A stretch of DNA of 64,000 nt from Acidimicrobiales bacterium (GTDB taxonomy: Bacteria > Actinomycetota > Acidimicrobiia > Acidimicrobiales > Aldehydirespiratoraceae). The notes beneath the pieces are model-generated. The model had not been told where the DNA came from, did not search any database, and saw nothing but the letters and a program-made list of their open reading frames with translations. Of this stretch, positions 1 to 64,000 are shown piece by piece. A program made the position numbers and the translations under genes. The first letter of the stretch is position 1, and the number at the start of each line of letters is the position of its first letter. Location: assembly GCA_029263215.1 (NCBI GenBank), contig JAJCXY010000108.1, positions 2,135-66,134 of the forward strand, written 5' to 3'.

Positions 1-711
1 ACGGTCGAAGTAGGCCCACCACATGGCACACACGCCGGCCAGGCCGACTGCCAGCAGCAGCGCCAGCGACGCGTCGATCTCCACCCCATCGAGAGCGAGA
101 CCGACGGCGATGATGCCTTCGCCAAGGGCGATGATGAGGATCAACCCATGCCGCTCGGCGAAGTGGGCCGCGTCCACCTTCCAATCGGCATGACCGGCGA
201 AGCTCGTTGCGATCAACTCGACGGTGAGAGCGCCCAACCAGATCCATTGGAGAGCTTCGCCCCCGACCAAACCGCCGACTAGCACGATCGCCGTGCCCGC
301 GAGCGACATGGGGAGGTACGTCAGAACCGCCCGAAGCTCGTCGGGGTCGTGGCGGGTTCCGATCACGATGACTGCGGCTGCGACCACCCGTACCAGGACG
401 TATCCGAGTGCAAGCCAATCGCCGTCTCCCCCGAACGCAGTCGGCACGGCGAACGCCATGCCGAAGACGCCCAGCATCGACGTGAGAACGGCCACCCGGA
501 TCAGGCGGGGTTCGAGGTCGACGACATTGGTCGTCCATGTCCAGTTCGTCCACGCCCACCACATGATCGCGAGGACCAGAGCACCGCGGAGAACCCCGGG
601 CAGAGTGAGATCGTGAACGACCAGTGAAACCACCTGGGTGATGGCGAACACGAAGACAAGGTCGAAGAACAACTCAAGGGGATGGGCAGCCTTCTCTTCT
701 TCTTCGGTCAT
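1..711 (-). CDS. LtrA (low temperature requirement A) family membrane protein; 3' end lies outside the window
   Basis: Absent from the ORF track because it runs off the window. My minus-strand translation from ATG 711..709 gives MTEEEEKAAHPLELFFDLVFVFAITQVVSLV..., followed by several hydrophobic spans. ELFFDLVFVFA is the N-terminal signature I associate with the LtrA family. Confidence 0.7.
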   Translation of the reverse strand, partial: MTEEEEKAAHPLELFFDLVFVFAITQVVSLVVHDLTLPGVLRGALVLAIMWWAWTNWTWTTNVVDLEPRLIRVAVLTSMLGVFGMAFAVPTAFGGDGDWLALGYVLVRVVAAAVIVIGTRHDPDELRAVLTYLPMSLAGTAIVLVGGLVGGEALQWIWLGALTVELIATSFAGHADWKVDAAHFAERHGLILIIALGEGIIAVGLALDGVEIDASLALLLAVGLAGVCAMWWAYFDR

Positions 712-790
712 GGGCGGCAACGATAGCGAGGGCACGCCCGTCGGCTCCGGCTCATCGTGTGCCCGCGTCGGCGCGCTAGGTTCCGACGTG

Positions 791-1402
791 ATGTCGACCG
801 GTCACAAAATCGCCTTCATCGGATCCCATTCGGTGCGCAAGACCAACGCCGTGCACTCTTTCGCCGGGGCCGTGGGGCGCAGCGGCCGCAGCGTCGAGGT
901 GGGGCGAGAGATGGTGCGGTTCAGTCCCCTGGGGCTGAACGAAGGGGCGACGCCCGAGGCCCAGCTGTGGGTGATCATGGCCCAGATCAGGGAGGAGTTG
1001 GAGCTGCGGACGCGAGCCGACGTACTCGTGCTCGATCGCGCCGTGGTCGACAACTTCGCCTACTTCCTTCGCGCCACCGGAGGCGAAGACCCCTTCGACG
1101 TCAAGCCACTCGTCTCCCGCTGGTCGAACACCTACGACATGTTCGTGCGTCTGTGTCCCGACATTCCACTCAGAGCAGATGGTGTCAGGAGCACCAATGA
1201 GCGCTTCCGAAACGACATCGAGAAGATCCTCGATCTCATCATCCCCCAGTATGTGGATCCCGACCGGCTGGTGGAGCTGAAAGCTTCAGAGATCAGTGAG
1301 TCTTTCGACTGGCCGGGTCTTCTGGAGCAGCTGTGCGGGCCAGTGCCCCACGGCCAACCCGAACCGAAGCCCGTGACCTACGCACCGAAACTCTGGGATT
1401 GA
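791..1402 (+). CDS. P-loop NTPase-like protein (AAA_28/NadR-kinase-like) with degenerate Walker A
   Basis: ORF 638..1402. Internal ATG at 791 gives MSTGHKIAFIGSHSVRKTN..., with GSHSVRKT in place of GxxxxGKT. The upstream part of the ORF overlaps the divergent LtrA gene. Confidence 0.6.
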   Translation: MSTGHKIAFIGSHSVRKTNAVHSFAGAVGRSGRSVEVGREMVRFSPLGLNEGATPEAQLWVIMAQIREELELRTRADVLVLDRAVVDNFAYFLRATGGEDPFDVKPLVSRWSNTYDMFVRLCPDIPLRADGVRSTNERFRNDIEKILDLIIPQYVDPDRLVELKASEISESFDWPGLLEQLCGPVPHGQPEPKPVTYAPKLWD

Positions 1403-1450
1403 GCACGGATACACGAGACAGAACTAGTCTCGGCCGAATATCTCCAGGGG

Positions 1451-2608
1451 GTGCATGTGCAGGTTGGCGTTTTTCTGCTGGGAGCGGTGCCGATGCCCGA
1501 CGCCGGGCCCGGCGACCCGCAGCCCACCGATCGCAAGGCTTCGAACGAGCTCATATGGGACACGACCGAGCGCTTGGTCGATGTCGGGGTTCTGGCCGAT
1601 CGACTCGGCTATGACTACTTCTTTCTGACGGAACACCATTTCCAGCACGAGGGCTACGAGGTGATCCCCAACGCCATCCTCGCCGGCATGGTGGTGGCCG
1701 AGCGCACCGAGCAGATCAAGATCGGAGCTTTGATCCACGTCCTTCCCCAATGGCACCCGCTCCGGTTCGCCGAGGACTTCGCAACGCTCCACAACTTCTC
1801 CGGGGGCCGTGCGGTCATGGCCATTGGTAGAGGCACGGTGCCGCGCGAAGCCATGCCTCTCGGAGCGGTGATCGGCAGCACCGACGACCCCGCGAAGCGA
1901 GCCAAACAGGATCAGCTCAATCGAGAATTGTTCGCGGAAGCTGTCGAGGTGGTCGACCTCGCGCTCAAAAACGAGTGGTTCGCTTTCCACGGCAAGCACT
2001 TCGATTTGCCTCCGCCCGGGATTCCCGACCGTGGCGGTGTCGTCGAGCGGCTATCGCTGACTCCGAGGCCCTTGTCGCCCTATGAGGAATGGCAGACGAT
2101 CTCATCGCCACCCACCCTCGAGGCGGTAGCCCGTCGTGGAGTAGGTGGCGTGTGGTGGAACGTGCACCCTGAGTTCCTGGCCACCCAATGGCATGAGTTC
2201 GGTCGGATCTGGGGGGACGAGCACGGAGTGGCGCTCGGCCCGGGCGAGCAACGCATGATGGTGATCAACGTGAGGATCGGCGACACCCATGAAGAGGCGG
2301 TCTCCGCCGCTCGTCCCGGCTTCGATGAACACTGGAAGTTCCTCGGCCCCTATGGGCGACAGAAGGGATTCATGGGGCCAGACGGCAAGCCTGCGCCCAA
2401 CGGCTGGATCCCGACGTTGGAGGTCGCCATGGACCAGCGGATCGTGCTCGTCGGTACCGCCGACGAGGTTGGCGAGCAGCTGGCTGACCGTGTGGCTCAG
2501 GTCGACGCCACCCACGTCACGATCTACCCCCAGTGCATGGGCGACCCCTACGAAGTGTTCGAGGAGCAGGTCACCCGCTTCGCCGAACAGGTGATGCCGA
2601 ACCTGTAG
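1451..2608 (+). CDS. LLM-class (luciferase-like) flavin-dependent oxidoreductase
   Basis: 385-aa ORF. LGYDYFFLTEHHFQHEGYEVIPN...IKIGALIHVLPQWHPLRFAEDFATL is typical of the luciferase-like monooxygenase fold. Confidence 0.85.
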   Translation: MHVQVGVFLLGAVPMPDAGPGDPQPTDRKASNELIWDTTERLVDVGVLADRLGYDYFFLTEHHFQHEGYEVIPNAILAGMVVAERTEQIKIGALIHVLPQWHPLRFAEDFATLHNFSGGRAVMAIGRGTVPREAMPLGAVIGSTDDPAKRAKQDQLNRELFAEAVEVVDLALKNEWFAFHGKHFDLPPPGIPDRGGVVERLSLTPRPLSPYEEWQTISSPPTLEAVARRGVGGVWWNVHPEFLATQWHEFGRIWGDEHGVALGPGEQRMMVINVRIGDTHEEAVSAARPGFDEHWKFLGPYGRQKGFMGPDGKPAPNGWIPTLEVAMDQRIVLVGTADEVGEQLADRVAQVDATHVTIYPQCMGDPYEVFEEQVTRFAEQVMPNL

Positions 2609-2617
2609 CCGGACGTG

Positions 2618-3610
2618 TCAGGTTGGCGCCGCGCCGGCTCCGGCCCGCCACGGATCAGGCAGTTCGACGATCGCCTGCTCGTCCCGTTCGAGGAGCGAAA
2701 GCGCGGCGAGAACGACGCTGCGCTGGCGTTCGCTGTCGCCGGGGGCGCCGAGCGGACGGCCCATCGGATGCTTGGTGATCGCGGCCCTCGCGACACCCAT
2801 GAGTTCGGGGATGTGGCCGAAGCTGCGTACGTAGACCCCGACGGTGGGGATCCCGATCGACTCGATTGCTCGCTGGACGTGTCCGACCGACACGTGGCAG
2901 ACGGGTCAAACGGGCACCAGCAGGACTGCGTCGACTCCATCATCGCGGAGTTGCTCGGCCCACTCGGGCGCGTTCTTCTTACGCAGCCTCACCTGGGAGG
3001 TGGCGCCGACGAACGAGTAGGCGGTTGGCGCGAGTCCACCGATGACGCCGTCATTTGCCAGCGCCGTCATGTGTTCGAGAGGTAAGGCGACCTGGTGATC
3101 GGCCGCCACCGAAGCGATCGGGTAGCCGCCGTGTCGCACTCTCAGCTGAGAGGGCGGCGTATCTACCGGCACAGCGGATATCGAAGGTGCCGCGCTGAGG
3201 AACTCGCCGATTCGCGCCTCCGCCTCGGCCTGGGTCATGTCTTCGACGTCGAACGGTCGTGGGTCGTCGCCCTCGACAAAATGTCCGCTCGACGTGAGCA
3301 GGGCAACGGTGCACTCCGAGAGCGGCTTGCCGAGGCTGGCGAGCGGCGTGTCGTCGTGGCGGTGGGGGAAGTCGGCGGGGTCTCCGAGATGACCCACATA
3401 CGACTCGAGTTGCCAGCGGTAGGCGGCATCGATCACCCGATCGGCGTTGCCGTCATCGGTGGTCGCGGCAATGGCGGCCAGTAGTTCCTCGAGAAACGCC
3501 CCGAACTCGTCGTCGCTGAGGCCCTTGATGAACTTGAAGTTGAGGTTGCTTCGTGAGCCGTAGGCGAACGACTGGCGAAGCTGCTCGATGGTTTCGGGTT
3601 GCTTGTTCAC
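2618..3610 (-). CDS. glycine/sarcosine/betaine reductase selenoprotein B (GrdB) family protein, predicted selenoprotein (Sec = TGA at complement 2906..2908)
   Basis: The C-terminal part of ORF 2906..4237 (...GVDAVLLVPV) and ORF 2618..2893 are in the same frame and separated only by TGA-CCC-GTC-TGC-CAC. The read-through product is ...LLVPV-U-PVCHVSVGHVQRAIESIGIPTVGVYVRS...HPMGRPLGAPGDSERQRSVVLAALSLLE, which is GrdB-family-like. The likely start is GTG at 3610 (VNKQPETIEQL), 23 nt after the upstream stop. Confidence 0.75.
2877..2895 (-). promoter_or_regulatory. candidate bacterial SECIS hairpin downstream of UGA 2908..2906
   Basis: Minus-strand RNA is UGA CCCGUCUGCC ACGUGUC GGUCG GACACGU. This gives a perfect 7-bp stem starting 10 nt after the UGA, with an apical GGUC beginning 17 nt after the UGA. 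Confidence 0.55.
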
Positions 3611-3633
3611 GCCGACAGGGTAGGGCCTCGGCC

Positions 3634-4404
3634 TCAGCGACCGAAGTCGAAGGTGCTGATCTCGACCATGGCTTCGGCCAACTTGGCCACGGCATTGTCG
3701 AACAATTGTTTGCCGAGTTCCGCGCTGGCGCCGGTGGGGTCTCCGATATATCCGTCGGGATCGAAGTCGTTGGACAACCACCCGAATGAAACCGACCCGC
3801 CGAACTTGACGTGGGTGTTTTCGGCCAGCCGTTCGGGAACCTTGCGCTCGGCGCCGCTGAGGTCGACTTCGTCGGGGCGGAGGTACATGAAGACCGAGGT
3901 TTCGTTCAGGCCTCCGTGGATGCCCATACCCAGTTCTTCCTCGGTGGATGTGCCGCCGTAGGCCGGGGGGAGCGAGGGATGCATCAGGAAGGTCTTGAGC
4001 CCATGGGCCAGCCGCAACTCGCGCAGTGCGGTCCCGAGGTGGGTGGTGTTTCCCCCGTGGCCATTGAGCAGAACCAGACGTTGCGCCGCGGTGGTGGCGA
4101 TCGAACGGCCGATGTCGCGAAGAACGGCGAGCATGGTTTCCGGCGACAGGTAGAGGGTGCCGGGTGACCAGGCGTGCTCGTTGGACTTCGAGATCGACAG
4201 TGTGGGCAGTTGCCACACGTCGAGTTCCTCGCCACACGCGGCCACCACGGCCGTTGCGACCTCCTCGGCAATCACCGTATCGACCGACATCGGCAGGTGG
4301 GGGCCATGCTGTTCGATCGCGCCGATGGGCAAGAGCAGGATGCTCGATGGCTTGATCGCCTCAGCGATCTCGGGTCCGGTCAGGTCCTCGTAACGTCGAC
4401 TCAT
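3634..4404 (-). CDS. creatininase (creatinine amidohydrolase) family protein
   Basis: 256-aa ORF. LLLPIGAIEQHGPHLPMSVDT...LVLLNGHGGN is characteristic of the creatininase family. It lies immediately upstream of the GrdB-like gene. Confidence 0.85.
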   Translation of the reverse strand: MSRRYEDLTGPEIAEAIKPSSILLLPIGAIEQHGPHLPMSVDTVIAEEVATAVVAACGEELDVWQLPTLSISKSNEHAWSPGTLYLSPETMLAVLRDIGRSIATTAAQRLVLLNGHGGNTTHLGTALRELRLAHGLKTFLMHPSLPPAYGGTSTEEELGMGIHGGLNETSVFMYLRPDEVDLSGAERKVPERLAENTHVKFGGSVSFGWLSNDFDPDGYIGDPTGASAELGKQLFDNAVAKLAEAMVEISTFDFGR

Positions 4405-4451
4405 GCGACGACACTAGCCAGCAGCCAACGACACCGAGTCGGTCGGTGTCG

Positions 4452-5228
4452 TCAGGCTCCCGACCAGCGGACGCGCTGACTGTTGCGCCAGAGGTCCATC
4501 AGGTCGGTGTCGCCAGCCAATGTCGCGTTCGAGTCGGGAGTCCGGTTCCAGAAGAGCAGGTAGAGCTCGGCCGCGGTTGCGGTGACCGTGAGGTCGGCGT
4601 CGCGATCCTGCCGTGAGGTCTTGATCCCCTGGGGGCCGATCGTCAGATGCCAGTGCTCGTCGACGTCGTGCGCGTGGATGCCGATGGTTCGCTCTGTGTC
4701 GACTTCGAGCTCTCTCGGTCGGGGAGCGAAGCACGAGAGGAGCTCATCGAGCATGTCGGCTGCGAACTGTGGCTCGAAGTGTGATTCGATGCCGCGCGAG
4801 GCCTCGGCGTCGAATCGGTGGACGGCAATTTCGCTGGCCTGGCGGCGGGCCCACATTGTGAGCGGTGTGGGCGCCGGGAGGAAGGTGAAGCACTCGACAT
4901 CGACTGGTGCCGACTCCAGCACGCGAACCAGGTTCTTGTGGGTTTGGCGATACCAGGAGACGAGTTCGGCATCGTCGGGCCAAGAGGACCCAAGATCGGG
5001 CCAGTACCCGTTGAGGGCCGCCAGCTCGTCGACGTCGAGCCAGTCGTCGCTCGGATACGCAACGTTTGCCGCGGCCCACAGGTGGATCACGCCGAGGTGA
5101 CGCACAAGCCCGCGCATGTCCCAGTCGTCGCATGCTGCTATGTCGACACTCAGTTCGCCGTGCTCAGCAGCGGCTGCGAACAGTTCGCCTTCTGAGGTAA
5201 CGAACCCGATGTAGTTCGATACTTCCAT
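4452..5228 (-). CDS. maleylpyruvate isomerase family mycothiol-dependent enzyme (DinB-like)
   Basis: ORF 4452..5255, with probable start at MEVSNYIG (5228). LVRHLGVIHLWAAANV...MWARRQASEIAVHRFDAE resembles the DinB/MDMPI N-terminal domain. Confidence 0.75.
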   Translation of the reverse strand: MEVSNYIGFVTSEGELFAAAAEHGELSVDIAACDDWDMRGLVRHLGVIHLWAAANVAYPSDDWLDVDELAALNGYWPDLGSSWPDDAELVSWYRQTHKNLVRVLESAPVDVECFTFLPAPTPLTMWARRQASEIAVHRFDAEASRGIESHFEPQFAADMLDELLSCFAPRPRELEVDTERTIGIHAHDVDEHWHLTIGPQGIKTSRQDRDADLTVTATAAELYLLFWNRTPDSNATLAGDTDLMDLWRNSQRVRWSGA

Positions 5229-5299
5229 CACTATCCCCCTATATCGATACTGCAAAGTACAGGATGGATATTACTGAACAATGCAGTAAAGTCAAGTGC
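5229..5299. promoter_or_regulatory. AT-rich divergent promoter/operator region between the DinB-like gene and the PadR regulator
   Basis: The region is locally AT-rich in a GC-rich window. TACTGCA (5248..5254) and TGCAGTA (5282..5288) form an inverted repeat. TACTGaacaatgCAGTA (5272..5288) has palindromic arms. Confidence 0.35.
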
Positions 5300-5935
5300 G
5301 TGTCTTCACGCCTCACCGTCTCCTCCTATGCCGTCCTCGGACTTCTGGCCATTCAGCCCTGGACCGGCTACGCGCTCACCCAGCAGGCAAAGCGAAGCCT
5401 TCGCTTCGCCTGGCCGAAGTCTGAACGGCTCCTGTACTCCGAACCGAAGAAACTCGTCGAGCACGGACTGGCAACGGCGACGCAGGAATCGGTGGGCCAA
5501 CGCAATCGCACCGTGTACACCATCACCGATGAGGGTCGGGTCGCGCTCAAGGAGTGGATGGCGACCTCACCCCAACCGCCGGCCCTTGAAGCAGAAGCCC
5601 TGCTCCGGCTTCTCTTCGCGGAAAACGGCACCACCGGTGAGCTCATGGCGGCGCTCACCGAGATGGCCGATGATGCAAGCTCCCTCTATGAGCAGGTCGT
5701 CACCATCAACGCGAGCTACCTCGACGGACAGCACCCGTTCCCCCAGAGAACCCACCTGTCGGTCCTGTTCGCCACCTTCCAACTAGAGCTCTTCGACGTC
5801 ATGATCCGGTGGGTCGACTTCGCCAAGGCCGAGGTGGCCACCTGGCCCGCAACCGAAGGCGTGGGCATGACCGACCGCACCGAAGCCATCCTCAAGCTCA
5901 TAAAGCAGCGCAGATCCGTGCTCGAGGACCTGTAG
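5264..5935 (+). CDS. PadR family transcriptional regulator
   Basis: YAVLGLLAIQPWTGYALTQQAKRSLRFAWPKSERLLYSEPKKLVEHGLA...RTVYTITDEGR is a PadR winged helix. The start could instead be GTG at 5300. Confidence 0.8.
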   Translation: MDITEQCSKVKCVSSRLTVSSYAVLGLLAIQPWTGYALTQQAKRSLRFAWPKSERLLYSEPKKLVEHGLATATQESVGQRNRTVYTITDEGRVALKEWMATSPQPPALEAEALLRLLFAENGTTGELMAALTEMADDASSLYEQVVTINASYLDGQHPFPQRTHLSVLFATFQLELFDVMIRWVDFAKAEVATWPATEGVGMTDRTEAILKLIKQRRSVLEDL

Positions 5936-5942
5936 CGGGCCA

Positions 5943-5966
5943 GTCGATCCCCCTCGTGGGGTCGAC
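5943..5966. terminator. GC-rich hairpin between convergent genes (possible bidirectional terminator)
   Basis: GTCGAtCCCC-ctcgt-GGGGTCGAC forms 9 bp with one bulge. It sits between the PadR stop (5933..5935) and the stop of the minus-strand gene (5966..5968). There is no clear U-tract. Confidence 0.35.
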
Positions 5967-6304
5967 TAGTTCGACCTGGCCGCAGAGCTGGCGATTGCTG
6001 CAATGGCAACGACCACCAAGATGCCCCATGCGAGATAGCGAAACCATTGCGGCGCGAATCGCCAGAGATTCCTGACCTGGGCCCAAACAGCGGCAGCACC
6101 GAACAGCAGGCCGGCACCCAGCCCGCCGACAGCAGCCACAACACGAAATGCTTCATCGCCGGTGGACCCGTCGTCGGGGTCGGCTATGCCGAGCACCAGT
6201 CCGGCCAGCGCCGCCACCAGGGTCGCAGTGGAAGCCAGCGTGATCAGGATCCAGAAGCGGCGGAGCTCGCGTGCGTCAGCTTCGGACCGGTCGGTGTAGT
6301 CCAT
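5966..6304 (-). CDS. small integral membrane protein (hypothetical)
   Basis: 112-aa ORF with three hydrophobic spans (FWILITLASTATLVAALAGLVLG, VVAAVGGLGAGLLFGAAAVWA, LAWGILVVVAIAAIA). Confidence 0.6.
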   Translation of the reverse strand: MDYTDRSEADARELRRFWILITLASTATLVAALAGLVLGIADPDDGSTGDEAFRVVAAVGGLGAGLLFGAAAVWAQVRNLWRFAPQWFRYLAWGILVVVAIAAIASSAARSN

Positions 6305-6911
6305 GAATCTACGACACTACTTCGTCGTAGCTGCCCAAGAGCTCGCATTGCCCGCCTTGGACGGGGTCTGCTTCGATGGGGGAGTGGGAGAGAGCGAGAT
6401 CACCGCGGAGACCAAGGTCGCCACCTTGCTGAACGAACACCCCGAGGTCGAGGACCTGCTCATTTCCATGGCTCCTGCATTCATCAAGCTCCGCAACCCG
6501 GTCCTGCGGCGAAGCGTCGGTCGGGTTGCAACCCTGACCCAGGCCGCGGCGGTCGGAAAGATCGAAGTAGCCGAACTGGTGAACGAGTTGCGTGTCGCGG
6601 TGGGTCAAGCGCCGCTAGATAACATCGGACTCGCCGACGAGGTCGAGTACTTCGGGCCGGCACCGGAATGGTTCGATGAGGGCGCGATCGTGAAGGTTCT
6701 ACACGAGCAGGACCTCGATCCGGATGTGATGCCGATCAATCCGCTCCTTCGGGCGGTGCGTGATCTGGGTGATGGCGAGACCGCTGAACTTGTGACCGAG
6801 CATCTGCCGGCGCCTGGCATCGACATCCTTCGCCGCAAGGGTTACGCGGTGTGGTCGACCGAGCATGTCGGGCTCATCCGCACCTTCGTAGCTCGATCTC
6901 CACTCGGTTGA
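6303..6911 (+). CDS. DUF1858/DUF2249-like domain protein
   Basis: ITAETKVATLLNEHPEVEDLLISMAP...LRNPVLRRSVGRVATL is DUF1858-like. LDPDVMPINPLLRAVRDLGDGETAELVTEHLPAPGIDILRRKGY is DUF2249/TusA-like. The start is uncertain; an alternative GTG lies near 6384. Confidence 0.55.
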   Translation: MNLRHYFVVAAQELALPALDGVCFDGGVGESEITAETKVATLLNEHPEVEDLLISMAPAFIKLRNPVLRRSVGRVATLTQAAAVGKIEVAELVNELRVAVGQAPLDNIGLADEVEYFGPAPEWFDEGAIVKVLHEQDLDPDVMPINPLLRAVRDLGDGETAELVTEHLPAPGIDILRRKGYAVWSTEHVGLIRTFVARSPLG

Positions 6912-6962
6912 CTACTGTTTGCCGGGTCTGCGCAATGGCGCCGTCGTTATCAGGGGGACGAC

Positions 6963-7862
6963 ATGGGTTACGAGGTTCGATTTCAGGCACTGATCCTGCC
7001 GAATGTGGAATGGGACGAACTCATCGGCCGGTTCAAGCGGGCTGAGGATCTCGGTTTCGATCTGGCAGTGACAGCCGATCACTGGTGCGACTGGTCGAAT
7101 CCGCCGAGCAACTGGTTCGAACTGTGGACCACCCTCGCCGGGGTTGCGCAGGCCACCAGTCGAATCCGGATAGCGCCCTGTGTTGCCCAGATACCGCTCC
7201 GGAATCCGGCGATGCTCGCGCGTCAGGCTTTGACCGTCGATCACATCTCAGGTGGCCGGCTTGAAGTGGGGCTGGGTCTCGGCATGCCGATAGATCCGTC
7301 GTACGACATGATCGGGATGGAGAATTGGACGAACAAGAAGCGTGTTGCCCAGTTTGACGAGTACGTGGAGCTTGTCGGCCAGCTTCTCGCCAATGAGGCC
7401 ACTACCTACAAGGGTGAGTTCTACGAGGTCAACGAGGCGACGATGAATCCGCGCAGCCCGCAGCGGCCCCGACCACCCATCACAGTGGCGGCGATGGGTC
7501 CGGTGATGATCGGCAAGGCAGCCCGCTACGCCGATACCTGGAACACCATGAGCTTTGCCGAGGATTTCGACGACCAGCTGAAGGAAGTCGGAGAGAAGAT
7601 CGCGGTGTGTCGGCAGCACTGCGAAACGATCGGCCGCGATCCGGAGACTCTACGGATCTCCTACAACATGTTCGACGCCAAGGGTCGGGCCACGGGCGGC
7701 GAGATCCGGTACTACCAATCGCATCAGGTATTCGAGGATCTGATCGGAGGATTGGCCGAGGTCGGCATCACCGATTTCGGTCTGTACTACCCGATGCTCG
7801 ACAGCCAGTTGGACGCCTTCGAATCGGTCGCTACGGAACTGTTTCCGAAGCTGCGGAGCTAG
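6963..7862 (+). CDS. LLM-class F420-dependent oxidoreductase
   Basis: 299-aa ORF. AEDLGFDLAVTADHW...RIRIAPCVAQIPLRNPAMLARQALTVDHISGGRLEVGLGLG is typical of the LLM fold. Confidence 0.85.
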   Translation: MGYEVRFQALILPNVEWDELIGRFKRAEDLGFDLAVTADHWCDWSNPPSNWFELWTTLAGVAQATSRIRIAPCVAQIPLRNPAMLARQALTVDHISGGRLEVGLGLGMPIDPSYDMIGMENWTNKKRVAQFDEYVELVGQLLANEATTYKGEFYEVNEATMNPRSPQRPRPPITVAAMGPVMIGKAARYADTWNTMSFAEDFDDQLKEVGEKIAVCRQHCETIGRDPETLRISYNMFDAKGRATGGEIRYYQSHQVFEDLIGGLAEVGITDFGLYYPMLDSQLDAFESVATELFPKLRS

Positions 7863-7868
7863 GCGCTA

Positions 7869-8498
7869 GTGGTGGAATTCAAAGAGACGATAACGACGCT
7901 GCAAGAGCTGCGAGAAGTCGTCGCTCCGCCCAGCGAGTTCGTGATCGCAAAGGAGGTCAATCGGTTCGACGACTACTGCCGAGATTTCATCTGCAGGTCA
8001 CCGTTCGTTCTCATCGCTTCGAGTGACGGGGAGGGGTCGATCGACATCTCACCCAAGGGCGACCCGCCCGGATTCGTGCAAGTGCTCGACGATCGAACCC
8101 TCGCCATACCCGACCGACTGGGCAATCACCGAGCCGACACCTTCGTCAACGTGGTGCGCCACCCATTCGTCGGCTTGATCTTCATGATCCCAGGGACGAA
8201 GAACACCCTGCGAGTGCGAGGCCGAGCCACGATCGTTCGTGACGAGGACCTCCGCTCTTCGATGGAAGTCAAGGGGAGCGTTCCTGATCTCGCCCTCGTG
8301 GTCGAACTGACCACCGCGTACTTCCATTGCGCGAAGTGCATCATCCGGTCTGGGTTGTGGTCCATCGATGGTGTCGTCGAAAAAGATGCCGACGACCTGC
8401 TGCTTGCGGAGGCGATGGTGAAACATGGCGAGTTGCCCATCACCGTCGAGCAGATGCAGGAGATCATCTTGAACGACGAGGCCGAGCGTCTCTACTGA
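7869..8498 (+). CDS. pyridoxamine 5'-phosphate oxidase (PPOX) family FMN-binding protein
   Basis: GTG start. SPFVLIASSDGEGSIDISPKGDPPGFV...NTLRVRGRATIV...FHCAKCIIRSGLW resembles MSMEG_1061-type PPOX flavoproteins. Confidence 0.8.
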   Translation: MVEFKETITTLQELREVVAPPSEFVIAKEVNRFDDYCRDFICRSPFVLIASSDGEGSIDISPKGDPPGFVQVLDDRTLAIPDRLGNHRADTFVNVVRHPFVGLIFMIPGTKNTLRVRGRATIVRDEDLRSSMEVKGSVPDLALVVELTTAYFHCAKCIIRSGLWSIDGVVEKDADDLLLAEAMVKHGELPITVEQMQEIILNDEAERLY

Positions 8499-8538
8499 GT
8501 GAGTTGCTGACTCGCCTGGACCTGCGAGGATCGGGCTC

Positions 8539-9752
8539 ATGAGTCTCGTCGAAGCAGCCCATCGGGAATATCGATCCAAGCGGCCGCCGATGCCGCGGCG
8601 CGCGTCGTCCTGCCGGGTGGAAACACGAGGTCGGTTCTTCATTTCGATCCCTTCCCTTTCCGTGTTTCGACGGCCAGCGGTCCCTACCTCACCGACATCG
8701 ACGGGTTCACCTACGTCGATCTCCTGGGCAACTACACCGCAGGTCTCCTGGGCCATAGCCCGGCCCCGATCCGCAGGGCGGTAAGTGCAGCGCTGGAGAC
8801 TGGTTTCGCCATGGGCGCAACCCACACGGTGGAGATCGAGGCAGCCCGTCTCGTCGCCGCGCGTTTCCCTTCGATCGAGCAGGTTCGGTTCACCAACTCG
8901 GGCACTGAGGCGAATCTGATGGCGCTCGGGTTGGCACTGCATCACACCGGCAGGTCCCGGATTGTCGTGTTCGAGCGCGGCTACCACGGAGGCGTGCTCT
9001 CATTCGACCACGGCCCATCACCCTTGAACGTGCCCCACGACTTCATTGTGCTGCCTTTCAACGACATCGAGTCGGTACGAGCGGCTGTCGGGATCGACGG
9101 AAGTGGGATCGCCTGCGTGCTCGTCGAACTCATGCAAGGCGCAGGTGGCTGCACGCCGGCGGACGACGGCTTTCTCCACGACCTTCGCGAACTGTGTGAC
9201 AAGACCGAGACCCTGCTCATCTTCGACGAGGTCATGACCTCTCGACTTTCGCCGGGAGGAGCGCAGGAACTCTTTGGCGTGATGCCCGACATCACAACCC
9301 TCGGCAAGTACCTTGCCGGCGGCCTTACTTTCGGAGCGTTCGGCGGGCGGGCGGACATCTTCGCGGCGTTCGATCTCAGTGCCGGTGGCGTGTTGAGCCA
9401 GGCAGGGACGTTCAACAACAACATCTTGTCGATGCGCGCGGTGGTGGCCACCATCGACGAAGTGCTCACTCCCGAACTGATCGCCACCGTGAATGAGCGG
9501 GGCGAGCGACTCCGAGACGGCCTCACCCGGATCTTCAGCGAGAACGAACGGCCTTTCGACGTCACCGGTGTCGGTTCGCTCATGGCGATCCACGCGCCAG
9601 AGGCGGAACTCGAATTGTTCTTCCATGCCATGCTCGACAAGGGTTAGTACCTCGCCCGCCGAGGATTCATCGCCCTCTCGTTCGAGATATCAGACCAACT
9701 GATCGACGAGTTCCTGGCCGCGGTGAAGAGCTGGGCTTCTGACCGGCGCTGA
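8539..9752 (+). pseudogene. class-III (glutamate-1-semialdehyde aminomutase-like) aminotransferase, disrupted by a frameshift and an in-frame TAG
   Basis: MSLVEAAHREYRSK (frame of 8539) must shift -1 near 8578..8582 to reach AAADAAARVVLPGGNTRSVLHFDPFPF...LGNYTAGLLGHSP. That second frame has no ATG/GTG/TTG between its opening at 8511 and 8811. The in-frame TAG at 9645..9647 (MLDKG*YLARRGFIALSFEISDQLIDEFLAAVKSW) is followed by a family-typical C-terminus running to TGA 9750..9752. Confidence 0.7.
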
Positions 9753-9865
9753 TAGCGTCGTTGGCCTGGCACGGTGAATGGTCGTCTCGTGTACGAGGCC
9801 ACCATCCTCTACGAGCTCGAGTTGTCGCCCTCGCGATTCTCGTAATTCCGCTCACTGGAGAAGCG

Positions 9866-11344
9866 ATGGCAGTGTCAGACGAGACCCCGAGTGGTCCGGG
9901 CATATGGTCGGGCCCGTACCTGGCTCTGACCTTCGCTCATCTCGCGGTGGTGGCCCTCGTCGCGTTCGGTGGCTTGGCGGTGGTGGCGGCCCTCTCGAGC
10001 ATTGCAGAAGACCTGGGCAGGGTGGGCTTGCTGCCGTGGGTGATCACCGGCCAACTGGCCGCCGGAGCGGTGGCGCTGATCTTCGCCGGTCCGGTGATCG
10101 ACGCAGTAGGAGTTCGACGGACGTTTCGCGTCACCGGGGTATGGCTGTTTGTCTCGACCGCGGCTGCGGCAGTTGCACCATCCATGCCGATCCTGATTCT
10201 TGCCCGGGTGATCCAAGGCTTCGGTGGCGGCCTCGTCTTCGGCGTGGCGTTCACCGCTATCGGAGTGGGTTACCCGAGCGAGCTTCGTCCTCGGGCGTTC
10301 GCGGCTCAGTCCGTGGTGTTCGGAGCGGGAGCGTTCGGTGGTCCCGCCGTGGTGGGCGCGATGTTGGCACTGGGTGGTTGGAGACTGGTCTTCATCGCCG
10401 AACTGCCCCTGATCGCGCTGGCGCTGGCTGTGGGCTGGACGGCGCTACCCACCACACGCGAACGACCTGCACGAATCGAGATCGACTGGAGAGGAGCAGG
10501 CCTACTCACCGCGCTGATCGGTTGCTCGCTTGTGGCGGTGGCCCAGATCGGGGTGCGGTGGTGGGCCGTGGGCCTGGCCGTACTCGGATCCGTTCTGCTG
10601 ACCGGCGCCTACTGGGGTCACAGCGGACGTACGCCCGTGCCCGTGATCGCTCGGGAGCACATCACCCGATTCCCTCTGATGTGGATCCACATCACTTCGG
10701 GCCTGGTGATGTTCATCGCGCTGGGGCTCGAGAATTACGTGCCCCTCTACGTACAGACATCGCGCGGCCGGTCGGTGGAATTCGCGGCCTTCGCCCTCGT
10801 CTTCCTGAGCACGGGTTGGACGGTGGGCTCCCTGCTGTACAGCCGTGCCCTCGACAAGTGGCGCGACTGCGATGTGGTCCTTCTCGGATGTGCGCTCTTC
10901 ATCCCGTCGCTCAGCCTGGCCGGTGTTTCGATCGCCCTCACCTTGCCGCTGGTGGTGTTGTTCGTCGCCTTGGGACTGATCGGCCTGGCGATTGGGTTGG
11001 TGACGACAGCGGGCATCAACCTGCTGCAGGGCAGTAGCGGGATGGAAGAGATGGGGCGCGTCACTTCATCTCACCAGTTCATCCGTCAGGTGTCGCTCAC
11101 CTACGGTGTCGCCCTGGCGAGCGCGATCCTGTTCTTCGTCGTCGACCGTCAGGTGGGCGACGTCGAGGCTCTACGCGAGGTGATCGCCGGCGAGGATGTC
11201 GCCCTCGGCCCCGAAGCGAAGAACGCGATCCGAGATGGCCTGGCCTGGGCTCACCTGATCATGGGCAGCCTGGCTGTCGGATGCCTCATGGTCGGGATAT
11301 CTCTCGTGCGTCGTACCGATCCGGTCGATTCCAGCCCACGCTGA
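9866..11344 (+). CDS. MFS transporter
   Basis: ORF 9761..11344. ATG at 9866 is preceded by GGAG with a 5-nt spacer. There are about 14 hydrophobic spans and an MFS-like loop, GPVIDAVGVRRTF. Confidence 0.8.
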   Translation: MAVSDETPSGPGIWSGPYLALTFAHLAVVALVAFGGLAVVAALSSIAEDLGRVGLLPWVITGQLAAGAVALIFAGPVIDAVGVRRTFRVTGVWLFVSTAAAAVAPSMPILILARVIQGFGGGLVFGVAFTAIGVGYPSELRPRAFAAQSVVFGAGAFGGPAVVGAMLALGGWRLVFIAELPLIALALAVGWTALPTTRERPARIEIDWRGAGLLTALIGCSLVAVAQIGVRWWAVGLAVLGSVLLTGAYWGHSGRTPVPVIAREHITRFPLMWIHITSGLVMFIALGLENYVPLYVQTSRGRSVEFAAFALVFLSTGWTVGSLLYSRALDKWRDCDVVLLGCALFIPSLSLAGVSIALTLPLVVLFVALGLIGLAIGLVTTAGINLLQGSSGMEEMGRVTSSHQFIRQVSLTYGVALASAILFFVVDRQVGDVEALREVIAGEDVALGPEAKNAIRDGLAWAHLIMGSLAVGCLMVGISLVRRTDPVDSSPR

Positions 11345-11834
11345 CGGAGTCGTTGAGGTCGGGATTCTCGTAGTCTCGTAGGTCGATGCCAGAGTGGAGT
11401 ACGGCGCGGAGGTTGGTCATGAAATAGATCCAACAGCCACGGCAGTTCAGATGCTGCCAGACGCGGTCGGGATCGATTGGCGCACAGTTTGTCTGGTGAA
11501 GGTGGACCTCAGTGCCGGCCTGAACGTCTCGAAAGCCGATGTCGACGGTCATCGGGCCAAACGTGAACGTCAATCGTTCGTCCGGCTCCACCGCCATGTA
11601 GCGACCTGAGTGCTGAAAGTCGTGGAGGTAGCTCCAGCGATAATCGTCTCCGGCCTGAACGATCTCGTCTGGGTCGCGAACTTCCCCGTCGGGGCTGGTG
11701 TGCTCAGCCCGAGCTATGAAAAATGACTCGAGTCCTCGACTCGTTGCCCACGATCTGAAGACTTCCGAGCGCGATCGCTGGTAGTACATCGAAAGCTCGA
11801 ACTCGGTCCAGTCGTAGTTGTCGGTGCCGCCCAC
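11286..11834 (-). CDS. SRPBCC (Aha1/START-like) family protein
   Basis: 182-aa ORF. EFELSMYYQRSRSEVFRSWATSRGLESFF...LTFTFGPMTVDIGF is a fold-typical pattern. It overlaps the MFS 3' end by 59 nt in convergent orientation. Confidence 0.6.
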   Translation of the reverse strand: MGGTDNYDWTEFELSMYYQRSRSEVFRSWATSRGLESFFIARAEHTSPDGEVRDPDEIVQAGDDYRWSYLHDFQHSGRYMAVEPDERLTFTFGPMTVDIGFRDVQAGTEVHLHQTNCAPIDPDRVWQHLNCRGCWIYFMTNLRAVLHSGIDLRDYENPDLNDSVSVGWNRPDRYDAREISRP

Positions 11835-11901
11835 GGCGTCTCCGTCCCCTTGGCACTTGGCGGTTGTCTAGCATGGGTTGGCTTCAGGAGGTATGCCTGT
11901 A

Positions 11902-12685
11902 ATGACCGATGCCGAACTCGCTTCAGCCGCGGACAGGCTCGCAGTCAGAACGCCGCCGGTCTTCGAGTCGGCCGCCGCTGAACGTCGTCACCGACTCGAG
12001 CGCTTAGCCGGCGTGTCGAGTGTTCGGCCGTATGGGCTTCTCCGAGGGCTTGCTCGGGCACGTGACGGTGCGCGACCCGGAGCACCACGACCACCTGTGG
12101 ATCAACCCTCTCGGCATCTCGTTCAACTTCGTGAAGGTCTCTGATCTGGTTGAGGCCGACCACGACGGCAACGTCGTCTCCGGTATCCACCAGGTGAATA
12201 CGGTCGGCCTGCTGCTTCACTCGGCGGTTCACCGCGCGCGGCCCGAGGTGACTGCGGTCTGCCACGCCCACTCCACCTACGGAAGCGCCTGGTCGGCCTT
12301 CGGTGCGCCTGTCGACCCCATCACCCAGGACACATCGGTCTTCTTCGACGATCAGGCCGTCATCCGCGAACCGCGCCTAGCGCTGAGTCCTGAGTAGGCC
12401 GACGAGTTTGCCGCGTCCCTTGGCGACAAGCGTGTCGGCATTCATGTCGGCCATGGCCTTTTCACTGCCGGGCAGACCGTCGAGGAGGCCGCCTGGTGGT
12501 TCATCGGGATGGACAAAGCTGCCCACGTTCAGCTCCTGGCTCGTGCTGCGGGCGAATACGAGGTCTGGCCGGCCGATGCGGCGATGATGGTGCGCGGCGC
12601 GCTCGGATCGCCCCAGCTCGGCTGGCTGTCATTTCAGACACTGTGGGATGAGATAACCCAGACCGACCCGGACCTCTTCGACTGA
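11902..12685 (+). pseudogene. class II aldolase/adducin family protein, disrupted by a frameshift and an in-frame TAG
   Basis: The N-terminus MTDAELAS...PPVFESAAAERRHRLERLAG is in frame 1. The body, CRVFGRMGFSEGLLGHVTVRDPEHHDHLWINPLG...AVCHAHSTYGSAW, is in frame 2, with the switch near 12012..12014. The in-frame TAG at 12395..12397 (LSPE*ADEFAASLGDKRVGIHVGHGLFTAGQTVEEAAWWF...) is followed by an intact C-terminus to TGA 12683..12685. Confidence 0.7.
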
Positions 12686-12688
12686 TAG

Positions 12689-13477
12689 TCAGCTCGTTCG
12701 ACCGTAGAAAGTGCTGAGCGCCGACTCGGCCAGGGCGACATCGGGCTGATCGTTGAAGGCGAACACAACGAGCATTCGCGTGACGGAGCCCTCGGTGGGG
12801 GTGACGCGATGCAGTGCGTGGCGGCCTCGAAACATCACGAGGTCGCCGGGCGTGAAGCGGAGGGTCTCGACCTCCTCCTCGCCTCCGAGCACAGCATCGA
12901 CTCGTTCGAACGCCATCTCGCCGAGATCGGCATCGCGCACATCCGATACGTACTCAAGAACTCCACCAGCCTCGGGGGCGCGGAGCAGCATCGTCACCGC
13001 GAACGACGAGTTGTCGAAGTGCCATCCGAGCTCCATGCCCCCAGCCGCGAAGTGGATGTTGATTGATGAGAGGCGATCCGCGTAGGGATGGATCTCGTCG
13101 ATCCCGAGCACGCCGCAAAGGGACGCTCGGAACCTGGGGTCGTCGTAGACATCCCGCAATGGCGCGTCGAGCGCGATCTGATCATCGGCGATCAAGCCCT
13201 TGCTGCTGGCGACCTGTCGGTTGAACGGGTGATTGTCGGGGCGAGCCGGGTCGGGAGGAGTGAGGTAGACGTTGTGAGTCGAGGCGGCGTAGAACACGTC
13301 CCCTTCGCGGTGACCCGACTCGGCAATGATCCGCTCCACCGCTTCAGCGGTGAAGAACCCATCCAGCACGAGCGCACCGTGCGCGTCCAGTCGTGCTCGA
13401 CAGGCGGCGACGTAGGAGATGTCGTCCATCGGATGGCGTGCGGTGTCGATGGCGGGGGCTGTCACGGTCGACGCCAT
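12689..13477 (-). CDS. Fe(II)/2-oxoglutarate-dependent oxygenase family protein
   Basis: 262-aa ORF. MELGWHFDNSSFAVTMLL (HxD) together with FRGRHALHRVTP (distal His/Arg) fits the 2OG oxygenase facial triad. Confidence 0.65.
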   Translation of the reverse strand: MASTVTAPAIDTARHPMDDISYVAACRARLDAHGALVLDGFFTAEAVERIIAESGHREGDVFYAASTHNVYLTPPDPARPDNHPFNRQVASSKGLIADDQIALDAPLRDVYDDPRFRASLCGVLGIDEIHPYADRLSSINIHFAAGGMELGWHFDNSSFAVTMLLRAPEAGGVLEYVSDVRDADLGEMAFERVDAVLGGEEEVETLRFTPGDLVMFRGRHALHRVTPTEGSVTRMLVVFAFNDQPDVALAESALSTFYGRTS

Positions 13478-14322
13478 GCTTCGCGCGGTCCTGGAGTTCG
13501 ACCGACGACAGCCAACTGCGAGTCGAGTTCGGCCGCTATCACACGGTCCAGTCTCGCTAGAGCGACAGGATCATCTTTGCGATGACACGCCCAGGCGGCG
13601 AGAACACATCGACCGGCCATGGCTCCCAGAAAGTCATCGATCACGTGATCGATATCGATCTCTTGCCGCCGCAGCCGGCCCATGACGATGGCGTAGCGGT
13701 GCGGTGCGATGTGGCGGTGTTGTTCGACACAGGTCTGCAACGAGTTCCTCGTGCCGTCACGAAGGAGCACAGTCGCCGCGGCCAGACGGGCCGTGCGGCC
13801 GTTGCCATCGGAGAATGGATGCACGAGCAGCAACCCGAGATGAAGTCGCGCCGCCACCAGCGGGGCCGGCTCAGTCGACAGGCTGGCTCGGTCTGTCAGC
13901 TGCTCCACCAGACCCAGAACCCTCCCCGCTCGGAAGCGAACCCGATGGCCATCGACCCGGACCGGAGTAGTCCTCCACCCACCCGGCCCTCCCACCACCC
14001 GGCTCATGCGCAAAAGGTCGGCGGGCGCTATCTTCTCCGACCCTCCCAGTCCGACCTCGACCGCCGTGGCGAATGCGGGTTCAAGCCAGGGGGCTGCCTC
14101 GCAACTGGCAGCGGCGTGAGCGTTGCGACTCGGTCCCCGCCAAGGCGCGGGTGTAGTGAGTCCTGCATCGAGCGTGAGGCGCGCCCAGTGCAGGATCCTG
14201 AGCAAGGCGGCCCGGCCAAGGCGCCCGGTGCTGATTGCGGCAAACCGTTCAGCCGCGGCAGGTCCCAGATCCACGTCGCCGTCGGCGTTCGGCACTCGTC
14301 GTTGTTGTGCGGGCTTGGTCAC
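13462..14322 (-). CDS. Fic/DOC family protein
   Basis: Canonical Fic motif HPFSDGNGRTAR. The ORF extends to 14433 but then overlaps the divergent kinase gene, so a GTG at 14322 is the more plausible start (uncertain). The 3' end overlaps the oxygenase start by 16 nt. Confidence 0.75.
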   Translation of the reverse strand: MTKPAQQRRVPNADGDVDLGPAAAERFAAISTGRLGRAALLRILHWARLTLDAGLTTPAPWRGPSRNAHAAASCEAAPWLEPAFATAVEVGLGGSEKIAPADLLRMSRVVGGPGGWRTTPVRVDGHRVRFRAGRVLGLVEQLTDRASLSTEPAPLVAARLHLGLLLVHPFSDGNGRTARLAAATVLLRDGTRNSLQTCVEQHRHIAPHRYAIVMGRLRRQEIDIDHVIDDFLGAMAGRCVLAAWACHRKDDPVALARLDRVIAAELDSQLAVVGRTPGPREAWRRP

Positions 14323-14395
14323 GTTCTTCAGTCCTGGTGACGCGATGTTAGATGCGTTCCCCGAGGGCGGAGGTGCCGATCGTTCACCTGCTTGA

Positions 14396-15214
14396 ATGGT
14401 CGTCGTGACCGACCTGGCTGGCAGGCGCCTCATCGATGAAGGTCGAGAGGCCGAGATCTACGAATGGGACGACGGGTTCGTGCTGCGTCTCATGCGCTCC
14501 CCGCTCGCCGGGGAAAGTGTCGACCGGAGCACCTTGGCCAGTGAGGTGGCTCGCGCCAGCGGAGTGCACACTCCGAAGGTGGTGGAGGTGACGGAGGTGG
14601 ACGGGCGCCCCGCCCAGGTGATGGAGCGGGTCGACGGGCCCGACATGTTCTCTCACATCGCGGCCAATCCCATGCGGGTTGTGTCGATGGCTCGACGGCT
14701 CGGCAAAGCTCACGCCGAACTGCACGATGTCGAGGCACCCGACGAATTGGAGTCACTCCACGCCTACCTGGGTGGGCGGATGGAGTCATCCGCGCTGATC
14801 CCGAACGAGGTGAAGAGCCAGGCTCTCGATGCTCTCGATGGTCTCCCTCTCGGGTCTGCGATATGCCATGGCGATTTCCACCCCGGCAATGTCTTGCTCA
14901 CCGAGAGCGGACCGGTGCTGCTGGACTGGTCGAACGCCGCTCGAGGCGACGCCACCGCCGACTTTGCTCGCACCCGGCTGATGCTCAGGGTCGGGGAGTT
15001 GCCACCGGGGGCGCCGGTCGTGATCCGTGTACTGGCTGGCATCGGTCGAGGGGCCCTGCGTCACCTCTACGAGCGCTCCTATCGCAAGCTTCGCCCGGTC
15101 GATCTAGCACTGGCCCGACGTTGGGACCCGGTACTTGCTGCCGATCGGCTGGCCGACGACATTCCCGCGGAGCGAGAGGCCCTGCTGGCGATTGCTCGGT
15201 CCGGCTTCCAATAG
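14396..15214 (+). CDS. aminoglycoside/choline-kinase-type phosphotransferase family protein
   Basis: ICHGDFHPGNVLLTESGPVLLDWSNAARGD is the APH-type catalytic loop plus the DxS/DW motif. Confidence 0.85.
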   Translation: MVVVTDLAGRRLIDEGREAEIYEWDDGFVLRLMRSPLAGESVDRSTLASEVARASGVHTPKVVEVTEVDGRPAQVMERVDGPDMFSHIAANPMRVVSMARRLGKAHAELHDVEAPDELESLHAYLGGRMESSALIPNEVKSQALDALDGLPLGSAICHGDFHPGNVLLTESGPVLLDWSNAARGDATADFARTRLMLRVGELPPGAPVVIRVLAGIGRGALRHLYERSYRKLRPVDLALARRWDPVLAADRLADDIPAEREALLAIARSGFQ

Positions 15215-15227
15215 GCCAGCGGCGGTC

Positions 15228-15995
15228 TCAGTCGTCGGGAAGAGCGTCCCTCCACTCCAGCCACTCACGAACCGGTGCCAGATCCCAGTGGGGGCCTTCG
15301 ATTCCCATCGTCACCTCGTATAGCGACTCCATCTCCTTGGTGGGTTCCGTGGTCGACGAGTCGATGCCCGTCGAGCGTGAGATCGAGCCTGGATCGCGGT
15401 CGAGCTTGCGACACCACTCATTCAGAACCTCGTTCTTGCGGAGGTACTCGGGACTCCAGAAGTAGTGCCAGATGTCGGCGTACTCGGTGGCGAGCCGAAG
15501 GGTGACCTTCTCGCCTCCTCCACCGATCATGATCGGCATCGAGCCCTGCGGAGCAGGGTCGAGCGCGGCCAGACGGGCCTTGAGGATCGGCAGGTCACGC
15601 TCGAGATCGGCGAGACGGGAGCGGGCGGTTCCGAACTCGTAGCCGTAGTCGTTGTAGTCGCGTTCGAACCAACCCGATCCGATCCCGAGAACCACCCGGC
15701 CACCCGAGATGTGATCGACGGTCCTCGCCATGTCGGCGAGGAGGTTGGGGTTTCGGTAGGAGTTACACCCCACGAGGGGCCCGAGCTGCACCCGTTCGGT
15801 GACCTCTGCCAAGGAAGCGAGGGTGGTCCAGCACTCGAAGTGTTTGTCCTCGGGATCGCCGAACAGGGGGAAGAAATGGTCCCACGTGTAGACGACGTCG
15901 ATTCCCAGCTCTTCGCCCGCCACGACCTGTCGACGGAGATCGTCGTAGTCGCCGTGTTGGGGCTGAAACTGTACTGAGATGAGTGGCTTTGGCAC
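15228..15995 (-). CDS. LLM-class F420-dependent oxidoreductase
   Basis: 255-aa ORF. GIDVVYTWDHFFPLFG...LGPLVGCNSYRNPNLLADMARTVDHISGGRVVLGIGSGW. Confidence 0.85.
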   Translation of the reverse strand: MPKPLISVQFQPQHGDYDDLRRQVVAGEELGIDVVYTWDHFFPLFGDPEDKHFECWTTLASLAEVTERVQLGPLVGCNSYRNPNLLADMARTVDHISGGRVVLGIGSGWFERDYNDYGYEFGTARSRLADLERDLPILKARLAALDPAPQGSMPIMIGGGGEKVTLRLATEYADIWHYFWSPEYLRKNEVLNEWCRKLDRDPGSISRSTGIDSSTTEPTKEMESLYEVTMGIEGPHWDLAPVREWLEWRDALPDD

Positions 15996-16017
15996 GTGAA
16001 CCTCGCTCGCTGGATCG

Positions 16018-17391
16018 GTGCCGATTATAGGTTCGCAGGCCGATAGCTACTATGTCGCGGTGACCGGTCTGGATCGCGTCGAGAGTCATTCTGGCTACTG
16101 GCCATCGGCATGGCCGGTGGAGTGCGGCGGCAACCGTCGCCAGAAATCAGCGGCCGGGCGGCTCGACGCGGCCGATGGGTCGGCCCGAGTCGTCACATCG
16201 CGAAATGGTCGCTGGAATGTCATGGTCGTCGAACGCGAGCCAGGGCAGTGGTATGTCGGCGGCACCATGGCGGCCTTCACCGGCCCGCCCCCGTTCGGAT
16301 GGGTGCAGCGAATTGATGTCGACACGCTCCAGCCCCTGGCCTCCTCGCCGGAGCTGCCCTGCGGCGACCATGTCTGGTGCGGTGCGATCCTCGCCCATGC
16401 CAACGGATCGATCATGTCGGTCAACGGCGCCTACCTCCACCGACTCGACCCCGATGATCTGAGCGTGGTGGGGGAGAGGCGGCTCCCGGCCAACCGCGCT
16501 CACAACGGGCTGCTCGCCCTCCGCGACGGCACTCTGATCACCAAGGATCTCCGACTGGAGGGCCAGGGCGGCACCACGATCACCCGACTCGATCCGGGTT
16601 CACTGGAGTTGGTAGGAGAGCCTCTTGTTCTGCCGGAAGGCTCGATGGGTCGCATTGCCGCGGATGTCGTAGACGGGGACGAATTCGTCTATGTGCCAGG
16701 CACAGAGCACCTCTGGCAGCTCAGTGTCGGTGGCGATGAGTTGGCGCTGGAGCCGTGGCGGCCTCGATATCGAACACCCGGTGGCGAGTGGGGGCTTTCC
16801 TGGGACGCCTGCCTGTCCGACGGGCAGTGCTGGATCATGGACTGCGGCGACGTCGAATCCGTACGCCTGATCCACGGGACCGTCCCGAACGGTCGCTACC
16901 AGGCCCCACCAGGCCGGGCCTTGTCCTGGCGCCAGCCGGCTCCGTGGCTGGGAGCTCAGCGCCTCATCAGGGTCTCCCTGGAAGACGACGAGGTGATCGA
17001 CTCCATCGAGCCCTTCGGAACACCGGGCGGAGGCATCATCGCCCCGCCGGTGCATGTTGCGAGCCACGAGATGGCCATTGCGTGGGACTCCGTGAACGGT
17101 GGTCTGGCCGGCGTCGCCACCGGGGGAGAAACGCTCGAGGTGGCCTGGCATGTCGATGCCCGAGCCAGCATGCAACCGGTGGTCTTCGCCGAGTCGGGCG
17201 AGTTGGTAATCAACGATTTCACCGCCGAGGGCAACGACGACCTGATCGTCGTCGACATCTCGACCGGAGCGGTGCTCGATCGCGTCGCCACCGGGTCGCG
17301 GATCGCCAACGGCATGTTCCTGAGCCCAGGCGGCGAGCGCGACATCTTCTATTGCAGCACTGCCACCCTGGCTCGGGTGGCCTGGGTCTGA
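16018..17391 (+). CDS. hypothetical protein, possibly beta-propeller-like
   Basis: Long ORF with coherent coding composition and repeated G/W/D-rich strands. I recognise no family. The start is uncertain (16018 GTG, 16060 GTG or 16222 ATG). Confidence 0.6.
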   Translation: MPIIGSQADSYYVAVTGLDRVESHSGYWPSAWPVECGGNRRQKSAAGRLDAADGSARVVTSRNGRWNVMVVEREPGQWYVGGTMAAFTGPPPFGWVQRIDVDTLQPLASSPELPCGDHVWCGAILAHANGSIMSVNGAYLHRLDPDDLSVVGERRLPANRAHNGLLALRDGTLITKDLRLEGQGGTTITRLDPGSLELVGEPLVLPEGSMGRIAADVVDGDEFVYVPGTEHLWQLSVGGDELALEPWRPRYRTPGGEWGLSWDACLSDGQCWIMDCGDVESVRLIHGTVPNGRYQAPPGRALSWRQPAPWLGAQRLIRVSLEDDEVIDSIEPFGTPGGGIIAPPVHVASHEMAIAWDSVNGGLAGVATGGETLEVAWHVDARASMQPVVFAESGELVINDFTAEGNDDLIVVDISTGAVLDRVATGSRIANGMFLSPGGERDIFYCSTATLARVAWV

Positions 17392-18762
17392 TCAGTCCCA
17401 GAGGCGGTCGATCACGTCGAGCCACAGCTGGGTGGTGAGCTGCAACGACTCGAGGTCGATGCGCTCGTTGTGGCCGTGGAATCGATTGAGGAACTCTGAC
17501 AACGGCACCTTGTCGCTGAGCAATCCGGCGCCGTAAGCGGGGACACCCCTTCCCCGGAAGAAGCGGGCATCGGTTCCGCCTGTGACAAGGCTCGGAATCA
17601 CCCGAGCGTCGGGGTAGGCGAGCCGGATCGAGTCGGCCAGGGCGTCCCACAGAGGCGTCTCGGTGCTCGACGAGGCCGGCAGTTCGGGAGCCATCGGGAA
17701 ATACCACTCGATGTCGACCGATGGGAGAAGGTCGGGCCCGATCGTGTCTCGAAGGTGACGGTCGACCTCTTCATGGGATTCTCCCGGAAGGCGCCGGATG
17801 TCGACCACCATCTCGGCCCGATCGGGAATCGTGTTGGCCTTGTCGCCTGCGACGATCGTGTTGGGGCTGTAGGTGGTGTGGCTACATGAGTGGATATTGC
17901 GGGCGAGGGCGGGAGGGAGTTGGGCGAGGGTGTCGGTGATGCGTCCGGGATCGAGAAGTCCGGCCTCGATGTCGGGTTCGAGTCCGAGCGCCCGAACACG
18001 ATCGGTAAAGATGTCGTCGATACGAGGAGTCACCTCCGCCGCCGACAGCCGTCGGACGATCTCGGCGGCCTTGATGAGGGCATTGTCGGTGGCGTAAGGC
18101 ATTGAGCCGTGGCCGGGCGTGCCGTGCACGGTGATGCGACGCGTGGCCCCCGCCTTCTCGGAGTTGGTGAGCAGGATCGACGTGCCGTTCGGGCCGTGGG
18201 AGGGGGTACCGCCGTATTCGGTGAGCACGTAGTCGCAACGCACCAGATCCCAGTGATCGTCGATTATCGGCTTGGCGCCGAGCAGTCCGCCCGCCTCCTC
18301 ATCGGCCACCGCGAAATAGATGAGGTCGCCCGGCAAGCGCTTACCGGAGCGGACCACTTCACGAAACGCCACCAGCATCGACGAGGTGAGGTTCAACATG
18401 TCGACCGCACCGCGACCCCACACCTCGGTAACCCCATCGGCGGAAGTGATCAGCTCGCCACCGAACGGATCGTTGACCCACCCGTCCGGATTCACCGGAA
18501 CCACATCGGTATGGCCCATGAGGCAGAGGTCGGGTGCGCTCGCATCGGTGCCCTCGTACCGCGCCACCAGCGACGTCCGGCCGGGGGCGGTCTCGATCGT
18601 CTCGAAGTCGAGACCCAGCCCTTCGAGCTCGTCTCGCAGAAGGTTGGCGCTGCGCTCCTCCTGGCCCGACTCCGGCGTTGCCTCGTTGACGCACTGATGG
18701 CGAATCAGCTGCTGCAACAACTCCGCGGTCTCCTGGGTCAGGGTTTCGATCGATGTGGTCAT
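17392..18762 (-). CDS. M20/M25/M40 family metallopeptidase (dipeptidase/deacylase-like)
   Basis: ORF 17392..18960, with probable start at MTTSIETLTQE (18762). LCLMGHTDVVPVNPDGWVNDPFGGEL is the M20 metal-binding signature. Confidence 0.85.
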   Translation of the reverse strand: MTTSIETLTQETAELLQQLIRHQCVNEATPESGQEERSANLLRDELEGLGLDFETIETAPGRTSLVARYEGTDASAPDLCLMGHTDVVPVNPDGWVNDPFGGELITSADGVTEVWGRGAVDMLNLTSSMLVAFREVVRSGKRLPGDLIYFAVADEEAGGLLGAKPIIDDHWDLVRCDYVLTEYGGTPSHGPNGTSILLTNSEKAGATRRITVHGTPGHGSMPYATDNALIKAAEIVRRLSAAEVTPRIDDIFTDRVRALGLEPDIEAGLLDPGRITDTLAQLPPALARNIHSCSHTTYSPNTIVAGDKANTIPDRAEMVVDIRRLPGESHEEVDRHLRDTIGPDLLPSVDIEWYFPMAPELPASSSTETPLWDALADSIRLAYPDARVIPSLVTGGTDARFFRGRGVPAYGAGLLSDKVPLSEFLNRFHGHNERIDLESLQLTTQLWLDVIDRLWD

Positions 18763-18817
18763 GGAGCGATTCTGGCAGGTGGCTAGCGTGGGGGCACCCC
18801 CGCCCGAAGGACCACTG

Positions 18818-19777
18818 ATGTCACACCTGTCGACTCCACTCACTGAACTGCTCGGTATCGAGCATCCGATCTGCCTCGGCCCGATGGGTCTGGTGTCGGT
18901 GCCGCCGATGGTTGCCGCAGTTTCCGAGGCCGGCGGACTCGGCATTCTGGGCACCGCCAACTACGACAGCGAGGGGCTTCGTGAGGTGATCAAGCAGACC
19001 CGTGCCCTCACCTCCAAGCCGTTCGGCGTGAGCATCATGGCGGGGTTTCCGACCGCAGAGGGTCATGCCCTGGTCGCCATCGAGGAAGAGGTGCCGTTCG
19101 TCACCACCAGCGCCGGTTCGCCGAAGAAGTTGGCACCGATGTTTCGTGATGCCGGGATCGAGAACTACCACGTGGTTCCCACCGTGGCGATGGCCATGAA
19201 AGCGAAGGAGTCCGGCTGCACCGGCATCGTGGCCGAAGGCGCAGAGGGTGCCTCGTTCAAGAGCCGCGATGAGGTATCGACGATTGTGCTGGTCCCCCAG
19301 GTGGTGGATGCCACCGGACTGCCGGTGATCGCCGCCGGGGGATTAGGTGATGGCCGAGGGCTTGCCGCGGCGCTCTGTCTGGGCGCGACTGGGATCCAGA
19401 TGGGGACGCGCTTCATCGCCACCGAGGAATCACCGATCCACGACAACTACAAGCAGCGCTTGATCGACTTGAGGGAAACCGATACCCGAATGGTGGGTCG
19501 AAAGACGGGCCCGCTACGAGTGGCGATCAATGACTGCTCCGACGACATGGCGGAGTTTGAGAGCGGCACCGACGACATCGCCGAGATCCGCAAGAAGGTC
19601 GGCTATCAGAAGTTCCCCCAGGCCGCGATGCAAGGCGATGTCGATGGGGGACTCGTGGTGGCAGGCCAGGTCGTCGGAATGGTCGACGACCTCCCCTCAG
19701 TGGCCGGCCTCATGCCGGCGATAGTGGCCGATGCCATCAAGGCTCTCGACCTGAATCAGGCGTTTACCGTCCGCTGA
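18818..19777 (+). CDS. nitronate monooxygenase (NMO/2-nitropropane dioxygenase family)
   Basis: MSHLSTPLTELLGIEHPICLGPMGLVSVPPMVAAVSEAGGLGILG...VIAAGGLGDGRG is an FMN TIM-barrel NMO pattern. ATG at 18818 follows GAAGG. Confidence 0.85.
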   Translation: MSHLSTPLTELLGIEHPICLGPMGLVSVPPMVAAVSEAGGLGILGTANYDSEGLREVIKQTRALTSKPFGVSIMAGFPTAEGHALVAIEEEVPFVTTSAGSPKKLAPMFRDAGIENYHVVPTVAMAMKAKESGCTGIVAEGAEGASFKSRDEVSTIVLVPQVVDATGLPVIAAGGLGDGRGLAAALCLGATGIQMGTRFIATEESPIHDNYKQRLIDLRETDTRMVGRKTGPLRVAINDCSDDMAEFESGTDDIAEIRKKVGYQKFPQAAMQGDVDGGLVVAGQVVGMVDDLPSVAGLMPAIVADAIKALDLNQAFTVR

Positions 19778-19789
19778 GCGGCTCGGAGA

Positions 19790-20167
19790 TCACGTGGGCT
19801 CGGGCCAGGCGGGATCGAGAAACGACTGGATCTCGATCTGGTGGCCGTCGGGGTCACTCAAGAAGCAATGGTAGATGTTGAACTTCTCGTTCGCGGCGGG
19901 TGCCGTGTCGAACTCGACGCCTTTCGCTTCGAGCCGCTGGTACCAGCCGTCGACATCAGCAGTGACCAGGGTGACGATGACCCCATCGGGGCTGACGGGT
20001 CGCTGCTCGCTGCACCGACAGACACCCAGGAAGCCGTCTGGACTGGTCTGGAAGATGCGACACGCGCCCTGGTCGAGCACGAGACCCAGGCCTAACGTCT
20101 CGCCGTAGAAGGCGGCGCTCCTGTCGAGGTCGCGGCTGTAGAGAAACGTCACCTGCTGGTCGAACAT
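19790..20167 (-). CDS. VOC (glyoxalase/bleomycin resistance) family protein
   Basis: Start at MFDQQVTFLYSRDLDRSAAFYGETLGL (20167). The C-terminus ...FLSDPDGHQIEIQ is typical of VOC proteins. Confidence 0.8.
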   Translation of the reverse strand: MFDQQVTFLYSRDLDRSAAFYGETLGLGLVLDQGACRIFQTSPDGFLGVCRCSEQRPVSPDGVIVTLVTADVDGWYQRLEAKGVEFDTAPAANEKFNIYHCFLSDPDGHQIEIQSFLDPAWPEPT

Positions 20168-20183
20168 GTTGTCCTTGTCTGGG

Positions 20184-20411
20184 TTACTGGGCACGGCCAC
20201 GCTTGCGTTCCTGGGCTCGTTCCCATTTGCGCTGACGACTCCGGCACGCCTTGCGACAGAATATCTGGTTGCTGGTACGCGCCTCGAAGATCTCGTTGCA
20301 GCGCCAGTAGGCGCAGCCCCGGAGTCGTTCAGGATCGAAATCTTCAGGATCATCGATGTCCACCAGCGCAAGCGTAAGTCGTGCTGCGATGATGAAGCGC
20401 CACCATGGCAC
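20184..20411 (-). CDS. small Cys-rich zinc-ribbon-like protein with basic tail (hypothetical)
   Basis: CAYWRCNEIF...QIFCRKACRSRQRKWERAQERKRGRAQ is a CxxxxC...CxxxC pattern. It uses a TAA stop and many A/T-ending codons, unlike its neighbours. The start may be GTG at 20363. Confidence 0.45.
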   Translation of the reverse strand: MPWWRFIIAARLTLALVDIDDPEDFDPERLRGCAYWRCNEIFEARTSNQIFCRKACRSRQRKWERAQERKRGRAQ

Positions 20412-20434
20412 CGTGACGGAAGCAGCTCGAACCC

Positions 20435-21130
20435 ATGCGTACCCACGATTCCTGGACCCTCTACGGCGAGACGAGAGATCGCTGCATAGAACTACTGCTT
20501 TCGCTCAACTCCGAGCAGTCGGCCCTTCGGGTTCCGCTCAGCCCGGACTGGACGGTCACAGATGTGGCGTCTCATCTCTGTGGCCTCAACGCCGAGGTGG
20601 CGTCGGGTCGCCTCGTCGGCCTCGGCACCGATGAGCGCACCAGCCATCAAGTGGCTCTGAGGAGGGGCCACAGCTTGCGCGACATCTGTGATGAGTGGAT
20701 CGGCCATGAGGCCCCCATGCGCCAGGCGATCGCGGCCGACCCCTTCTTCGGCACCAGGCTGGCCGGAGATCTCATCGTGCACCTCCACGACATCCGCCAT
20801 GCGCTGGGCCTACCGATCAACCGAGACGACGACGCGACCATCAGCGCGGCTCATTGCTACGTACTCAATCTCCAGGAGCGGGTCTCTGACCGACTCGATG
20901 TGGGGATCGACGTCGTCCTCACCGATGGTGCCCGTTTCCCTGCGGCTGGGAGCGCGACCACAGCAGCGGTGTCGCTGGAGGCCAGTCCTTACGACTTCCT
21001 GCGTTCGGTCACTGGGCGCCGGAGTCGGCGTCAGGTGGAGACTCTCGGTTGGAGTGGCGATCCCACCGAGATTCTCGATCAGGCGTGGAGTTCCTACGGG
21101 TCGCTTCCTTCCGACGACGTGGAGGTCTGA
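20435..21130 (+). CDS. maleylpyruvate isomerase family mycothiol-dependent enzyme (DinB-like)
   Basis: 231-aa ORF. WTVTDVASHLCG...RLAGDLIVHLHDIRHALG fits the DinB-fold His pattern. Confidence 0.7.
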   Translation: MRTHDSWTLYGETRDRCIELLLSLNSEQSALRVPLSPDWTVTDVASHLCGLNAEVASGRLVGLGTDERTSHQVALRRGHSLRDICDEWIGHEAPMRQAIAADPFFGTRLAGDLIVHLHDIRHALGLPINRDDDATISAAHCYVLNLQERVSDRLDVGIDVVLTDGARFPAAGSATTAAVSLEASPYDFLRSVTGRRSRRQVETLGWSGDPTEILDQAWSSYGSLPSDDVEV

Positions 21131-21133
21131 GCC

Positions 21134-22372
21134 ATGGTCGAGATCGACGGCGCACGCCTGCTCGCGACTCTGAGCACCCTTCGAAGCTTCGGTGCGGTCG
21201 GTACGGGTGTGGTTCGCCCCACGTTTTCCGATGAGGACATGGCTGCTCGGCGTTGGCTGCGCGGCGAGATGCAAGATGCCGGACTCTCGGCGAGTATCGA
21301 CGGTGTCGGCAATGTGATCGGGCGGTCGCCCAACCCGGGACCGGCCCTGATCATCGGCTCTCACTCAGACACCCAGCCGCGAGGTGGCTGGCTCGACGGT
21401 GCCATGGGGGTGGCCTACGCGATCGAAATCGCCCGGGCGATCGGCGACGATCCGTCAACCTGCCAACTCGCCATCGACGCGGTTGCATGGTCCGATGAGG
21501 AAGGCACCTACACCAGCTGCCTGGGAAGTGCGTCGTTCGTGGGCGAGCTCACCGCGGCTGAGCTTCAACACACCAATGCAGCGGGGGAGACGGTCGGTTC
21601 TGCGATCGAGCGGGTCGGGCTGGCTGACGTTGCTCCGTCACGGCTCGATCCCGGCCGCCACATCGGATACCTCGAGGCGCACATCGAGCAGGGGCCGCAC
21701 CTCGAGGACGCCGGGCTGTGCGTCGGTGTGGTCACCTCTATAGTGGGCATTCGTGCGATGCGGGTGACGTTCACAGGCGAACAGAACCATGCCGGAACAA
21801 CACCCATGTCTCGGCGCAAGGACGCCGGCGTCGCCATGTTCGAGTTCGGCAGCCGCATCCGCGGACGACTGGCGGAGGTGGCCGGGCCGACCACGGTGTG
21901 GACGATCGGGAATGCCCGCCTCGAACCCGGGGCCGAGAGCATCATCCCGGGCTTCGCAGAGCTGGTCGTCCAGTTCCGAGATCCCGATGAAGCAGTACTC
22001 GCAGCCATGGAGACCCTGATCGTTAGCACTGCCCTTGAACTGACGGGTGAGGGCCCGGTCGACGTAGCCGCTTCGTGCCCTCGTGAGCCGATCGTTCCTA
22101 CGGAGATGCATCCCCAACTACGAAACCACGTCTCTGCCGCAGCCGAGGCTCGCGTGCCGGGGGAGTGGGTCGAGATGCCTAGTGCGGCTGGCCATGATCC
22201 GATGGTGATCGCCCATCACCTACCGTGCGCGATGTTGTTCGTCCCGAGCATCGATGGAGTGAGCCACGATTTTGCGGAGGACAGTCACGATCACGACATC
22301 GTCACCGGCTGCCAGGTGCTGGCCGACGCGGCGGTATCGATTCTCCTAGACGCTGGCTCTAGTCCCGCTTGA
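21134..22372 (+). CDS. Zn-dependent amidase, hydantoinase/carbamoylase (allantoate amidohydrolase / N-carbamoyl-amino-acid hydrolase) family
   Basis: 412-aa ORF. ALIIGSHSDTQPRGGWLDGAMGV...GEQNHAGTTPM...PSAAGHD is typical of the AmaB/AllC M20 subgroup. Confidence 0.85.
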   Translation: MVEIDGARLLATLSTLRSFGAVGTGVVRPTFSDEDMAARRWLRGEMQDAGLSASIDGVGNVIGRSPNPGPALIIGSHSDTQPRGGWLDGAMGVAYAIEIARAIGDDPSTCQLAIDAVAWSDEEGTYTSCLGSASFVGELTAAELQHTNAAGETVGSAIERVGLADVAPSRLDPGRHIGYLEAHIEQGPHLEDAGLCVGVVTSIVGIRAMRVTFTGEQNHAGTTPMSRRKDAGVAMFEFGSRIRGRLAEVAGPTTVWTIGNARLEPGAESIIPGFAELVVQFRDPDEAVLAAMETLIVSTALELTGEGPVDVAASCPREPIVPTEMHPQLRNHVSAAAEARVPGEWVEMPSAAGHDPMVIAHHLPCAMLFVPSIDGVSHDFAEDSHDHDIVTGCQVLADAAVSILLDAGSSPA

Positions 22373-23294
22373 GGACGTCCTCGCCATTGACGAGGAGCTG
22401 GAACACGTCGGGGCGCGAGTAGTGGCCGGCCACGTCGGTTGCCGTCTTGGCGGCCCGGATGACCGAGTGTCGTGCCTCATGAACGAGGATCGTTTCCTCA
22501 CCGCGAGGAGCGCGGGTGACAACCTCACCCCTCGGGTCGATGATCGTCGTGTCGCCCGTCCCAACGTAGGCAAGGCTCCGAAACTGCTCAGGAACATCAT
22601 CGGGGGTGAGCAGGCCACCGGCTGCGATCACATAGCACGCCCCCTGGGCGGCAAAGGCCCGTGACAGCAGCTCCTGGCGCGACCAGAGCGAGACCGGCGG
22701 CTGCGGAGGGGTGTCGGGTTCTCCTCCGGGCCACCCGGCGACGTGGAACTGGGTTCCCTGGGCCATGAGTGCGTAGCCGGGCAGGACCATCTGATGCTCC
22801 CAGCAGTTGAGCGCGCTCAGACGACCGTAGGGACGGTCGTGGACTCGGAGTCCCTCGCCGGAACCCTCACCCCATGCGATCCGCTCGTCCATGGTGGGCT
22901 TGAGCTTGCGGTGTTTCCCAACGATCTCGCCCTCCCGGCCGATCATCAGCATCGTGCAGTAGACGGTTCCCTTCGTGCGACGATCGAGTTCCGCGACACC
23001 GATCACGACGTCGACCTCCGCCACCCGGGCCGCCTCACAGAGAGCCTCGGTCTCCGGTCCCGGTATCTCGACCGCCTGGTCGAGATAGACCTCCGCAGCC
23101 GTGAACCGCAGCCTGTCGGACCTGGCGAAGGCGAAGAAGGGATACCCGGGAAGCCAGGTCTCGCTGAACGCGATCAACTCGGCTCCGGTGAGCGCTGCCT
23201 CCTCGATCAACCTGATGGCCTTTTCGAGGCTCGCCTCGCTGTTCATGTAGACAGGCGCGGCCTGCACGGCCGCGACGATCGTCGCATCGTTCAT
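22359..23294 (-). CDS. nitrilase (carbon-nitrogen hydrolase family)
   Basis: AFSETWLPGYP (Glu), HRKLKPT (Lys) and LNCWEH (Cys) form the catalytic triad context. It overlaps the amidase gene by 14 nt in convergent orientation. Confidence 0.85.
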   Translation of the reverse strand: MNDATIVAAVQAAPVYMNSEASLEKAIRLIEEAALTGAELIAFSETWLPGYPFFAFARSDRLRFTAAEVYLDQAVEIPGPETEALCEAARVAEVDVVIGVAELDRRTKGTVYCTMLMIGREGEIVGKHRKLKPTMDERIAWGEGSGEGLRVHDRPYGRLSALNCWEHQMVLPGYALMAQGTQFHVAGWPGGEPDTPPQPPVSLWSRQELLSRAFAAQGACYVIAAGGLLTPDDVPEQFRSLAYVGTGDTTIIDPRGEVVTRAPRGEETILVHEARHSVIRAAKTATDVAGHYSRPDVFQLLVNGEDVLKRD

Positions 23295-23355
23295 CCCCGC
23301 ACCCTAGGTGGCGAGGTCATAGCGTGGGCAGGTCGACCAACGGAGGATCTACCAA

Positions 23356-24069
23356 ATGCCGACCCCGCACATCTCGGCCGAGCCCGGCGATTTCGCCGAC
23401 GTCTGCCTGCTCCCCGGCGATCCGCTCCGAGCCCGGCACGTGGCTGAGAATTTCTTCGAGGATCCCAGCCTTGTCACCTCGGTGCGCAACATGGAGGGCT
23501 ACACAGGCACCTACAAGGGGCGCTCGGTTTCGGTGATGGGAACTGGCATGGGGATCCCCTCTCTCCAGATATACGCCACCGAACTGATCCGGGAGTACGG
23601 CGTGAAGTCGCTGATGCGGATCGGGAGTTGTGGAGGGATCCAGCCCGATCTTGCGGTTCGCGACATTGTGGTTGCGGCCGGGGCTTCCACCGACTCAGCA
23701 GTCAATCGAGCCCGATTCGGAGGCCACGACTTTGCGGCCATCGCCGACTTCGGCCTCACCCGGCTGCTCGTCGAGGCGGCTGAGGCAAAGGGCTCTGCGG
23801 TGAGGGTCGGCAATATCTTGAGCTCTGATCACTTCTACCATCCGGATGCGGAGATCTTCACCATCTGTCGACGGATGGGCCTGCTCGCCGCGGAGATGGA
23901 GGCCGCGGGTCTCTTCGGGGTTGCGGCCGACAACGGCGCGCGCGCAGCCACGATCCTGACGGTCAGCGACATCATCGGCGCGGAGGAAGCAATGACGTCC
24001 GGCGAGCGCGAAGCCGCCTTGAACGAGATGATCGAGATCGCACTCGAAGCGGCGTTGAAGATCGTCTAA
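23356..24069 (+). CDS. deoD: purine-nucleoside phosphorylase, DeoD type
   Basis: MPTPHISAEPGDFADVCLLPGDPLRARHVAENFFEDPSLVTSVRNMEGYTGTYKGRSVSVMGTGMGIPS closely parallels E. coli DeoD. Confidence 0.9.
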   Translation: MPTPHISAEPGDFADVCLLPGDPLRARHVAENFFEDPSLVTSVRNMEGYTGTYKGRSVSVMGTGMGIPSLQIYATELIREYGVKSLMRIGSCGGIQPDLAVRDIVVAAGASTDSAVNRARFGGHDFAAIADFGLTRLLVEAAEAKGSAVRVGNILSSDHFYHPDAEIFTICRRMGLLAAEMEAAGLFGVAADNGARAATILTVSDIIGAEEAMTSGEREAALNEMIEIALEAALKIV

Positions 24070-24452
24070 TCCGGCTTCTCCGACGGGGCTTGCATGACGT
24101 CGAAGACGTTGCCTTCGGGATCTTCGCACATTCGCCAGACGAAGCCTTCCCACCCGTGGCGATCGAGCAGGGTTCCGCCCAGCGACTCGATCCGCTGCTC
24201 CGCTGCCTCCAAGTCGGGAACGGCGAGGTCGAGGTGGATTCTCGTCTTTCCCGCCCTGGGTTCGGCCACCTGTTGGAGCCACACCGTGACCTTTCGATCT
24301 GGGGCATGGGCGAGGAAACCGAACCCGTCTTGTTTCGCGCTGATCTCCACACTCAGAAGCGTCGACCAGAACTTGGCCATGCGATCGAGGTCGTTGCAGT
24401 CGATTGTGACCGCAATCATCAGGGGGATGTCGTCTGCTTGAAAGGAGGGCAT
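24066..24452 (-). CDS. VOC (glyoxalase-like) family protein
   Basis: 128-aa ORF. IAVTIDCNDLDRMAKFWSTLL...RIHLDLAVPDLEAAEQRIESLGG...CEDPEGNVF. Confidence 0.75.
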   Translation of the reverse strand: MPSFQADDIPLMIAVTIDCNDLDRMAKFWSTLLSVEISAKQDGFGFLAHAPDRKVTVWLQQVAEPRAGKTRIHLDLAVPDLEAAEQRIESLGGTLLDRHGWEGFVWRMCEDPEGNVFDVMQAPSEKPD

Positions 24453-24468
24453 CGCGAACGCTACCCCG

Positions 24469-25848
24469 TCATGGTGCCAAGGTCTCTCGGACTATCTCGA
24501 TTGGCCGAGTAGCCATCTCCTCGGTGGTTCGCTGGCTCAGGAACGCGAGCCGCACGTACACCCGGCCGCCGATCATGGTGCTCGAAACGTGTACCTCTCT
24601 GGAGCGGTTGAGGGCATCGAACACCCGAAGTGTGGTGGGGTCACCTGCGGTGGACCGGAACGCGACGATAGATAACTCCGGCCGTCCGGCGAGCTCAACC
24701 CCGGGGATCTCCTCGAGTTGGTCGGCCGCCGTGTCTGCGAGGTCGAGCATTCGATCGAGTGTGGCCCGGAACTGGCCGACGCCGTGAAGCTGCAGGGCTA
24801 GCCAGACCGGGAGGCCGCGATTGGGCCGGGTGAGTTCGGGTCCCATGGCCAGGTAGTGGGGCAACTCGCCGTCGGTGACGTCCCGCATGTAGGCGCCATG
24901 CCCCTCGTGCGCGGCGATGAGGGTGGCGGGATCCCTCACGAGCAGCCCTCCTATTCCGAAGGGCAGCAGGAGCGACTTGTGGGCATCAACGGTGATCGAG
25001 TCGGCTCGGTCGATTCCCGTGAGCCGGCTGATCCCTCGATCGGTGAGTAGGAAGAAGCCGCCGTAGGCGGCATCGACGTGGAACCAGGTGTCTTCAGCCG
25101 CCGCGACGTCGGCACATTCCTCCAGCGGGTCGATTGCTCCGGTGTCGGTGGTGCCCGCGGTGGCGACGATCATCATGGGCCTCAGGCCTGCGTCGCGATC
25201 GTCGCCGATCGCTTGCGCCAATGCTCCCGGGTCGAGGCGCAGGTGGGTGTCGGTCGGCACGGACCGCAGTCGGCCGGGGGCGATTCCCGCGATGCGGGCA
25301 GCCTTGTCGATGGAATGGTGTGCTCTCTCCGATGTGTAGATGACTCCGTCGTGGAAGCGCTCACCCAACTGCGAACGGGCCGTGACCACGGCGGTGAGAT
25401 TGGCGATCGACCCACCCGACAACAGGAGGCCGCCACTCGTTTCCGGTAGTCCGAACAACGATGTCATCCATCTGACAACCGACTCTTCGATCGCCACCGC
25501 ACCGGGTGCGGCGTGGGAGCCCCCGGTGTATCGGTTGAGGGCGTTGGCCAGGAATGAGCCGAGGGCGGCGGTGTAGATGCCTCCGCTCGGGATGAACGAC
25601 ATGAACCGACCGGACGCACTGTCGAATCCGGTGGCCGTCGCCCGCCCCAGGCGTTCGAGTAAGAGAGCAAGTTCGACCCCATCCTCGCCGGGCTGAGTGA
25701 GGAGCTCCTGCATGAGCTCGGGATCAATCGGAGCTGCGGACGCAGGTGAGGTATCCAACTGATCGATGAAGCCATTGATGTGGTCGAGGACGGCCTCGCC
25801 GAGTTTCATTCGGAGTTCGGCCCCAGGCTCGATGGGAATGTTTGGCAT
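24469..25848 (-). CDS. group II pyridoxal-dependent decarboxylase (aromatic amino acid / diaminobutyrate decarboxylase-like)
   Basis: 459-aa ORF. WFHVDAAYGGF and SITVDAHKSLLLPFG place the PLP lysine in a DAHK context. Confidence 0.85.
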   Translation of the reverse strand: MPNIPIEPGAELRMKLGEAVLDHINGFIDQLDTSPASAAPIDPELMQELLTQPGEDGVELALLLERLGRATATGFDSASGRFMSFIPSGGIYTAALGSFLANALNRYTGGSHAAPGAVAIEESVVRWMTSLFGLPETSGGLLLSGGSIANLTAVVTARSQLGERFHDGVIYTSERAHHSIDKAARIAGIAPGRLRSVPTDTHLRLDPGALAQAIGDDRDAGLRPMMIVATAGTTDTGAIDPLEECADVAAAEDTWFHVDAAYGGFFLLTDRGISRLTGIDRADSITVDAHKSLLLPFGIGGLLVRDPATLIAAHEGHGAYMRDVTDGELPHYLAMGPELTRPNRGLPVWLALQLHGVGQFRATLDRMLDLADTAADQLEEIPGVELAGRPELSIVAFRSTAGDPTTLRVFDALNRSREVHVSSTMIGGRVYVRLAFLSQRTTEEMATRPIEIVRETLAP

Positions 25849-25900
25849 GATCGTCAGTGTGCCGCGAGTTCGCGACGGCGCTGGCCTTGGGGAGTCCTCA

Positions 25901-26824
25901 ATGATCGAACCAACCGAGCGAGAGCTCTCATTCGTCTGGGATGGCCAGACGTTGGCCGGGACTCTTCATCTTCCAGAGGGTGATGGACCCCATCCGGTCG
26001 TCTTGATGATGCAGGGCTCGGGCGACGCCGATCGCGATTGTGATGGCTATTTCCCCCCGATCCGAAACGCCTTCCTCGGCGCCGGGCTGGGCACCTACGC
26101 ATTCGACAAGCCAGGCTGTGGCGACTCGACCGGCGACTGGCGCCGGTACGGGCTCGAAGATCGTGCGAAGCAGGTTCTCGACGCGCTCCAGATCCTCAGG
26201 GACGACGCGTCGATAGCGGGCGATCGAGTCGGCGTCTGGGGCCAGAGCCAGGGCGGTTGGTTGGCCCAGATCGTGGCCGGACGCGACTCCCAACTCTGCT
26301 TCGCCATCTCGAATTCGGGTCCTTCCATCACCGTCGCGGAGCAGAATCTCTACGGCTGTGAGCACGCCATGCGGGAGCTGGGTCACTCTGAAGACGAGAT
26401 CGGTGAGGCACTGGTCTTCGTCGAACGGCTACACGACGCAGCCAGGCGCAGGCTCGACTTCGCGGCCCTCGAGAGCGAGATTCTGAGCGAGGCGAGAACC
26501 CAATCGTGGTACGGATACGCGACCATCGACAGCCCCGAGGACTGGGCCTTCGGTAGCGAACTGGCCCAAGAGGACTACGAACCACTCGAGGCGGTGGCAC
26601 TGGTGCGCTGCCCCTTCTTGGCGGTCTTCGGGGGTCGCGATGTCCTCGTGCCGGCCTGGCGGGGGGCTGAGGAGGTCGGAAACGCCCTCCACCGAGCGGG
26701 CAACCCCGCCGCGACGGTCGTCGTGTTCCCTGATGGCGACCACAGGATCGGCGCGGCATCTTCAGATGGGTTCGTGCCTGGTTATCTCGATCTGATCAGT
26801 GACTGGGCGGCTCGGCGGCTCTGA
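25901..26824 (+). CDS. alpha/beta hydrolase
   Basis: ATG at 25901 follows GGGGAG. VVLMMQGSGDADR and the nucleophile elbow GVWGQSQGGW are present. Confidence 0.8.
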   Translation: MIEPTERELSFVWDGQTLAGTLHLPEGDGPHPVVLMMQGSGDADRDCDGYFPPIRNAFLGAGLGTYAFDKPGCGDSTGDWRRYGLEDRAKQVLDALQILRDDASIAGDRVGVWGQSQGGWLAQIVAGRDSQLCFAISNSGPSITVAEQNLYGCEHAMRELGHSEDEIGEALVFVERLHDAARRRLDFAALESEILSEARTQSWYGYATIDSPEDWAFGSELAQEDYEPLEAVALVRCPFLAVFGGRDVLVPAWRGAEEVGNALHRAGNPAATVVVFPDGDHRIGAASSDGFVPGYLDLISDWAARRL

Positions 26825-26834
26825 CCCCCCCGAC

Positions 26835-27554
26835 TCAGAGCAGGAGCACACCCAGACGCACGCTGTAGCCCCCCATCACGGTCCAGAACAGCACCGTGAA
26901 GGTCTGTTCACCCGCCCTCTCATTGAGCGTCGAGCCAGTCCAGGTGCCGAGTGCCATCAGAGGAATAGCGGCAACCGCGATCAGCACGGACGTCCGGCCC
27001 AGCAGTTGACCATCGGCGAAGATAGCGGTCTTGGTCGCATCGCCGGCAAACGATGCCAGCGATGCGGCCCCTACGAAGTGACGGCGATCGAGATCAAGGT
27101 TCCGAATCGCTACCCCCTTCAGCGGACCCGACGTCCCCGAGAAGCCGCTCGAGGCACCCGATACCAGGGCAAGGAAGGGAGCAAACCCTGTCTGCACTGG
27201 TTTCAGGTTGAACCGCTCCACGGCAACGGATGCCGCGAACATCGTGACCACGCCCACCGTCACCCATACCGTCGGTGCCTTGACGAGAAGGGTCGATCCG
27301 AGCGCGGCGCCGATGACGATGAGCACGGTGATGCCCGCTGCCGCCCGGAACGGAAGGGTGCGGCGGTAGGCGACGATCTTGACGACATTGTTGCTGGCAA
27401 GCAGCAAGGCAGCCAGGGCTACGCCGTCCTTCGATCCGAGAAACAAGGCGAGGGTCGGAACGAGCAGGAGGGAGCCACCCAGCCCCGCCGACGCAGAAAC
27501 CGTGAAGGATGCGAAGACGAGGGCGAGAACCCCAACCGTCACCAAGATGTCCAA
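26835..27554 (-). CDS. sulfite exporter TauE/SafE family membrane protein
   Basis: LALVFASFTVSASAGLGGSLLLVPTLALFLG and SGFSGTSGPLKGV are TauE-like repeats. TTG start at 27554 (or GTG at 27542), directly after the upstream stop at 27559..27561. Confidence 0.75.
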   Translation of the reverse strand: MDILVTVGVLALVFASFTVSASAGLGGSLLLVPTLALFLGSKDGVALAALLLASNNVVKIVAYRRTLPFRAAAGITVLIVIGAALGSTLLVKAPTVWVTVGVVTMFAASVAVERFNLKPVQTGFAPFLALVSGASSGFSGTSGPLKGVAIRNLDLDRRHFVGAASLASFAGDATKTAIFADGQLLGRTSVLIAVAAIPLMALGTWTGSTLNERAGEQTFTVLFWTVMGGYSVRLGVLLL

Positions 27555-27558
27555 TTGG

Positions 27559-30500
27559 CTAGGTCCCGATGAAACCGATGCCAAGCGATGAGATCTGCTC
27601 GTTGAGCGCGGCCAGATCGCCGTCGCACAACGCACCGAGGGCGGCCAGTTGCTCGTCAGTCTGGCCGGCGAGCTTCTCGTAGACCTGGTGGGACTGACGC
27701 GTCGGCGCGCTGTCGGCGCTGGCCACGACAGGCGGCAGCGCACTGAGCTTCTCGAACAGCTTCTCGCGGTAGTTGAGCGAGTCGCCGGGGGAGGTGAACT
27801 CGGCCTGCACCAGTTCCGCCTCGACCGCGTCGAGCTTCTCGGTGAGACCTGCCGCCGCGGCGGTGATCTCTTCGGCACTGTCACCGAGACGGTCGGTCAA
27901 GCCGGCCAGCTGCTTCTTGAGCTCGCGACTCGTGTTGACCCCGGTGGCGATGTCGGAGATCTTGTTCCGAATCGTGACCAGCAGATCGAACTGCTCGGCC
28001 AGGTCGGCTTCACTCGTGGTGACTCGGGGATCCAGCACCAGGGTGAAGCTCTGGGTCATCGACCAATCGCCCGCGGTCAGCTTGGCGCTGTACTCGCCGG
28101 GCTTCGCCAATGGGCCGCCGGGACGGTCATGGAACTTGGTATCGACCATCTTCTCGCCGGAGGGGTAGGTCATCGGCCACTGGAAGCTGTTCATCCCCGC
28201 GTCGGCCGTGATGTAGAGCCCCTCACGGTCGTCCTTGTCGTCGGGGATCTCGCTCGAGAAGGTGTCGACTTCATCGCCGTTGCTGTCGAGGATCGAGAGA
28301 GTGGCTTCGCCGTCGGGTGCCTCAGGGAGGAAATAGGTGACGCGAACTCCGCGCTGGATGTCTTCTCCGGCATCGAGGAGGCGCTTGGTCTTGTGGCCGG
28401 TGTCGGCTTCCTCGGCATAGAAGGTGGCGTTCTGGCCGATGGTGACGTGGTAGTTCTTGCCACCCGGAGTGCCCCAGAAGCCGGCGAACAGGTGATCTGG
28501 TGCCCGCACCGCATCGCGCGGCTGGAACAGATGAGCATCTGTGCCGGTGAGCTCGTCGTGGAGCTGATGGAGCTGGGTGAGATCGTCGAGGATCCAAAAG
28601 GACCGACCGTGGGTAGCGACCACCATGTCGGTGCCCTTGATCACGAGGTCGTAGACCGGACTGACCGGCAGATTCGCTTGCAGCGATTGCCAGTTGGCGC
28701 CGTCGTCGAAGGAGACGTAGAGCCCGAGTTCGGTGCCCACATACAGCAATCCCTCGCGGTTCGGATCTTCTCGAATGACGCGACAGAAGTCGTTGCCGGG
28801 AAGGCCGCTGGTGATCTGTGTCCATGAGGTGCCGAGATCGTCGGTCTTGTACACGTAGGGCGCGTAGTCGCCCATCTTGTGACGAGCGACGGTCATGTAG
28901 ACCGTGCCCGCATTGTGAGGCGACTCCGCGAGCATCGTGACCTGGGAGAACTTCGGAAGATCGGGCGGAGTGACGTTCTGCCAATCGTCGCCGTCGTTGA
29001 GGCTCACGTGCACGAGTCCGTCGTCGGATCCAGCCATTAGCACGCCGGGCCGATGGGCCGAGGCGATGAAAGAGAAGATCGTGGCGTACATCTCCGCGCC
29101 GGCGGTGTCCATGGTGAGGGGGCCGGAGACACCCATCGTGTCGGGGTCGGCGTAGGTGAGGTCGGGACTGATCGCGTCCCAACTGTGGCCTTCATCGGTG
29201 GACCGGAAGACCTTGTTGCCGGTGGCGTACAGGGTGTTTGTGTCCTGGGGCGAGAAGACGATCGGGTAGGTCCACTGGAAGCGGACCTCTGAGGTGTTGC
29301 CATCGTGGTAGGCCTCGGGCCACACGCTGACGAGCTGGATCTGCTTGGTGGTGTGGTCGTAGCGCTGGAGTGCGTCGCCACCGCCGGGGGAGCTCCCGAT
29401 GGCGCCGACGTAGACGATGTTGGGATCGTCTGGTTTGGGCGCGATGTAGCCGCTTTCAGCGGTGCCGGGTGCGTAGCAGTTGGCCCATGTGATCGCTCCG
29501 AGCCCGCTCTGGCTGGGCACGGCGATGCTGGAGTTGTCCTGCTGGGAGCCGTAGACCAGATATGGATACTGGTCGTCGGTCGCCACATGGTAGAGCTGGG
29601 CGGTGAGCTGGTTGTAGATCGTCGACCAGGAGTCGCCCGCGTTGAGTGACACGAAGGCTCCGCCGTCGTCGCAGCCGATCATCCGGTCGGGGTTGGTCGG
29701 GTCTATCCAGAGTCCGTGGGTGTCGCCGTGGGGAGTGTGGAACTCCTCGAATTCTTTGCCGCCATCGACCGACTTCCATGCCTTCATGTTCATCACGAAC
29801 ACGGTTTCGGGGTCGGTGGGGTGGGCGGTGACGTGCTGGTAGTACCAGGGCCGCCAGCCCAGTTCGGGCTTGGACGACACCTTGGTCCAGGTGTCGCCGG
29901 TGTCGTCGGAGCGGTAAAGGCCGCGCTTGCGCCCCTCGGCTTCGATCATCGCCCAGACTCGTCCGGACTGGGCCGGTGAGATCGCTACGCCCATCTTGCC
30001 GAGCGTCCCGTCGGGCATTCCGTCGTTCCCGCTGACGTCTTCCCACGTGTCGCCACCATCGCGCGAGCGCCAAAGCCCACAGTCGGGGCCGCCGCTGTCG
30101 ATCGACCAAAAGGTGCGTCGGGCCTGCCAGATGGTGGCGAAGAGGACGCGAGGATTGGTGGGGTCGATCGACACGTCGACCGCGCCGGCACCCTCGCTCA
30201 CGTGCAGGACGAGCTCCCAGTTCTCGCCGCCGTCGCTCGACCGGTAGAGGCCCCGCTCGGCGTTGTCCTTCGACATGTGACCGAGGGCTGCGACGTAGAC
30301 GAGGTCGGGGTCGTCGGGATGAACGGCGATCCTCCCGATGTGGCGTGATTCCTCGAGGCCCATGTGCCGCCAGTTGAGGCCGGCATCGGTGGATCGGTAG
30401 ACGCCGTCGCCGTGGCTGACGTCGAGACGGATGGTCGACTCGCCTGTCCCGGCGTAGACCACATTGGGATCAGATGGCGCAACTGCCAGTGCCCCTATCG

Positions 30501-30705
30501 AAGCGGTGTTGAACTGGCCATCGGACACGTTCTCCCAGTACTGGCCCGCGTCTTCGGACTTCCATACGCCGCCGGCGCAGGCGCCGAAGTAGAAGACCGC
30601 CTGGTTCTGGGGATCAGCTGCGACCGCCACCACACGTCCACCCCTGGTGGGGCCGATGCAGCGATAGCGGACCTGGCTCAGAAAAGTCGGATCGATGGTC
30701 GACAC
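27559..30705 (-). CDS. BNR/sortilin (VPS10)-type repeat protein, GH74-like tandem beta-propeller
   Basis: 1048-aa ORF with many S-x-D-x-G-x-x-W Asp-box repeats (WKSEDAGQYW, YRSTDAGLNW, YRSSDGGENW, WRSRDGGDTW, YRSDDTGDTW, KSVDGGKEF, FRSTDEGHSW, YKTDDLGTSW). No N-terminal signal peptide is visible. Confidence 0.85.
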   Translation of the reverse strand: MSTIDPTFLSQVRYRCIGPTRGGRVVAVAADPQNQAVFYFGACAGGVWKSEDAGQYWENVSDGQFNTASIGALAVAPSDPNVVYAGTGESTIRLDVSHGDGVYRSTDAGLNWRHMGLEESRHIGRIAVHPDDPDLVYVAALGHMSKDNAERGLYRSSDGGENWELVLHVSEGAGAVDVSIDPTNPRVLFATIWQARRTFWSIDSGGPDCGLWRSRDGGDTWEDVSGNDGMPDGTLGKMGVAISPAQSGRVWAMIEAEGRKRGLYRSDDTGDTWTKVSSKPELGWRPWYYQHVTAHPTDPETVFVMNMKAWKSVDGGKEFEEFHTPHGDTHGLWIDPTNPDRMIGCDDGGAFVSLNAGDSWSTIYNQLTAQLYHVATDDQYPYLVYGSQQDNSSIAVPSQSGLGAITWANCYAPGTAESGYIAPKPDDPNIVYVGAIGSSPGGGDALQRYDHTTKQIQLVSVWPEAYHDGNTSEVRFQWTYPIVFSPQDTNTLYATGNKVFRSTDEGHSWDAISPDLTYADPDTMGVSGPLTMDTAGAEMYATIFSFIASAHRPGVLMAGSDDGLVHVSLNDGDDWQNVTPPDLPKFSQVTMLAESPHNAGTVYMTVARHKMGDYAPYVYKTDDLGTSWTQITSGLPGNDFCRVIREDPNREGLLYVGTELGLYVSFDDGANWQSLQANLPVSPVYDLVIKGTDMVVATHGRSFWILDDLTQLHQLHDELTGTDAHLFQPRDAVRAPDHLFAGFWGTPGGKNYHVTIGQNATFYAEEADTGHKTKRLLDAGEDIQRGVRVTYFLPEAPDGEATLSILDSNGDEVDTFSSEIPDDKDDREGLYITADAGMNSFQWPMTYPSGEKMVDTKFHDRPGGPLAKPGEYSAKLTAGDWSMTQSFTLVLDPRVTTSEADLAEQFDLLVTIRNKISDIATGVNTSRELKKQLAGLTDRLGDSAEEITAAAAGLTEKLDAVEAELVQAEFTSPGDSLNYREKLFEKLSALPPVVASADSAPTRQSHQVYEKLAGQTDEQLAALGALCDGDLAALNEQISSLGIGFIGT

Positions 30706-30814
30706 GTGTCGGTTCCCTTCGGTGTAGCAACGTTGAGCTGATCAGAACACACTTCTCCTCACGTCCGCTACCCGAGATGAGAACAAGGGCCGGCGAAGTG
30801 CCAGACTCACTGCC

Positions 30815-33800
30815 ATGTGGACCTTCCTGGCTGGCTGGCGTGTCGTCGTCAAGCGTGCAGCCGCGGACCGTCTTGTACTTGGAGCTGTCGGGATAACGGT
30901 GGCGCTGGCCACCACCCTTCTCGCGATCGGGCCGATCTATTCAGAGGCGGTGGCGCTCAGCGCGCTGCAGAGGACGCTCCAGCAAACCCCCGCCGACGAA
31001 GCCAACCTCGAGATCGGCGTACTGGTGAAGCCCGAAAGCGTCTCCGACGCCGGTGAGCTCGCAACCCCGGAGATCGATCGAACGTTTTCATCGGTGGATC
31101 ATGAGATCTACGAGAGTCTGATCTCTGAATCGTTCAGCTTGCCGCAACAGGCCGACGACGGAGCCGTCGACATCGCCTTCTTCCAGTACATGGAAGGCAT
31201 CGAAGATCACGCCTCCCTCGCCGACGGTGTCTGGCCCCAGCGGGTCGACGGCGGCCAGCAGGTGGCGGTGTCTGACCGCTTGGCGGCCGAGCTCGACCTT
31301 TCCGTGGGTGATCAGATTCCCATGTCGAGTCGCCTCAGGCCCGCGGAGCAACGAAGGCCGGTGATCGTCGGGATCTACGAGGCCACCGGTGTCGGCGATC
31401 CCTTCTGGTTCGACGATCCGGTGGGCCTGCAGGGAGTGACCCGCTCGGTCTCGTTCGACACGTTCGGACCTTTCATTGTGGACCGAGAGACCCTGCTGAG
31501 TGACATCGCCGTGGTGAACACACGTCTTCGTTGGCGTGTCTTCGTCGACAGCGAGACGATCACCGTCGATGATCTACCGATACTCATCGGGAGCCTCCGA
31601 TCACTCGAGGGTCGGCTCAATGCGGTGACGGGGGAGACGCTCGGTTCGGGTGGGGGTGAGTATCAGGGATTCGGTGTGGAGTCCCGTTTACGTCCCATCC
31701 TGCTCGAGGCCGAGCGATCCTTGACCGTCACCCGGTCGGGTGTGCTGATGCTCTCGATCCAGCTTTCGATCCTTGCCGGCGTGGCGCTCATGTTTATCGC
31801 CGGCCTTCTCGTCGAGACTCGTCGGACGGAAACCGACCTGCTCCGGTCGCGTGGCGCAACCAGCCGCCAGGTTCTCGGGATGGCCTTGATGGAAGGTGGT
31901 TTGCTCACCGTCCCTGTTGCCTTGTTGGCGCCCTGGTTGGCGGTGCTCGCGCTCTCGCTGCTCAACCACGTGGGGCCCCTCACAGCCATCGGCCTCGACC
32001 TCGATCCGAAGCCAGTCGGCGCCGCCTACATCCTCTCGTTCGTAGCTGCGCTGGGGTGCGTCACGGTTCTTGCGTTGCCTGCCTATCGATCGGCCAGGTC
32101 GTTCAGCGATTCCTACGTGTCCCGAGGTCGCCAGCAGTCCCGAAGTGAGCTTCAGAGGAGGGGATTCGATCTCGCACTGGTGGCTCTTGCGGCCCTGGGG
32201 TTCTGGCAGTTGAGCATTCACCGAGAAACGATCACGGCGGGCGTCCGCGGGCGATTCGGTGTCGACCCCTTGCTGATCGGTGCACCGGCGATCGGCCTTG
32301 CGGCCGGGGCAATACTCGCTCTTCGCGCTCTTCCTGCCTTGGCAGGAATGGCCGACAAGCTCACGGCGTCGGCCCGGTCCACCGTGCCCGCGCTTTCGGC
32401 CTGGCAGATAGCGCGTCGGCCGCGTCGCTACGCGAGGTCGGCGCTGCTGCTGATCATGGCTGTCAGCATCGGCTTTTTCGCGGCGTCGTTCACGTCGACG
32501 TGGACTCGATCACAAAAGGACCAGGCAGCGTTCGAGGTCGGAGCTGATCTGAGAGTCACGCCGAACCGGAGAATCGGGCAGTCGATAACCGACCTGCACC
32601 TCGGCGATGCACTGATGGGCGTCGAATCGATCCGTTCGACGATGCCGGTGCTACGTATGTCGGGCGGGGGAGGCGGCAGCGACTCCATTCGTCGCTTCGT
32701 CGTTCTCGACGCGTCGCTAGCGGGTGATGTTGCTCTCGTGCGAGATGATCTCGGCCCCGACTTCTCAGCCGCCATGGATCTCCTCGCCGCGGGGCGGCCG
32801 ACCTTGCCGTCGGTTCCCTTGCCGGGAACTCCGATACGAGTAGCGGCGACGATTGGCGTTGAACTGGAGCCGCTCCCCGAAGATCTCGAAGTTCCCGAGG
32901 GTGCCAGCATCTGCTTTTGCCCTTCGGTGAGACTGATTCTCCAAGATGCCGATGGACTGTTGCATCGAGTCGACCTGGGAACGCTTGGCACCGAGGCCGA
33001 CCTGGGCATGCAGACCCTGCAAGCCCACCTGGTACTGGCCGGTGTTGATGGACAGGAACTCGCCCCGAGATATCCGATCTCGCTGATCGACGTCGAGGTC
33101 CGGTCTCCGACACCCCAAGACATTGGCCGCGAAGCCACGGTCACCTTCGGCGGTGTCTTCGTGAGTGCCGAAGCAACCGGCGACAACTGGACGCTCACTA
33201 CCGAACGGCTGGATCGACAATCGTGGGCGGTGCAGGCGACCCCTGTCGCAGATGCCTTTCAGCAGCCGTCGATTCTGCCTGGAGCGGAAGTCGATGATGG
33301 GTTGGAGGTGCGGATAACCACAGGACGTATCTCCGGCCAGTTCCCGCTGCCGGCGTTCTTCAGTATCAGGCCGGCGGGGGAGGTCGACCCCCGGCCGCTT
33401 CCCATCGTGACCACCCGTCGATTCGTCGGCGAGGCAGGGTCGATGGTGGGCGATGCCGTCCGCCTGTCAAGCCTGCCACTCACTCGTGACGCGGCCCAGA
33501 TAGTCGCGACCATCGAGGATTTCCCCACTGTCGACCCGGGGGGAGGCGAGGCCATCCTGATCGATCTCCCGACCTTCCAGATGGTGAATCATGGACCGGG
33601 CCGCGACATCGCTGTGATCGACGAATACTGGCTCAGCACCGAAGGGGCACCGACCAATGCGGCGGCCGTCGCCCTGACCGAGTCGCCGATAGAGGCTGTG
33701 GAGGTGATTGACGGCGCTGAGGTCGCGGACCTCAAGCGCACCGATCCGATTGCGCTCGGCACGATCGGCTCGCTGGCGTTGGGATTTGTCGCGGCCGCGG

Positions 33801-34183
33801 TTTTCGCGGTTGTCGGGTTCGCGGTCAGCGCCGCGATCTCCGCACGCGAACGGGTTGCCGAGTTTGCCCTCCTGAGAGCATTGGGTCTCTCCAATGGCCA
33901 ACTCGGCTCATGGCTGGCTCTCGAGCAGACGGCCTTGGTGGTGCTGAGCCTTGGAATAGGAACTTCGATCGGGTTGCTTCTCTCGTGGGTGGTGCTGCCG
34001 CTCGTAATGGTGACGCAGGCAGGGGCTGCACCGGTTCCCGCGACGGTCCTGGTGTTTCCCTGGACCACCGTGCTTCTCATCGACTTAGCCGTGGTCCTGT
34101 CGCTGGTCGCCATCGTGGCCGTCCTGATGGTTCTCCTCAGGCGACTGGGCGTCAGCTCTCTTCTGAGGGTGGGCATCGAATGA
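30815..34183 (+). CDS. ABC transporter permease, large FtsX/MacB-type (duplicated FtsX domains with long extracytoplasmic regions)
   Basis: 1122-aa ORF with an N-terminal TM span, long soluble segments and two 3-4 TM bundles. LLRSRGATSRQVLGMALMEG and FALLRALGLSNGQLGSWLALEQ are FtsX-type cytoplasmic helices. Confidence 0.8.
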   Translation: MWTFLAGWRVVVKRAAADRLVLGAVGITVALATTLLAIGPIYSEAVALSALQRTLQQTPADEANLEIGVLVKPESVSDAGELATPEIDRTFSSVDHEIYESLISESFSLPQQADDGAVDIAFFQYMEGIEDHASLADGVWPQRVDGGQQVAVSDRLAAELDLSVGDQIPMSSRLRPAEQRRPVIVGIYEATGVGDPFWFDDPVGLQGVTRSVSFDTFGPFIVDRETLLSDIAVVNTRLRWRVFVDSETITVDDLPILIGSLRSLEGRLNAVTGETLGSGGGEYQGFGVESRLRPILLEAERSLTVTRSGVLMLSIQLSILAGVALMFIAGLLVETRRTETDLLRSRGATSRQVLGMALMEGGLLTVPVALLAPWLAVLALSLLNHVGPLTAIGLDLDPKPVGAAYILSFVAALGCVTVLALPAYRSARSFSDSYVSRGRQQSRSELQRRGFDLALVALAALGFWQLSIHRETITAGVRGRFGVDPLLIGAPAIGLAAGAILALRALPALAGMADKLTASARSTVPALSAWQIARRPRRYARSALLLIMAVSIGFFAASFTSTWTRSQKDQAAFEVGADLRVTPNRRIGQSITDLHLGDALMGVESIRSTMPVLRMSGGGGGSDSIRRFVVLDASLAGDVALVRDDLGPDFSAAMDLLAAGRPTLPSVPLPGTPIRVAATIGVELEPLPEDLEVPEGASICFCPSVRLILQDADGLLHRVDLGTLGTEADLGMQTLQAHLVLAGVDGQELAPRYPISLIDVEVRSPTPQDIGREATVTFGGVFVSAEATGDNWTLTTERLDRQSWAVQATPVADAFQQPSILPGAEVDDGLEVRITTGRISGQFPLPAFFSIRPAGEVDPRPLPIVTTRRFVGEAGSMVGDAVRLSSLPLTRDAAQIVATIEDFPTVDPGGGEAILIDLPTFQMVNHGPGRDIAVIDEYWLSTEGAPTNAAAVALTESPIEAVEVIDGAEVADLKRTDPIALGTIGSLALGFVAAAVFAVVGFAVSAAISARERVAEFALLRALGLSNGQLGSWLALEQTALVVLSLGIGTSIGLLLSWVVLPLVMVTQAGAAPVPATVLVFPWTTVLLIDLAVVLSLVAIVAVLMVLLRRLGVSSLLRVGIE

Positions 34184-37074
34184 GAAGAGCGCATCGCCGC
34201 CGCACCCCGGGCATTGGAGTCCGAATGATGGCCCGCCAGCTCAGGGCCGACCCCGCGGTGATGAGCACGATCGTGGCCGCGGTGTTCCTGTGCGGATTGT
34301 TCCTCACCGCCACGCCCCTGCTCTTTACGAAGCTGGCCGACGAGGCCTTGGTGGAGGCAGTGTCCACTCCGGAGCCCCAGCTCAGGAACATAAGTGCCTC
34401 GCTCGATTCGCTGATAGGTGCCTCGTCTGTCGACGACCCGTTGAGGCGGGTGCGGGAACGGGGTGAGATCTTCACCGATGCACAGATGCCCGAGTCGGTC
34501 CAGGAGATCATCGAGGACCAAACCTGGGTCGTGGATAGTCCCCAGTTCGTCGTTGATGCAATGCCCGGTAGCAGCGCCCGGCCGCAGTTTTCTGGGAGCC
34601 GATTCGCCGGGACTCTCATGCGTTTCAGATATCAGGAAGATCTCGACGATCGGGTGAGCCTCATCGCCGGTTCTTTTCCCGAGCGTCATGAACCGGTTGC
34701 CGTCGAGCTCGGGCATGACTGCCTCGACCCCGAGATCGACGAGGACGACGAGGGCTTCGATTGTGCCGAAGTGGATGTGCCGGTCTTCGAGGTCGCTATC
34801 ACCACCGAAACCCTCGAGTTTCTCCCGGTCCCCGTGGGTGGGATGCTGCTCTTGACGCCGGACCTCGACGACACGGCCTATTTCGGTATTCCAGGGGAGG
34901 ACCTCGAGTACGCCGTGGCTCTGAAGATCTCAGGGCTCATCGAGATCCGCGACCCGGACGACGACTTCTGGTTCAACGACCCGCGTCTTCAGGAACCCCG
35001 AATCCGGACCAACGCCGACTTCACCTTCGTGTTCGCCACCGGCTTGATGAGCCCCGACGACTACCGCCGACTCCTGAGGGAGACGGGCTTGGCGCACTGG
35101 ACCTACCAGTGGCGCTTCTTCGTCGACTCCGACCTGATTCGCCAGGACACAGTGGATCAGCTCGTGACCGACCTCGTCGGCTTACAGCGAGATGCCCCGG
35201 CATCGAGCTTCTCCGCGAGCGGACACATCGGGATCAACACCAAGCTGCCGACGTTCGTGGCCGACTATCGCGACCGTCGAGATGCCACGCTGGCGATGAT
35301 GTCCACCTCGATCGCCGGGCTGTTCGTTCTCACGGTGGCCCTGATCCTCATGTTGTCGGCGTTGGCGAGTGACCGCCAGCGGTCGGGCCTCGTGCTGTTG
35401 AGAAACCGCGGCGCGTCCCGGCTCCAGATGGGTGTGACCCGCGCGACACAGGGCTTGGTTCTCACCATTCCGCCGGCAGTTCTGGCCTTCGTGCTCAGCA
35501 GGGTATTCATCGACGCGTCCTCCGACACTCCCCGCATGCTCACCAGCGGACTCATTGCGGCCGCGACCCTTGCCTTCGTGCTCGCCGCCGGTCCCGTGAT
35601 CTTCGCAAGTCTCGGGATGTTGCAAACCAACCGGGGTCGAGCGGGCCCGCGATCTGAGCACCGGCTCGCGTGGGAGGTGCTGGTGGGCTTCTCCGCAGTC
35701 GTGGCGCTGGTTGTCGTGCGCCGGCGGGGGGTTGTGGGCACCGCAGGGCGTGAAGCTGATCTACTCCTCGCGTTGACCCCCGCTCTGTTGGCCCTGGCCG
35801 TGGGCCTGCTGGTGATGCGGCTCTACCCCCACCTCATGAGGCTCCTGGCGTATATGGGGTCTCGTCGTCGGAGTCTCACGCTCTTTGTCGGGTTTCGACG
35901 CGTTCTGCAGCAGCCGACGGCGGCTCGTCTTCCCATGCTGGTGATGCTCATCGCAGTGGTGGTTGCCACGTACGCGTCGGTCACACGGATCTCGATCAAT
36001 GATATTCAGATCGAGGAGTCCTGGCAGGAGAGCGGCGCCGCGTATCGCATGAGTGAGCCCGACCCGGGTAGCACACTCACCGGGTTTCCCGACTTCAGCA
36101 GACTTGATTCGTTCGAAGCCCAGGCCGCAGGCGTTAGGTTCGTCGACTCCCACACCCTCGATGATGGGCGTGTGCCCCCCACTGTCGACCTCTTGTTTCT
36201 CGAGATTGATGAATATTCCGCGGTCGCCCGCTCGACTCCGTCGGATCCTCACTTTCCCCGTTTCATGGTCGATCCTCCGTCGCTGGGCGCGGGTACCGAG
36301 CTCACCCCGATCCCCGCCATCGTCTCGGAGGTCTGGGGAGCAGGCACCCCAGAAGTCGGCGACGTGTTCGCAACCAATCTCGGTGGAGGGTTGGTTTACT
36401 TCGAGATCGGCGAAGTGCGAGACAGGTTCCCCGCGATGCCGGTCGACAGGGCGACGGTGGTGATCGACATCCGTCATCTTGATGCTCTGGTGAGATCGAC
36501 GCTCACCCGTCCCACCGTCATCTATGTGCGTGCCGGTCCCTCCGACAGCGAGGAGATCACCGATCTCGTGAGTACCCAGACGCTGGGATCTGTGGTCATT
36601 TCGCAGGCGGCTCTTCTCGAAGAGGTCCACGAAGAACGCTTCACCTCGGGCCTCGACCAGGGTCTGTCGGTCACCTTTTGGCTGGCGATGCTGCTGGCGG
36701 CGGTCGGTGCCGTTTCGTCGCTCGCCCTCGGCTCATGGACTCGAAAGCAGGACCTGGGGTATCTGAGAACCCAGGGGCTGGATCGGTCGCAAGCCGTTTG
36801 GTTGACCGTGATCGAGCAGCTCCCCGCAGTCGTGGTGGCCTCCGCGGTGGGGGTGTTCGCGGGCGTTGTCGTGGCGGTGGTGCTGGAGCCGACGGTAAGC
36901 CTCGCCGCCTTCACCAGCGGCACCCTTGCTGGGGGGATTTCCATCGATCCGCTGCCGATAGTGTTGGCAGCATCGGGGGTGGTTCTGGGTCTCACGCTGG
37001 TCTCGGGTATCTTTGGATATGTCAGGCGCCACGAGGATCTGGGCGGACTCCTTCGAGCAGGTGGTGAGAGATGA
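34180..37074 (+). CDS. ABC transporter permease, large FtsX/MacB-type (second paralogous subunit)
   Basis: The ATG overlaps the upstream stop (ATGA at 34180..34183). Architecture matches the first permease, with LLRNRGASRLQMGVTRATQG and LGYLRTQGLDRSQAVWLTVIEQ. Confidence 0.8.
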   Translation: MRRAHRRRTPGIGVRMMARQLRADPAVMSTIVAAVFLCGLFLTATPLLFTKLADEALVEAVSTPEPQLRNISASLDSLIGASSVDDPLRRVRERGEIFTDAQMPESVQEIIEDQTWVVDSPQFVVDAMPGSSARPQFSGSRFAGTLMRFRYQEDLDDRVSLIAGSFPERHEPVAVELGHDCLDPEIDEDDEGFDCAEVDVPVFEVAITTETLEFLPVPVGGMLLLTPDLDDTAYFGIPGEDLEYAVALKISGLIEIRDPDDDFWFNDPRLQEPRIRTNADFTFVFATGLMSPDDYRRLLRETGLAHWTYQWRFFVDSDLIRQDTVDQLVTDLVGLQRDAPASSFSASGHIGINTKLPTFVADYRDRRDATLAMMSTSIAGLFVLTVALILMLSALASDRQRSGLVLLRNRGASRLQMGVTRATQGLVLTIPPAVLAFVLSRVFIDASSDTPRMLTSGLIAAATLAFVLAAGPVIFASLGMLQTNRGRAGPRSEHRLAWEVLVGFSAVVALVVVRRRGVVGTAGREADLLLALTPALLALAVGLLVMRLYPHLMRLLAYMGSRRRSLTLFVGFRRVLQQPTAARLPMLVMLIAVVVATYASVTRISINDIQIEESWQESGAAYRMSEPDPGSTLTGFPDFSRLDSFEAQAAGVRFVDSHTLDDGRVPPTVDLLFLEIDEYSAVARSTPSDPHFPRFMVDPPSLGAGTELTPIPAIVSEVWGAGTPEVGDVFATNLGGGLVYFEIGEVRDRFPAMPVDRATVVIDIRHLDALVRSTLTRPTVIYVRAGPSDSEEITDLVSTQTLGSVVISQAALLEEVHEERFTSGLDQGLSVTFWLAMLLAAVGAVSSLALGSWTRKQDLGYLRTQGLDRSQAVWLTVIEQLPAVVVASAVGVFAGVVVAVVLEPTVSLAAFTSGTLAGGISIDPLPIVLAASGVVLGLTLVSGIFGYVRRHEDLGGLLRAGGER

Positions 37075-37976
37075 CCGACCATCTTGATCAGTTCGGCGGA
37101 AACGCCACCGTGGTCTGCGACAATCTCGTCAAGATCTACAAGATCGGCGAGCTCGAGGTGGTGGCGCTCCAAGGGCTCGATCTGGTGGTGGAAGAGGGTG
37201 AATTCATCGCGATCGTGGGTACGTCAGGGTCGGGTAAGTCGACCTTGCTCAACATCCTCGGCGGGCTCGATGTGCCCACGGCGGGGGTGGTGCGGGTCGC
37301 CGACTACGAGCTACTCAACATGTCGAATGCACTCCGCACCGACTACCGACGCAAGACGATCGGCTTCGTTTGGCAACAGACGGGGCGCAATCTCTTTCCC
37401 TATCTCACGGCACTCGAAAACGTCGAGGCTCCAATGGTTCTGAACGGCAGCTCGAAGGCAGCGCGACGCAGTCTGGGGATGGAGCTGCTCGAGTTGGTGG
37501 GCCTACAGGACAGGAGCGACCACCGCCCCGAACAGTTGTCCGGCGGCGAGCAACAGAGGGTGGCCATCGCCACCGCGATGGCCAACTCACCACGAGTTCT
37601 CTTCGCCGACGAGCCAACCGGCGAACTCGATACCAAGACCTCCAACGAGGTGCTCGAGGTCTTGAGGACGGTCAACCGTGAGGCCGGAGTGACGATCGTT
37701 GTCGTGACCCACGATCCGCTGGTGGCCGACCACGTCAACCGGGTGGTGGCGATAAGGGACGGGCGAACCAGCAGCGAGGTCCTGCGCCGAACCGAGGTTT
37801 CCGACGATGGTGAGCACACGGTGATCTCCGAAGAGTTCGCGGTGCTCGACAGGGTGGGCCGACTGCAGCTACCCAACGAGTATGTCGACGCACTCGAACT
37901 CGAGCGGCGGGTCCGCCTCACCCTCGACCCCGACCACATCAGGGTGTATCCCGACGACGAAAGCGCCGGGTCGTGA
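37071..37976 (+). CDS. ABC transporter ATP-binding protein (MacB/LolD-type) with ~75-aa C-terminal extension
   Basis: Walker A GTSGSGKST, signature LSGGEQQRV and Walker B VLFADEPT are present. The extension reads ...EEFAVLDRVGRLQLPNEYVDALEL.... The start overlaps the upstream stop by 4 nt. Confidence 0.9.
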   Translation: MTDHLDQFGGNATVVCDNLVKIYKIGELEVVALQGLDLVVEEGEFIAIVGTSGSGKSTLLNILGGLDVPTAGVVRVADYELLNMSNALRTDYRRKTIGFVWQQTGRNLFPYLTALENVEAPMVLNGSSKAARRSLGMELLELVGLQDRSDHRPEQLSGGEQQRVAIATAMANSPRVLFADEPTGELDTKTSNEVLEVLRTVNREAGVTIVVVTHDPLVADHVNRVVAIRDGRTSSEVLRRTEVSDDGEHTVISEEFAVLDRVGRLQLPNEYVDALELERRVRLTLDPDHIRVYPDDESAGS

Positions 37977-38653
37977 CCAGCATCCTCGAGACCAAGGATC
38001 TGTGCCGAGACTTCGTGCTGCCGTCACACACGGTGAACGCGGTGAGCAAGGTCGACCTGAAGGTCGAACCCGGGACTCTCGTGGCCATACGGGGACGATC
38101 GGGTAGTGGTAAAACCACCCTCTTGAATCTCATCGGCGGCCTAGATCAGCCGACGGCGGGAAAGGTCTGGGTCGACGGCGTGGATCTCACCGAGGCAACC
38201 GAGGCCGACCTGGTTGAGATGCGGCGCCACAAGGTCGGGTTCATCTTTCAGGCATTCGGACTCCTTCCGATTCTCTCCGCGGTCGAGAATATCCAGGTGC
38301 CCATGCGGCTGACGAACACCGATGTTCGTGAACGAGAAGAACGAGCGAGGGCGCTGCTCGAGCGGGTGGGTCTCGGAGATCGTGCGGCTCACCGGCCTCA
38401 CGAACTCTCCGGCGGTGAGCAACAGAGGGTGGCGATCGCCCGGGCTCTGGCCAACGAACCCAAGTTGCTGATTGCAGACGAGCCCACCGGACAGCTCGAC
38501 TCGAGAACCGGTCGTTCGATCGTGGAACTCGTGTCGGCCCTCGTGGCGAGCGAGAACGTCGCCGCGGTCTTTGCCACTCACGACCCCGCCCCGATTGCAG
38601 TAGCGGACCAGGTACTCGAGATGAGCGACGGTCACCTTACGTTCGTGACCTGA
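37973..38653 (+). CDS. ABC transporter ATP-binding protein (MacB/LolD-type)
   Basis: Walker [10 protein letters not shown], signature LSGGEQQRV and Walker B LLIADEPT are present. There is a 4-nt start/stop overlap with the preceding ATPase gene. Confidence 0.9.
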
Positions 38654-38656
38654 CCC

Positions 38657-39451
38657 TCACTTGAGCAGCAGGGTCTTGATGCGGCTGGCCGTCACCGCCA
38701 TGCCGACAACCGACAGGCCAACCAGCACACCGGCGTGGACGACCAGCGACGGCGACCACTCACCCAGGTTCGACGCCCGCACCAGAACCACCCCGTGATA
38801 CAGGGGACTCAGCTGCACGACCCAGCTCCATGAGCCGTACGACGACAAGGGGTAGAACGTCGCCGAAAACAAGAAGAGGGGCAAGGTGACGGCTGGGACG
38901 TATTCGAAGTCGGCCCACGATCGCATGTAGGTGGTCCAGGCCATGCCGATCGACGCGAACGCAAATCCGATCAAGGCACACGCCACTACCGACATGACGA
39001 TCCAAGCCGATTTCACCATGCCGAGTGCGAGCATCGTGAAGATGAAGGCAGTGGAGTACATCAGACCGCGGATCACCGCGAATCCGATTTCACCGATGGC
39101 GATATCGCCGGCCGACATCGGCGTGGCCAGAATCGAGTCGTAGAGCTTCGCCTGCCGCCACTTGTGGAACACGTTCATCGTGGATTCGAGAACGGCTCCG
39201 TTCATGGCTGCCGCCGCCATCAGACCGGGCGCGACGAACTCGTCGTAGGGGATCAGCTTGCCGCCCACCTCGATGTCACCCACGAGGGCGCTGAGTCCGA
39301 TACGAATCGACAGCAGGTAGAACAGGGGCTCAAAAAAGCCGCTGAAGATCACCATCCAACTGCGCCGGTACACCATCGCGTTGCGTTCGAGAAGCCTTTG
39401 GGGGCTTCTCACATCGAGTAGGGCCGAGGGCAGGATGCGCGTCGTGATCAT
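38657..39451 (-). CDS. ABC-2 type transporter permease
   Basis: Start at MITTRILPSALL (39451) overlaps the upstream stop (ATGA). RNAMVYRRSWMVIFSGFFEPLFYLL and six TM spans are typical of ABC-2. Confidence 0.8.
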   Translation of the reverse strand: MITTRILPSALLDVRSPQRLLERNAMVYRRSWMVIFSGFFEPLFYLLSIRIGLSALVGDIEVGGKLIPYDEFVAPGLMAAAAMNGAVLESTMNVFHKWRQAKLYDSILATPMSAGDIAIGEIGFAVIRGLMYSTAFIFTMLALGMVKSAWIVMSVVACALIGFAFASIGMAWTTYMRSWADFEYVPAVTLPLFLFSATFYPLSSYGSWSWVVQLSPLYHGVVLVRASNLGEWSPSLVVHAGVLVGLSVVGMAVTASRIKTLLLK

Positions 39452-40230
39452 GGCTGAAGCCTCCGACGGAAGGTGATGGTACAGATGGCCCATCCGACGA
39501 TCACGAAGCCAGACAGGGCGGCGATGTGGCCAACCAGTTCGACACTGGTGAGGCCTCCGAGAACGAGTCCTCGGCAGAGTTCGACGCCATGCCACAGGGG
39601 GGTGAGCCAAGCCACCGGCTCCAGCCAGTCGGGAAGCTGCTTGATCGGGTAGAACGCCCCACTGAAGAGAAACATCGGAAGCACGCCGAAGCGCAGGATG
39701 GCCGGGAACGAGTCGCCGGTGGTGCGAGTCGAGGTCCACGCCGCGATCGGGACCGCGAAAGCGAGTCCGGTTAGAACCGCGCCAGGAACTGCGGGTATCA
39801 ACCCCCACGACCGGGTGTCGCCGAAGAGGGCGAGCACCACGGCAACGCCTATCGCCCCGACAGTGGCACGAACGGCGTAGTAGATGGTGAGCCCGGTGGC
39901 GACGTCGCGAGGTTCGATCGGGGTAGACACCATGGCCCGGTAGGCGTTCGACCACTGGAAGCCGTCCATGGTGGGCCACAGCGCCTCCTGGCTGGAGGTG
40001 AACATGGCGGTGGTGGCCAACAGCGCAGAGGAGTAGAACCCGAAGTACGAGACCCCACCGAGGAGTTCGGCCGAGTCGGGTCCGTTGTCGACCAGTTCGC
40101 CTACACCGAGGCCGATACCGAGCAGGTAGAGCATCGGCTGGATGAACGCCGCCACGAAGTTGGCCTTCCAGAATCCTCGGTAGAGGGCCAGGTCGCGGTA
40201 GGCGACACGGAGTGGGGCGGGAGTGCTCAT
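39448..40230 (-). CDS. ABC-2 type transporter permease
   Basis: 260-aa ORF. YRDLALYRGFWKANFVAAFIQPMLYLLGIGLG with six TM spans; paralogous to the downstream permease. Confidence 0.8.
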   Translation of the reverse strand: MSTPAPLRVAYRDLALYRGFWKANFVAAFIQPMLYLLGIGLGVGELVDNGPDSAELLGGVSYFGFYSSALLATTAMFTSSQEALWPTMDGFQWSNAYRAMVSTPIEPRDVATGLTIYYAVRATVGAIGVAVVLALFGDTRSWGLIPAVPGAVLTGLAFAVPIAAWTSTRTTGDSFPAILRFGVLPMFLFSGAFYPIKQLPDWLEPVAWLTPLWHGVELCRGLVLGGLTSVELVGHIAALSGFVIVGWAICTITFRRRLQP

Positions 40231-40245
40231 CGACGGTCTGACACC

Positions 40246-41172
40246 TCAGTCGACCAGGGTGCGGCCGGTGAGGCGCAAGAAGACGTCTTCGAGGCTGCTG
40301 CGACGCACGAGGGCACTCTCGGGGATGACGGAGCGGGCGTGGAGTTCGGCCAGCGCAGATTCGCCGTCGGCGACATACACGAGTAGACGGTCGGGCAGCA
40401 CTTCGACCCGTTCTCCCACTCCGAGTACATCATCAACGCGCTCCTCGTTGCGGCCCCGGCCGAAACGCATCTCCAGAACCTCTCGGGTGGCGTACTCGGT
40501 GATCAGAGCACGGGGTGAGCCCTCCGCCACGATCCGGCCACCGTCCATCACCACCAGGCGGTCGCAGAGTTGTTCTGCTTCGTCCATGTAGTGGGTGGTG
40601 AGGACTAGGGTCGCTCCCCGCTCTTTCAGCTGGTGGAGGCGATCCCAGAGGAGATGGCGGGCCTGAGGGTCGAGCCCGGTGGTGGGTTCATCGAGCAGCA
40701 ACAGTTCGGGCTCGCTGATCAGTGATCGAGCGATGCTGACCCTCCTCTTCTGACCGCCGGAGAGAGGATCGACCTTGTCGTCGGCTCGGTCGGCGAGTTG
40801 GACGAAGTCGAGCAGTTCGACGGCACGGCTCTGAGCCACGGCACGAGGGATGTCGAAGTAGCGGGCATAGATGACCAGGTTTTCCATCACCGTCAGCTCC
40901 TGGTCGAGCTGATCGAGCTGGGGAACCACTCCGATTCGCGAGCGGATGGCCCGTCCTTCGTGAGCCGGGTCGAGCCCAAAGATCTCGAGTCGGCCGCTGC
41001 TCACCGGCGACACGCAACCGATCATCCGCATCGTCGAGGTCTTGCCGGCCCCGTTGGGACCAAGGAAACCGAACGCCTCGCCCGGCTGGACGTCGACGTC
41101 GATGCCATCGACCGCGACGAGGTCGCCGAATCGTTTCACGAGGGACCGGGCGGTTATGAGCGGGGGAGGCAC
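40246..41172 (-). CDS. ABC transporter ATP-binding protein (DrrA/NodI-like exporter ATPase)
   Basis: FGFLGPNGAGKTST, LSGGQKRRVSIARSL and LLLLDEPTTGLD are present. Confidence 0.9.
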   Translation of the reverse strand: MPPPLITARSLVKRFGDLVAVDGIDVDVQPGEAFGFLGPNGAGKTSTMRMIGCVSPVSSGRLEIFGLDPAHEGRAIRSRIGVVPQLDQLDQELTVMENLVIYARYFDIPRAVAQSRAVELLDFVQLADRADDKVDPLSGGQKRRVSIARSLISEPELLLLDEPTTGLDPQARHLLWDRLHQLKERGATLVLTTHYMDEAEQLCDRLVVMDGGRIVAEGSPRALITEYATREVLEMRFGRGRNEERVDDVLGVGERVEVLPDRLLVYVADGESALAELHARSVIPESALVRRSSLEDVFLRLTGRTLVD

Positions 41173-41259
41173 TCCGGGAACGTACCTGACATTTTGGCCA
41201 ATCGGTCGGGTCTTCGGCCAATGGGGTTCGGACTATGGTTTCGAGACTCAGGGGGTCGT

Positions 41260-42201
41260 ATGCGAGCAGTGAGGGTCGAACACGGTGCGGTGCGGGTGGT
41301 GGATATTCCGGCACCGAGTGGACCCGGGGTTCGTGTCCGGGTGGCATCGGCAGGGATATGTGGGTCCGATCTTCATCTTGTGGGCTCTCCCGACCTTCCC
41401 CCGATCGAGGTGACTCTCGGCCATGAGGTGGCAGGCTTCACCGACGATGGAACGCCGGTGGCCATCGAACCCTTGTCTCCCTGCGGGCATTGTGCGATGT
41501 GCGCCGTCGGGGAATACAACCTCTGCGTCAAGAGTTCGGCGATGATCCACGGCATCGGGATCGACGGTGGGATGGCCGACGAGATCTGGGTGGCGGAGAG
41601 AGCTCTCGTGCCCCTCCCCTCGGGCCTTGATCCCGGGGACGCCTCACTGGTGGAGCCCCTGGCCGTGCTGATCCATTCATTTCGTAGGTCTGGAGTCGAC
41701 CCTTCCGAACGGGTCGCCGTCGTAGGTGGGGGCACGATCGGCCTCTGCGCGGTGGCCGTGGCCCGAGCCCGAGGATGTGAGGTGGCTCTGGTGGCCAGGC
41801 ACGACTCTCAGCGAGAGGCGGGCGAACGGCTCGGAGCCTCCGAGGCGCACGGCGAATACGACCTGGTGATCGAGGCGGCGGGAACCGAAAGTGCCCTCGC
41901 AGCCGCGGTCGATCTGGCCAAGCCGTCGGCAAACGTATCCATCCCCGGGATCTACTGGGGGTCGGTCAAAATGCCGGGCCTGGCGCTGTGCTTCAAGCAA
42001 GTCTCGCTCTGTCCTGCAACCCTCTACGGCCGACACGCGGGCGGCCGCGACATCGACGCCGCGGCCGCCTTGCTGGCCACCAACCCAGCCCTGGCCCAGA
42101 CGCTCATCACTCATCGGTACCCCCTCGATGCCGCAGTGGAAGCATTCGCCACCGCCTCGAGTCGGGCTGACGGCGCAATCAAGGTTGTGCTGGAGCCCTA
42201 G
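41260..42201 (+). CDS. zinc-binding alcohol dehydrogenase family (MDR) protein
   Basis: Start at MRAVRVE (41260) follows GGGGG. ASAGICGSDLH, GHEVAG, CGHCAMCAVGEYNLC and VVGGGTIG are present. Confidence 0.85.
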   Translation: MRAVRVEHGAVRVVDIPAPSGPGVRVRVASAGICGSDLHLVGSPDLPPIEVTLGHEVAGFTDDGTPVAIEPLSPCGHCAMCAVGEYNLCVKSSAMIHGIGIDGGMADEIWVAERALVPLPSGLDPGDASLVEPLAVLIHSFRRSGVDPSERVAVVGGGTIGLCAVAVARARGCEVALVARHDSQREAGERLGASEAHGEYDLVIEAAGTESALAAAVDLAKPSANVSIPGIYWGSVKMPGLALCFKQVSLCPATLYGRHAGGRDIDAAAALLATNPALAQTLITHRYPLDAAVEAFATASSRADGAIKVVLEP

Positions 42202-42322
42202 CGGTTGTCGCCACGCCGCGACTCACCTGGTGGGTCATGCCTCCCAGGGCGATGGCTCGCCGGATTCGGTCATCGGAGGCCAGTGCGCTTCGCTCGGACG
42301 CCTCGATCGATGATAATGGGAC

Positions 42323-42823
42323 ATGGAGATTCGGCCCTACGTCGCCGCCGACCTCGCTGACTGCCGTGGTTTGCACGAGGAACTGGTCGGCCATCATCGC
42401 GAAATCTACGACGCCCCTCATATCGGTGGCGACGAACCGGCACTTGGATTCGACGATTACTTGGCACTGCCGGAACGGGTGGCCACGTGGGTCGCGATCG
42501 ATGACGACTGCGGAATCGTCGGCATGACTGGTCTGCTGTGGTCTGACGGCGAGGCCACCATCGAGCCGGTGGTCGTAGCAGATGGATCTCGTGGGGTGGG
42601 GACTGGCCGGAGGCTGATCGAGACAGCGATCACCGAGGCCCGGAGCCGCGGTGCCAAGGACGTCAACGTCAGCCCTGTCGCCCGCAACGAGTCGGCGATC
42701 CGTGCGTTTCATCACCTGGGATTTCGCACCCTTGGCCATGTCCAGATGTTCATGAGACTGGAGGTCGATGAGTCGACATGGCGCGCTGAAATAGAAGTGC
42801 ATGGTCGGCACTTCAACTACTGA
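42323..42823 (+). CDS. GNAT family N-acetyltransferase
   Basis: VVADGSRGVGTGRRLIETAITEARSRG fits the R/Q-x-x-G-x-G/A acetyl-CoA motif; FHHLGFR follows. Confidence 0.8.
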   Translation: MEIRPYVAADLADCRGLHEELVGHHREIYDAPHIGGDEPALGFDDYLALPERVATWVAIDDDCGIVGMTGLLWSDGEATIEPVVVADGSRGVGTGRRLIETAITEARSRGAKDVNVSPVARNESAIRAFHHLGFRTLGHVQMFMRLEVDESTWRAEIEVHGRHFNY

Positions 42824-42853
42824 CTCTCAGAGGCGTGGCGGACCCGAGATCGG

Positions 42854-43165
42854 CTACCCGAGAGCAGCCCATCGGTTGTCGATGTCTTGGCCGAACGACT
42901 CGTATTCGCGGAGGGGCACGATCTCGTCGAATACGAGATAGTTGGCCATCGGCAGCCCGGCCATCGCTATCCGGTCGAGGGTGTCGTGATCGGGCGCCTC
43001 CAGAATGGCGATCACTCGTCGCTGAGCGACCACCTTGTAGAGCGCCTTCACGAGCCCTGCTTCTGTTGCGCCTCGAGCGGCTTGCACTTCCTTCTCCCAG
43101 AGGTCCCACAACTCGTCGAGTTCGAGATCTTTGGCCTCAACCCGGATGTCTGCCATGAACAGCAT
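42854..43165 (-). CDS. muconolactone delta-isomerase-like family protein
   Basis: 103-aa ORF. LYKVVAQRRVIAILEAPDHDTLDRIAMAGLPMANYLVFDEIVPLREY parallels the MIase ferredoxin-like fold pattern. Confidence 0.6.
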   Translation of the reverse strand: MLFMADIRVEAKDLELDELWDLWEKEVQAARGATEAGLVKALYKVVAQRRVIAILEAPDHDTLDRIAMAGLPMANYLVFDEIVPLREYESFGQDIDNRWAALG

Positions 43166-43250
43166 TCTGAATTCCCCTCAAACGCTTGTTGGTGGACGGT
43201 AGTCTCGTTCTCACCCCGTGTGTCGGTGTCGCATCCTGATCGGAGGTCGG

Positions 43251-43562
43251 ATGGAGGCGTTCTTGGTCTCGATGGCGATTTTTGGTGGGATAGCTCTGGT
43301 GGCGAGTGCGCCCGCTCTGATGTTGGCCCAACGACGGAAGCTGTCCGCCACCCGACGTAGGTTCCTGATCGCCATAGCGGCCTTCGGGCTGCTGGCGGGT
43401 GTGATGGGCTTCACCTCGGAGAAGTTGGGGGACGACTGCCGAGATTCGGGCGCCTCCGCCCGCACGTGCCACGACATCGGCGCGGACGGGTTCCTGGTTC
43501 TGGTCGTGATCGCCTTCGTGGTGGCCGCCTTGTGGAAGGCCGTCTCGATCTATCGGTACTGA
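43251..43562 (+). CDS. small membrane protein (hypothetical)
   Basis: MEAFLVSMAIFGGIALVASAPALML..., with three hydrophobic spans. The ORF track starts at 43218. Confidence 0.5.
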   Translation: MEAFLVSMAIFGGIALVASAPALMLAQRRKLSATRRRFLIAIAAFGLLAGVMGFTSEKLGDDCRDSGASARTCHDIGADGFLVLVVIAFVVAALWKAVSIYRY

Positions 43563-43565
43563 GGG

Positions 43566-44510
43566 TCAGACCGGCTGGACGGACCGTCTCGAAGCTCCCG
43601 GCGAGGAGCCGATCACGCGCTTGAATGCCCGGCTGAAGGCTGCCTCTGAGTCGTAGCCAACCGCGGCCGCCACCGAACCCACAGTGGTTTGCCCGTCGCG
43701 TAGGAGCTCGATCGCTCGGTACATCCGCCATCGGGTCACGTAACGCATGGCCGACTCGCCTACGAGGTCGGTGAAGCGCGCCGCGAATGCTGATCGAGAC
43801 ATGGCGACTTCGTCGGCGAGCGTCGCCACCGTCCAGTCTCGGGCGGGGTCGGCGTGGATGCGGGCGATGGCTGACCCCACCTGGTCGTCGTGCAGAGCGC
43901 CCAGCCAGCCGGTGCGTGCCGCGGGGTCTTGGTCGATCCAGGAGCGGATGGCCTGGATCACGACGATGTCGCACAGGCGGCTCACCACAGCTTCACCGCC
44001 GGGGTGGCCGTGGCGAGTCTCTTCGGCCAGCAGAGCCAGGGTGGATTGGAGCCAGTCGGCTCGGGTCGAGCGCGTCGCCTCCACGTGGATCACGGCGGGC
44101 AACGAGTCGATCAGGTGGCGAGCTCCGGGGTGTTCGAAGCTGACCCCGCCGCAGATCACCGTGGTTAGTCCTCCGTCGCCGCCGTGGCGAAGCGTGGCGT
44201 ACTGCTCGTTGACGTAGTCGTGGGGCAGGTCGAACACAGACGGCGTGTCGGTCTTCTCCGCCCCCCATGCCCTGTGACCCGAACCGTGAGGGATCAGCAC
44301 CAGGTCGCCGGCCCTGATCTCGTGGATCTCGCCGGACACCTCCACCGTGCACGTGCCGGAAACGAGAGCGTGGAACCAGACGCAATTGGCCATGGGCGGC
44401 AGTTCGAGCCCCCACGGCTCGCTCAGTTCGGAAGGACAGTAGAAGATCCCCGACATCTGCATGTAGCGCAGGGCTTCACCGATCGGCGGCACGGCTTGGG
44501 GAACGAGCAT
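43566..44510 (-). CDS. AraC family transcriptional regulator with N-terminal cupin domain
   Basis: The C-terminus WTVATLADEVAMSRSAFAARFTDLVGESAMRYVTRWRMYRAIELL...VGYDSEAAFSRAFKRVIG is a double HTH. The probable start MLVPQAV (44510) has GGAG upstream. Confidence 0.85.
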   Translation of the reverse strand: MLVPQAVPPIGEALRYMQMSGIFYCPSELSEPWGLELPPMANCVWFHALVSGTCTVEVSGEIHEIRAGDLVLIPHGSGHRAWGAEKTDTPSVFDLPHDYVNEQYATLRHGGDGGLTTVICGGVSFEHPGARHLIDSLPAVIHVEATRSTRADWLQSTLALLAEETRHGHPGGEAVVSRLCDIVVIQAIRSWIDQDPAARTGWLGALHDDQVGSAIARIHADPARDWTVATLADEVAMSRSAFAARFTDLVGESAMRYVTRWRMYRAIELLRDGQTTVGSVAAAVGYDSEAAFSRAFKRVIGSSPGASRRSVQPV

Positions 44511-44613
44511 GACGGTAGTTTGGCTCCGGAAACGCCGTTCGTCCATCGAATAGGACGAATGAGCAAGAACCAGAGATGAATAGTCATCGACAATCCGAGA
44601 TCGATATCGGAGG

Positions 44614-45138
44614 GTGGACGTCATGCAAACAACCATGACAAATCCCGCCCCCGTCGTCGATCAGGACCCACAGCAGGTCGAACGAGTGGAACGGGCGATT
44701 CGCAGCAAGTCCTTCGCCGTCGTGTCCAGCGTGTCGGAAGCCGGCTTCCCGCACGCGGCCGGGATCGTGTACGACTCCGTCGGGGTCTCGCTCTATGTGC
44801 ACACGATGCGCTCGAGCCGCAAGGTGCGCAACATCACCACCAATCCCCGTCTCGGGGTGGTGATTCCGGTGCGGAGGCTGCCGGTGGGGCCTCCGTTCAC
44901 CGTCCAGTTCCAGGCGACCGCCCAGGTATTGGCGATGGACGATCCCGAAATCACCCGCTTGATCGCAGAGGGTGAACTCAAGAACATCAGCGGCCATGGC
45001 GCGCTCGAAGAGCCCGACGGATGCTTCCTGCGCATCGAACCGACGGGGCGAATCCACACCTACGGAATCGGCGTGTCGACGATCGGCTTGATCCGCGACC
45101 CCCTCCACGCGGGAGCACGCTCGGTTGCTCTGAGCTGA
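44614..45138 (+). CDS. pyridoxamine 5'-phosphate oxidase family protein
   Basis: FAVVSSVSEAGFPHAAGIVYD...LYVHTMRSSRKVRNITTNPRLGVVIPV is a PPOX split-barrel pattern. It is divergent from the AraC gene. Confidence 0.75.
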   Translation: MDVMQTTMTNPAPVVDQDPQQVERVERAIRSKSFAVVSSVSEAGFPHAAGIVYDSVGVSLYVHTMRSSRKVRNITTNPRLGVVIPVRRLPVGPPFTVQFQATAQVLAMDDPEITRLIAEGELKNISGHGALEEPDGCFLRIEPTGRIHTYGIGVSTIGLIRDPLHAGARSVALS

Positions 45139-45142
45139 ACGA

Positions 45143-45997
45143 TCAGATGGCGACGCTGCCGTCGATACAGGTGACAGCGTCGCCGCCAACCCAGATCTCG
45201 CCGTCGGTCTCGTGGACGTGGATGCGCCCGGCGCGGCCGATGGCGGTGCCCTGCGACGCGATGTAGGGAGAGGTGAGGTCGCCGGTGGACAGCAGCCACT
45301 GGGCGATCGAAGCGTTGAGGCTCCCGGTCACTGGGTCTTCGGCAGCCTGGCCCGCGGACCTGAAGAAGGCCCGCACCTCGATGGCGGCTTCGCCGGCGAC
45401 GTGCTCACCGACCACCCCGAGCGGGTTGGGCCCCACCACCCCGATGTCGTAGCTCTCCACCGCGGCGAAGTCGGGAACGATCGCCGATACCTCGGCCGCG
45501 CTGGCGAGCTTCACCGCGATCCATCCGGGACCATTGTCGGCCCACTGGGCGTCGACGATGCGGTCGCGGGGGATCTGGAGAACGCGGCAGACCTGTTCGA
45601 TGTCGGCCTCATCCACTGGACCACCACGGATCAGGGGTGGTGCGGCGAACGAAAGGCGCCCCTCGTGCCTGCTGAGCGAGACGAGCCCGACGCCGCATTC
45701 CTGCACGATCGTGCCCTCGCGTCGGGGGGAGCCGCCGGCTTCCAGCCAGGCATGACACGATCCGATGGTGGGGTGGCCCGCAAAGGGGAGCTCTCCCCCC
45801 GGGGTGAAAATCCGCACGCGATAGTCGGCACGTTCATCGGTGGGGGAGAGCAGGAATGTGGTCTCACTGAGGTTGGTCCAGTGAGCGAATCGCTGCATGG
45901 CGTCGTCGTCGACTCCATCGCCGTCGAGCACCACCGCGAGCGGATTGCCGCGATAGGGAACGTCGGTGAACACATCGACCTGCTTGAACTTACGCAT
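45143..45997 (-). CDS. PhzF family isomerase
   Basis: MRKFKQVDVFTDVPYRGNPLAVVLDG...WTNLSETTFLL...FAGHPTIGS. Confidence 0.85.
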   Translation of the reverse strand: MRKFKQVDVFTDVPYRGNPLAVVLDGDGVDDDAMQRFAHWTNLSETTFLLSPTDERADYRVRIFTPGGELPFAGHPTIGSCHAWLEAGGSPRREGTIVQECGVGLVSLSRHEGRLSFAAPPLIRGGPVDEADIEQVCRVLQIPRDRIVDAQWADNGPGWIAVKLASAAEVSAIVPDFAAVESYDIGVVGPNPLGVVGEHVAGEAAIEVRAFFRSAGQAAEDPVTGSLNASIAQWLLSTGDLTSPYIASQGTAIGRAGRIHVHETDGEIWVGGDAVTCIDGSVAI

Positions 45998-46057
45998 TCG
46001 CCGACCCTACTGCTGGGGCGGGAGTTCACTAGTTTGGGCCCCTACGAAAGGCCCTAC

Positions 46058-46993
46058 ATGCACGCCACCACGTTCACATTCTCGGCCTCTTCCGGCCAGC
46101 AGGTTTTCTGTCGGCGCTGGTACGGCGAGGGCTCACCCCGAGCGGTCGTGCAGATCGCCCATGGAGCGTCAGAGCACTCGGATCGCTACTCGCGACTCGC
46201 CGAGGTGCTCGTCGACGCCGGCTACGAGGTCTACGCCAACGACCATCGTGGTCATGGGCACACGGCGGCGGAGTTCGGTCGGTTCGGAGTGGCGCGGCCC
46301 GGGGGATGGGATGGGTTGGTGTCGGACCAGCACGGTCTCAGCGAGGTGATCCGCGCCGAGCACCCGGGCACACCGATCGTCCTCTTCGGTCACAGCATGG
46401 GGTCGATGATCGCTCAGGGCTACATCCAGCAATGGGCTGATGATCTGGCCGGCGTGGTGTTGTCGGGCACCACGGGAGCACCGGTGGTCGACGATGCCAC
46501 GCTCCAGATGATCGTCGATTTCGGTGCCGGCGATGCGGCCGATGAGCCGTCTGAGCTGTTCGCCGCGATGTTCGCAGGCTTCAACGCCCCGTTCGACAGG
46601 CCTGGGGTCACCGGGTTCGAGTGGCTGAGTCGTGATGAGTTGGAGGTCCGCAAATACGTCGACGACCCCGACTGTGGTGAACCGCTCTCCAACGGGTTCG
46701 TGGCCGACATGCTCAGTGGCTCGGCCGCCATGTGGCAGGCCGAGAATGAGGCCCGGATCTCGAGTGATCTGGCCGTCTATCTCTTCTCAGGCGAGAACGA
46801 TCCCGTGGGAGGCGACAAGGCGGAGTCGGTAGTTGCACTCGCCGCCCGCTATGAAGAGATGGGGATCGGACCGGTGACCCTGCGGATCTACGACGACGGC
46901 CGCCACGAGATGCTCAACGAGAGCAACCGAGCCGATGTCCACCAGGATCTTCTCAACTGGCTCGCCACCGTGGGTTCTCCTCCAGAGCGCTGA
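46058..46993 (+). CDS. alpha/beta hydrolase (lysophospholipase / monoacylglycerol lipase-like)
   Basis: Start at MHATTFTF (46058). VVQIAHGASEHSDRYSRLAEVLVDAGYEVYANDHRGHG and the elbow FGHSMGS are present. The upstream part of ORF 45212.. is the antisense shadow of phzF. Confidence 0.85.
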   Translation: MHATTFTFSASSGQQVFCRRWYGEGSPRAVVQIAHGASEHSDRYSRLAEVLVDAGYEVYANDHRGHGHTAAEFGRFGVARPGGWDGLVSDQHGLSEVIRAEHPGTPIVLFGHSMGSMIAQGYIQQWADDLAGVVLSGTTGAPVVDDATLQMIVDFGAGDAADEPSELFAAMFAGFNAPFDRPGVTGFEWLSRDELEVRKYVDDPDCGEPLSNGFVADMLSGSAAMWQAENEARISSDLAVYLFSGENDPVGGDKAESVVALAARYEEMGIGPVTLRIYDDGRHEMLNESNRADVHQDLLNWLATVGSPPER

Positions 46994-47423
46994 GCACCGC
47001 CTCCCAACCCGGGTCGTAAGCATCGCGAAACGACTGACCCTCGACCTGTCCGAACTCCTCCCAGCCGCGGTGATCGAGGTCGATCTGCGTTCCTGCATCG
47101 ACCGCGTGGAAGCGCACATCGAGGACAGAACCAGCTTCCGGGTCGAGGCTTGGGTGCCATGCGAGCACGAATCGATGAGGAGGGTCCCACGTCATCACGT
47201 CGGCCCATGAATGCTCCGAACCGTCCTCGGTCAGCTCGACTACCCGGCCCCCGACTCTCGGCTCGAAACGCACACCGGTGGCCTTGTTCTGGGCGATCGA
47301 ATGGGTTGCGATCGGCCACCAGGAGCCCATTTCGGACGTGAACAGTTCGAAGGCGGCTGCCTGCTCGAGTGCCACAGTGCGGGTCTTGAGAATGGGCGTG
47401 ATTGCGGTGGGAGAAAGTCTCAC
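46953..47423 (-). CDS. SRPBCC (Aha1-domain) family protein
   Basis: 156-aa ORF. AAFELFTSEMGSWWP...GGRVVELTEDGSEHSWADVMTWDPPHRFVLAWH. It has a 4-nt overlap with the upstream ArsR gene. Confidence 0.8.
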   Translation of the reverse strand: MRLSPTAITPILKTRTVALEQAAAFELFTSEMGSWWPIATHSIAQNKATGVRFEPRVGGRVVELTEDGSEHSWADVMTWDPPHRFVLAWHPSLDPEAGSVLDVRFHAVDAGTQIDLDHRGWEEFGQVEGQSFRDAYDPGWEAVLSALEENPRWRAS

Positions 47424-47728
47424 TGCGGTTGCTCCTTTGATGCTCGTCGTGCGAATGAATCGAGGACGTCATCCCACAGGGTGTCGACCCACGCCCGTAG
47501 TAGGGCCACGCCCTCGGGATCGGCGGAGTAGATACGCCGAGTGCCCATGGGTGTTGCGGTGACCAGCCCGGCCGAGCTCAGAACCTGTAGGTGTTGTGAC
47601 ACCGCGGGCTGGGAGATCGGCATCTGATCGGTGAGTTCGCGCACCGACGATGATGAGTGCCGTATCAGTTCGTAGATGGTTCGCCTGGTCGGATCGGCCA
47701 AGGCGGTGAGTTGGAGTCCGACGTCCAT
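47420..47728 (-). CDS. ArsR/SmtB family transcriptional regulator
   Basis: LADPTRRTIYELIRHSSSSVRELTDQMPISQPAVSQHLQVLSSAGLV is the ArsR wHTH. Confidence 0.9.
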   Translation of the reverse strand: MDVGLQLTALADPTRRTIYELIRHSSSSVRELTDQMPISQPAVSQHLQVLSSAGLVTATPMGTRRIYSADPEGVALLRAWVDTLWDDVLDSFARRASKEQPQ

Positions 47729-47736
47729 TCGCCTAT

Positions 47737-47763
47737 TGATAGGTCATGGCTTATGATAAGTCA
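47737..47763. promoter_or_regulatory. candidate ArsR operator (two TGAnnnnTCA palindromes)
   Basis: TGATAGGTCA (47737..47746) and TGATAAGTCA (47754..47763) lie 17 bp apart in an AT-rich 55-bp region immediately upstream of the ArsR start codon (47728). Confidence 0.4.
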
Positions 47764-47783
47764 ACTCTAATGTTTGAGGGACC

Positions 47784-48344
47784 TCAGAGGAGATGCTGCA
47801 CCCGATCGAGCAGGTGGCGGCCGATGATCGCGAACCAGAGCAGGTAGGGGACAAGCACCACCAGCAGCGCGTGGACCGGACTAAGACGAAGGGTATGACT
47901 GGTGGCCGCGCTGAGCACGGCCGGAAACCAGAACGCAAACACGAACACCGCAGAGACGAATCCCGGCCCGAGAATCTCGAGCAGACCGGCGGCCACCAGA
48001 ATCACCAGGCCGAGGGCGAGCACGGGCGTGTGGGCCAACCCGACGGCCGCAACGGCCATCTGTAGAGATGGCACCGAGACGCCGCCGTCTCGACCGTCCC
48101 CAATGGTGCGGGCCGCACCTTCCACCAACCATATGGCGCCGGCCAGACCGAGCCAGCCCCATACGCCCACCAGCATCAGGCGGAGAAACGACCTCGGCGT
48201 GTCGACGATGAGGCCCCCGAAACGGTTGAGGGCCATCAGGAACGATGTCGTCGTCACCAGGGTGAGCGCCGACCAGATCGAGCCGGGCCCGACGCGTGCC
48301 CACTTGACCGCGTCGAGGCCGAGAATGCGAGGCACCGCGTTCAC
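47784..48344 (-). CDS. Yip1-like multi-pass membrane protein (hypothetical)
   Basis: The GTG start overlaps the stop of the DUF3179 gene (GTGA at 48344..48341). Five hydrophobic spans are present. The upstream part of ORF 47784..48563 is out of context. Confidence 0.6.
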   Translation of the reverse strand: MNAVPRILGLDAVKWARVGPGSIWSALTLVTTTSFLMALNRFGGLIVDTPRSFLRLMLVGVWGWLGLAGAIWLVEGAARTIGDGRDGGVSVPSLQMAVAAVGLAHTPVLALGLVILVAAGLLEILGPGFVSAVFVFAFWFPAVLSAATSHTLRLSPVHALLVVLVPYLLWFAIIGRHLLDRVQHLL

Positions 48345-49357
48345 GGTTCCCACACGGTGCCATCGGGCCAGAAGGTGTCGTAGTCGCCGGGAAACGAAGT
48401 CAGAGCGGGCAGCAGGTCGAGAATCTGGCCCTCCAACTGTCCCTCGAGGGCGAAGCCCCTCGCCGGGTCGAAGGTGGTGCCGGTCACCGTTTCTCTCAGC
48501 ACATCTCCGTCGATCTCGAGATCCACGATGATGTCGCCGAGGCGTCGGGAGAACACCGCCCAACTGTCGGGTTCAGTGGGATCGCTCACCACCGCGATCT
48601 CCAGGCCCGCCACCACGTCGTTGACCACACCCACCTGTCGTAGATCGGGTATGGGATAGGCCCGCACCTCATCGGTGAAGTCGACCACGATCACGAAATC
48701 GCCGAGATCGAAGCCGGAACTGCCGGCCGGGGCGGCCAGGGCGAGGGTGTCGGGGTGCTTGTCACGCCAGGCGCCCCACGTGGTGAACTCAGACGGGAGC
48801 AACTCGACCTGTTGGCCCTTGCGGGGCCCAGCGATCGCCTCACCGAGAGGCTGGCTCCAGATGCTGCCGGAGCTGTGATCCCACCACGTCATAGCGTTGC
48901 CCCACAGGGCACCGTGCACGCCGAATATCAGGGTTTCCCCGTTCACCTCTCGACGATGGACCATCGCCGTTGCGCACAACGGTCACCAAGAAACGAGTAT
49001 CGGGATCTTGTCGAGCTCGTCGACCACCAGCTCTCGGCCGTTGAGAAAACTCACCGGGTAGGCCTTCGATTCGCCACCGAGGGTGACCCCGATGACATGG
49101 GTGTCGTCGGTCCAAGGCGTGACTTCAGCCCTAGCGAAGATCGGGTCGTACACGGGCTTGATCGCGTCGCGGGGCAGGAGTTGGCGAAAGCCGTCGGGCA
49201 ACTTCTCTCCGGCCGCTACCGGGTTGTAGGCGTCGTCGGGGCCCACCCGAACGCCGGCGCTGGTTCGCACCGAGTCTGTGTCTTCGCTGAACGCCCACGC
49301 CGAAAGAGCGACAAGGATCAGGACGGCCGAAATCAGCCAGCGACGAGTGGGTTCCAC
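48341..49357 (-). CDS. DUF3179 domain protein, predicted exported selenoprotein (Sec = TGA at complement 48983..48985)
   Basis: ORFs 48983..49357 and 48341..48979 are in one frame: ...DKIPILVSW-TGA-PLCATAMVHRREVNGETLIFGVHGALWGN...SIWSQPLGEAIAGP...TWGAWRDKHPDTLAL. As I recall them, DUF3179 proteins carry CPLC at exactly this position. The N-terminus MEPTRRWLISAVLILVALSAWAF is a signal/anchor sequence. Confidence 0.75.
48953..48982 (-). promoter_or_regulatory. candidate bacterial SECIS structure downstream of UGA 48985..48983
   Basis: RNA is UGA CCGUUG-UGCG-CAACGG CGAUG-GUC-CAUCG. This gives two consecutive hairpins. The second has an apical GGUC beginning 20 nt after the UGA. Confidence 0.5.
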
Positions 49358-49425
49358 GCCGGGATAACACCGCGGCCCCGAAGATTTCTTCCTCTTGGTT
49401 CGTTTTCGAACCTAAGCAGTGGGGA

Positions 49426-50472
49426 CTAGGCGGTAGGGAAAAGAGGCGCGTGCGGAACCGTCACCGACGTCACGATGCCCCCGCGGTCGCCGACTGTGAT
49501 GTCGCCGTAGCGCTGTTGGAAGCTCGGGGGGAGTCGGCGGTCGCCGTCGATCGCCAACCAGAGTCGGAGCAGGTGCCTCGGTGCGCCGGGCTTGTTGGCG
49601 AAGCCGGTGCGATCGTGCAGCAGCGAGTGGTTGTGAACGAACAACATGTCGCCGGTGCCCATCTCCAGAGAAAGGTTGAGGTGCCCGTCGTTGGCGATCT
49701 CGTCGAAGAGGTCGAGCGCCGCGATCATGTCGGTTGTGAGGCGGGGGGCGTTGGCGAGGCGCTGGGCCGAGTCGATGTATTGGCGTTGAATCATCGCGGT
49801 GAGAGCGTCGTCGTACCAGCTGAGCACCGGAATCGTGAAGAACGGGTCTGCGCCGATGGGGACCTCGCCACGACGGTCGGTGGCGACCGGTTCGAACAGC
49901 AGAGCCGCGAGGGCAGGCTCGCGATCGAGCATCTCGTTGTAGATGGTGCCTGCACTCACAAGGAGGGAGAGACCCCCTGACTCGGCGGTTTCGAGGCAGA
50001 GCAGTCCGACCACATCGGCGGAGTCGGTGTGGAAGGTCTGGCGTTCGTTCGTCTGATAGATCCGTACATCGGGATCATCGACGTCGAGTCCGACATCGCG
50101 AACGTGGCCGAGAAGGTGGCCCGCAGCATTCTGGGAGCGCGCGGAACCGAGATGGGCGCCGATCCCCAGGAAGACGGCTGCGGTCTGGCGAACCGGGACT
50201 TCGGCCACCGGCCATCCCAGCACGACCTCGAAACCTCGACCCCGAATGAGGCTGTGCTTCAGTTGCTCGAGACGCCCGCCCAACCGGGGAAGGGGGAACT
50301 CCGGAGCAGATATCGCGGGAAGGTCGGCATCTCCCTCCGCGAACCAGGCGGATGCCGCAATCAGTTCATCGATCTCGGCATCGCTGAGACGCCAGGTCCA
50401 GCTCTCGGGGTCGGTGGCCAGCTCTTCTCCCACCCACACCTGGGGACCGGCTTGGCGAGGAGCCACCGTCAC
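49426..50472 (-). CDS. TauD/TfdA family Fe(II)/2-oxoglutarate dioxygenase
   Basis: 348-aa ORF. QTFHTDSAD (HxD) and FVHNHSLLHDRTGF are present. Confidence 0.85.
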   Translation of the reverse strand: MTVAPRQAGPQVWVGEELATDPESWTWRLSDAEIDELIAASAWFAEGDADLPAISAPEFPLPRLGGRLEQLKHSLIRGRGFEVVLGWPVAEVPVRQTAAVFLGIGAHLGSARSQNAAGHLLGHVRDVGLDVDDPDVRIYQTNERQTFHTDSADVVGLLCLETAESGGLSLLVSAGTIYNEMLDREPALAALLFEPVATDRRGEVPIGADPFFTIPVLSWYDDALTAMIQRQYIDSAQRLANAPRLTTDMIAALDLFDEIANDGHLNLSLEMGTGDMLFVHNHSLLHDRTGFANKPGAPRHLLRLWLAIDGDRRLPPSFQQRYGDITVGDRGGIVTSVTVPHAPLFPTA

Positions 50473-50477
50473 GACGA

Positions 50478-51131
50478 CTACTGCTTCTCGAAGAGGTAGG
50501 CGAAGGGACTCCTCGTGTAGGCGATTCCACGACCCGAGGCGTGAAGACTTTCGATGGTGGGTTCTCCACCTCGCTTGGGCACGAGGTGGTCGTCGAGACG
50601 ACTGGTGCTCACCTGGTAGGTACCGGCTCTGCTGTCGACCACCGCGATCAGTTCGTAACCCGCTGTGAGCGAGACGACGCCTGCGTCGCCGTGGCTGTTG
50701 TTGACGAGAAGCCAGCCCCCGGATGCAAGATAACGCCCGCAGTGTTCGGCGACGAACCCTGCATACAACGACACCAGCAGATCAACCGAACCATCGGCGA
50801 TGTCGAGAGGTTCGCGGTAGTCGGCGTGGATGAAGTCGACCTCGAAGGAGTCGGACGATCCGTCCCGTTTCGACCGGATCAGTTCCTCGACCGCTCCGGT
50901 GTCGGAGAAGAAGCGGTTGGCCTTCTTGTCGGAATCGACATAGGTGACGTGGTCGAACGCCACCGACGGGGCGATGTCAATATGGCTGCCGGGATACAAC
51001 ACCGACTCAGGTTCGATATGGCGACACAGCGCCTCGAACAGGGGAGCTCGATCGCCATGGTGGCGCTCGTAGTCGGCATGGACGCGGGCAACATCGAAGG
51101 CGGCCATAGGGTCAGAAGTTGGCATCGGCAT
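50478..51131 (-). CDS. hypothetical protein, possible SAM-dependent methyltransferase fold
   Basis: 217-aa ORF with good coding composition. VLYPGSHIDIAPS and DLLVSLYAG weakly resemble MTase motifs I and post-I. It overlaps the SBP gene end by 20 nt. Confidence 0.5.
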   Translation of the reverse strand: MPMPTSDPMAAFDVARVHADYERHHGDRAPLFEALCRHIEPESVLYPGSHIDIAPSVAFDHVTYVDSDKKANRFFSDTGAVEELIRSKRDGSSDSFEVDFIHADYREPLDIADGSVDLLVSLYAGFVAEHCGRYLASGGWLLVNNSHGDAGVVSLTAGYELIAVVDSRAGTYQVSTSRLDDHLVPKRGGEPTIESLHASGRGIAYTRSPFAYLFEKQ

Positions 51132-52719
51132 AGTCGCTCAGCGCCTCGTTGAGATCCGCCGACGCCTCGGCCAATATGGCCGCGGGGTCACCCCCTCCCA
51201 GCAAGAGCTCTTCGAGCGAGCCACTGAAGATCTCCCTCTGTTCGGTGAAGGGGCCGATGGCCGGGCCGGGGAAGTCGGTGTCGATTCGCCCGAGTTGGGC
51301 GTAGGCGGTGGCCAGCCACTGGCCGGCCGCATCGTTTTGCCAGACCGCCTGCACCTCCGCGTCGTTGAGCACGGCGGCGTTGGTGGGTAGGTAGGAGCCC
51401 TTGAGGTGGATGATCTTCTGCTGGTCGACCCCGCTGATGTACTTCATGAACTCCCAGGCTGCGGCCTTCTCGGCATCGGTGCCGTTGTCGGTCATGTAGT
51501 AGGCGCCTCCCGACATGAAGATCCGGCCTGCTTCGTTGAGTCCTGGCAGGGGGGCGACATCGATGTTGATGTCGAGATCGGTCTCACCCGTACCGGATTG
51601 CTCGACGAGTTCGGCCAGGTTGGCCGTTCCGCCGAGGACACCGGAGACGGTGGTGGATGCCGTGGATGTCTCGATGATCATCGATGCCACACCCGGTGTT
51701 GCCACCGCGAAATAGTGAGACACCTGACCGGGCGTGTTGCTGAACGCCACGATGAGTCCCGCATCGTTCATGTCCGCGAGCAGGGTGTAGAGCTCCAAAG
51801 CCTCAGGACCGTCGAAGGTTGCCTCGGTGGCATTGCCGGCCCGTCCGTTGTCGGCATTGACCAGGGCCACGCCGGCACCCGTGAGCCAGGTCTCCACGAA
51901 CCAGCCCTGCATCAGTAGTGAAACCGGTGTCTCCGCGATCCCCGCATCCTTGATCGCCTGGGCCGCATCGCGCACCTCGGCGAGGGTGGTGGGGGGAGAG
52001 TCCGGGTCGAGACCAGCAGCCTCGAAGTGATCGCGGTTGTAGTAGAGCACCGGGGTGCTCACGTTCATCTGGGCGGGATACAACGCCCCATCGATCGAGT
52101 AGAACGCCCGCACCTGCTCATCGATCGCCGACAGGTCGAAATCGTCGGCCTCGACGCATGACTGGGCGGGAAGGACGGTGCCCGAGTCGACCATGTCGCG
52201 AAACGCGCCGGTATCGGCGATCGCCACCGCGGGAAGGTCGTCGAAGCTGATCGATTCGCGGTACTTGGCGAGCAGTTCGCCGTAGCTGCCCTGGGCCTGC
52301 ACGTTGACGATGATCTTGTCCTGGCTCGCATTGAACCCGGCGGCGAGGTCTTCCATCGCCTCTTCGGTGAGAGCGGTGTAGGGATGCCAGAAGTCGATCT
52401 CGACGACCCCATCGACGTCGAGATGAGCGCCGGCTGGACAGGCGGGCAGGTCGAGTTGGTCGCTCAGTTCCTGCTCGGCGGAACCGCCGCCGTCGCCGGT
52501 TGCGTCGCCCCCGCCGGCTGCTTCGTCGGCGCCATCGGAATCACCATCGTCGTCGGCGGAATCGCCATCGTCGTCGGTTGAGTCGGCGTCGGCGGTGTCT
52601 TCGTCGCCTGAATCATCGTCGCCCGAGCCGGTGTCGACATCGCCGCTATCGTCGTCTCCACCTCCACAAGCTGCAGCGAGGAGGGCCAGAGCAAGGAGGA
52701 TTGCCGCTAGTCGTTTCAT
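51112..52719 (-). CDS. ABC transporter extracellular solute-binding lipoprotein (family 1, sugar/glycerol-phosphate type)
   Basis: The lipobox in MKRLAAILLALALLAAAC is followed by a ~65-aa Asp/Gly/Ser acidic linker and then an SBP_bac_1-like body (EIDFWHPYTA...VNVQAQGSYGELL). Confidence 0.85.
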   Translation of the reverse strand: MKRLAAILLALALLAAACGGGDDDSGDVDTGSGDDDSGDEDTADADSTDDDGDSADDDGDSDGADEAAGGGDATGDGGGSAEQELSDQLDLPACPAGAHLDVDGVVEIDFWHPYTALTEEAMEDLAAGFNASQDKIIVNVQAQGSYGELLAKYRESISFDDLPAVAIADTGAFRDMVDSGTVLPAQSCVEADDFDLSAIDEQVRAFYSIDGALYPAQMNVSTPVLYYNRDHFEAAGLDPDSPPTTLAEVRDAAQAIKDAGIAETPVSLLMQGWFVETWLTGAGVALVNADNGRAGNATEATFDGPEALELYTLLADMNDAGLIVAFSNTPGQVSHYFAVATPGVASMIIETSTASTTVSGVLGGTANLAELVEQSGTGETDLDINIDVAPLPGLNEAGRIFMSGGAYYMTDNGTDAEKAAAWEFMKYISGVDQQKIIHLKGSYLPTNAAVLNDAEVQAVWQNDAAGQWLATAYAQLGRIDTDFPGPAIGPFTEQREIFSGSLEELLLGGGDPAAILAEASADLNEALSDYADANF

Positions 52720-52747
52720 GGTGGTGGCTCCAAATGGGGGGTGGGGA

Positions 52748-53587
52748 TCAGCCCTTCACCGCGCCAGCGGTGAGACCACGGACGATGTGACGCTGAAAGA
52801 AGATGAGAACGAGGAGCACCGGTAGTGCGGCGAGAAGGGCCGCGGCGACTCCAACATTGAGCTGATCGGCGGTGGAGTTCGCCACCGCGCGTAGCCCGAT
52901 CTGGATCGTATTCCAGTCGGAGTCGTCCGTTATTGCTCGGGGCCACAGATAACTGTTCCAAGCCGCGAGAAATGACAGCACCGTAAACGCCGCGATGACC
53001 GGTCGAGTCACGGGGATGGCGACCCGCCAAAGGAATCGGAGGTGCCCATAGCCGTCGAGCGCGGCCGCGTCGCGTAGATCGCGGTGGATCCCGAGGAAGC
53101 CTTGGCGGACGAGGAAAATCCCGAGAGCGGTGGCGAGGAAGGGAACGGTCAGGCCCTCGACCGAGTTGGTCCATCCGAGCTCGCGGATCGTGCGTGAATT
53201 CGCCACCAGCGTGACCTCGATGGGCAGCATCAGGGTTGCCATGGTGACCGCGAACATGAGCCGCTTGAGGGGAAACTCGACGAAGGCGAAGGCGTAGGCG
53301 GCAAGCACGCTCGTCACCAGCTGACCGACGACGATGATCACCGTGACCAGCGCCGAAAGAGCCAATTGGCGCCCGAACCTGGCCTCGTCGAAAGCACGAG
53401 TGAAGACATCCCATTCGATGTCGACCGGGTAGGGCGGTTGGCCTCGCTCGAATGACCACGTGATCGGGTTGGACAGGGCCCGAACGATGGTCATCCATAT
53501 CGGAAACAGCACCACCAGAGAGAGCGCGGTGAGTACTGCGTACCAGCCCGCGTTGCGTGCCCACCGCGGAGCAGGGTCAGTTCGCAT
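52748..53587 (-). CDS. carbohydrate ABC transporter permease (MalG/UgpE-like)
   Basis: 279-aa ORF with six TM spans. The EAA-type loop reads DAAALDGYGHLRFLWRVAIPVTRP. Confidence 0.85.
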   Translation of the reverse strand: MRTDPAPRWARNAGWYAVLTALSLVVLFPIWMTIVRALSNPITWSFERGQPPYPVDIEWDVFTRAFDEARFGRQLALSALVTVIIVVGQLVTSVLAAYAFAFVEFPLKRLMFAVTMATLMLPIEVTLVANSRTIRELGWTNSVEGLTVPFLATALGIFLVRQGFLGIHRDLRDAAALDGYGHLRFLWRVAIPVTRPVIAAFTVLSFLAAWNSYLWPRAITDDSDWNTIQIGLRAVANSTADQLNVGVAAALLAALPVLLVLIFFQRHIVRGLTAGAVKG

Positions 53588-54437
53588 AGTGCACTCTCCG
53601 CTCGAGCAACCAGAACTGGAGCGTCGCGACAGCTCCGGTCACCAGGAAGAGGCCCACCGACATGACCGATCCCTCGCCGAGTTGTCGTGGTTCCTGGCTG
53701 CTGAAGATCTTGTACACCAGGGTCTCGGTGGCTCCGGCCGGACCGCCGCCGGTGAGCACGTCGATCTGGGCGAATGCCTGGAGTCCGAACACGGTGAGCG
53801 CCACCGACAAGAAGAGCAGGGTGGGCGTGATCATCGGGAGGGTGACGCGACCGAACGTCTTCACGGGGCCGAACCCGTCGAGCCGCGCTGCTTCGAGTAA
53901 ATCGTCGGGCACCGCCTGTAGTCCGGCCAAGGTGATGATGAACGTGAGGCCCAGGTTTTGCCAGATGCCGGTGAGCGCGACCGCGAAAATCGCCCGGTCG
54001 GGGTCGAGCAGGTCGAAGATCCAGGGATTGCTGACATAGCCGATGCTGGGTTCGAGCAACACGAAGAAAACCACCGCGGTGACCGCGGTGGAACTGGCGA
54101 TCGTGCTCGAGAAGATCACCTGGAAAGCCTTTATCCCACGGAGGCGGCGGTTGGCCGCAACGGCAAGGAGAATCCCCATCGCAACCCCGATGGGCACGGT
54201 GAGCAGCACGAACTGGGCGGTGATCCACAGCCCATCGCGGAACCCCTCACCGGTGAGGACATCGGTGTACTGGCTGACCCCGACCCAGCGCTGGCGGGTA
54301 CCCGTGCGGTTCTGTTCGTGCAGGCCCAGCCAGATCACCCGCCACAAGGGGTAGAACGCGAATGTGGTGAAGATGATCAGGGCAGGGGCGAGCAGGCCGT
54401 ACCCGGCAAGGGCCTGCCGGGCACGACTCGACTTCAC
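53577..54437 (-). CDS. sugar ABC transporter permease (MalF/UgpA-like)
   Basis: 286-aa ORF. The EAA loop reads EAARLDGFGPVKTFGRVTLPMITP. Confidence 0.85.
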   Translation of the reverse strand: MKSSRARQALAGYGLLAPALIIFTTFAFYPLWRVIWLGLHEQNRTGTRQRWVGVSQYTDVLTGEGFRDGLWITAQFVLLTVPIGVAMGILLAVAANRRLRGIKAFQVIFSSTIASSTAVTAVVFFVLLEPSIGYVSNPWIFDLLDPDRAIFAVALTGIWQNLGLTFIITLAGLQAVPDDLLEAARLDGFGPVKTFGRVTLPMITPTLLFLSVALTVFGLQAFAQIDVLTGGGPAGATETLVYKIFSSQEPRQLGEGSVMSVGLFLVTGAVATLQFWLLERRVHYAN

Positions 54438-55528
54438 GATTCGACCTCGGCCAACCTCTGGCCAGTGGCGGAGTCGAAGAGGTGGATGTCGCCGGCCTCT
54501 ACAGAGAGTCGCACCGACGCGCCGGCTGCCACCAGCTCACCCTGATCCGCGGCACGGACCAAGAGCTGGTCGTCGCCGGCGGCGAGGTGCAGGATCTGCT
54601 CGTGACCCAGCCATTCGGCGGTGGTGACCGTGGCCGCGAATCCGGTGTCGGAGATCGAGAGATGTTCGGGGCGAACACCGATCGTCACCGGGAGACCTTC
54701 GGTGAGTCCGAGCCACCGCTGGCCGATGGCAACGGTGCCGGCGGAACTCGCGACCGACCAGCTGCCTGCCCCGTCGGATCTGGCTACACCGGCCACGAGG
54801 TTCATCGGTGGGCTTCCTATGAAGCGGGCGACGAACTCGTTGGCCGGCCGCTCGTAGATCGTCCTCGGGTCGCCGACCTGTTGTAGTTCTCCGCCGTTGA
54901 TCACCGCGATGGAAGTGGCCATCGTCATTGCCTCGACCTGATCGTGGGTGACATAGACGAAGGTGGTGCCGAGAGATCGGTGAAGCTCTACCAACTCGGC
55001 CCGGGTCTGAGCCCTCAGGCTGGCATCGAGATTCGAGAGCGGTTCGTCCATGCAAAATACCGCAGGACTGCGCACGATTGCTCTGGCCAGCGCCACCCGC
55101 TGGCGTTGGCCTCCCGAGAGCTGGCCGGGCTTGCGGTGGAGGAGATCGGCGAGACCGAGCCGGGCCGCGACAGACTCGACCTGTTCCTGGCGCGACTGCT
55201 TGTCGTTGCTCTCGGAGCGATGTCCGATAAGGGGCGATTCGATGTTCTTCGCCACCGTCATGTGGGGGTAGAGGGCATAGCTCTGAAAGACCATGGCAAC
55301 GTCGCGGTTGCGGGCGTCGATGTCGTTGACCACTCGATCTCCGATCGAGATCGTGCCCTCGGTCGGGTCCTCGAGACCGGCCAGCATCCTCAGCGCCGTG
55401 CTCTTGCCGCAGCCCGAGGGCCCCAAGAGCACCAGGAACTCGCCATCGGCCACCTGCAAAGACAGCTTGTGGATTGCCGTGGTGTCGCCGAACTGTTTCG
55501 TGACCCCGGCGAAACTGATTGTGCTCAT
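54434..55528 (-). CDS. ABC transporter ATP-binding protein (MalK/UgpC-like)
   Basis: Start at MSTISFAGVTKQF (55528). GPSGCGKST, LSGGQRQRVALARA and FCMDEPLSNLD are present, followed by a C-terminal TOBE-like domain. Confidence 0.9.
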   Translation of the reverse strand: MSTISFAGVTKQFGDTTAIHKLSLQVADGEFLVLLGPSGCGKSTALRMLAGLEDPTEGTISIGDRVVNDIDARNRDVAMVFQSYALYPHMTVAKNIESPLIGHRSESNDKQSRQEQVESVAARLGLADLLHRKPGQLSGGQRQRVALARAIVRSPAVFCMDEPLSNLDASLRAQTRAELVELHRSLGTTFVYVTHDQVEAMTMATSIAVINGGELQQVGDPRTIYERPANEFVARFIGSPPMNLVAGVARSDGAGSWSVASSAGTVAIGQRWLGLTEGLPVTIGVRPEHLSISDTGFAATVTTAEWLGHEQILHLAAGDDQLLVRAADQGELVAAGASVRLSVEAGDIHLFDSATGQRLAEVES

Positions 55529-55607
55529 GGCTGCATCCGACCCCCTGCCGGATCCTAGATCCGGCAAAGGCTGGTGGAGCCAATTGGAGCGAGGCCTTGT
55601 GCGGCAA

Positions 55608-57308
55608 TCAAGGCCTCAGGACCTCGATTTCCTTCCAGGCCACCCATGACGGGCTGGCAATCGTTGTCACTCTGACCGCCACGACCTCCTCAAGTGCGGG
55701 CGCGAACTCGGCCTCGAGTACGTCGCCCTCTTCGGTGATGGCATCGAACAGCGCGATCTCCTCACTGCGGCCGTCGGCGAAGATGGCATCGACCCGATGG
55801 ATGGTGGGCCCAGCCGGAAACTGGGCTACCCGGAGGCGCACCGCACCGACCGAGGTGGGATCGGCGAGGTTGATCTCGATCCAGTGGGGTGCGTCGGCTC
55901 CGGCTCCCCATTGGGTGGCTCCAATGCCATCGACTGCCTGCGCCGGGGGCTCGTCGGGAAGAGATCGCGACGCCACCGCGTCGTGGCCGATCGCGACGTT
56001 GGGATCGGTCAACGTGGGAGTGCAGGGATCGGGCTGGGCAGCCGGAGACAAGGTATCGAACAGCAATCCGTCGGCATCGGTCAGACCCCAGGTCGCGTCC
56101 GAAGCCGGCTCGATCCGATTGAAGGCCCAGTAGAGCCATCCGTCGAATCCCACCGCGCAGGAGTCGGCGATCCATCGTTGAATCTCGATCGCTGCTGCTT
56201 CGGCACTTTCGACCAGGTGGACGAAAGCGCCGACCTCTCCCATCACCACAGGCTTGGCGTCGGTAATAGCGAAATTCTCGGCCTGTCCAGTCACTCCCAG
56301 ATCTCCCCCTGGGTAGGCGTGGAAGTCGAAGAAGTCGAGATCGGAGTGCGCAACGAGGGGAGCGGTGTCGACCAGCCAGTTCCCGCCGATCTCGGTGGGG
56401 TTCGGATAGCGCGGCGCGAAGAATCCCATGGTGACCAAACCGTGGGGATCGTGCTGTGAGATTGTTTCGGCCACGTCGCTGATGAGCGCTCTCAGGTTGT
56501 CGGCGACCATCGCCTGGCGCTCGAGTGGGTCGCTCGGGTCGTAGGTGCCGGTCCTGGTGTCCACATCGCCCGCCAGAGAAAATGGTGGTCTCGACTCGAA
56601 CAGCCATTGCTCGTTGAGGATCGACCATCCCAGCACAGCTTCGAGGTGAGCCCGGCGCTCGATTAGCCCCGTCATGATGCCGTCCCAGTAGGAGACGAAC
56701 GCCGTGTGGCCCTCCTCCGTGAGCATGTGGGCGTTTCGGTACCCCTCGATGAGAGACGAGGCGCCCCTGTTCGCTGCTTCGCCATAGCGGGCGTCGGGGA
56801 GGTCGTTGGAGGTGAGGATGAGGGCGATGTCGCTATCGGCAGCGATCTGTAGTACGTCGGCGAGTGTGTCTAGCCATGTGTCGCTGATACCGCCGCGGTG
56901 GCTCGAGCACTCACAGCTGTCGATGAACAGTCGGGCGGTGTTGAAACCCGACGATCTGAGTCGCTCGAAATCGCTGGCCATCGCGGCGTGGTCGAAGTAC
57001 ACCGGGTCGACCGAGCGGTCGGCGCCGTTCAGGAAGCGCACATAGTTAACTCCCCGCGGGACGAAGCCTGCTCCGGTGCGTAGATCGACGAAGGTCCCGC
57101 CTTCGATCCCGATCCAATGGGTCGGTGGATCCCAAGGATCGAGTGTCGTGGTCGATGTTGACGCGGGCGTGGAAGTAGTCGAGGTGGTGGCGTCGGGAGC
57201 GGAGCTGCGTGACGGCGTAACTGGAGGTGACGTAGGGCTGTTGCTCTCGCCGCCGCATGCCGCGGCGACAAGCAGGACGACTAGTGCTGCGGTGCCCCGC
57301 GACCGCAT
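55608..57308 (-). CDS. secreted lipoprotein: GH5-like (cellulase-family) glycoside hydrolase with C-terminal F5/8 type C (discoidin) domain
   Basis: The lipobox LLVAAAC is followed by a Thr/Ser/Pro linker. FVPRGVNYV, GFNTARLFI and WSILNEQW (NE motif) are present. The C-terminus AQAVDGIGATQWGAGADAPHWIEINL is discoidin-like. Confidence 0.7.
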   Translation of the reverse strand: MRSRGTAALVVLLVAAACGGESNSPTSPPVTPSRSSAPDATTSTTSTPASTSTTTLDPWDPPTHWIGIEGGTFVDLRTGAGFVPRGVNYVRFLNGADRSVDPVYFDHAAMASDFERLRSSGFNTARLFIDSCECSSHRGGISDTWLDTLADVLQIAADSDIALILTSNDLPDARYGEAANRGASSLIEGYRNAHMLTEEGHTAFVSYWDGIMTGLIERRAHLEAVLGWSILNEQWLFESRPPFSLAGDVDTRTGTYDPSDPLERQAMVADNLRALISDVAETISQHDPHGLVTMGFFAPRYPNPTEIGGNWLVDTAPLVAHSDLDFFDFHAYPGGDLGVTGQAENFAITDAKPVVMGEVGAFVHLVESAEAAAIEIQRWIADSCAVGFDGWLYWAFNRIEPASDATWGLTDADGLLFDTLSPAAQPDPCTPTLTDPNVAIGHDAVASRSLPDEPPAQAVDGIGATQWGAGADAPHWIEINLADPTSVGAVRLRVAQFPAGPTIHRVDAIFADGRSEEIALFDAITEEGDVLEAEFAPALEEVVAVRVTTIASPSWVAWKEIEVLRP

Positions 57309-57321
57309 GACCTCGTGGCGG

Positions 57322-57753
57322 TCAGCGACCCGAGATGTAGTCGGTGAGGTGTTGGCGTTCGGTCTCGAGTTCGTCGAGGCGGGCGTTGACGATGTCGCCG
57401 ATGCTGACGATCCCCACCAGCGAGCCGTCTTCGAGGACGGGGACGTGCCTGAAGCGACCCTGCGTCATCTGGCCCATCAGGTCGTCGATGCTCGATTCGG
57501 GGCTGCAACAGACCACATCGGCTGTCATCAACTCGGCCGCGGTGCGCTGCATCAAGCTCGAATCATCGGCTGCCAGGCCGCGAACGAGGTCGCGTTCGGA
57601 AATGATGCCGTCGATCGTGGCGCCATCGGCGGACACCACGAGGGCTCCGACCTTGAGTTCGGCGAGAGTCGCCACGACGGAGCGAATCGTGGAGTCGGGA
57701 GTGGTTGTGGCGACATCGTCGCCCTTCCGCTTCAGAATCTCGCTGATCAACAT
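57322..57753 (-). CDS. CBS domain-containing protein
   Basis: Start at [11 protein letters not shown] (57753). Two CBS repeats are present ([22 protein letters not shown] and [21 protein letters not shown]). Confidence 0.85.
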
Positions 57754-57850
57754 TTGGTCCCCGCAGAGTCGTTGTTCGTTCAAACCTTGTCGTCCCAGTG
57801 TTGCAGGTGGCCGACAAGACCGAAAGTATGGCGCTGAACAGGGGGACGTC

Positions 57851-59491
57851 ATGACTGCAGCAATCGCGGTGGGATCAGCCGACACTCCGCTCATCGAGCA
57901 GACGATCGGTGCCAACCTCTCCGCCACCGCTGAGCGCTACCGCGATCTGGAGGCATTCGTGGTGGTGCACCAGCGGATTCGCCAGACGTGGGCCGAGTTC
58001 GATGCCACCGTCGACACGGTGGCCAAGGGCCTGATGGCGAGAGGAATCGAAAAGGGCGACCGGGTCGGTATGTGGAGCCCCAACTTCGCCGAGTGGACCT
58101 ATGTGCAATACGCCACAGCGCGCATCGGGGCGATCCAGGTCAACATCAATCCCGCCTACCGCACCAGTGAACTCAAGTACGCGCTGGTCCAGTCGGGCTG
58201 TCGGATGCTGGTGACGTGCACGGAGTATCTCACCTCGGCCTACCGCGAGATGGTGGAGGAAGTCAGGTCGGCGCTTCCCGATCTGGAGATGGTCGTCTAC
58301 TTCGACACTGACGACTGGGGCGAACTCATCGAGGCCGGTGAAGCGGTGAGCGACGAGCAGGTTCGCGAGCGAGCCGACTCCCTTGATTCAGCCGACCCGA
58401 TCAATATTCAGTACACGTCGGGCACCACCGGTTTCCCGAAGGGGGCCACGCTCAGCCACCGAAGCATCCTCAACAACGCACTCTTCGTGGGTGAGTCCTG
58501 CGGCTACACCCACGACGATCGAGTGTGCATTCCGGTGCCCTTCTACCACTGTTTCGGAATGGTGATGGGAAACCTGGCCTGCTCTGTTTTCGGCGCGACG
58601 ATGGTGGTGCCGTGCCCGACCTTCGAGCCTGCCGCGGTCCTGAAGACCGTCGAAGCCGAGCGCTGCACCTCGCTGTACGGCGTGCCCACGATGTTCGTGG
58701 CTGAGCTCGGCCTACCCGACCTCGACTCCTTCGAACTGTCAAGCCTGCGCACGGGCATCATGGCCGGCTCGCCGTGCCCCATCGAGGTCATGCGGAAGGT
58801 CATCGGCGAGATGAACATGGATGAGGTCACCATCGCCTATGGCATGACCGAAACGTCTCCGGTGTCAACCCAGACGGGCACCGACGACTCCATCGAACAT
58901 CGCGTCTCCACCGTGGGGCGCGTGCTCCCTCACGTGGAGTCGAAGATCGTCGACCCCGACACCGGTGAGACAGTGCAGAGAGGGCAACGAGGCGAATACT
59001 GCACCCGCGGCTATCACGTGATGATCGGCTACTGGAACGATCCCGACAAATCCGCCGCGGCGATCGATGGTGAGGGTTGGATGCACTCCGGCGATCTCGC
59101 CACGATGGACGATGATGGCTACGTCAACATCGTCGGCCGGCTCAAGGACATGATCATCCGGGGCGGCGAAAACGTCTATCCGCGAGAGATCGAGGAGTTT
59201 CTCTACACCCATCCAGCGGTGGCCGATGCCCAGGTCATCGGTGTTCCCGACGAGCGGTACGGCGAGCAGATCATGGCCTGGGTGCAACTCGGTGCAGGCC
59301 AGGAACTCACTGATGAGGAGTTGAAGGAGTTCTGTCGCGGCAAGATCGCCCACTTCAAGATTCCCCACTACATCCGCTTCGTGTCGGAGTTTCCGATGAC
59401 CGTCACCGGCAAGATCCGCAAGGTGGAGATGCGCGAGAAGTCGATTGCAGATCTGGGCCTGAGCGGGGCGGCGGCCGCCGAGACGGCCTGA
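57851..59491 (+). CDS. AMP-binding acyl-CoA synthetase (FadD-like)
   Basis: Start at MTAAIAV (57851) follows GGGGGA. The AMP motif [20 protein letters not shown] is present, along with [18 protein letters not shown] and GKIRK. Confidence 0.9.
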
Positions 59492-59567
59492 CCCTTCTCG
59501 CCACGACGGGCACAAGGCCGGCGAACGCGCGATACTCCCGACACGACCGGCACATGATGGGGGAACG

Positions 59568-60056
59568 GTGAAGCTCACACTGACCGTAAACGGCACGACT
59601 CACACGAGCGAGGTCGAGCCTCGAACCTTGTTGGTGCATCACCTGAGGGACAATCTCGGGCTCACCGGCACCAACATCGGTTGCGACACCTCTTCTTGCG
59701 GTGCCTGCACGGTGCATTTCGAAGGCCAGTCGGTGAAGTCGTGCACGATGCTCGCCGTTCAGGCCGATGGTGGCGAGATCACCACTATCGAAGGACTAGC
59801 GGATCAGGCCCAGCAAGCGGGCATCTCCACCGGCGACCAGGACTGGCACCCGATGCAGGAAGCCTTCCACCAGTGCCACGGCCTCCAATGCGGGTACTGC
59901 ACGCCGGGAATGGTGATGGCGGCGACGTCGCTACTCGAGGAAAACCCCGACGCCGACGAAGGCGGCGTGAGAGAGGGCCTCGAAGGCAACCTGTGCCGCT
60001 GCACCGGCTACCACAACATCGTGAAAGCCGTCCTCCAGGCGAAGGGCGGTGCGTGA
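59568..60056 (+). CDS. (2Fe-2S)-binding small subunit of a xanthine dehydrogenase/CoxS-type molybdoenzyme
   Basis: [11 protein letters not shown] and CGYCTPG...CRCTGY cluster motifs are present. GTG start. Confidence 0.9.
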
Positions 60057-62440
60057 TGACCGCAGTCATGGGCACCCCGATGCTCCGCAAGGAAGATGGC
60101 AAACTTCTCACCGGCGAGGGCAAGTTCGTCGACGACATCCACGTCCCCGGTGAACTCTGGATGGGCATGGTGCGAAGCCCCCACGCCAAGGCAACGATCA
60201 CCTCCATCGACGCATCGGGCGCGCTGGCGATGCCCGGAGTGCAGGCCGTTCACACCGGACCCGATCTCGCCGACATGGGTCTCTGGATAGCCCCGCTGCC
60301 CTGCGCGTGGCCGGTCACACCAGACATGCTCAACCCGCCTCACTTCCCGGTGGCCAGCGGAGAAGTACACCACGTAGGCGAGATCGTCGCCGTTGTTCTT
60401 GCCGACAGTCGTTATGGCGCGGCCGACGCAATCGACGAAGTAGTCGTCCACTACGACTCCCTCCCAGCGGCGGCGTCGGTGGCCGAGGCTCGCGATGGCG
60501 ACGTGCTCGCCCACAGTGATCTGGACACCAACAAGGCCTACCACTGGCCGCTCGTCCCCGATCCCGACGCGCTGGACGCCGCCTTCGCTGGAGCCGACGT
60601 GGTCGTGGCGGCAGATTTCGTTCAGCAGCGCCTCATCCCCACCGCAATGGAGCCTCGCGGCGTGCTGGCCGTGCCCTCACCTCATGGCGGAGATATCACG
60701 CTATACAGCGCCACCCAGGTGCCTCACATCCTGAAGGTGATGGCTGCTGCCACCACTGGCATCCCCGAGAATCAGATCCGCATCATCGCCCCTGCTGTGG
60801 GCGGTGGATTCGGAGCCAAGCTCAACATCAATCCCGATGAGATCCTGGCGCTCACGCTCGCCAACAAACTCGGACGAGCCGTGCGCTGGACCGAATCGCG
60901 TTCAGAGGCTGCGGGGTCCACCCATCAAGGGCGAGGCCAACTCCAACACATCGAGCTGGCGGCCGACAGCAACGGCAAGCTCCAGGGTGTACGCGTACAT
61001 GTCGACGCCGACATGGGCGCCTACATGATGCTGATCACCCCAGGTGTCCCGTTGTTGGGCAGCTTCCTCTACACAGGTGTCTACGACGTACCCGCCTTCG
61101 GGTTCACGTGTGATGGTTACTTCACCAACATGACTCCCACCGATGCCTACCGGGGCGCCGGTCGGCCCGAAGCCAGCTATGCCATCGAGCGAGCCATGGA
61201 TCTCCTGGCCCTCGAGGTAGGAGTCGGCCCTGATGAGATCAGGCGTCGCAACTACATCAACGGCGGCGAGGCGTTCGAGAACCATGAAGCGGCATCGACC
61301 CTGGTTTTCGACTCGGGTCACTACGGCCCAAGCCTCGATCGAGCGCTGGAAATGGCCGACTACGAAGGCTTGCGGGCCGAGCAATCTCGTCGCCGTGAGG
61401 CGGGAGACAAGGTCCAGCTGGGTATTGGCATGTGCACGTATGTGGAGATCTGTGGGCTGGCGCCATCGCGGGCCCTCGGCGGCCTCGGCTACGGCGCGGG
61501 CGGCTGGGAACACGCGACGGTGCGAATGCTCCCCACTGGCAAGGTTGAGGTCGTTTCCGGCTCCACCCCCCACGGCCAGGGCCACGAGACCGCATGGTCC
61601 CAGATCATCGCCGACAAGATGGGCGTCTCCCCGCACGACGTCACGGTGCTGCATTCCGATACCGCGATGAGTCCACTCGGACTCGACACCTACGGGTCGC
61701 GTTCGTTGGCTGTTGGCGGGGTGGCTATTGCCATGGCAGCCGACAAGGTCGTCGAGAAGGCCCGCCTCATCGCGGCTCATCAGTTCGAGGCCGCACCCGA
61801 GGACGTCCAGTTCGAGAACGGGTCGTTCTCGGTGGCGGGGTCGCCCTCCAGCTCGGTGCACATACAGGAGCTCGGCTTTGCTGCGTTCGCAGCCCATGAC
61901 CTGCCAGATGGGATCGAACCCAACCTGCAAGAGCAGGTCAGCTTCGACCCGCCCAACTTCGCCTTCCCGTTCGGCACCCACGTGGCAGTGGTCGAGGTCG
62001 ACGAAGACACAGGTGGTGTGAAACTGACCGGCTACTTCGCGGTCGATGATTGTGGCAATCAGGTCAACCCACTGATCGTGGAGGGTCAGGTGCACGGTGG
62101 CATCGTCCAAGGAGCGGCTCAAGCCCTGTTCGAGGAAGCTGCCTACGACGACGAGGGCAACATCACCAATCCCTCGTTGATGGATTATCTGGTGCCGTCG
62201 ACCATGGAGATGCCGAGCATGAAACTCGACTCCACCACCACCCCGAGCACCACCAACCCGCTGGGCGTCAAGGGTGTCGGTGAGGCGGGAACGATCGGTT
62301 CGGCTGCCGCGGTGATCAACGCCGTATGTGATGCCCTATCGCCCCACGGCATATCCGATCTGGAAATGCCGGCGTCGCCCCAGCGGGTCTGGAACGCCAT
62401 CAACCGAGCATCCGGCAACGGAGAGGGAGGTGCGTCATGA
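60056..62440 (+). CDS. molybdopterin-binding large subunit, form-II CoxL-like (xanthine dehydrogenase family)
   Basis: Start at [27 protein letters not shown] overlaps the upstream stop (TGATG). The active-site loop AYRGAGR at 61145..61165 is the form-II motif rather than AYxCSFR. Confidence 0.9.
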   Translation: MTAVMGTPMLRKEDGKLLTGEGKFVDDIHVPGELWMGMVRSPHAKATITSIDASGALAMPGVQAVHTGPDLADMGLWIAPLPCAWPVTPDMLNPPHFPVASGEVHHVGEIVAVVLADSRYGAADAIDEVVVHYDSLPAAASVAEARDGDVLAHSDLDTNKAYHWPLVPDPDALDAAFAGADVVVAADFVQQRLIPTAMEPRGVLAVPSPHGGDITLYSATQVPHILKVMAAATTGIPENQIRIIAPAVGGGFGAKLNINPDEILALTLANKLGRAVRWTESRSEAAGSTHQGRGQLQHIELAADSNGKLQGVRVHVDADMGAYMMLITPGVPLLGSFLYTGVYDVPAFGFTCDGYFTNMTPTDAYRGAGRPEASYAIERAMDLLALEVGVGPDEIRRRNYINGGEAFENHEAASTLVFDSGHYGPSLDRALEMADYEGLRAEQSRRREAGDKVQLGIGMCTYVEICGLAPSRALGGLGYGAGGWEHATVRMLPTGKVEVVSGSTPHGQGHETAWSQIIADKMGVSPHDVTVLHSDTAMSPLGLDTYGSRSLAVGGVAIAMAADKVVEKARLIAAHQFEAAPEDVQFENGSFSVAGSPSSSVHIQELGFAAFAAHDLPDGIEPNLQEQVSFDPPNFAFPFGTHVAVVEVDEDTGGVKLTGYFAVDDCGNQVNPLIVEGQVHGGIVQGAAQALFEEAAYDDEGNITNPSLMDYLVPSTMEMPSMKLDSTTTPSTTNPLGVKGVGEAGTIGSAAAVINAVCDALSPHGISDLEMPASPQRVWNAINRASGNGEGGAS

Positions 62441-63249
62441 TTCCCGCACCAGTCGAATACACCCGAGCCGGCAGCGCCGAAGAGGCGATTTCTCTGCTCA
62501 CCGAACACGGCGATGAAGCCAAGTTGTTGGCCGGTGGCCACTCCCTGCTCCCGATGATGAAGCTCAGGCTGGCAACCCCCGCCCAGCTCATCGACGTCGG
62601 CAGGCTCGACGAGCTGCGCTACATCAACGCCGACAACGGCGAGGTGGCCATCGGAGCGCTCACCCGTCACACCGAACTCGAGCATTCTGATGTGTTGGCC
62701 GATGCGTGTCCCTTGCTGAAGCATGTGGCCTCCCTGGTGGGCGACCCCTCGGTGCGCCACCGGGGCACGTTGGGGGGCACCCTGGCCCACGCCGACCCGG
62801 CTTCTGATCTCCCGGCTGCGGTTCTCGCTCTCGGAGGCACGCTCGTCGCCCAGGGTCCGAATGGTCGGCGCGAGATCGCGGCCACCGACTTCTTCGCGAG
62901 CTACTTCGAGTCGGTGCTCGCCGCCGACGAGCTGCTCGTCGAGGTGAGGGTGCCATCGGGTGGTGGAGGTTGGAACTACCAGAAGTTCAACCGCCGGGCC
63001 CAGGACTGGGCCATCGTTGGCGTGGCCGTGGCCGACGGGGGCAAGGGCATCGCCCTGGTCAACATGGGAGCAACACCGCTGCGGGCAACCGCGGTGGAAG
63101 CCGCTCTGGCCGGCGGTGCATCGGCGGCCGAGGCCGCGGCGGTTGCAGCCGAGGGCACCTCGCCGGTGGAGGATGGCAACGCCGACGCCACCTATCGCAA
63201 GCACCTGGCTCGGGTTCTCACCGAACGAGCACTCAACGCCGCCGGGTAG
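62437..63249 (+). CDS. FAD-binding medium subunit (CoxM-like) of a molybdopterin dehydrogenase
   Basis: LLAGGHSLLPMMKLRLATP...GDPSVRHRGTLGGTLAHADPASD. It has a 4-nt overlap with the large-subunit gene. Confidence 0.9.
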   Translation: MIPAPVEYTRAGSAEEAISLLTEHGDEAKLLAGGHSLLPMMKLRLATPAQLIDVGRLDELRYINADNGEVAIGALTRHTELEHSDVLADACPLLKHVASLVGDPSVRHRGTLGGTLAHADPASDLPAAVLALGGTLVAQGPNGRREIAATDFFASYFESVLAADELLVEVRVPSGGGGWNYQKFNRRAQDWAIVGVAVADGGKGIALVNMGATPLRATAVEAALAGGASAAEAAAVAAEGTSPVEDGNADATYRKHLARVLTERALNAAG

Positions 63250-63258
63250 CGTCTCTAC

Positions 63259-64000
63259 ATGGAAACAATGCCGGCCGGGCTGTTCGCCCGCGACTCCGGC
63301 CGGTACGTCCCCGACCCGGTGTGCGCCGGGCCTTGGGATCCCGGCGCCATGCACGGCGGGCCGATAGCCGCGCTCGTCGGCCGCCTCATCGCAGACCACG
63401 ATGGCGACGACGCCGTCTGGTTCCTGTCACGACTCACAGTCGAGTTGGTACGGCCCGTACCGCTCAAGCCAGTGACCGTCGACCTCGAGGTGAGGCGCCC
63501 CGGCCGACGGCTCCAACTCATCGACGCGGTTGTTCGTGACCCCGACGGCGTCGAGGTCGTGGTGGCGCGCGGACTCCGGCTCCGACGTGCAGACAATGGT
63601 CTCGACGAAGACCAGTTGGCCCATCCCGAACCGCCCGACGTGGCGGCTCCGGTGGGTTTGTCGAGCTACGCCCACAGCCATCAGCGTCCGTTCGGGAACT
63701 TCTTCATGGATGCGTTGGATATTCGAGCGGTGGTGGAGGCCGACTTCATCGGGATGGGTCCCGCCCAGGTGTGGTTCAGTCTCCTCGTGCCGGTCATGGC
63801 AGGGGAGCCCGTGCATCCCCTCGACCGCGTTCTCACCGCGGCCGACTTCCCAAACGGCGTGTCGAGGATTCTCGACCCTCTCGAACACCAGTTCATCAAC
63901 CCCGATCTCACTGTGAGCCTGCACCGCTATCCGTCCGACGAATGGGTGCTGCTCGACGGCGTGTCCCACGCCCGGCGCGGTGGCTACGGGATGGCCCAAT
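63259..64000 (+). CDS. thioesterase-like (TesB/4HBT_3-type) family protein; 3' end lies outside the window
   Basis: Absent from the ORF track (no stop in the window). My translation from ATG 63259 gives METMPAGLFARDSGRYVPDPVCAGPWDPGAMHGGPIAALVGR...LTVELVRPVP...FINPDLTVSLHRYP, a pattern typical of acyl-CoA thioesterase-like double hot-dog proteins. Confidence 0.6.
   Translation, partial: METMPAGLFARDSGRYVPDPVCAGPWDPGAMHGGPIAALVGRLIADHDGDDAVWFLSRLTVELVRPVPLKPVTVDLEVRRPGRRLQLIDAVVRDPDGVEVVVARGLRLRRADNGLDEDQLAHPEPPDVAAPVGLSSYAHSHQRPFGNFFMDALDIRAVVEADFIGMGPAQVWFSLLVPVMAGEPVHPLDRVLTAADFPNGVSRILDPLEHQFINPDLTVSLHRYPSDEWVLLDGVSHARRGGYGMAQ

Follow-up and report, generated by a model that had tools for sequence, protein, structure and literature searches.

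The window (the whole 64,000-nt stretch of DNA analysed here) encodes on its minus strand a GrdB/PrdB-like protein whose reading frame is interrupted by a UGA at codon 235, in the context LLVPV-U-PVCHVSVGHVQRA. The UGA falls within a U-P-V-C motif; U-x-x-C is the motif listed for GrdB and PrdB, and the position is that of their known selenocysteine (Sec) (PMC13188914). A short hairpin, the candidate Sec insertion element (SECIS) that is the subject of this analysis, follows the UGA inside the coding sequence. The features of the locus are as follows.

2618..3610, minus strand: GrdB/PrdB-like selenoprotein gene, 330 codons, with GTG start at 3610, terminal TGA at 2620..2618 and Sec codon 235
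2906..2908, minus strand: in-frame UGA, codon 235, predicted to be read as selenocysteine (the U of U-P-V-C)
2896..2905, minus strand: 10-nt spacer from the UGA to the base of the stem, CCCGUCUGCC
2897..2899, minus strand: TGC codon within the spacer, the resolving Cys of UxxC; its T and G are invariant alignment columns
2889..2895, minus strand: 5' arm of the putative SECIS stem, ACGUGUC
2884..2888, minus strand: apical loop GGUCG, 5 nt, with GU at loop positions 2-3 as the presumed SelB contact
2877..2883, minus strand: 3' arm of the putative SECIS stem, GACACGU

The protein matches the Pfam GRDB family (PF07355; 50.8 bits against a cut-off of 22), and its best NCBIfam match is PrdB (TIGR04483), at 114.2 bits and below the cut-off of 300. 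Close homologues are named ‘selenoprotein B family protein’ or ‘PrdB’ by NCBI and JGI. With PrdB (D-proline reductase) and GrdB/GrdF/GrdH (selenoprotein B of glycine, sarcosine and betaine reductase) of Clostridia, and with marine PrdB-like proteins, it has in common the GRDB fold region and a UxxC Sec at the homologous position. It differs from the clostridial PrdB and GrdB proteins in scoring below both the PrdB equivalog cut-off and that of the TIGR01918 subfamily (49.1 against 65.45), in having about 85 additional residues at its N-terminus, and in its host, which is represented by an Acidimicrobiia genome rather than a Stickland fermenter. The Sargasso Sea survey had already found PrdB-like selenoproteins in abundance, with 42 genes (PMC1088965). 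The public call for the window gene ends at the UGA and gives 234 aa (2906-3610, minus strand), and nearly all public calls across the family (proteins P0002-P0121) likewise end at the Sec UGA, at residue 233-256. The window protein thereby loses its last 95 residues, among them the conserved HPMGRPLGAPGD region, and databases lack the C-terminal third of this protein.

Two neighbouring genes were also considered. A creatininase-family gene (PF02633; 3637-4404, minus strand) precedes the selenoprotein gene in the same orientation and ends 23 nt before it. We rejected an operon of the two, given that no creatininase-family gene lies within ±3 kb of 19 orthologues and the pairing is thus not conserved. 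The gene at 6303-6908 (plus strand) encodes a DUF1858-domain protein, a family that includes selenoproteins; as no CxxC or CxxU motif and no in-frame TGA was found in it, we regard it as ordinary.

A hairpin at a fixed distance from the UGA

Around the site the minus strand reads ...CUG GUG CCC GUU UGA CCC GUC UGC CAC GUG UCG GUC GGA CAC GUC CAG... The original prediction had described a perfect 7-bp stem beginning 10 nt after the UGA, with a GGUC apical loop at 17 nt, and had proposed that the region be folded. The description was accurate: all seven pairs are Watson-Crick, the stem has no bulge, the spacer is 10 nt and the loop begins 17 nt past the UGA. The minimum free energy (MFE) structure computed with ViennaRNA contains the hairpin, at −9.7 kcal/mol for its 19 nt alone and within −15.1 kcal/mol for the UGA plus 45 nt. 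As a single-sequence fold it is not exceptional. Folded over 63 nt, the region has z = −0.42 relative to dinucleotide shuffles, a weak value that is uninformative because the DNA is very GC-rich, and a comparable hairpin follows 22 of the 1,761 TGA triplets in the window (1.2%). In isolation the hairpin stands out only moderately, and its significance therefore rests on comparison with homologues.

Rfam SECIS families belong to the same functional class as the window element; none matched when the whole window was scanned at gathering thresholds or when the surrounding 181 nt were scanned at E ≤ 10, and the scans returned two chance hits only. We also considered a lower helix pairing the spacer UGC with the CAG past the hairpin, and rejected it because RNAalifold omits it and its third-position partners do not covary.

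The UGA itself is widely retained. All 19 full-length Acidimicrobiia orthologues (61-78% identity) have TGA at the Sec position and an identical PVCHVSVGHVQRA peptide. In a sample of 401 Actinomycetota genomes, homologues were found in 76 (about one fifth), nearly all with one in-frame TGA and five without. The set was extended with homologues from Rubrobacteraceae and, outside the phylum, from Chloroflexi, Desulfobacterales, Nitrospinaceae and Tectomicrobia. One Rubrobacteraceae homologue (G422:C148:1646-2305, plus strand) has a single in-frame TAG and no TGA. An alignment of 13 divergent homologues contained no usable conserved stretch.

In total, 123 distinct TGA homologues from at least five phyla carry the hairpin at the same position. 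All seven pairs form in 106 of them (86%) and at least six in 117 (95%), and the loop has GU at its second and third positions (NGUNN) in 122 (99%). The alignment (A1) is gapless from the UGA to +45, so that the spacer length and the 17-nt distance to the loop are invariant, whereas the stem itself occurs as 21 distinct sequence pairs, such as ACGUGUC/GACACGU, ACGGGUC/GACUCGU, AUCAAUC/GAUUGAU, GCCGGUC/GACUGGC, AGCAGUC/GACUGCU and GUCGCGC/GCGCGAU. The original prediction had called for covariation preserving the stem in TGA orthologues, and this is what the alignment contains. Run without guidance on 51 Sec homologues, RNAalifold predicted exactly this seven-pair stem, with compensatory double changes in six of the seven pairs. 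Paired cells amount to 95.4%, a value that none of 500 shuffles attained (71.3 ± 1.7%; these statistics ignore phylogeny). When partners were slid along the alignment with relatedness kept, only 23-42% were paired. The covariation score of the stem is 0.593 versus 0.162.

RNA and protein constraint on the same codons

The element lies in coding sequence and so also shapes the peptide, which raises the alternative that the causation runs the other way: the hairpin may be a by-product of protein constraint, with the codons for HVSVGHV happening to be self-complementary and Sec insertion, if any, proceeding independently of the hairpin. In the clade of the window, the stem is indeed largely dictated by the invariant HVSVGHV peptide. 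Of the 14 bases in the stem, ten occupy the first or second position of codons whose residues do not vary in this clade, so that an RNA-level signal is visible there only at synonymous sites; moreover, the pairing baseline in shuffles is already 71%.

Those synonymous sites obey the stem, in keeping with the suggestion in the original prediction that the hairpin is an additional constraint on codon choice. In 20 close orthologues, Val+5 (counted from the Sec) is GTG in every case, compared with 41% GTG gene-wide, and it is the sole column without codon variation among nine invariant-Val columns. Similarly, Gly+8 uses only GGA or GGG, against a gene-wide usage in which GGC and GGT make up 71% of Gly codons, and it is the sole one of 12 invariant-Gly columns without GGC or GGT. 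Thus, at positions that are free at the protein level, the codons kept are those that preserve the stem, contrary to prevailing codon usage. By contrast with the stem, third positions in the loop vary freely (TCG/TCC/TCA and GTC/GTG/GTT). In the stem, the third base of Gly+8 faces the first base of codon +6, and family-wide it tracks this partner in 112 of 113 sequences, as itemized here.

U-A: 35 sequences
U-G: 64 sequences
G-C: 10 sequences
G-U: 1 sequence
A-U: 2 sequences
mismatch: 1 sequence

Beyond the clade of the window, the peptide varies while the pairing stays. Residues +5 and +9 covary as reverse-complement codons (V-H, Q-L, R-L and G-L), as do residues +4 and +10 (H-V, N-I, Q-L, C-A and T-L). 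These exchanges, together with the 21 stem variants, are not what a by-product of a fixed peptide would give.

Homologues with Cys in place of Sec bear on the same question. The set is a small sample of 15 sequences with TGC or TGT from several lineages, in which the number of paired positions is seven in one sequence, six in six, five in three, four in four and two in one. All seven pairs thus form in 7% of Cys homologues, the mean of 72% paired equals the shuffle baseline, and the difference from Sec homologues is marked (Mann-Whitney p = 7e-13; n = 15 Cys, phylogeny ignored). The loop GU, which is supplied by Val+7 (GUN), is present in 8 of the 15 (53%) versus 122 of the 123 Sec sequences, Val+7 being replaced by Ile, Met, Thr or Ser in Cys homologues. 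The locus L058 illustrates the decay: its peptide is about the same as that of its Sec sisters (CTRTV-C-TL versus CTRTV-S-TL), and it is written as ACC CGC ACC GTC TGC ACC where the sisters have ACG CGT ACC GTG AGT ACG, with the preferred codons ACC/CGC/ACC rather than ACG/CGU/ACG and only two of seven pairs in the stem. A search for relatives starting from this Cys protein gave one locus (L161), which has no usable site.

The close Cys orthologues behave differently from the rest, and favour the by-product explanation. P0110, P0117 and P0122 keep HVS[V/I]GHV and six or seven of the seven pairs, from which it follows that the peptide is also constrained at the protein level. The original prediction had expected the stem to be lost in orthologues with Cys codons, and had named retention of the same hairpin in such orthologues as the sign of a purely protein-coding constraint. 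Loss holds for 14 of the 15, which are not fully paired, and is accompanied by the fall of the loop GU to 53%; the expectation fails for one sequence alone, L163 (P0117; Logan contig SRR15101028_1299895, gene 1127-2113), which has TGC at the Sec position, the peptide HVSVGHV and all seven pairs in AUGUGUC-CGUUG-GACACGU. Full pairing here could mean that Sec gave way to Cys only recently, in which case the hairpin would be a ‘fossil’ SECIS, or it could have arisen by chance, for which codon usage gives a probability of about 8%. The other two close relatives are further from the intact element, with six of seven pairs each, L162 having GGC and CAU and L165 having Ile and one mismatch. Taken with the return of Cys homologues to the baseline, the covarying codons and the behaviour of Val+5 and Gly+8 make a by-product of protein constraint improbable.

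One further homologue, L164 (Logan contig SRR20069368_597230, gene 1501-2646), carries a Trp codon, TGG, in place of the Sec codon (codon 288). Its hairpin is intact with seven of seven pairs, and a change of His+9 to Arg preserves a U-G pair. The TGG may be a sequencing error, or an inactivating or tolerated TGA-to-TGG mutant.

Selenocysteine machinery and the SECIS reading

The genome, an Acidimicrobiia-type assembly of 131 contigs that is 94.8% complete, encodes the complete machinery for Sec. A tRNA-Sec was detected with Rfam (64 bits) and called as SeC with anticodon tca by ARAGORN. The genes selA and selB are adjacent, and SelB has the C-terminal winged-helix domain (PF09107, SelB-wing_3; 54 bits). 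The selD gene (G000:C18:50460-51386, plus strand; locus L158) itself has an in-frame TGA at about position 1530, in the context G-U-G-C-K. This UGA is followed after 26 nt by a 6-bp hairpin, GGCGCA-GGUCG-UGCGCC, placing the loop 32 nt from the UGA; its GGUCG pentaloop is the same as that of the window element.

A second GrdB/PrdB-like paralogue in this genome (L054; G000:C21:22893-23570, plus strand; 33% identity) has an in-frame TGA in the context U-P-D-C-C. Its hairpin is shifted, with a 16-nt spacer and six of seven pairs in ACGUGCC-CGUGUU-GGCCCGU, and a relative of this paralogue (L066) has a perfect hairpin, ACGUGCC-CGUGCU-GGCACGU.

The hairpin agrees with the published model for bacterial SECIS elements (bSECIS; Zhang and Gladyshev, bSECISearch), in which a stem of 4-16 bp carries a loop of 3-9 nt whose first two nucleotides include at least one G, with G or U usually coming next, the loop lies 16-37 nt from the UGA and the MFE is at most −7.5 kcal/mol (PMC13188914, Fig. 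2). The corresponding values here are 7 bp, 5 nt, a GGU loop start, 17 nt and −9.7 kcal/mol, and the 16-37-nt spacing that the original prediction had given is the published range (PMC13188914). In addition, the stem-loop stands immediately 3' of an in-frame Sec UGA and inside a coding region, the host encodes tRNA-Sec, SelA, SelD and SelB with its winged-helix domain, and the structure covaries in Sec homologues and is relaxed in Cys homologues, with the exception of L163. Nothing in the element differs from the model, within which it occupies the short-spacing, short-stem end.

A second known system for comparison is the SECIS of Escherichia coli fdhF. The original prediction had stated that this element presents GGUC about 18 nt after its UGA, and this was correct: a pattern of TGA, 18 nt and GGTC gave a 100% match under fdhF in 5,419 E. 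coli genomes. The GGUC loop motif is therefore common to both elements, at 17 nt after the UGA here and 18 nt in fdhF. They differ in that the upper stem in the window lacks the bulged U, that the window loop is one nucleotide longer (5 nt against 4 nt), and that RNAalifold predicts no conserved lower helix with the UGA in it, whereas the fdhF type is a two-helix structure of about 40 nt; the host protein family and phylum also differ. In E. coli, the loop GU is the contact for SelB, and the minimal SECIS is the upper hairpin, at about 11 nt from the UGA compared with 10 nt in the window.

We considered whether the conserved element could be a signal of another kind, either a protein-binding palindrome at the DNA level or an RNA signal for pausing, stability or attenuation that is unrelated to recoding of the UGA. 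In the window, ACGTGTC...GACACGT is a perfect DNA palindrome that contains CACGTG, and its tie to SelB is drawn by analogy. However, G-U pairs are frequent among the homologues (ACCGGUC/GGCUGGU occurs in 44 sequences), and these would be A-C mismatches on the opposite strand, which places the constraint on the sense RNA and not on duplex DNA. The element is also confined to a fixed spacing downstream of the Sec UGA, decays when this codon becomes Cys, and has a loop that matches those of the selD hairpin of the same genome and of E. coli fdhF; we consider such a signal to be less probable still than a by-product of the peptide. Least probable of all is genuine termination at the TGA, or a pseudogene or assembly error, with the downstream frame untranslated: public calls do end at residue 234 and the homologue L164 has TGG at the site, but the TGA is kept in 123 distinct homologues, amino acid conservation runs uninterrupted across it from LLVPV-U-PVCHVSVGHV to HPMGRPLGAPGD, Cys homologues align gaplessly through the position, where the UxxC motif of GrdB and PrdB has its known Sec (PMC13188914), and the genome has the Sec machinery.

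We therefore read the hairpin at 2877..2895 (minus strand) as very probably the bacterial SECIS of a GrdB/PrdB-like selenoprotein mRNA, and place the probability of this reading at roughly 0.9 on sequence evidence. By analogy with the E. coli (fdhF) and Moorella systems, which supply the model for SelB binding to the loop, for Sec insertion and for the geometry on the ribosome, the element would act as follows. With the UGA (2908..2906) in the ribosomal A site, the 7-bp stem, 10 nt downstream, would sit at the mRNA entrance, as the spacer is short and fixed. The GGUCG loop, with GU at its positions 2-3, would be presented to the C-terminal winged-helix domain of SelB, and the SelB-GTP-Sec-tRNA(Sec) complex tethered in this way would deliver selenocysteine in place of termination by release factor 2. 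Translation would then run on through 95 further codons and end at the real stop, 2620..2618. This mechanism is the textbook bacterial one, and nothing here challenges it; the locus adds one ordinary case to those known, with a well-supported SECIS call.

What the protein does is a separate matter. Searches for the partner subunits PrdA/GrdE (PF09338) and GrdA (PF04723) had no match in the 94.8%-complete genome and likewise none in the control genomes, so that the PrdB-like selenoprotein looks orphan in a search that had no positive control. It is conceivable, although we hold it doubtful, that the SECIS has written part of the active-site loop of an orphan PrdB-like selenoenzyme family, in which the residues concerned would become free only after replacement of Sec by Cys. 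If true, this would imply a reductase chemistry that is not yet described.

A family-specific description of the SECIS (10-nt spacer, 7-bp stem and NGUNN loop) would let annotators call these genes correctly. The 123 Sec and 15 Cys sequences, with 21 stem variants, form a clean natural case of RNA structure shaping protein, in which the structure constrains both synonymous sites and the choice of amino acids inside an active-site loop. The value of the finding thus lies in the correction of annotation and in an example of RNA structure imprinting protein sequence.

Follow-up and report, generated by a model that had tools for sequence, protein, structure and literature searches.

A DUF3179 gene of an Acidimicrobiales bacterium, split by gene callers at an in-frame UGA codon, probably adds a member to an already described selenoprotein family

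The minus strand of the window (the whole 64-kb stretch of DNA analysed here) carries a complete DUF3179 gene at 49357..48341. It begins with GTG at 49357, ends with TGA at 48343..48341 and comprises 338 codons including the presumed Sec codon, an in-frame UGA at position 125 (48985..48983). The ORF fragments 48983..49357 and 48341..48979, which the initial annotation had joined into a single gene, indeed share one frame with this TGA as its sole interruption, and public gene callers make separate 124-aa and 207-aa products out of them. The sequence around the TGA codon reads IPILVSW-TGA-PLCATAMVHRRE, and the UGA codon corresponds to the first residue of a U-P-L-C motif (48985..48974). With a Cys placed at the TGA, the read-through product matches the DUF3179 profile PF11376 with 173 bits (cut-off 27, E=1.2e-50), i.e. 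well above the gathering threshold. The N-terminus, MEPTRRWLISAVLILVALSAWAF, encoded at 49289..49357 on the minus strand, has the features of a signal peptide or of a membrane anchor, and its A-W-A may serve as a cleavage site. That such a segment is present had been proposed from the sequence at the outset, and the proposal is supported by the hydropathy maximum of 2.3 at residues 7–23 as well as by the hydrophobic N-terminal segment that is general among DUF3179 proteins and begins all homologues. A Tat signal (T-R-R-W-L-I) was also considered, and it is unsupported because the RR pair varies among homologues.

The DUF3179 gene is followed directly by a gene for a 186-aa protein (47784..48344, minus strand), whose GTG start overlaps the DUF3179 stop codon (GTGA). 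The encoded protein has 4–5 predicted transmembrane (TM) helices and no cysteine, and shows no Pfam or NCBIfam match. Roughly 40 of the loci closest to the window have this partner gene directly downstream of DUF3179, whereas the more distant Sec forms and the Cys forms lack it; it is the only conserved neighbor of DUF3179, and this in the closest subfamily. The upstream TauD dioxygenase, 217-aa protein and sugar ABC transporter and the downstream ArsR and AHSA1 pair were rejected as functionally linked genes, because they are common only to the two nearest relatives.

Analysis of the homologues placed the TGA codon exactly at the first Cys of the CPLC motif, as the initial annotation had it. 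Among the best 120 database homologues of the window protein, 38 are full-length, and 37 of these possess a Cys in the TGA column (...LVTW-C-PLCGTA...). The remaining 82 are fragments of no more than 215 aa (195–211 aa) that begin just past the TGA, in 78 cases with M-V/I-H-R-R, which is the expected product of a gene caller restarting after the TGA. Of 113 diverse representatives that were aligned, chosen among the 7,959 that an exhaustive search yielded (E<=0.001), 111 (98%) retain the first Cys of CPLC and 105 (~93%) the second one, with Ala or Ser in the others; in the Sec forms the second position may also be Thr, as in the published motif UxxC/T (PMC9312934, PMC13188914). The family core, with conservation measured on the 113 representatives and 39 close homologues, is [WYF]-C-P-L-C...R...F-G...D-x-x-T-x-S-x-W-x-Q...G, and it is complete in the window protein, with U for the first C. 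The R residue and all five specified residues of the D-x-x-T-x-S-x-W-x-Q motif remain conserved in the wider DUF3179 family, and the invariant D/T/S/W/Q core lies in the part of the protein downstream of the UGA. The locus is one gene, it belongs to the DUF3179 family, and its TGA falls on a column occupied by Sec or Cys.

A genome scan with one genome per species retrieved 80 loci, nearly all from Acidimicrobiia, Acidimicrobiales or Ilumatobacter MAGs, with tblastn matches that cross the TGA and cover residues 1–338 at 53–91% protein identity. All 80 loci contain a TGA copy at the position of codon 125, with the downstream frame conserved, much more than chance would give, and TGA occupies this column in 81 related genes. 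One locus (L031) carries two TGA paralogues, another (L072) has a TGC copy beside the TGA copy, and in a third (L070) the motif following the TGA is PRC, as verified by hand. The Cys forms were sought by a metagenome scan, which gave 5 loci, with exact-protein look-ups added. The coexistence of TGA-containing DUF3179 genes and Cys orthologues, for which the initial annotation had proposed to look, is supported. An alternative is that the gene is a pseudogene or that an error in sequencing or assembly created the TGA. One in-frame stop in one assembly would, by itself, agree with this, but neither a nonsense mutation nor a sequencing error accounts for a TGA shared by all 80 loci, which represent independent species-level assemblies, and the identical DUF3179 gene sequence is present in independent Logan and NCBI contigs. 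The pseudogene or error reading is effectively refuted by the 80 TGA loci.

A search for a SECIS element, the prediction of which had been recommended in the initial annotation, identified a SECIS-like hairpin downstream of the TGA. This candidate bacterial SECIS (48969..48951, minus strand) has an 8-bp stem, CGGCGAUG/CAUCGUCG, with one G-U pair in the window sequence and the apical loop G-U-C; the stem begins 14 nt and the loop 21 nt past the UGA, the latter fitting the range of 16–37 nt from the UGA allowed by bSECISearch. The GUC loop resembles the GGUC loop of the E. coli fdhF SECIS, and the two elements share their location in the coding sequence just downstream of the UGA and the G and U that open the apical loop, whereas they differ in the stem sequence, in that no bulged U is evident in the DUF3179 hairpin, and in the lack of an Rfam match for the latter at either gathering or permissive thresholds. 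The Rfam result says nothing either way, since the coverage of bacterial SECIS elements in that database is poor.

The hairpin is the RNAalifold consensus, with 99% of the cells in its helix paired (36 sequences), and among 79 distinct TGA forms all 8 pairs can be formed in 74 and 7 of the 8 in a further 4, i.e. at least 7/8 in 78. In the 81 Sec-form genes the codons within the helix are practically frozen: Thr+5 is ACG in 81/81, Ala+6 is GCG in 80/80, His+9 is CAT in 81/81, with CAC being preferred for His elsewhere in the gene, and Arg+10 is CGC in 75 and CGU in 5, with pairing maintained by either codon. The normalised synonymous codon entropy of these genes is 0.17 within the hairpin versus 0.72 at 91 conserved columns elsewhere, and the variation around the hairpin concerns position 3 of the loop and the nucleotide that borders the stem on the outside. 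The Cys-form controls (L082, L085, L086, L090, L091, L093 and L095) encode the same peptide, T-A-M/L-V-H-x-R, with ACC/ACA, GCA/GCC and CAC codons, by which 4–5 of the 8 pairs are possible. The only TGC gene with an intact helix is the copy in L072, which is almost identical with the TGA gene L077 and has the appearance of a recent Sec-to-Cys conversion. In the distant Sec form L088, another helix, CCGGUC/GACCGG, stands at this offset. A covariation test in the main clade (36 sequences) revealed no compensatory substitutions, because there is so little variation in the helix; therefore the synonymous entropy and the comparison of Sec forms with Cys-form controls were used in its place. Folded one at a time, the sequences have energies that do not surpass those of shuffled controls (z from -0.3 to -1.0), and the CCGUUG variant of the window is able to form an alternative helix. 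The SECIS call therefore rests on the comparative data, in which the conserved hairpin is specific to the TGA forms. Its co-occurrence with the TGA and its loss in independent TGC forms is the classic signature of Sec.

The hairpin also contains an invariant ATG, 7 codons past the TGA, which could be taken to mean that the TGA is a true stop separating polypeptides of 124 and ~207 aa, with the ATG-containing hairpin serving for the coupling of termination and reinitiation; two products are also what the gene callers report. Against this, the stop would coincide with the Cys that is best conserved in the family, at a place where the full-length Cys forms are continuous; a split would break the C-x-x-C turn and a β-hairpin in the middle of a domain that is well folded in the structural model described below; the hairpin accompanies the TGA and is lost in the TGC forms; and known selenoprotein families exhibit a like pattern on this contig and in the related loci. 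We consider a true stop very improbable.

Searches for the Sec machinery bear on this alternative as well. Neither selA nor selD was identified by tblastn with approximate E. coli queries, and no tRNA-Sec was identified by ARAGORN, in the 64-kb window, in the flanks past its left edge and in 1.3 Mb of related loci. Besides a true stop, this result would suit a selenium-free read-through, in which a near-cognate or suppressor tRNA inserts Cys or Trp at the UGA. TGA is, on the other hand, the normal and commonest stop in the window, used by 28 of the 38 confident long ORFs including the DUF3179 gene itself, hence the code is not reassigned and any recoding must be local. Moreover, the window contains a second TGA-interrupted gene, which belongs to the GrdB family (~3610..2618, minus strand; TGA at 2908..2906; context DAVLLVPV-U-PVCH) and is likewise split by the public callers. 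Its read-through product matches PF07355 (glycine/sarcosine/betaine reductase selenoprotein B; E=2e-13), with the match stopping three residues before the U, and a 7-bp hairpin with the loop GGUCG starts 10 nt past its UGA. The presence of this second gene, combined with the use of TGA as the usual stop, suggests that the organism probably decodes Sec. In the related loci, genes of AhpC/TSA peroxiredoxin-like proteins also occur as TGA forms with U-x-x-C motifs. All 84 of 84 complete Actinomarina genomes have been reported to encode selA, selB, selC and selD (bioRxiv 10.64898/2026.04.03.716425), and Actinomarinales is an order within the same class as the organism of the window. Insertion of a standard amino acid is disfavored by the use of TGA as the commonest true stop, by this full Sec machinery in a class-level relative and by the status of DUF3179 as a recognised Sec family; it would also make a hairpin under strong synonymous constraint superfluous. 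We regard it as even less probable than a true stop. Taken together, the evidence favors a single functional DUF3179 gene with selenocysteine inserted at UGA-125, with a probability of roughly 0.88.

The initial annotation knew of no description of DUF3179 as a selenoprotein family. This premise of novelty fails, because DUF3179 (pfam11376) has been listed as such since 2007: it appears as a prokaryotic selenoprotein family with the motif UxxC/T in two publications (Biomolecules 2022, PMC9312934; AEM 2026, PMC13188914), both of which cite the study of the Olavius symbiont metagenome (Zhang & Gladyshev 2007, PMC1976440), in which the first DUF3179 selenoprotein was described, that of the Olavius algarvensis delta-1 symbiont. 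Also the Ilumatobacteraceae/Acidimicrobiia relatives bear the NCBI name 'DUF3179 domain-containing (seleno)protein'. Judging from the order of the review tables, DUF3179 probably corresponds to 'OS_HP1' of the 2007 study, for which an ocean survey of 2008 gave the motif UxxC and 1 Sec sequence against 69 Cys homologues. The gene in the window is a new, mis-annotated member of a known selenoprotein family rather than the founder of a new one. With the known DUF3179 selenoproteins it shares the Pfam family, Sec as the first residue of UxxC, the existence of Cys homologues and a stem-loop after the UGA. It differs from them in that the Sec form was found in 80/80 loci retrieved from the Acidimicrobiia lineage (as opposed to the above-mentioned 1 Sec and 69 Cys sequences of the 2008 survey), in the near invariance of the SECIS and in the association of the closest subfamily with the Cys-free membrane partner. 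The remark that an exported selenoprotein would be uncommon in bacteria has likewise to be withdrawn, as periplasmic or exported cases are known, e.g. Sec-containing DsbA/DsbG-like proteins (PMC2398784).

No match in the PDB was found for the DUF3179 protein by sequence or profile search, and no NCBIfam model for DUF3179 was found. The structure was considered on the basis of an AlphaFold model of a Cys form (P0001, 65% identical to the window protein; pLDDT 88.7, pTM 0.84), which is mostly β, with 40 disordered residues at the N-terminus, and which places C-P-L-C in a turn between the strands 125–132 and 137–142 (P0001 numbering). Foldseek identified Rieske-type ferredoxin and NirD-like domains as the best PDB matches of the model, over ~100 residues and with weak fold similarity (E ~6e-3, probability ~1.0, target TM 0.52–0.59). 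As in Rieske domains, the conserved residues of DUF3179 are located in two β-hairpin loops. In contrast, DUF3179 lacks the CxH...CxxH ligands and any similarity at the sequence level, with no match to Rieske Pfam families even at E<=10 (38 members). The close homologues exhibit two invariant His residues beside the two Cys, which together with the fold matches suggested a Cys2His2 or Rieske-cluster site. This site was rejected as a feature of the family, because both His are unconserved in diverse members (F/Y/H and H/R/D, respectively).

These structural data leave two views of what the selenoprotein does. In one of them the U-x-x-C turn is not a redox couple but a metal site (for Cu, Hg, Zn or Fe, for instance) carried by a Rieske-like β domain, and the protein is an extracytoplasmic chaperone or sensor. 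The fold matches speak for it, as do the position of CPLC within a β-hairpin turn that resembles a metal knuckle, weak local matches to the HMBD heavy-metal-binding motif, and genes of MerR, HMA or ArsR type close to some family members. It is weakened by the family-wide variation of the His residues that a Cys2His2 site would need, by the replacement of the second Cys with Thr, Ala or Ser, with which a ligand would be lost, by the lack of a Rieske match at the sequence level and by the lack of conservation of the metal-related neighbors; on balance we find it unlikely, but worth keeping in mind. Our best guess, which we prefer tentatively and at less than even odds, is an exported selenol/thiol redox protein, because catalytic redox residues and their resolving Cys typically show such a pattern, in which one Cys/Sec is nearly invariant and its partner can be dispensed with. 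Resemblance to TlpA/ResA/DsbA-like oxidoreductases comprises the W-[C/U]-x-x-C motif, the exported location, the higher conservation of the N-terminal Cys/Sec relative to the second Cys, and the occasional vicinity of a CcdA and thioredoxin-like pair. The differences are that the DUF3179 model does not have a thioredoxin fold, with no thioredoxin-family Pfam matches in DUF3179 proteins, and that the motif lies in a β-hairpin turn rather than at the start of a helix. Several of the TlpA/ResA/DsbA-like oxidoreductases have known Sec forms. The pair of CcdA/DsbD-TM and thioredoxin-like genes was found within 10 kb in 11 loci, a minority pattern that fits the redox view, and it is absent from this window.

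A mechanism consistent with these predictions can be outlined. The mRNA hairpin 14 nt past UGA-125 would act as a bacterial SECIS and, by analogy with E. coli, would bring SelB, loaded with Sec-tRNA(Sec), to a ribosome pausing at this codon. The two-domain, β-rich body of the protein would be situated outside the cytoplasmic membrane, because of the N-terminal signal or anchor, with Sec in the first position of the U-x-x-C turn between two β-strands. There, Sec may be the attacking residue of a selenol/thiol redox center and Cys128 its resolving partner, an assignment that we make tentatively, and in some lineages the nearby CcdA and thioredoxin-like pair may keep the Sec/Cys128 center reduced. 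A bolder and rather improbable reading is that Sec-DUF3179 and its Cys-free partner with 4–5 TM helices might form an uncharacterised extracytoplasmic selenoenzyme module, built on a Rieske-like β fold, in marine and sediment Acidimicrobiia.

Recognition of the Sec codon would repair the annotation of the gene across the clade, where 82 of the 120 best homologues are now fragmentary. The combination of lineage-wide fixation of Sec, a frozen SECIS, a Rieske-like scaffold distinct from the thioredoxin fold and a conserved membrane partner is of modest interest, and DUF3179, initially known as a rare selenoprotein, now appears with its Sec form fixed across many species of Acidimicrobiia. The hairpin illustrates cleanly how a structure in the mRNA can constrain both codon choice and peptide sequence, while the confident model and the conserved partner gene are starting points for studies of DUF3179 function. 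Sec is fixed across at least 80 species, with a SECIS under such constraint that it dictates the peptide T-A-M-V-H-R-R; should the module reading be true, DUF3179 would represent a new catalytic scaffold for extracellular selenium chemistry in aerobic bacteria.

Besides the single DUF3179 (PF11376) gene with an in-frame TGA very probably read as Sec, related loci, mostly from Acidimicrobiia MAGs, carry several combinations of copies. L072 possesses a tandem pair, one copy having TGC (10355-10357) and the other TGA (11507-11509) at the first Cys of the CPLC motif. The TGC copy retains an intact SECIS hairpin and is near-identical to the TGA gene of L077, and because of these two features it looks like the product of a very recent Sec-to-Cys conversion. 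One Sec form and one Cys form are also found together in the 6.7-kb contig L093, and both of the two paralogues in L031 have TGA. The family also includes giant proteins, with 6 separate DUF3179 stretches in P0128 (1587 aa) and 4 in P0137 (1004 aa); judged from these sequences, the domain is also found as tandem repeats.

At the RNA level, the CCGUUG variant present in the window makes possible an alternative 9-bp helix, GACCGUUGU/GCGAUGGUC (48959-48984, minus strand), which takes in the GA of the DUF3179 UGA; this pairing and the conserved hairpin are in competition. CCGCUG, carried by most relatives, cannot form this alternative helix.

Directly downstream, a gene on the minus strand (47784-48344), whose start overlaps the DUF3179 stop (GTGA), encodes a 186-aa Cys-free membrane protein that has 4–5 TM helices and matches nothing in Pfam or NCBIfam. 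Its conservation in this downstream position is limited to the closest Sec-form subfamily, and its conserved residues are few (W, RFG, GW, G..H.P, W.P, HL). The closest species-level relative, L001 (CAXMSE010000025.1), is 91% identical, with synteny across seven genes. This contig is labeled 'uncultured Gammaproteobacteria bacterium', while nearly all other relatives belong to Acidimicrobiia; it is probably mis-binned.

In 11 related loci (L091, 4445-9948; L090, 9428-10896; L031, L038, L044-L046, L051, L052, L054 and L058), a gene pair encoding a CcdA/DsbD-TM protein and a thioredoxin-like protein (WCPSC) lies 2–7 kb from DUF3179; in L091, the cluster is extended by MerR, MsrA and another copy of DUF3179. 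Such a neighborhood hints at an extracytoplasmic thiol-redox context.

The window's second selenoprotein gene is a member of the GrdB family (2618-3610, minus strand; PF07355, E=2e-13), which public gene callers cut into two products of 234 aa and 91 aa. Its in-frame TGA (2908..2906, minus strand) lies in the context DAVLLVPV-U-PVCH and is followed on the 3' side by a 7-bp hairpin with the loop GGUCG (2877-2895, minus strand). Moreover, Pfam matches (E-values 1e-14 to 1e-23) identified AhpC/TSA peroxiredoxin-like genes in TGA form, all on the minus strand, in the related Acidimicrobiia loci L036 (TGA at 9821..9819), L047 (read-through ORF 1666-2238) and L022 (read-through ORF 2980-3762), with the motifs W-U-PYC, G-U-MIC and H-U-LPC. 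The presence of these predicted genes shows that the putative selenoproteome of these Acidimicrobiia lineages is broader.

Follow-up and report, generated by a model that had tools for sequence, protein, structure and literature searches.

Selenoproteins of the DUF3179 family were reportedly first found in an Olavius algarvensis symbiont metagenome. The family is listed among the UxxC/T selenoprotein families in the tables of two papers (PMC9312934 and PMC13188914). In the SECIS element of E. coli fdhF, U17, G23, and U24 are critical, and an upper hairpin of 17 nt is located 11 nt away from the UGA (PMC8659212; nucleotides, nt, are numbered throughout with the U of UGA as 1). The apical loop of this element is G22-G23-U24-C25, and of 5426 complete E. 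coli genomes, 5419 contain the 46 nt following the fdhF UGA, at 100% identity and within the gene annotated as fdhF. The consensus bacterial SECIS (bSECISearch; Zhang and Gladyshev, as summarised in PMC13188914) has a loop of 3–9 nt on a stem of 4–16 bp, a G at the first or second position of the loop with G or U as the next base, a UGA-to-loop distance of 16–37 nt, and an energy of −7.5 kcal/mol or lower; the bulged U is not part of this general consensus (PMC13188914).

In the window, that is, the whole stretch of 64,000 nucleotides analyzed here, a TGA on the minus strand (48985-48983) joins two entries of the ORF list that share the same frame, 48983..49357 and 48341..48979 (Table 1). The read-through product consists of 338 residues, and its translation matches Pfam PF11376 (DUF3179) with an E value of 1e-50, the match spanning the TGA. 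Sec occupies the first position of the CxxC motif of this product, the local motif being U-P-L-C, and the minus-strand RNA at the site reads GUU UCU UGG UGA CCG UUG UGC GCA ACG GCG AUG GUC CAU CGU CGA GAG. The N-terminal hydrophobic segment of the product suggests a signal anchor. We searched 401 genomes from the same class in six frames and scanned species-representative genomes, which yielded 103 distinct orthologous segments; the Sec codon is TGA in 98 of them and TGC or TGT in five. The 98 TGA-carrying orthologues are full-length and lie at distinct loci, and the 213 codons after the TGA stay intact. The distant paralogues all have C-P-L-C, with Cys at the Sec position.

Table 1. Positions of the features in the window, and the selenoprotein genes of the genome with the loops of their SECIS elements
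Feature	Position	Strand	SECIS loop	Remarks
DUF3179 selenoprotein gene	48341..49357	minus	GUC, closed by G-C	single frame with internal UGA; GTG start at 49357 provisional
UGA very likely read as selenocysteine, W-U-P-L-C	48983..48985	minus		same aligned codon in 98 orthologues
SECIS hairpin, 8-bp stem CGGCGAUG / CAUCGUCG (very likely)	48951..48969	minus	GUC	conserved pairs, frozen synonymous sites
UGA-adjacent hairpin CCGUUG-UGCG-CAACGG (nt 4–19)	48967..48982	minus		not part of conserved element
GrdB/PrdB-like selenoprotein gene	2621..3610	minus	GGUCG	Pfam GRDB E 7e-13; stop TGA at 2618-2620
GrdB-like SECIS hairpin ACGUGUC-GGUCG-GACACGU	2877..2895	minus	GGUCG	after UGA 2906-2908
Second DUF3179 selenoprotein gene	contig C78, 16834; locus L156:1501-2448	plus	GUUU	T-Y-U-T-V-C-S-S-G; Pfam E 2e-60
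SelD gene			GGUCG	
Thioredoxin-like lipoprotein gene			GGUC	F-W-A-P-W-U-P-T-C
Glutathione peroxidase gene			GGUC	
AhpC/TSA-like gene			GGU	W-U-G-C
SelL-related redoxin gene			CGUGC	
CMD/AhpD-like gene, first copy			CGUGC	C-F-Y-U; Pfam 19.5 bits, under 23-bit cut-off
CMD/AhpD-like gene, second copy			GUG	C-F-Y-U
UGSC protein gene			GUG	

As for the surroundings of the gene, the ORF translations suggest a TauD/TfdA-like dioxygenase upstream (49426-50472) and, downstream on the same strand (47420-48347), a multi-pass membrane protein and an ArsR-like HTH protein. The closest orthologue (locus L054, CAXMSE010000025.1; 90% protein identity) comes from a MAG labelled 'uncultured Gammaproteobacteria', and other matches carry the labels Kiloniellales, Saprospiraceae, Gemmatimonadales, and Acidobacteria. 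Because all near relatives are Acidimicrobiia, these labels probably reflect mis-binning or mislabelling rather than transfer.

The sequence-only reading of the window had described two hairpins downstream of the DUF3179 UGA, CCGUUG-UGCG-CAACGG and CGAUG-GUC-CAUCG, and both are present in the minus-strand RNA. Its further observations, that a GGUC begins 20 nt after this UGA and 17 nt after the other in-frame UGA of the window and that both TGAs stand in a U-P-x-C context, also agree with the sequence; the other UGA (2908-2906) lies in a GrdB/PrdB-like gene, and the motifs are W-U-P-L-C and V-U-P-V-C, respectively. The second stem had been given as 5–6 bp; it does exist but is longer, comprising 8 bp (CGGCGAUG/CAUCGUCG). 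The complete hairpin corresponds to nt 17–35 (19 nt), its stem beginning 13 nt and its loop 21 nt after the UGA, and is formed by the pairs C17-G35, G18-C34, G19-C/U33, C20-G32, G21-C31, A22-U30, U23-A29, and G24-C28 with the loop G25-U26-Y27. The loop GUC lies at 48959-48961 and the GGUC at 48962-48959. The energy of the hairpin is −9.0 kcal/mol here and −11.7 kcal/mol in the consensus orthologue.

Each of the eight pairs is kept in 96–98 of the 98 Sec-form orthologues, and the loop is GUC in 83, GUU in 13, and GUG in two of them. Codons +5 to +10 read ACG GCG AUG GUY CAU CGC in the Sec forms, essentially without synonymous variation. ACG is used at the hairpin site in 98 of 98 sequences, compared with 33% of the codons for the same amino acid elsewhere in the same genes; the corresponding values are 97 of 97 versus 30% for GCG and 98 of 98 versus 27% for CAT. 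At codon +10, CGC was found 92 times and CGT five times. The mean pairwise identity of third positions is 0.94 within codons +5 to +10 and 0.49 outside. The synonymous sites flanking the hairpin are near saturation in the 98 Sec forms: Leu +2 is encoded by five codons, Ala/Gly +4 uses all four third bases, and Arg +11 uses four codons, with Cys +3 being TGC or TGT and Pro +1 being CCG or CCA. We regard this synonymous-site conservation as decisive in indicating that the hairpin is more than a product of chance. In addition, Sec-form DUF3179 genes of Acidimicrobiia can be recognised by the 20-nt motif ACGGCGAUGGUYCAUCGCCG, which hardly varies.

The only recurrent change in the stem among the 98 Sec forms is from G-C to G-U, and no compensatory double changes were found in the hairpin of this clade. 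Nearly all pairs include a non-synonymous position, which keeps the stem invariant, and the pairing is therefore inferred from self-complementarity together with the freezing of synonymous sites. An outward extension of the 8-bp stem is not conserved among the orthologues, and a search for a lower stem pairing nt 4–6 with downstream sequence found no conserved or covarying partner. Rfam gave no match in the window at the gathering thresholds, and a permissive local search gave a chance match only (E = 7).

The five Cys-form orthologues tie the hairpin to the presence of Sec. Pairs are lost in four of them. The Cys form at locus L031 encodes the same peptide, T-A-M-V-H-R, by ACC GCA AUG GUC CAC CGC, which breaks three pairs; the changes are exactly at the three synonymous sites required by the stem. 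In the Cys forms L033, L039, and L041, the pairs are lost and the peptide has drifted (TAMAHS, TAVTYR, and TGLVHS, respectively). The full hairpin is retained in only one of the five, L051. At this locus (G238:C19:80646-83805), two DUF3179 orthologues stand in tandem, one with TGA and the other with TGC at the same codon, and the hairpin kept by the Cys copy suggests that a duplication was followed by a recent change from Sec to Cys. The constraint on the RNA thus accompanies the UGA. These patterns indicate that selection acts on the hairpin over and above its coding function and that this selection is tied to the Sec state. The constraint also seems to keep the encoded peptide from changing, so that the in-frame SECIS and the peptide would lock each other: T-A-M-V-H-R is invariant in the Sec forms and relaxed in the Cys forms. 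The proposal that the hairpin is a SECIS element was thus strengthened by its conservation in the 98 Sec-form orthologues and its degradation in four of the five Cys forms, and we consider it very likely that the hairpin at 48951-48969 is the SECIS of a DUF3179 selenoprotein mRNA.

Folding energy was a poor guide at these sites. Compared with dinucleotide shuffles, the energy of the 66-nt segment at the DUF3179 site gave z = −0.84 and that at the GrdB-like site z = −1.42, neither being significant; in a genome of 65% GC, this comparison cannot settle the question of the hairpin either way. A covariance model of the two hairpins in the window, whose stems are unrelated in sequence, would carry little information, and we therefore scanned all TGA triplets of the genome with a descriptor, a perfect stem presenting GGUY 14–24 nt after the TGA. 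Such a hairpin with at least 6 bp was found at 461 of 108,657 TGA triplets (0.42%) and with at least 8 bp at 82 (0.075%). For ORFs that end in TGA and have 300 codons or more, the numbers were 12 and 4 of 2577, respectively, in line with the earlier impression that GGUC hairpins rarely follow ordinary TGA stops. Of the long-ORF TGA ends in this genome, 4.5% satisfy the published SECIS model, which is less strict. The consensus model is therefore weak by itself, and the assignment of the hairpin to the SECIS elements rests on the conservation data.

The absence of SelB or tRNA-Sec had been named in the sequence-only reading as an argument that would count against the SECIS proposal; SelB, tRNA-Sec, SelA, and SelD are all encoded in the genome. 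The tRNA-Sec has the anticodon TCA and scores 64 bits (Rfam RF01852). The selB gene (273 bits) encodes a SelB of 572 residues with a C-terminal SelB-wing_3 winged helix and is adjoined by selA on the same contig, and selD contains a UGA of its own at G-A-G-U-G-C-K. Motif-guided inspection and Pfam gave a list of at least 11 selenoprotein genes (Table 1). Outside the window, at least nine further UGA-split selenoprotein genes were seen, on contigs C18, C30, C127, C41, C115, C57, C47, and C2 and, in the case of the second DUF3179 gene, on C78. A genome-wide list of candidates, filtered by GC3 and by a permissive criterion for the loop, comprised 192 matches, mostly antisense or shadow frames, and was too noisy to be used. 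The candidates on C56, C84, C125, C2 (C2:16561), C93, C81, C98, C25, and C96 were rejected, having non-coding-looking translations or real stops.

All 11 SECIS elements consist of a perfect stem of 6–9 bp and a loop of 3–5 nt containing G-U. The G-U lies at nt 22–38 across the genome (median about 26), and in the ten elements other than that of the present gene, the loop starts 17–33 nt after the UGA. GGUC, which had been noted at both in-frame TGAs of the window, occurs in five of the 11, but the feature common to all is the G-U of the loop, in agreement with the published consensus. The 11 genes thus give a lineage-specific picture of SelB recognition, namely a perfect stem of 6–9 bp and a loop of 3–5 nt with G-U, often GGUC. 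At the UGA, gene callers truncate the DUF3179 gene, as they do with ten or more other genes of this genome, and protein databases then lack the active sites of these redox proteins.

The GrdB-like gene in the window offers a comparison. Each of 17 relatives in the class has a single TGA, located at V-U-P-V-C. The codons CAC GUG UCG GUC GGR CAC are kept in 14 of 15 close orthologues, with the neighbouring codons varying; the exceptions, one UAC and one CAU, concern the first codon, which is outside the stem. In a distant orthologue (L153, G195:C272), the corresponding place, at an equal distance, is taken by another hairpin of 6 bp, CAGACC-GUG-GGUCUG. The changes here are compensatory, this SECIS being conserved in structure without being conserved in sequence. 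In L153 and another distant relative (L154, G123:C1), the peptide following U-P-V-C is a different one, H-Q-T-V-G-L.

The second DUF3179 selenoprotein gene of the genome lies approximately 10 kb from the selA-selB pair. A class-wide search revealed no close orthologue of this paralogue, and a scan of all species genomes did find orthologues. They form a clade common to MAGs of Acidimicrobiia and Chloroflexota (Anaerolineae and Dehalococcoidia) with the motif T-Y-U-x-x-C-S-S-G, in which 34 Sec forms have a hairpin at nt 19–25/30–36. The pair 24-31 is C-G in 24 of them and U-A in nine, the U-A state coupling a synonymous Val change to an Asp-to-Asn replacement. The pair 22-33 is G-C in 14, G-U in 10, and A-U in nine. 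As judged from these base pairs, the hairpin of the second clade, which occupies the same position as that of the first, exhibits true compensatory changes.

The mechanism of Sec insertion would follow the E. coli/Moorella model. By this analogy, the C-terminal winged helix of SelB, together with GTP and Sec-tRNA(Sec), would bind the apical loop of the hairpin. When a UGA occupies the A site, the next 12 nt or so lie inside the mRNA channel of the ribosome, as known from its footprint. With the UGA at 48985-48983 in the A site, the hairpin from nt 17 would sit at the entrance of the mRNA channel, and because approximately 12 nt lie in the channel, it would be the first structure able to persist there. 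The tethered SelB would then supply the UGA with Sec-tRNA(Sec), competing with RF2, and after Sec insertion, translation would run on for 213 more codons.

The 8-bp hairpin is not the minimum-energy fold of the isolated sequence of this genome. Its fold has an energy of −10.1 kcal/mol, compared with −11.2 kcal/mol for a two-hairpin fold and −12.3 kcal/mol for a UGA-proximal 9-bp helix (nt 2–10 with 19–27), which RNAfold prefers. One may therefore suppose that the functional signal is a two-hairpin arrangement, or a switch with the UGA-proximal helix (GACCR + UGGUC), instead of the single 8-bp hairpin, since both of these folds are slightly more stable in this sequence. Five pairs of the proximal helix (nt 2–6 with 23–27) are possible in 96–98 of the 98 orthologues. 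The Pro codon after the UGA (48980-48982; loci L017-L133) also fits such a switch, being CCG in 80 and CCA in 18 of the 98, so that R6 can always pair with U23, whereas CCC and CCT do not occur; elsewhere in the same DUF3179 genes, CCY accounts for 43% of the Pro codons. The remaining parts of these folds are, however, poorly kept. In the UGA-adjacent hairpin, which had been taken as part of the element and turned out to be specific to this genome, the pair 7-16 is kept in only 18 of the 98 orthologues (8-15 in 63 and 9-14 in 66), and the 9-bp helix is broken in its middle in most orthologues (7-22 kept in 18 and 9-20 in 62). The complementarity between GACC and GGUC is mostly forced by the UGA, the Pro codon, and the GGUC loop, and in the GrdB-like gene, whose UGA-CC and GGUC are the same, the third base of the Pro codon is free to vary. 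Furthermore, the helices in question are inside the ribosome channel when the UGA is decoded. The decoding ribosome would melt helices of nt 2–19, and the competing folds therefore need not matter. The UGA-adjacent hairpin shares nt 17–19 with the 5' arm of the conserved stem, and because it cannot coexist with that stem, we count one 8-bp hairpin and not two. Taken together, a two-hairpin or switch-type signal seems quite unlikely. The related idea that GACCR (nt 2–6) and UGGUC (nt 23–27) form a conserved alternative conformer, which would hide the UGA together with the loop bound by SelB and be opened only by the ribosome, is in our view improbable; if true, such a conformer would act as a kinetic switch that ties the loading of SelB to the arrival of the ribosome, a feature absent from the standard SECIS model.

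The hairpin might also be regarded as a by-product of the peptide T-A-M-V-H-R-R with no RNA function, any read-through of the UGA being independent of it. Three of the eight pairs are indeed fixed by the amino-acid sequence alone, and no compensatory changes are seen in this clade. The other five pairs, however, need synonymous choices that are invariant in the 98 sequences and account for 27–33% of usage elsewhere, and the Cys form whose peptide is identical encodes it by different codons and has lost the stem. The Cys forms relax the peptide as well (see the three drifted peptides above), and a mere peptide by-product is accordingly highly improbable. We give still less credence, in fact almost none, to the possibility that the TGA is a real stop, with two genes or a pseudogene at the locus and the hairpin acting as a terminator or stabiliser. 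It is true that gene callers split the locus and that the two ORFs stand separately in the ORF list, but the two halves belong to a single Pfam domain match that runs across the TGA, and the TGA is found at the same codon in 98 species-level genomes with the 213 downstream codons intact. Moreover, no U-tract follows the hairpin, and relatives have Cys at the TGA site. The preferred reading thus remains that of a SECIS hairpin directing Sec insertion at the UGA.

The hairpin is very probably a textbook-type bacterial SECIS element in a family already catalogued as selenoproteins, that is, a new instance of a known element, and it implies no new mechanism. It agrees with the bacterial SECIS consensus in every respect (3-nt loop, 8 bp, G-U, 21 nt, and −9.0 kcal/mol). 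Like the SECIS of E. coli fdhF, it follows the UGA immediately on the 3' side, within the coding region, and has a short upper stem-loop. The apical GGUC lies at nt 22–25 in fdhF and at nt 24–27 in the DUF3179 SECIS, so that the critical G23 and U24 of the former correspond to G25 and U26 of the latter, and the hairpin starts 11 and 13 nt after the UGA, respectively. Unlike the fdhF element, the DUF3179 SECIS has neither the bulged U (U17 of fdhF) nor a conserved lower stem. Its stem is a perfect one of 8 bp in which the first G of GGUC can pair with C28, leaving a GUC triloop, and the host SelB is that of an Acidimicrobiia member with 572 residues. The gene shares with the known DUF3179 selenoproteins the Pfam family (PF11376) and the position of Sec at the first Cys of CxxC. 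The reviews that list the family do not describe its SECIS (PMC9312934 and PMC13188914). Compared with these listings, the present analysis adds an Acidimicrobiia clade with W-U-P-L-C and a nearly invariant 20-nt SECIS, as well as a second clade whose SECIS differs from it and covaries.
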